From contig CAYVSA010000045.1 of NCBI GenBank assembly GCA_964454175.1, forward strand, positions 1 through 17,364: a stretch of DNA of 17,364 nucleotides. Reading direction: 5' to 3'. This DNA is from an uncultured Pseudomonadota bacterium (GTDB taxonomy: Bacteria > BMS3Abin14). Both the position numbers and the translations under genes were made by a program. Positions 1-17,364 of this stretch are shown here, piece by piece. Each line of letters opens with the position of its first letter. Within the stretch, counting starts at the first letter, position 1. The notes under the pieces were generated by a model. That model searched no databases, was not told the DNA's origin, and saw only the letters and a list, made by a program, of their open reading frames with translations.

Positions 1-801
1 TTAGCCACGATACTTGCAACCTCATTAACGATCGGCAGCGGCGCGTCGAGTGGGATCTTCGCGCCCTCCCTTTTCATCGGGGCCATGACTGGCGGTTTCT
101 TCGGCTGGGGTGTGCACGAGCTGTTCCCGGCGATCACCGCCGATCCGGGGGCCTACGCTCTTGTTGCCATGGGAGCGGTAGTGGCGGGAACAACCCATGC
201 TCCAATAACAGCGATCATCATAATCTTTGAGATGACTACTACATATAAGATCATCCTTCCGCTCATGTTCGCATGCATGATAAGCACCATCGTCACCACC
301 TCCCTGAAGAGCGGGTCGATCTACACGATCAAGCTTGCGCGCCGGGGTGTGGAGCTCTTCCAGGGCTGGGAGCAGAGCATCCTCCAGGCAATCAAGGTTC
401 GCGATATCATGCAGGACCAGGTTGTTGAGGTCCCCGAGGGGATGCCGCTGGGCAGCATAATCGAGAGCCTCAAGATGCAGGACGTCTCCTACCTGCACAT
501 GGTAAACAACGATGACGAACTGACTGGTGTGATCTCCTTCCGTGACATTCGGTCGGTCCTGCAGGAGGAGGCCCTGAAAAGCCTGGTGATCGCAAAGGAT
601 GTTGCCACCGTTAACCTGATAACCATTCACCCATCAGACAGCATACTACTGGCCTTGCAGGAAATGGGCAGCCGGGGGATCTCCCAACTCCCGGTGGTGA
701 TGGAAGATGACGGCCGTAAACTGGTGGGGACGGTGAGCCAGAGAGACGTTCTGTCGGCCTATGACAAGGCCGTCCTCAATCGGGAGATCGAGGGTATCTG
801 A
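1..801 (+). CDS. ClC-family chloride channel/H+ antiporter with C-terminal CBS domains (5' truncated)
   Basis: Frame is open from position 1: LATILATSLTIGSGASSGIFAPSLFIGAMTGG (ClC GxFxP motif), AGTTHAPITAIIIIFEMT, SIYTIKL, then two CBS repeats; stop TGA 799-801. Confidence 0.93.
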   Translation, partial: LATILATSLTIGSGASSGIFAPSLFIGAMTGGFFGWGVHELFPAITADPGAYALVAMGAVVAGTTHAPITAIIIIFEMTTTYKIILPLMFACMISTIVTTSLKSGSIYTIKLARRGVELFQGWEQSILQAIKVRDIMQDQVVEVPEGMPLGSIIESLKMQDVSYLHMVNNDDELTGVISFRDIRSVLQEEALKSLVIAKDVATVNLITIHPSDSILLALQEMGSRGISQLPVVMEDDGRKLVGTVSQRDVLSAYDKAVLNREIEGI

Positions 802-879
802 GAAGATCTGTTTCGTGATTCAACATGATCCAGGACTGATATTAATCCAGCTGATATCAGTAAAATTGGTCGAAGTTCG

Positions 880-2448
880 TCAGGTTTCATCAGGCCCACC
901 GTCCTCCTCGATGCTGCTTTCAAGGTCTTCAAGGTTGCGGTCGAGGTCGCGCATGAGTTCTTCAGCGTTCTCGTAGCTGATCTCGCCTTCCATGGAAAGT
1001 TCCGAAAGTGTGCTCTTTTGCAGCATCAGGATAGAACGCCTCAGCATCTGCTCCCGCACACTCATCACCTCCGGGGTGGTCTCCAGTTCCACCATCTCCT
1101 GTCCTACTTCCTTGAGCTGGGACTCCAGTTCGTAAGTCAGACGTGAGGCTGTAGCAGGGGTGATGCGCCCTTCCACTTTTTTGCGCTTCAGGTCCTCGAG
1201 GCTGCGGTTGATGATAACCGTTCTCGCCACAGCCCGCTCGTAGATCTCATCCCTCTCATCTCTGCCCGCCAGCCCCAGCAGCCGAATGAGCGGGGACATT
1301 GTCAGGCCCTGCACGGTTAGTGACAGGAAAACGACGCCGAACACCAGAGAAACGATAAAATCTCTCTGTGGCATGTCGGGAAGTCCCAGTGCCAATGCAA
1401 TGGGTATGGAGCCGTGTATGCCGCCCCAGTTGATCACGTGAGTCCACCGGACAGGGATGCCCTCACCCGCAAGGTTGAGCACCCCCAGGAGCGGGTAGCT
1501 GCCCACTGCCCTTGCTGCCACGACAATGAGAAAGGCGGCCGTTATCGCCGGCCAGATTGTGATTAGTTCGGCGGGATCGATCTGTGTTCCGATCATCAGG
1601 AAAATGAGCGAATTAATGATGAAAGCCGCGATCTCCCAGAAGTTTTTAATTGCCAGGCGGGTGGTAGGGCTCATTGCGTGGCGCGCCCCCTGGTTGCCGA
1701 TGAGCACCCCGGCCGCGACAACCGCCATAACCCCGGAAACATGAAGAGTATGCTCGGCTATCATGAATGAACCGAAGGCCAGGATGATGGTTATGAGTAC
1801 CTCCAGTACGTGGTCGTCGAGTTTTTTGAGGAACATGAAGGCGACCTGTCCGGCGAGGACGCCCACCATGAGACCGCCCAGGACAACCTTGAAAAAGAGC
1901 AGGACGGATGCACCAAAGCTGAACTGGCCTGAGGTTATTATCCCCACGAGGACACCGTAGAGGACAATGCCCGTCCCATCGTTGAAGACCGACTCCCCCT
2001 CCACGATCATGGAGAGCCTTTTTGAGACCCCCAGCTTTTTAAAGAGGGCCAGTACCGAAATAGGGTCGGTGGGAGTAACCATGACACCTATAAGGAGCGC
2101 CACCGTCAGGGGAAGGCCAGTAAGCTTTTGAAAGAGCACTCCGGCGGTGAACCCGGCTATCAGCAGGCCGGGGAGGGAGAGGGCGGCTATCGTACGCAGG
2201 TTCCTCCTGAGGTGTGATATCTCGAAGTGGATTGCGCCCTCAAAGAGCAGGGGAGGGAGAAAGGCGAAGAGGATCATCTCCTGCGTGAGGCGATAGGGGC
2301 CGATGCCTGTGAGACCCACTACCAGTCCTCCGATGACGAGAGCGATAGTGTAGGGGAGTCGGATGAACTTCACGACGACTCCGATCACCGCTGCGATAGT
2401 CAGTAGAGTCAGAAACTGGATCTCGGGCCCTATAAGAGTTTGTTCCAA
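880..2448 (-). CDS. Na+/H+ antiporter, CPA1 (NhaP/NhaG-like) family
   Basis: 522 aa, many TM segments, motifs FLPPLLFE, PTDPISV, EGESVFNDG, WGGIHG, soluble C-terminal tail; TTG start with AGGGGAG upstream. Confidence 0.93.
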   Translation of the reverse strand: MEQTLIGPEIQFLTLLTIAAVIGVVVKFIRLPYTIALVIGGLVVGLTGIGPYRLTQEMILFAFLPPLLFEGAIHFEISHLRRNLRTIAALSLPGLLIAGFTAGVLFQKLTGLPLTVALLIGVMVTPTDPISVLALFKKLGVSKRLSMIVEGESVFNDGTGIVLYGVLVGIITSGQFSFGASVLLFFKVVLGGLMVGVLAGQVAFMFLKKLDDHVLEVLITIILAFGSFMIAEHTLHVSGVMAVVAAGVLIGNQGARHAMSPTTRLAIKNFWEIAAFIINSLIFLMIGTQIDPAELITIWPAITAAFLIVVAARAVGSYPLLGVLNLAGEGIPVRWTHVINWGGIHGSIPIALALGLPDMPQRDFIVSLVFGVVFLSLTVQGLTMSPLIRLLGLAGRDERDEIYERAVARTVIINRSLEDLKRKKVEGRITPATASRLTYELESQLKEVGQEMVELETTPEVMSVREQMLRRSILMLQKSTLSELSMEGEISYENAEELMRDLDRNLEDLESSIEEDGGPDET

Positions 2449-2470
2449 AATCTGTCGCTCCCCTGTTTAT

Positions 2471-2875
2471 CTATGCCGGGACAGGTTTTCTCTTTTCGTC
2501 TACTACACGATAGAATCGGTCCCTGTCGATGATCGCCCTTTCGATCTGGCCGTCCGCGACTATTTCAACCTCATCCCTGACAACTGCGTCAAAAAGGAAC
2601 TTCCTGCCGTTTACCTCTCTTAATGTCACCACTGCTTCAACCCTTAGCCCGGGCGGGGTTGGTCTGAAATGCCTCACCTTGATCATGGTGCCTACCGATA
2701 TCTCCCCATCATCCATGATGGGGGCGAGGGCATCCGTGGCGGCGTTCTCGAACATTACCGTGAGCATGGGCGTTGCGAGGACATCCACACCAATATTCCC
2801 CACGGTGCTTGCCAGGTGGTCCTTGTCAACAAACAGAGTGAACTTTCCGGTAGCTCCAGGCTTCAGGTCTTTCAT
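2471..2875 (-). CDS. Hot-dog fold thioesterase, FlK (fluoroacetyl-CoA thioesterase-like) family
   Basis: VLATPMLTVMFENAA, SVGTMIKVRH, ERAII carry the Thr/Glu/His and Arg pattern of FlK-like enzymes; AAGGAG RBS upstream. Confidence 0.85.
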   Translation of the reverse strand: MKDLKPGATGKFTLFVDKDHLASTVGNIGVDVLATPMLTVMFENAATDALAPIMDDGEISVGTMIKVRHFRPTPPGLRVEAVVTLREVNGRKFLFDAVVRDEVEIVADGQIERAIIDRDRFYRVVDEKRKPVPA

Positions 2876-3039
2876 CCCAGATCTCCTTTCAGGTAGGGTG
2901 CCAGATAATCACAGGCGGAGATGTGCGTCAAGGGTTGGTACGGGGGATGGGAAACGGGGCTCTTTATCCGGTTTTCGAATTGAATAACAGTGTTTATAAA
3001 GGAATGGCGCGGTTAAAGCATTGATATGTGAAATTTCTC

Positions 3040-3073
3040 TTGAAATGCTCATTCAATCCTGTATATTGTATAC
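3040..3073 (+). promoter_or_regulatory. Candidate sigma70 promoter for citrate synthase overlapping a palindromic operator
   Basis: TTGAAA (3040-3045), 16-nt spacer, TATATT (3062-3067); palindrome GTATA-TTG-TATAC (3061-3073). Confidence 0.4.
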
Positions 3074-3233
3074 GGTATTTCGAGATGTGAGTCGGGGTAA
3101 AACACCCATCTTTATATCGACAGCATTATTCCATGGGAGTGTATTGGGCCCTCCAGGGCCGCCGTTAGTGACGGTTTTGGGTGGGTTTTGTTTCGAAAGA
3201 GACTTTTCAGAGACTTGGCAAAGGAGTGTGACT

Positions 3234-4514
3234 ATGGGAACTCTAAAAGAGAAGTTTGCAAGCCAGATCCCAGGCCTCAGGCAGGAGATAGGCAATTTGG
3301 TAAAGACCCACGGGGATGTGGTTCTTTCCGAAGCCACTGTCAAGATGGCCTATGGAGGAATGCGGGGCATCAAGGGCCTCATTTGTGATACCTCCGAGGT
3401 CAGCCCCGATAAGGGGCTCATTATCAGAGGCATTCCCCTGCTGGAGATCACGCATCTAATTCCTGAGGAGATATTCTATTTGCTCGTCACAGGTGAGCTT
3501 CCAACCGAAGCGGATACCCAGAGCGTCAAGGACGAGTTCAACGCGAGGGCCGGAGTGCCGTCCTACGTGTGGGATGTACTGAGGGCAATGCCGGACGATT
3601 CCCATCCCATGGCCATGATAAGTGTAGGTATAATGGCTATGCAAAGAGAGTCTGAGTTCGCCAAGGCCTACGCCGCGGGCATCAAGAAAACCGAGTACTG
3701 GGAACCCAACATGGAAGATTCCCTCAACCTCCTGGCCAAACTCCCGGAGATGGCCGCAGGTATCTACCGGATAAGGTACAATAAAGGTGATCTCATTCCT
3801 TACGATCCAGGTCTGGACTGGGGCGGTAATTTCGCCAATATGCTGGGTATTCCGGATCCCGATGGCAACCTCGCTGAGCTGCTGCGTCTCTATCTCACCC
3901 TTCACAGCGATCACGAGAGCGGCAATGTCAGCGCCCATGTGTGCCACACTATCGGGTCAGCGCTGTCGGATGCTTACTATTCTCTGGCTGGTGGCCTCAA
4001 CGGTCTTGCCGGCCCTCTTCACGGTCTTGCCAACCAGGAGTGCCTGGGCTTCGTCCTGGGAATGATCGATAAGTACGGAGGCGCTCCCACAGACGAACAG
4101 CTCACGGAGTACTGCTGGGATACACTGAACGGCGGAAAAGTCATTCCCGGCTACGGGCATGCGGTCCTGAGGGTCACCGACCCGAGGTTCTCGGCCCAGG
4201 TGGACTGGGGCAAGAAGCGGATCCCGGAAGATCCGGTCTTCAAGACCGTTGCCAAGATGTTTGACCTGGTGCCGGGTATCCTGAAGGAGCACGGCAAGGC
4301 CAAGAACCCGTGGCCAAACGTCGACGCAGCCTCAGGTTCCCTGGTCTACCACTTCGGCATCAAGGAGTTCTCCTATTACACGGTCCTGTTCAGCGTGTCT
4401 CGCGCCCTCGGCGTGTTGGCCCAGCTGATCTACAACAGGGCCCTGGGAGCTCCCATCGAGAGGCCCAAGTCGGTAACAACCGAGTTTGTTAAGAGTTTTG
4501 TAGCAGGTAAATAA
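3234..4514 (+). CDS. gltA: Citrate (Si)-synthase, eukaryote/mitochondrial-like type
   Basis: Motifs SDHESGNVSAH, GLAGPLHGLANQE, IPGYGHAVLR, KNPWPNVDA. Start moved to ATG 3234 (MGTLKEKF) because of the AAGGAG RBS at 3221-3226. Confidence 0.96.
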   Translation: MGTLKEKFASQIPGLRQEIGNLVKTHGDVVLSEATVKMAYGGMRGIKGLICDTSEVSPDKGLIIRGIPLLEITHLIPEEIFYLLVTGELPTEADTQSVKDEFNARAGVPSYVWDVLRAMPDDSHPMAMISVGIMAMQRESEFAKAYAAGIKKTEYWEPNMEDSLNLLAKLPEMAAGIYRIRYNKGDLIPYDPGLDWGGNFANMLGIPDPDGNLAELLRLYLTLHSDHESGNVSAHVCHTIGSALSDAYYSLAGGLNGLAGPLHGLANQECLGFVLGMIDKYGGAPTDEQLTEYCWDTLNGGKVIPGYGHAVLRVTDPRFSAQVDWGKKRIPEDPVFKTVAKMFDLVPGILKEHGKAKNPWPNVDAASGSLVYHFGIKEFSYYTVLFSVSRALGVLAQLIYNRALGAPIERPKSVTTEFVKSFVAGK

Positions 4515-4536
4515 TTCAGAGACCACAGAAATGCAC

Positions 4537-4572
4537 GCCCGGGCCTGTTCCTGCAGGCCCGGGCTTTTTTTT
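4537..4572 (+). terminator. Rho-independent terminator after citrate synthase
   Basis: GCCCGGGCCTG-ttcctg-CAGGCCCGGGC (11-bp perfect stem) followed by 8 T. Confidence 0.9.
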
Positions 4573-4612
4573 ACCTGAAGTGATAGAGTCCAAATATGGA
4601 GGTGTGCGCAAG

Positions 4613-5596
4613 ATGACCATAAAGGCAGTGGGAATCATTTCGGGCGGGCTTGACAGTATGCTGGCCTGCAGGGTCCTTATGGACCAGGGTGTCGAAATCA
4701 CGGCCATAACTTTCACCACCCCCTTTTTCGGGAGCGCGAGGGGGGAGGCGGCCGCTTCCGCTCTGGGTGTCGAGCACATCGTGATGGATATAACCGATGA
4801 TCACCTGAAGATGGTGAAATCCCCTCATCACGGATACGGCAAAAACATGAATCCGTGCATCGACTGCCACGCCATGATGTTTGCCACGGCAGCGGGTGTC
4901 ATGAGGGAGGTTTCGGGCAAATTCCTGTTCTCCGGGGAGGTACTAGGGCAAAGGCCCATGTCCCAGAATCCCAAGGCATTGAGATTAGTGGAGAAAGAAT
5001 CGGGCTGCGAAGATATTATTGTGCGGCCTCTTTCAGCCAGGCTCCTCCCCGAAACCAGGCCCGAAAGGGAAGGGTTCGTCGACAGGGAGAAGCTCCTGGA
5101 CATTCATGGAAGGTCGAGGAAGCGTCAGATGGAGCTTGCTTCGTCTTTCGGTCTCGATGAGTATCCGACGCCCGGAGGAGGCTGCCTTCTTACCGACCCC
5201 GGTTTTTCCGTCCGATTAAAGGAGCTTTTTACAATTCAGCCGGATGCTGATGCCACGGACGTGTTGCGGCTGAAAGTCGGCAGGCATTTCCGGCTTCCGA
5301 GCGGTGCCAAGGCCATAGTCGGCAGACACAGCGAGGATAACGATCAGTTGGAAAAGCTCTTCCGGCAGGAGGACCACTCCATGGAGGTTGAGGGAATTCC
5401 AGGGCCGCTGGTCCTGGTTGAAGGCGGTGCTTCAGAAGCGGACCTCCGGATCGCTGCGGCCCTGGCTGTACGATACAGCAAGGCGGCAAAAGACAGCAGC
5501 GCGGATGTAATTCTCAAAAGTTCCCTGGGCGCGGAAAAGCAAATTACTACGGCTCCGGCCGAACCGGACACTGTCAAGGCCCACAGTATTGGATGA
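4613..5596 (+). CDS. ThiI/MnmA-like tRNA thiolation protein (PP-loop ATPase, no THUMP domain)
   Basis: SGGLDS PP-loop, NPCIDCH, GEVLGQRPMSQ, PGGGCLLT, GRHFRL. Start set at ATG 4613 after GGAGGTG. Confidence 0.82.
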   Translation: MTIKAVGIISGGLDSMLACRVLMDQGVEITAITFTTPFFGSARGEAAASALGVEHIVMDITDDHLKMVKSPHHGYGKNMNPCIDCHAMMFATAAGVMREVSGKFLFSGEVLGQRPMSQNPKALRLVEKESGCEDIIVRPLSARLLPETRPEREGFVDREKLLDIHGRSRKRQMELASSFGLDEYPTPGGGCLLTDPGFSVRLKELFTIQPDADATDVLRLKVGRHFRLPSGAKAIVGRHSEDNDQLEKLFRQEDHSMEVEGIPGPLVLVEGGASEADLRIAAALAVRYSKAAKDSSADVILKSSLGAEKQITTAPAEPDTVKAHSIG

Positions 5597-5921
5597 AGTG
5601 AAGGACAGGAACGGGACTGATCTTCTGGAGGCAGAGCCCGTAAATCTGCCTGTAGACGGTGTCCTTGACCTGCATACTTTTGCTCCGCGGGACGTCTCGT
5701 CAGTTGTTGAAGAGTACCTCAACACATGCCGGTCAGAAAGAGTGCTGGCGGTCAGGATAATTCACGGAAAGGGCAAAGGTGTTCAGAAAAAGATCGTTCG
5801 AAGTGTCCTCGAGGGCCTTGATTTTATCGAGGAATTCGGGGATGCACCGGAAACCGCCGGTGGCTGGGGGGCGACTATTGCAACTCTCAAGCCTCATCGG
5901 GATGAGCCTCCCCGGCCATGA
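5589..5921 (+). CDS. Stand-alone Smr/MutS2 C-terminal domain protein
   Basis: LDLHTF, VRIIHGKGKG, GGWGAT motifs; start codon uncertain (TTG overlapping the upstream stop). Confidence 0.9.
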   Translation: MDEVKDRNGTDLLEAEPVNLPVDGVLDLHTFAPRDVSSVVEEYLNTCRSERVLAVRIIHGKGKGVQKKIVRSVLEGLDFIEEFGDAPETAGGWGATIATLKPHRDEPPRP

Positions 5922-7098
5922 CCACTGCTTTCTTGACTAAAACAGGGCCTACAAGTTCCATCAGGAGGGTAGTCGCTGCTACAAGGTTCACAATAGTCCT
6001 TGCCACCTGCACACCCTCGGGGCCCAATTGGGAAAAGTCCTGAAGGACGACCAGCGAGAGGCCTATCGCCACTCCTGCCTGACTGAAAAGGGCTGGCCCA
6101 AGGTACCTGCGAATTTTCCAGTCTGCACCTGAAACCAGGGCCCCTAGCCAGGAACCTGCCCACTTACCAGCGACCCTCAATACAATAAACAGCAGGCCGA
6201 TGACCTCGAGGTTTGCCAGCCACTTGATGTCCAGTTCTGCCCCCACCAGCACGAAGAACAGCAGGTAGAGGGGAGGGGTTACGTCTTCCAGGTTTTTAAG
6301 CAAGTGGGCTACGTCAACAGTAGCGATGTTGAGGGCCACCATGCCGGAAACAAGTGTTGCGAGCATCAACGAGATGTGTAGTGTCTGCGCCGTGCCAGCT
6401 GTTATGAAGATCAGGCCCAGAGATGCAATGAGCGCGGTGTGGGGCCTGTTGACCTTTTGGAGCAATAGCCCGATCGCAACACCGGATAATACCCCCAGGA
6501 GGATGCCTCCTGCCACCTCGAGGGAAGCAGGCCCCATTACCTGCATCAGGGTCTGCTTCGAGCCGGAGTGAATGGACAGCGCGATGGACTCTCCCAGTCC
6601 GAAAAGGATTATGGCCACTCCGTCGTCCAGAGCTACGATGGCCATGATCATGGTAGTCAGTGGTCCTTTGGCCCTGTTCTCCCAGAGCACGTTCAAGGTT
6701 GCTGCGGGTGCAGTAGCAGAGGCCAGGGGCCCGAGGATCAGGGCCATGGGCAGGTTGGAAGTCGCAAGATAAATACCGCCTCCAACGAGGAGTGTGGCGA
6801 TCACGGTCTGGAAAATGAGAATGATGAAAACCTCGGATCCGTGTTTGGAAAAGACATCCCTGCCCAGTTGCCCCCCAACTGTGAACCCGATGATCCCCAG
6901 CACCATGGGAGTCACCATCTCCAATGTATTAAGAATGTCCCTGGAAAGGAGCCCGGAGACGGAGTCGCTGAGCAGAAGGCCGAGAAGGATGTATCCAACC
7001 AGGCCGGGGAGCTTGAGGGCATAGGCTCCCTTTCCTGCCAGAAGTCCCACAAAGAGAACGACACCGATTAGAAGCAGCGGTTCCAGGGGTGACGTCAT
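5887..7098 (-). CDS. Cation:proton antiporter (CPA2-like, Na_H_Exchanger family)
   Basis: Many TM helices, SATAPAAT, VALDDG, SQAGVAIGL. Start set at ATG 7098 (MTSPLEP) after GGAGGG. Confidence 0.9.
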   Translation of the reverse strand: MTSPLEPLLLIGVVLFVGLLAGKGAYALKLPGLVGYILLGLLLSDSVSGLLSRDILNTLEMVTPMVLGIIGFTVGGQLGRDVFSKHGSEVFIILIFQTVIATLLVGGGIYLATSNLPMALILGPLASATAPAATLNVLWENRAKGPLTTMIMAIVALDDGVAIILFGLGESIALSIHSGSKQTLMQVMGPASLEVAGGILLGVLSGVAIGLLLQKVNRPHTALIASLGLIFITAGTAQTLHISLMLATLVSGMVALNIATVDVAHLLKNLEDVTPPLYLLFFVLVGAELDIKWLANLEVIGLLFIVLRVAGKWAGSWLGALVSGADWKIRRYLGPALFSQAGVAIGLSLVVLQDFSQLGPEGVQVARTIVNLVAATTLLMELVGPVLVKKAVVMAGEAHPDEA

Positions 7099-7102
7099 CT
7101 GC

Positions 7103-7573
7103 TCAGAAACCCTCCGAGAGGCGGTGGCAGAGAAGAGCTGACAACTTGACCAGGCCCATGATTTTTCCATTGCTGTCAGTTACGGGTATTTCCAGGATGT
7201 TGTGCCGGACCATCTTCTCAACGGCTTCGGCTGGATCATCATCCCTTTTCAGGGCGATCGCTTTCTGGTTTATGAGCTGCCTGCAGGAATCGGTGGTTAT
7301 GTGGCTCAATATCCCGTGCCCCAGGAAAGATCTGCGGCAGACTTCCGGAAAGATGTTGCTCGCAAGGTGCTCCAGGCTTATCTGCCCCAGGAGCCGTCCT
7401 TTAATGTCTGTTACGTAAAAGGCAAGCCTGTCGCTGTTTTCCTGAAAGGAGGTGAAAAGGTTGGTGATCGGGGCGTCTTCAGTAAATACTGACCCCTCCG
7501 GCACCGATTCCATTAAGTCACCGACGACAAGATCGGGTGCGGAATTGCCCATCGATTTTCCCATGTCTTCCAT
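7103..7573 (-). CDS. CBS domain pair protein
   Basis: VGDLM..., FYVTDIKGRLLGQIS and IPVTDSNGKIMGLV are CBS-type repeats; lies immediately upstream of the antiporter. Confidence 0.8.
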   Translation of the reverse strand: MEDMGKSMGNSAPDLVVGDLMESVPEGSVFTEDAPITNLFTSFQENSDRLAFYVTDIKGRLLGQISLEHLASNIFPEVCRRSFLGHGILSHITTDSCRQLINQKAIALKRDDDPAEAVEKMVRHNILEIPVTDSNGKIMGLVKLSALLCHRLSEGF

Positions 7574-7756
7574 AGCTGCTGACCCTCAAATTTTCCGGCG
7601 GATCCGGAGTTGAAATACAGTCTCCCATTTATTTGCCAATTATAACATAGTGTGCTATCCACAAACTCAAGAAGTAATTTCAAGTAATTGGAATGCATCC
7701 TGGACGTTGCACTGGATACGGAAATAGTGAGATAGCCTGATTAGGGGGGAAACTAA

Positions 7757-8122
7757 ATGACCTGGTTCCTGTATCTGGTTTCCATACTGTGGGTTGCTGT
7801 GGGAAGTGTTCTCATCCTGCATACCGAAAAGGTAAGGGATGTCCTTTCCGGTGTTATGGACGATGCCGACTTCAAAGTCTGGGGTGGATTCACGGCGGGA
7901 TTTGGAGTACTCCTGGGAATTGCCTCCTTCTGGAGCGGTGTGACCTGGTTCCTGCTGCTGCTGTCCCTGACGATCGCCGGCATGGGTGCTTATGCTATGT
8001 TTGGCGACGAAAAGAAGGTTAGATCAATGGTGGATCACTGGATCCAGCTTTCCGATGCCAGCTACAGGTTGTGGGGACTTATCTTCGTTATTTCCTCTGT
8101 AGCCCTCCTGGCCTGGGTTTGA
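7757..8122 (+). CDS. Small membrane protein (about 4 TM; possibly DUF2065-like)
   Basis: 121-aa hydrophobic ORF with AGGGGG RBS, ending in LSDASYRLWGL plus a TM segment. Confidence 0.65.
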   Translation: MTWFLYLVSILWVAVGSVLILHTEKVRDVLSGVMDDADFKVWGGFTAGFGVLLGIASFWSGVTWFLLLLSLTIAGMGAYAMFGDEKKVRSMVDHWIQLSDASYRLWGLIFVISSVALLAWV

Positions 8123-8305
8123 TCCAGTATATATATTCCGAGGTCTGCTGCGTCTGATTCCCCTTTAATTTCCACTGGCAAAATCCGCCTGAAAAACCTA
8201 GAATTACGATTTGGTATTCAAAGTCTGTGGAAAAGACCGCTGTCAACACCGGGACGGGAGCGGTGGCAGGCTGTTTGAGGATCTCAAAGGTATCGAAAGG
8301 CGGAA

Positions 8306-8914
8306 ATGAAATACATCACGGTTTTTCCAGAGTATCCTATAAGCATCTATCAGATAAACGAGCTTAAAAGATACAGGAAAAAAGTCCTCCATGCCCAGAT
8401 AGAAGGCTCAGCCCTTATTCGCATTCTGAACAGCCCATCAAGGGTTCTCAGGACGGTTGATGGACACCACGTAAATAAGTCCTTCATAGTGGGGGTCAGG
8501 GATTACGTGGATCCGCAGAGCAGGAAATCACGTTTAGCCGAATACGAGCGAAGAACCCAGGTCAACCTGTATGTCTCCATGGAACTGGCGACATTAGAAG
8601 AGGTTTCTGGAGTAATAAGCGTTCGAAGAATTGCCGATGACATAGAATTGTGTCTGGAAAGAGCCCTCATATCATCGAAGGATTACGATTTTATTGGGAT
8701 GCTCACGGATTGGAATACCACCGAAAAACTCGATACTCTTATAGATCCGGGGATAATGAACGTTTTCGACCAGGCCAGGCTGAGCCATTCCTTCCTGGCC
8801 ATCAACAAGCACCTGGTAAAGAACTTCGTCATGATGCGTGACCTGGGCGTGGAGCCGGTGGAATCGCTCCTCGGTCCGGTACTCCCTGGTGAGGAAGATG
8901 CCTCGTCGGGGTAG
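8306..8914 (+). CDS. Hypothetical soluble protein
   Basis: 202-aa ORF with ATG, AAGGCGG purine-rich upstream sequence and globular composition; no family recognised. Confidence 0.65.
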   Translation: MKYITVFPEYPISIYQINELKRYRKKVLHAQIEGSALIRILNSPSRVLRTVDGHHVNKSFIVGVRDYVDPQSRKSRLAEYERRTQVNLYVSMELATLEEVSGVISVRRIADDIELCLERALISSKDYDFIGMLTDWNTTEKLDTLIDPGIMNVFDQARLSHSFLAINKHLVKNFVMMRDLGVEPVESLLGPVLPGEEDASSG

Positions 8915-8932
8915 TGCCGGCCCATGGCCGGA

Positions 8933-9040
8933 GTCCCGGGACCCAGGTCCCAAGTCCCAGGTTGGTCGTTTCACTCCGGTCCAATATCCCACGTCCAATG
9001 TCCAATGTGATAAGTCCAGATTTCTAATTTCTCGTTTCTG
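8933..9040. repeat. Three blocks of degenerate tandem heptamers
   Basis: gtcccgg/gacccag/gtcccaa/gtcccag (8933-8960); gtccaat/atcccac/gtccaat/gtccaat (8979-9006); atttcta/atttctc/gtttctg (9020-9040). Confidence 0.75.
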
Positions 9041-9262
9041 GTCAGAAAAATTCATCCACACAAGACAGGACTGCCTCACGCCCGCTCCTTTCAGTCGCTC
9101 AAGCTCGCAAAGGCCGCAAAGAAAGCTTTGGGGTTTACATCAAAGGACAAGAGCTAATTCCCCAACACCAAAAAACGACCTGCGCCGCGGCATTCGGGAA
9201 ACCCGGGCCCCAAGTGTGGTGATTCAGGGCCAAGGACCAGATCAGTGAACCAATAAAGTCAG

Positions 9263-9334
9263 AAGGGAGCCTGTGCGATCACGAAGCGAAGCTCAAGGCA
9301 CTTGCGAAGGCGAAGGATCGACACAGGATCCCTT
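9263..9334. repeat. REP-like imperfect palindrome containing four CGAAG motifs
   Basis: AAGGGAGCCTGTGCGATC ... GATCGACACAGGATCCCTT are near-perfect inverted arms. Confidence 0.6.
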
Positions 9335-9351
9335 ATTTAAAGCATTTTATT

Positions 9352-9382
9352 AAAAAAAGGGCCCCGATTCGGGGCCCTTTTT
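9352..9382. terminator. Bidirectional rho-independent terminator downstream of the selenoprotein gene
   Basis: A7-GGGCCCCG-att-CGGGGCCC-T5; gives a 7-U tail on the minus strand. Confidence 0.85.
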
Positions 9383-9390
9383 GGATCATC

Positions 9391-9414
9391 GGCTGCCGCG
9401 CCTCCGGCGCAGCC
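9391..9414 (-). promoter_or_regulatory. Putative SECIS element for the C-terminal Sec73 (in the 3' UTR)
   Basis: mRNA UGA-GGCGUCUAGU-GGCUGCGCC-GGA-GGCGCGGCAGCC; 8-bp stem with G-rich loop starting about 10-11 nt after UGA. Confidence 0.7.
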
Positions 9415-9415
9415 A

Positions 9416-9643
9416 CTAGACGCCTCACGTCCCCCCATAACCAACCTTTACCTCACCGCCTTCCAGGATCACAGGAACCTGGCGTTTGCCGCCGCTGTGG
9501 GCGAGCATTTCGTCGAGGAATTCCTTGTTTGTGAGAACGTCGCGGTAATCTACCTTCTTGCCTTCAGCTTCCAAGGCCTCACGGGCCTCATTGGTATAGG
9601 GTCAACCGGCTTTTCCATAGATAATTATTGTTTCGTCGCTCAT
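9416..9643 (-). CDS. UXX-star family glutaredoxin-like selenoprotein with two Sec residues (75 aa)
   Basis: MSDETIIIYGKAG-U-PYTNEAREALEAEGKKVDYRDVLTNKEFLDEMLAHSGGKRQVPVILEGGEVKVGYGGT-U-GV*. TGA at 9602-9604 and 9425-9427, TAG at 9416-9418, GGAGGA RBS, glutaredoxin VP and G-Y-GG motifs. Confidence 0.92.
9571..9594 (-). promoter_or_regulatory. Putative SECIS element for Sec14 (inside the CDS)
   Basis: mRNA UGA-CCCUAUACCAAU-GAGGCC-CGUGA-GGCCUU; hairpin begins 12 nt after UGA, with an alternative CCAA/UUGG lower stem. Confidence 0.65.
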
Positions 9644-9815
9644 GGCATTCCTCCATGCAGTGGTTATTGTTGTTTCCAATAATTATAGCCTATTAGATTG
9701 ACCGTTTCTATAGGGAATCGGTTCCAGCTCAACATCTCCCACTCATTGGGGCTGGCATAACCTTCAGGTTTCTGTTAGTAAGTAACGCTTCGACTCATCG
9801 CGGCGGAGGTCCACA

Positions 9816-10346
9816 ATGCATCTTACTGTTATTCCCGAACGCTGCTCCGGCTGCAAGGTCTGTGAGCTGGCCTGCAGCGTGGGGAGGATGGGGGTCAACA
9901 ACCCCAAAAAAAGCTGTGTCAGGGTGATGGTCCTGTATCCGCAGCCAGTCATCCGTATGCCCATTATCTGCAAACAGTGCGGCATCCCCAAGTGCGCGGA
10001 GAGCTGCCCGACCAACGCGATTTTCAGGGAAAATGGGATCGTGCGCCTGGACGGGGAGAAATGTATCTCCTGCAACCAGTGCATCATAAGCTGTCCTTTC
10101 GGCGCCATGTTCCTCCATGAAGATGTGGAGCACCCCATAAAGTGCGATCTTTGCGACGGTGCACCACTGTGCGTCGAGGCGTGCCCGAAAGAAGCCCTGA
10201 AATTCCATCCGAAGCATATCCTGGGACAGGCTCACAGGCTGTCGGCCGCGAGAAATTACGCCAAAATGAGCAAGGTTGAATACATGGACGGCGATCACAA
10301 GAAGATACTTCGCTACGCCAGGGAAAAGGTGAAAAAAGATGATTAA
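9816..10346 (+). CDS. 4Fe-4S dicluster/polyferredoxin small subunit of aldehyde oxidoreductase
   Basis: CSGCKVCELAC, CKQCGIPKCAESCP, CISCNQCIISCP, KCDLCDGAPLCVEACP; GGAGG RBS; overlaps the next start. Confidence 0.93.
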   Translation: MHLTVIPERCSGCKVCELACSVGRMGVNNPKKSCVRVMVLYPQPVIRMPIICKQCGIPKCAESCPTNAIFRENGIVRLDGEKCISCNQCIISCPFGAMFLHEDVEHPIKCDLCDGAPLCVEACPKEALKFHPKHILGQAHRLSAARNYAKMSKVEYMDGDHKKILRYAREKVKKDD

Positions 10347-12147
10347 GGGTGGCTATTTCTTCTCCGTGCTGGACGTTGACCTCACCCGGGGTGAGGCTAA
10401 CGTTGTCCCTCTCAGCGAGAAGATCGCGTACGATTACATAGGGGGCCGTGGTTTCGGGGCCCGCTTCGTGGCGGACAATATCAGGAGGGTAAAAAGGAAG
10501 ATCGATCCCCTCGGTCCTGAAAATATTCTTGTCATAGCGCCTGGACCCCTCACGGGCCTGTACCTCCCGGCTTCTGGTAAAAACTCCTTTATCACTCTTT
10601 CGCCGGCGACAGGTATTTACGGAGACAGCAGCATGGGGGGGATGTTCGGTGTCGAACTCAGGCAGGCAGGTTACGACGCCGTAGTTATCAGGGGAAAGGC
10701 CGCGGAGCTTTCGGCCCTTGCCATTGATGACGGCAGGATCAGTATAATTCCGATCCCTGAGGCGAAGGGTAAAACGACCCTGGAGACGGAGAAGCTGGTG
10801 CGCCAGGCTACGGGCGACGAGGACATGAAAATTGCGTCCATTGGTGTGGCAGGAGAGAATAAGGCGGTCTTCGCATGTGTCAATACCGACTGGAGCCGCA
10901 ATGCAGGGCGCATAGGCATTGGTGCTGTCATGGGTTCCAAAAACCTCAAGGCTGTTGCCGTTCGCGGTTCAAGAGACTTACCCGTCCACGACCTTGACGA
11001 GCTGATGGATATCTCCCGGGAGGGGTACGAAGTCATCTCAAACCACAAGTTCTTCCGCTTCTGGCAGGAGCAGGGCCTCATGTCTGTGATCGACTATGCC
11101 AACACCATGGGGATCCTGCCAGCTTACAACTTCAGGCAGACAGTTTTTGAACGGGCCGACAAGATGAACGGTTACGTTATGGAGGACCGCTACAAAATAG
11201 GCGACTCCGCATGCTTCGGCTGTTCCATGAGCTGCGGTAACGTGTGCCTCGTCAAGGAAGGCAAGTACAGGGGCACTGTGACGGAGGGGCCGGAGTACGA
11301 GTCCGCGGCCATGCTGGGAAGCAACCTGGGCGTATCCAATTTCGCCTGCATACTCAAGGCCAACGCCCTTTGCGATGACGTGGGCCTCGATACAATTTCC
11401 AGCGGAGGGATCATCGGCGCTCTGATAGAGGGCCAGGAAAAGGGAGTTATCAAAAAGAGCGACCTGGACGGTATGGAGATAGGCTGGGGTGACGAGGACA
11501 GTATCCTCGAGCTCATTGAAAAGACTGCCAACAGGGAAGGTGTGGGAGACACACTGGCCGGGGGGGCCAGGGCAATACTTACCCGCTGGCCCGGTCTCGA
11601 TGGGATATTATCCCATGTGAAGGGCCTGGAGCAGTCGGCCTACGATTCCAGGGCTGCCATTTCAATGGCCCTGGGGTACGGTACATCGGATATAGGTGCC
11701 CACCACACCAGGGCCTGGACAGTGGCGTCGGAACTGGAAAACGGTGTGGGCTGGGGCCTGGAGGAGAAAGCAGACCTTGTGATCTATCATCAGACTGTTC
11801 GGCCCCTTTTCGACATGTTTGGGGTCTGCAGGCTGCCATGGATCGAGCTGGGGTTTCCCGAGGACTACTACCGCCGTTTTTACAAAGCAGCTACCGGACT
11901 TGACAGGTCCATGGAGGAACTGCTTGCCTGTTCCTCCCACGTCTACGATCTTACCCGCGCCATCAATGTAAAGCTGGGCGTTTCCCGCAGTGACGATTAT
12001 CCTCCGGCCCGGACCTTCGAGGACCCGGTGCCGTCAGGGCCTACCAAGGGCAGTGTAGTCTCCAGGGAAGAATACGAAAAGATCCTGGATGTCTATTACG
12101 ATAAGCGTGGATGGAGTGCTGAAGGTGAGCCGCCCATCTCTTTATAA
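10339..12147 (+). CDS. aor: Tungsten-dependent aldehyde:ferredoxin oxidoreductase family protein (AOR/FOR/WOR)
   Basis: GGRGFG, AGRIGIGAVMGSKNLKAV, CFGCSMSC, GPEYES, CDDVGLDTIS, VKGLE, YYDKRGW motifs; 602 aa. Confidence 0.95.
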   Translation: MIKGGYFFSVLDVDLTRGEANVVPLSEKIAYDYIGGRGFGARFVADNIRRVKRKIDPLGPENILVIAPGPLTGLYLPASGKNSFITLSPATGIYGDSSMGGMFGVELRQAGYDAVVIRGKAAELSALAIDDGRISIIPIPEAKGKTTLETEKLVRQATGDEDMKIASIGVAGENKAVFACVNTDWSRNAGRIGIGAVMGSKNLKAVAVRGSRDLPVHDLDELMDISREGYEVISNHKFFRFWQEQGLMSVIDYANTMGILPAYNFRQTVFERADKMNGYVMEDRYKIGDSACFGCSMSCGNVCLVKEGKYRGTVTEGPEYESAAMLGSNLGVSNFACILKANALCDDVGLDTISSGGIIGALIEGQEKGVIKKSDLDGMEIGWGDEDSILELIEKTANREGVGDTLAGGARAILTRWPGLDGILSHVKGLEQSAYDSRAAISMALGYGTSDIGAHHTRAWTVASELENGVGWGLEEKADLVIYHQTVRPLFDMFGVCRLPWIELGFPEDYYRRFYKAATGLDRSMEELLACSSHVYDLTRAINVKLGVSRSDDYPPARTFEDPVPSGPTKGSVVSREEYEKILDVYYDKRGWSAEGEPPISL

Positions 12148-12150
12148 AGT

Positions 12151-12242
12151 GTCCCAGGTCCCATGCCCCATGACCCACGAGTTTCATCCTGATACTGTAT
12201 CCTGATTATCTTACCTGAGTCCTGAGTCTTGGGACTTGGGTC
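12151..12242. repeat. Inverted pair of tandem heptamer blocks between the convergent aor and tupC
   Basis: gtcccag/gtcccat/gccccat/gacccac (12151-12178) and ctgagtc/ctgagtc/ttgggac/ttgggtc (12215-12242). Confidence 0.75.
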
Positions 12243-12276
12243 GCGGTAAAATTATGCTGAAGCAGACTGTAATGCT

Positions 12277-13311
12277 TCAGTATAATCTTACCGCTTCCGC
12301 CTTGAAGATCAGCGAGACCTCAACACCCAGGTTCAGTCCCATTCCATTGAAAGAATCCCGGGTTATCCTCGAAGTTAAAGTTTCCTCTGCCCGAACTGTT
12401 ATCTCCACCGACCCGTTCCTCTCCTGAATACGGTTTATCTTTCCCCGTATCGAGTTCCTGGCGCTGGTCGACACCGTCTGAAGGCTGACGAGTATGGATT
12501 CGGGCGGGACGGAGGCTGTTTTTGTACCTTCAGGCGACCCCCCTGGTACGTAGATTGTCATCCTTCCGGTATCAAATACCATGCTGCTGCCGCTCTGGTA
12601 GACTGCACCATGGAAGACATTCTCCATGGCCCCCAACTGAGGAGATCCTCCCACGAGAGTGATCACCTCGTCGGAGATACGGTAAGCTTGTTCAATATCG
12701 TGGGTTGTGAAAATGACGCTCACTCCCTCGTCCCTGCACTTGTCCGTCAGGATCCTTTCTATGACTGATCTGCTTGCAGGGTCTACGTTCGCAAGAGGCT
12801 CATCTAGCAGCAGCACCTTCGGATCGGTGACAATGGCCCTTGCCAGCGCGACCCGCTGGGCTTCTCCGCCGGACAGGGAGTCGTGGGGCCTTTTTTCAAA
12901 ACCCTGAAGACCCACCAAGGCGATGGCTTTTCCGGCCGCCGTAAGGCGCTCGGTGCGCCGCAGGCCCCGTCTGGCCAATCCATAGGCGACGTTGTTTTCC
13001 ACATTTGTCCTGAACAGGTAGGGAGATTGAAGGACAACCCCCAGATCCCGGCGATATTGATCCAGGGCTGTTTCAGCGAGAAGGGAGAGATTTCGCCCCC
13101 TGTAAGTGATTGTGCCGCGGTAGGGCAATAGCAACTGAATCAGTACGTGCAAAAGTGTGGTTTTGCCTGAACCGTTCGGACCGGTAATCGCGATGATCTC
13201 CCCATCATTCAGAGAAAGAGAGGGAATATTCAGGACTTCCCTCTTTCCCAGAACGACACCCAGTTCATCAAAGGTGAACAAAGCCTTGGACCTTTCAGAA
13301 GATTGCTTCAT
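12277..13311 (-). CDS. tupC: Tungstate ABC transporter ATP-binding protein with C-terminal TOBE domain
   Basis: Walker A GPNGSGKT, LSGGE, LLLDEP, TSARN and FKAEAV TOBE motifs; operon context. Confidence 0.88.
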   Translation of the reverse strand: MKQSSERSKALFTFDELGVVLGKREVLNIPSLSLNDGEIIAITGPNGSGKTTLLHVLIQLLLPYRGTITYRGRNLSLLAETALDQYRRDLGVVLQSPYLFRTNVENNVAYGLARRGLRRTERLTAAGKAIALVGLQGFEKRPHDSLSGGEAQRVALARAIVTDPKVLLLDEPLANVDPASRSVIERILTDKCRDEGVSVIFTTHDIEQAYRISDEVITLVGGSPQLGAMENVFHGAVYQSGSSMVFDTGRMTIYVPGGSPEGTKTASVPPESILVSLQTVSTSARNSIRGKINRIQERNGSVEITVRAEETLTSRITRDSFNGMGLNLGVEVSLIFKAEAVRLY

Positions 13312-14006
13312 CCGGAAGTACTCCTGGACTGGAGCTTTCGAAATGTGAGGTTAACGGCGAGTGCCACTGTTAACAGGACAATGCCAAGTGCCATGCCGAA
13401 AGCGAACTCGCCCTTGCTGGTCTCCAGTGCGATGGCAGTGGTGAGGGTTCTGGTGTAGCCCTTGATGTTGCCTCCGAGCATTATGGCAGACCCTACTTCT
13501 GCGATGATCCTCCCGAACCCGTTAAAGAGCGCTGCCATGAGTCCGAATCGGGCTTCAATTAAAATGGTACTGGAAACTTGCGAACCGGACGCTCCAAGGC
13601 TCAGGGCTGTCGGCCGGGCTCTTGGATCCACCGAATTCACCGCGGCTACGGTTAGCCCGACAATAAGCGGTAAGGCCAGGACGATGTCACCCAGGATGAT
13701 CCCCGATGGCGTGAAGAGCAGATCGAGAAACCCGAGGGGACCTTTTCGGGAGAGAAAGGAGTAGCCCAAAAGACCCACCACCACCGTGGGCAGGGCCATG
13801 AGTGTGTTGAAAAGAGTGATAAGTACCTCCTTGCCCAAAAACTCCCTTGTGGCGATAGTATATGCTATGGGTATGCCGAGCACAGCGGCGATAAATGTGG
13901 CGCTCAGTGCGATCCTCAGGGAAAGGATACTGATCGAGACGACATCCGGGTCGAAAGTGACTATGAGGCGGAAGGCCCCTGCCAGGGCTTCTATGAAATA
14001 TTCCAC
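13308..14006 (-). CDS. tupB: Tungstate ABC transporter permease
   Basis: LPTVVVGL, LSRKGPLG, FGRIIAEVG, GGNIKGYTRTLTTAIALETSKG. Confidence 0.92.
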   Translation of the reverse strand: MEYFIEALAGAFRLIVTFDPDVVSISILSLRIALSATFIAAVLGIPIAYTIATREFLGKEVLITLFNTLMALPTVVVGLLGYSFLSRKGPLGFLDLLFTPSGIILGDIVLALPLIVGLTVAAVNSVDPRARPTALSLGASGSQVSSTILIEARFGLMAALFNGFGRIIAEVGSAIMLGGNIKGYTRTLTTAIALETSKGEFAFGMALGIVLLTVALAVNLTFRKLQSRSTSG

Positions 14007-14025
14007 AGTAGATCAGGTCTCCGTT

Positions 14026-14877
14026 TCACCGATTCCCCTGTTTCCTGGAACTTTGTCCCTCGACCAGCGGTTCGAACATCCGTCTGCCTTCAGGATCTCG
14101 GAAATCACCTATCAGCCTCTGCCCTTCCTCCGAGATCATGAAACGGATGAGCCTTGAGGCTCCCTCGAAGTTGACGTGGGGGTTTTTGGCCGGGTTGACC
14201 GCCATTATGCCGTAGGGGTTAAAAAGCAGATCTGAGGGTTTTACGAAGAGCATTTTAAGGTCCACCTTGTCGGCATATTTAAGGAAAGTGCCGGAATCGG
14301 AGAGGGTGTATCCTCTTTTCTCGTCAGCGATGGTGAGGGTCTCACCCATGCCCTTTCCCGACTCAAGGTACCAGCCAGTGCCCTCGGGGATCTTTCCCAG
14401 GACAGCCCTCCAGATGTGCTGCTCCTTGATGTGTGTGCCGGAACTGTCTCCCCTGGAAACGAAATATGACTGAGACCGGGCTATCTTCCTGAAAGCTTCC
14501 TCGGCGGTTCCGGCTCTCCCCACTCCGGCCGGGTCCTGTGCCGGCCCTGCAACGACGAAGTAGTTTGCCATAACGGTGTGGTGGTCCACTCCGTATCCGG
14601 CATCAATGAAGGCTTTTTCCTTCGAGGGAGCGTGCACCAGGGTGACATCCACATCCCCATTTTCGGCCAGCTTCAGCGCCTTGCCGGTGCCCACTGCGAT
14701 AACGTCCACCTTGATCCCCGTCTTTTTTTCGAATACGGGCAGGAGATACTCTAAAAGCCCCGTGTTGTCGGTGCTTGTGGTGGATGAAAGGCGCAGCCTT
14801 TCGCCAGCGGCAGCTGCTGTTGAGAATGAGAGGGTGATGAAAATACAGAGTACTACAATACAGGTCCTGCGCGCCAA
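14026..14877 (-). CDS. tupA: Tungstate ABC transporter substrate-binding protein
   Basis: Signal peptide then LSSTTSTDNTGLL, VGTGKAL, VHAP, SRGDSSGTH, NPYG. Start set at TTG 14877 after GGAGG (14884-14888). Confidence 0.92.
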   Translation of the reverse strand: MARRTCIVVLCIFITLSFSTAAAAGERLRLSSTTSTDNTGLLEYLLPVFEKKTGIKVDVIAVGTGKALKLAENGDVDVTLVHAPSKEKAFIDAGYGVDHHTVMANYFVVAGPAQDPAGVGRAGTAEEAFRKIARSQSYFVSRGDSSGTHIKEQHIWRAVLGKIPEGTGWYLESGKGMGETLTIADEKRGYTLSDSGTFLKYADKVDLKMLFVKPSDLLFNPYGIMAVNPAKNPHVNFEGASRLIRFMISEEGQRLIGDFRDPEGRRMFEPLVEGQSSRKQGNR

Positions 14878-14878
14878 T

Positions 14879-15796
14879 TTAAGCCTCCATTTCCTTGTAG
14901 AGGATCTTTCCGGTGTCCTGAGTGTGGTATCCTCCCAGAACTGATGCGTAGTCAGTAAACTCGCTGTCCCCCAGGATGGAGATGAAGTCCTGAACTGCTT
15001 TTGCGAAGAACACCTCCTTGAGGACAGCCAGGTCGAAGCGCTCCACCTGCAGGGGGATGAAGTCAAGGCCCATGGATGATGCCGCAGCCTCAATTCCCAC
15101 ACCGGCGTCTGCTTTTCCACTCATCACCTCCAGGGCGACCTCGAAATGCCCGGGCACAGCAGAATCATATCCGGTTATGGACTCGACCGGGATTTCGAGC
15201 CGGTCAAGCTCACTGTCCAAAAGCAGCCTCGTCCCTGTTCCAACTTCCCTGTTTGCAAACCTGATCTTTCCTCCTGCCAGGTCTTTGAGTGATTTTATGC
15301 CCAGAGGGTTTCCACTGGGGAGGATCAGTCCCTGGGTTCTTTTTGCAAAGCCCACTAGCACGGCCATGTCCCCGATCGACTCAACAAGGTGCCCCATGTT
15401 GTAGCCCTCACCTTCCTCGTCCAGGAGATGGATGCACGCGATGTGGCAGACCCTTCGCTTCAGTGCCAGGAGCCCTTCGCTGCTGCCCGCCCTGGATCTT
15501 AATGGGATTATTTCGGGGTGACGTTTTCTGAACAGGGAGGCAGCGTAACCCAGGAGGGGGTCGTCGCTGCCGGCGATCAGCAGAAGATCCTCCGCCCGGG
15601 CGAGAATAGAGATATCCTCCGGCACGTTGACCACGCTGGATTCGATCCACCTCGCAAGCATCTCCCGGGGAAAGACCCATTTGCCTGTTATCTTGGTCCC
15701 CGGAAGGCCTCTCTCGTGTATCAGGGTGTAGATCTGTTTTTCGTTTACGCCCAGGTAATCGGCGGCCTGACGAGTGTCCAGCAGCGAGCTGTCCAT
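14879..15796 (-). CDS. Excisionase-type HTH + PBP-like (molybdate/tungstate-binding-like) transcriptional regulator, TaoR-like
   Basis: N-terminal LLDTRQAADYLGVNEKQIY...KITGKWVFP; C-terminal AGSDDPLL, GSSEGL, NREVGTGTR, ADAGVG; first gene of the tup operon. Confidence 0.85.
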   Translation of the reverse strand: MDSSLLDTRQAADYLGVNEKQIYTLIHERGLPGTKITGKWVFPREMLARWIESSVVNVPEDISILARAEDLLLIAGSDDPLLGYAASLFRKRHPEIIPLRSRAGSSEGLLALKRRVCHIACIHLLDEEGEGYNMGHLVESIGDMAVLVGFAKRTQGLILPSGNPLGIKSLKDLAGGKIRFANREVGTGTRLLLDSELDRLEIPVESITGYDSAVPGHFEVALEVMSGKADAGVGIEAAASSMGLDFIPLQVERFDLAVLKEVFFAKAVQDFISILGDSEFTDYASVLGGYHTQDTGKILYKEMEA

Positions 15797-15861
15797 GAAT
15801 AACCCTCCCGAAATGATGTCCAGGAGTAAATATTAATCCACAGACCAGCATTATTCAAGAA

Positions 15862-15893
15862 ATTTATTACTAATACTAACTTAATATTACTTT
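15862..15893 (-). promoter_or_regulatory. Three 10-bp-phased direct repeats upstream of the regulator-tupABC operon (candidate operator)
   Basis: Minus strand reads AAGTAATATT AAGTTAGTAT TAGTAATAAA. Confidence 0.5.
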
Positions 15894-15896
15894 CTT

Positions 15897-16195
15897 AACC
15901 ACAGAGCGCACAGAGGTTACAGAGAAGAGCTGCCTTTGGGGTTTATTTGAAGAGACAGGGGCCTTGCTCGCCCTTCGACAAGCTCAGGGCAGGCAGGGGG
16001 CCGCAGAGTATGGGTATACTCGACTTAAATTCCGGACCTTTAATTGAACTTTATCTCCATCACCAGACCTTTGAATACTCTGTAATACCCTGCGCGTAAC
16101 CCCGCTGAGCAGCCTGATACTGGCTGCACTGTGTTACAAGCTTTTTCTTTCGATGTAAACTCCAACAAAGGCTTTCCTCAGTGCCCTCTGTGGTT
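15897..16195. repeat. About 300-bp element bounded by 20-bp imperfect inverted repeats (MITE/REPIN-like), with an internal REP-like hairpin
   Basis: AACCACAGAGCGCACAGAGG (15897-15916) vs reverse complement of 16176-16195, AACCACAGAGGGCACTGAGG (18/20); internal GCCCTTCGACAAGCTCAGGGC at 15970-15990. Confidence 0.55.
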
Positions 16196-16282
16196 CAAAC
16201 CCGTCCTTTGATGTAAACTTCGTTTCACCGATTCCCCGATTGTGTTACAAAGTTGTGTAACCCATCCATAAATGGAGGATCC

Positions 16283-17364
16283 ATGGAAGGTACATTCGTC
16301 ATCGTACTCATCGTTATGGTCGTGGCTGTTGCGATCATGTCTGTCGCCCTCGTATTGATGATGCAGAAGGCAGGGAGGGACAAAGCCGACAACAGTCAGG
16401 AGAAGTGGATCGAGTTGATCCAGGGACAGATCGGAAGCATTAACGAACAGCTGCTTTCGCTCTCCCAGTCCACAAACCAGAGCCTCCAGGACGTCTCCAG
16501 GGGAGTTCAGGATTCTGTGCTCAAGACCCAGGGCCAGGTCAACAAACGCCTGGACGAGTCCGGAAGGCTTCTCGGGAACCTGAAGGAGCAGCTGGCTTCC
16601 CTGGAAGGTTCAAGCCAGCACATCGTGGAGTTGGGGAAGGACGTGAACAGGCTTAACGATCTGCTCAGGTCCCCCAAGCTCAGAGGCCAGTTGGGCGAGA
16701 CCATGCTGGAACAGATACTCAAACAGGTACTGCCTGCCAATATATTTGAACTGCAGTACCAGTTTTCAGATAATTCCATCGTTGATGCTGTCGTCCGGCT
16801 TGGGGAAAGGCTGGTTCCCATCGACTCCAAGTTTCCCCTGGAAAACTATCAGAAAGCCAATCAGCCCGATATTCGTGAGGACGAGAAAAACGCCCTCATG
16901 GCTGACTTCGTAAAGGACGTAAAGGCAAGGGTTAAGGAGATTGCAGATAAGTATATCAAGCCGGAAGAGAACACCTTCGATTTCGCTCTAATGTACGTAC
17001 CGGCAGAGAGTATTTACTACGAGATCATTGTCCTTGACGAAAAACCGGGCGAGGCAATGAGTATTCAGGAATACGCTACTGGCAAAAGGGTTGTGCCGGT
17101 GAGCCCCAATTCACTGCTTGCCTACCTGCAGGTGATCGCCCTGGGACTGAAGGGGATGAGCATCGAGAAGAACGCTCGCCGGATAATCGGCGATCTGGAA
17201 AAAGTCTACAAGGACTTCGACAAGTTTCAGGATCACTTCCGCAAGATCGGCGACAAGATAGACGCGTCCAGGAAGGAATACGACAAGGCTGCCGACAGGT
17301 ACAGGCTCCTGGACAGGAAGATCGTCCGTGTCACGGACCGTTCCGAGGAGATGCTCTCAATCGA
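16283..17364 (+). CDS. rmuC: DNA recombination protein RmuC (3' truncated)
   Basis: N-terminal TM and coiled coil, then PKLRGQLGETMLE, VDAVVRL, PIDSKFP, IADKYIKP, TFDFALMYVPAESIY, VSPNSL; GGAGG RBS; frame stays open to the window end. Confidence 0.93.
   Translation, partial: MEGTFVIVLIVMVVAVAIMSVALVLMMQKAGRDKADNSQEKWIELIQGQIGSINEQLLSLSQSTNQSLQDVSRGVQDSVLKTQGQVNKRLDESGRLLGNLKEQLASLEGSSQHIVELGKDVNRLNDLLRSPKLRGQLGETMLEQILKQVLPANIFELQYQFSDNSIVDAVVRLGERLVPIDSKFPLENYQKANQPDIREDEKNALMADFVKDVKARVKEIADKYIKPEENTFDFALMYVPAESIYYEIIVLDEKPGEAMSIQEYATGKRVVPVSPNSLLAYLQVIALGLKGMSIEKNARRIIGDLEKVYKDFDKFQDHFRKIGDKIDASRKEYDKAADRYRLLDRKIVRVTDRSEEMLSI

Follow-up and report, generated by a model that had tools for sequence, protein, structure and literature searches.

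The question raised by positions 9416 to 9643 of this DNA is whether an interval for which the standard ORF list gives no selenoprotein gene encodes a small protein with two selenocysteines (Sec), and what such a protein would do. The window analyzed here is the whole 17,364-nt stretch from contig CAYVSA010000045.1 of an uncultured Pseudomonadota bacterium. A sequence-only reading had placed in this interval a glutaredoxin-like gene missed by the ORF track, with a ribosome binding site, an ATG, 75 codons including UGA at codons 14 and 73, a TAG stop and a terminator. All of these elements are present on the minus strand, whereas translation of the plus strand of 9416–9643 yields no such gene. 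Read from 9643 to 9416 with TGA as Sec, the frame runs for 75 residues and then reaches TAG. UGA14 (9602..9604, minus strand, as are all features of this gene) falls at the N-terminal active-site position, generating U-P-Y-T at residues 14–17, and UGA73 (9425..9427) encodes the second Sec, third from the C-terminus (TGA-GGC-GTC-TAG). The minus-strand translation contains no Cys and ends in U-G-V-stop, in agreement with the earlier description. A GGAGG ribosome binding site (9650..9654) lies 6 nt 5' of the ATG, and GGAG/GGAGG-type sites also precede most orthologues. An intrinsic terminator with a symmetric A-run, GC stem and U-run is located at 9352..9382. It contains a 14-nt perfect inverted repeat and folds into a 13-pair hairpin plus U-run (z -4.18) that none of 200 shuffled sequences equalled, but it is absent from the list produced by a simple terminator scan. 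A weak sigma70-like promoter match (TAGAAA-17-TATAAT, 9682..9710) is no better than chance, as one was found against 0.5 +/- 0.7 expected in shuffles.

The encoded protein matches the NF041114 profile (UXX-star selenoprotein family 1) over its entire length (1–70 of 70) with 108.9 bits, well above the curated cut-off of 72, and the Uxx-star subfamily NF041212 with 89.4 bits (cut-off 66); the proposed UXX-star assignment is thereby confirmed. Scores against families 2 and 3 (NF041211, NF047338) and the HUGP/GUXX-star fusion NF045501 fall below their cut-offs. NF041212 and these three profiles share with the protein a glutaredoxin core ending in (U/C)-x-x-stop, and the protein differs from NF045501 in having no fused domain. 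The Grx3 profile TIGR02181 gives 38.9 bits against a cut-off of 90, and the site is UxxT, not CxxC. A table in a 2026 review (PMC13188914) lists NF041114 as 'Distant Grx-like protein 1' with a UxxT site and two Sec, traits found here as U14-P-Y-T17 plus U73, and the pattern behind the family name (Sec, two residues, stop) is seen in TGA-GGC-GTC-TAG. The reading as a double selenoprotein is supported, and the two-Sec state is already catalogued for family 1 in that table. With a full-length match, UxxT, a U-x-x-stop tail and two Sec common to both, nothing was found that separates the protein from family 1, of which it is a member from an uncultured lineage. Within the literature searched, the term UXX-star occurs only in this review, which cites Haft and Tolstoy 2025, a paper outside the search, for family 2 and the fusions. 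The name 'Distant Grx-like protein 1' is absent from the searched text of PMC2398784, whose supplements, outside the search, may hold it, and the BSepDB main text has no match for UXX or Grx.

Both UGA codons recur in relatives. The gene is above cut-off in 13 of 15 genomes of the host's own family, each time with two TGAs, and the two genomes that lack it have completeness values of 73% and 80%. Of 45 distant genomes, two contain a gene above cut-off, which has two TGAs in one of them and no TGA in the other. Seven named loci, including Syntrophales and Spirochaetota, have both TGAs. Counting the duplicate pairs L016/L028 and L017/L032, the protein family is represented by 22 two-TGA loci, 20 of them distinct; in every one, codons for Gly and Val and then a stop codon come after UGA73, and all three types of stop occur. 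A DNA pattern scan of metagenomes, aimed at the tail alone, returned at least 120 stretches, 80 of which were analyzed; 79 proved to be family members, comprising 63 Sec14/Sec73 forms, 12 Cys14/Sec73 forms and four that end before the active site. The scan pattern demanded the tail TGA, so the frequency of tail Cys is not derivable from this set. Viral contigs returned no loci. In a set of 150 protein representatives, the sequence stops at the tail site in 71, whereas the site is occupied by Trp in 13 (code-4 translation), by Cys in 12 and by Trp then Cys in two; 23 have other tails and 29 were not anchored. The distance from the tail Cys to the C-terminus varies in the Cys-tail homologues, being +2 in five of 12. 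Many homologues have Cys at position 14, and P0024 (108 bits), P0064 and P0030 are Cys/Cys members above the family cut-off; a search for Cys aligned to both UGAs, suggested by the sequence-only reading, is thus answered by natural homologues. Locus L038 (75.9 bits, cut-off 72) and protein P0009 match family 1 without a tail Cys or Sec, and L039 combines a CxxC site with the tail Sec. Two database proteins translated with UGA as Trp (P0034 and P0035) suggest a U-C-F-stop tail with adjacent Sec and Cys, and P0077 joins an ArsR/SmtB regulator to a Uxx-star domain whose sequence stops at the tail site. Because it scores above the NF041114 and NF041212 cut-offs and both TGAs recur in relatives, the gene is not a chance frame, and we conclude that it is almost certainly a real double-Sec member of the family.

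Each UGA is followed by a SECIS-like hairpin. Hairpin 1 (9572..9590) lies within the coding sequence and has a 7-bp stem with a CGUGA loop, 18 nt 3' of UGA14; hairpin 2 (9395..9413) lies wholly in the 3' UTR past the TAG and has an 8-bp stem with a GGA loop, 19 nt 3' of UGA73. As a SECIS criterion, a passage of bioRxiv 10.1101/2022.07.06.499078 uses a stem of 7 bp whose loop contains G. A stem test, devised after the folds had been seen, measured the longest uninterrupted stem closing a G-containing loop of 3–5 nt that starts 13–27 nt after the UGA. By this measure, all 20 distinct loci had stems of at least 5 bp after both UGA14 and UGA73, and the UGA73 stem reached at least 7 bp in 16 of 20. 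Of 751 ordinary host TGA stops, 80 had stems of at least 5 bp and 12 had stems of at least 7 bp. In the metagenome set, hairpin 2 was at least 5 bp in 73 and at least 7 bp in 49 of the 79 orthologues. Hairpin 1 reached 5 bp in 39 of 63 Sec14 forms against 0 of 12 Cys14 forms, although the latter look interrelated and are not independent observations. Five Sec14 orthologues (L065, L080, L094, L123 and L138) have, by the stem test, a hairpin of 2 bp or less after the first UGA and may use a different SECIS geometry. The codons within hairpin 1 are constrained: all 22 loci use GCC and 18 of them use CGT, compared with a CGT share of 8.7% among host Arg codons. RNAalifold recovered a 5-bp stem for hairpin 1 with one pair changed on both sides, but gave no consensus pairs for hairpin 2 on a MAFFT alignment, since loops of 3–5 nt shift the register. 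The two hairpins of the window are not unusually stable in single-sequence folding (z -0.35 and -1.42), and Rfam has no match within the window. The hairpin of host selD has the same GGA loop at a near-identical distance (offset 20).

The host genome, which is 98.5% complete, contains a tRNA-Sec, a selB above the profile cut-off and a selD that is above cut-off and carries its own in-frame TGA. The host selA is represented by its last ~43 codons only; this 3' fragment, immediately ahead of selB where contig C66 ends, is 60% identical to the SelA of a relative. A selA above cut-off is found in 12 of 15 same-family genomes. The host fragment is most simply explained by an assembly break, and the Sec machinery that the sequence-only reading had called for is in place to this extent. 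A crude UGA-plus-hairpin screen of the host returned 135 candidates, mostly noise. Likely selenoproteins among them, all on minus strands of the host assembly (G000), are a Cys-free Sec-MsrA (C90:2179-3021), a UPYC thioredoxin-fold protein (C56:9439-10236), a UPFC peroxiredoxin-like protein (C70:8333-8833), a CGU protein with, by eye, a UshA-type domain and a multiheme C-terminus (C11:9701-11272), and SelD (C134:180-1109). The Sec-MsrA was considered as a default partner by analogy with the A. oremlandii pair and was rejected: the N-terminus of the host protein resembles a signal peptide, and three family genomes with a UXX-star gene give no MsrA match.

A structural model of the protein was obtained with AlphaFold2 from 69 sequences with Cys substituted for Sec (pLDDT 82). 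The model has a glutaredoxin core that is missing its last helix, the chain ending four residues after G70-G71; the C-terminal tail G68-Y-G-G-T-U-G-V75 (9419..9442) replaces that helix. The best match among solved folds is A. (Clostridium) oremlandii cGrx1 (7c10; Z 9.9, rmsd 2.0, 67 aligned residues), with BC3987, a Prx5 hybrid, Mrx1 and NrdH tied inside 1 Z unit, and most solved glutaredoxin folds align only up to residue ~71. The full model contains extra two-residue strand or bridge segments at Q55-V56 and U73-G74; when residues 1–70 alone were folded as a control with the same 69 rows, the 55–56 strand did not appear. Judged from these secondary-structure strings, U73-G74 of the tail appears to pair with Q55-V56 ahead of Pro57, in keeping with a tail that folds back toward the active site. 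The last block of the model has a pLDDT of 70, and the tendency of AlphaFold to place free tails in grooves counts against tail docking. The R54-Q55-V56-P57 loop (9473..9484) lies ahead of a conserved, presumably cis, proline, at the position of the glutathione groove of glutaredoxins. Pro57 is invariant across the 69 aligned sequences, and K11 and R54 are present in 75 of 75 and 78 of 79 metagenome orthologues, respectively. Alignment with E. coli Grx3 places the conserved Lys of the profile at the Lys that precedes the Grx3 active site, and an Arg of Grx3 falls one alignment column from R54. In glutaredoxins, the cysteine of glutathione (GSH) pairs antiparallel with the residue before the cis-proline, beside the active-site sulfur, and a Lys before the active site together with an Arg near the proline hold the GSH carboxylate. 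Binding of GSH by the TVP and GG regions of glutaredoxins is described in passages of PMC9919958 and PMC9529593.

Comparison with known systems places the protein near, but apart from, several redoxins. The closest solved folds are cGrx1 and the small redoxins of the NrdH/YruB type, which keep the second Cys of CxxC where this protein has T17, and keep the last helix where it has the Sec tail; a passage and a reference title in PMC13188914 describe a Sec glutaredoxin of the cGrx1 kind. Classical dithiol Grx3 has a CxxC site and a helix after the GG motif, both of which are missing from this protein as modeled. The plant GRXS12 and GRXS16 and Chlamydomonas GRX3, monothiol/class II glutaredoxins, are analogues in their mode of action, in that a far-off C-terminal Cys located after the GG motif forms a pair with the active-site residue; a passage of PMC13621322 reports that the disulfide formed between the active-site and C-terminal Cys in the three proteins is reduced by thioredoxin and not by GSH. 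These proteins bind free GSH, keep helix 3, use Cys and belong to a separate family.

The locus is best explained as a stand-alone gene for a cytoplasmic, 75-residue glutaredoxin-fold thiol/selenol oxidoreductase, and for its chemistry we lean, by a modest measure, toward a mechanism resolved by the tail. U14 would act as the nucleophile on an oxidized sulfur of the substrate. Because T17 stands in place of the usual resolving Cys, the tail would supply the resolving residue. U73-G74 would occupy the groove ahead of Pro57, which in glutaredoxins accommodates the Cys-Gly portion of glutathione, and K11 and R54 would probably hold the chain end. U73 would resolve the U14 adduct to an intramolecular Se14–Se73 bond, or to Se–S or S–S bonds in Cys-containing orthologues, and this bond would be re-reduced by a protein system. 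Candidates in the host are TrxB, which is above cut-off, and thioredoxin, which is present; ferredoxin-thioredoxin reductase was discarded as the reductant, having no match in the host. The gene at 9416..9643 is the only PF00462 gene of the host, whose near-complete genome has no match for the glutathione synthetase gene gshB; the protein would then bring its own tethered stand-in for glutathione to a host in which glutathione synthesis was not detected. Above the cut-off, gshB is found in none of 16 same-family genomes, and five of the 16 have weaker GshB-like matches (TIGR01380), which are full length in G001, G010 and G014 and partial in G003 and G009. These weaker matches count against the tail-resolved mechanism, as do the family-1 matches without a tail Cys or Sec and the varying distance of the tail Cys. 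Diselenides are hard to reduce, so turnover of the Sec/Sec form could be slow, which also counts against it. A substrate, partner or conserved neighbor was not found at the loci surveyed. The Sec14–Sec73 diselenide center put forward in the sequence-only reading survives in part: the predicted model is consistent with fold-back, and the diselenide itself is plausible, but Cys14/Sec73 forms (12 of the 75 complete metagenome orthologues) and Cys/Cys forms demonstrate that not every family member needs it. What is conserved is a pair of chalcogens and not the diselenide as such.

Other explanations were weighed against the tail-resolved mechanism. One is that the two Sec coordinate a soft metal or metalloid (Hg, As, Cu) in a chaperone, sensor or sink with no catalytic role; PMC13188914 states in a passage that UXX-star Sec may be metal-binding ligands or may bind unidentified substrates, the P0077 homologue is joined to an ArsR/SmtB metalloregulator, and a docked tail would bring two chalcogens together for a metal as well as for redox chemistry. 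We regard this as unlikely, since P0077 is one of 24 proteins scanned, no metal-resistance neighbor recurs in the flank clusters of the 79 plus 22 loci (representatives scanned), and Pro57 is invariant in a fold class for which, according to a reference title, a cis-proline precludes metal binding (thioredoxin-fold proteins). Somewhat less probable still is a tail that acts in trans, as a swinging arm like the Sec arm of animal thioredoxin reductase, any Se–Se bond then being intermolecular. The glycine-rich tail is the least confident block of the model, the title of entry 7c12 records a domain-swapped form of cGrx1, the closest solved relative, and forms with CxxC plus the tail Sec (L039) do not need the tail as a resolving residue. 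Against this, the tail in the monomer model appears to reach the groove of its own chain, and CxxC forms fit a tail in cis equally well, where it could act on the disulfide as glutathione does. It is scarcely credible that UGA73 is a true stop, leaving 72 residues and one Sec, or that both UGAs are stops in a dead gene: although many database products end at the UGA73 site, the window hairpins are of ordinary stability, hairpin 2 is without an RNAalifold consensus, Rfam is empty and the assembly contains an incomplete selA, every one of the 22 loci has Gly, Val and a second stop after UGA73, the excess of G-loop hairpins of at least 7 bp over ordinary TGA stops is large and extends to the metagenome loci, and natural orthologues have Cys at the site.

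It is also very unlikely that the protein serves the adjoining tungsten system. The gene lies beside an operon for a 4Fe-4S protein and an aldehyde:ferredoxin oxidoreductase (AOR; window 9816-12147, plus strand), which faces genes for an ABC transporter whose binding protein is TupA-like (below cut-off) and for an HTH_17/PBP regulator (window 12277-15796, minus strand); these genes probably form a tungsten-use region. A divergent AOR gene is found upstream in 10 of 14 own-family loci, the window included, but in none of eight loci from other families, and AOR proximity therefore reads as lineage synteny. The largest neighbor cluster covers 10 of the 79 metagenome loci, and the 17 scanned flank representatives are mutually unrelated housekeeping genes. 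The selenoprotein gene, moreover, has its own ribosome binding site and terminator. A functional link to the AOR and tungstate genes was accordingly rejected, and the gene stands alone. On its other side, a 202-residue protein without a Pfam or NCBIfam match is encoded convergently (window 8306-8914, plus strand); it adjoins the selenoprotein gene in eight of 14 own-family loci and gives weak ESM Atlas matches (0.84–0.85), partly to DUF6812. The intergenic segment at window 8915-9350 is made up of dispersed repeats, with imperfect 7-nt tandem units at 8933-9018 and two elements of 40–70 nt (about 9072-9128 and 9264-9332) that each have several further copies elsewhere in the genome.

For a widely distributed family to which PMC13188914 assigns no settled role, tail resolution offers a concrete mechanism that is cheap to test. 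The natural Sec/Sec, Cys/Sec and Cys/Cys variants form a series in which a diselenide, a selenenylsulfide and a disulfide can be compared in one scaffold, and hairpin 2, lying wholly in noncoding sequence where codons impose no constraint, makes a clean system in which to study bacterial SECIS rules. Gene callers cut family members at UGA, as seen in the nearly half of representative homologues that stop at the tail site. A further reading, which we offer tentatively and hold a little less probable than its converse, is that UXX-star proteins are self-contained glutaredoxins whose U-G-x-COOH tail is an encoded and tethered selenium counterpart of the Cys-Gly part of glutathione, bound in the groove in cis and serving anaerobes that have no glutathione. 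This reading was not found in the literature searched; Haft and Tolstoy 2025, which lay outside that search, may show the fold-back. If it is true, glutathione-free anaerobes would run glutaredoxin-type chemistry through a long-range intramolecular diselenide in a protein of 75 residues.
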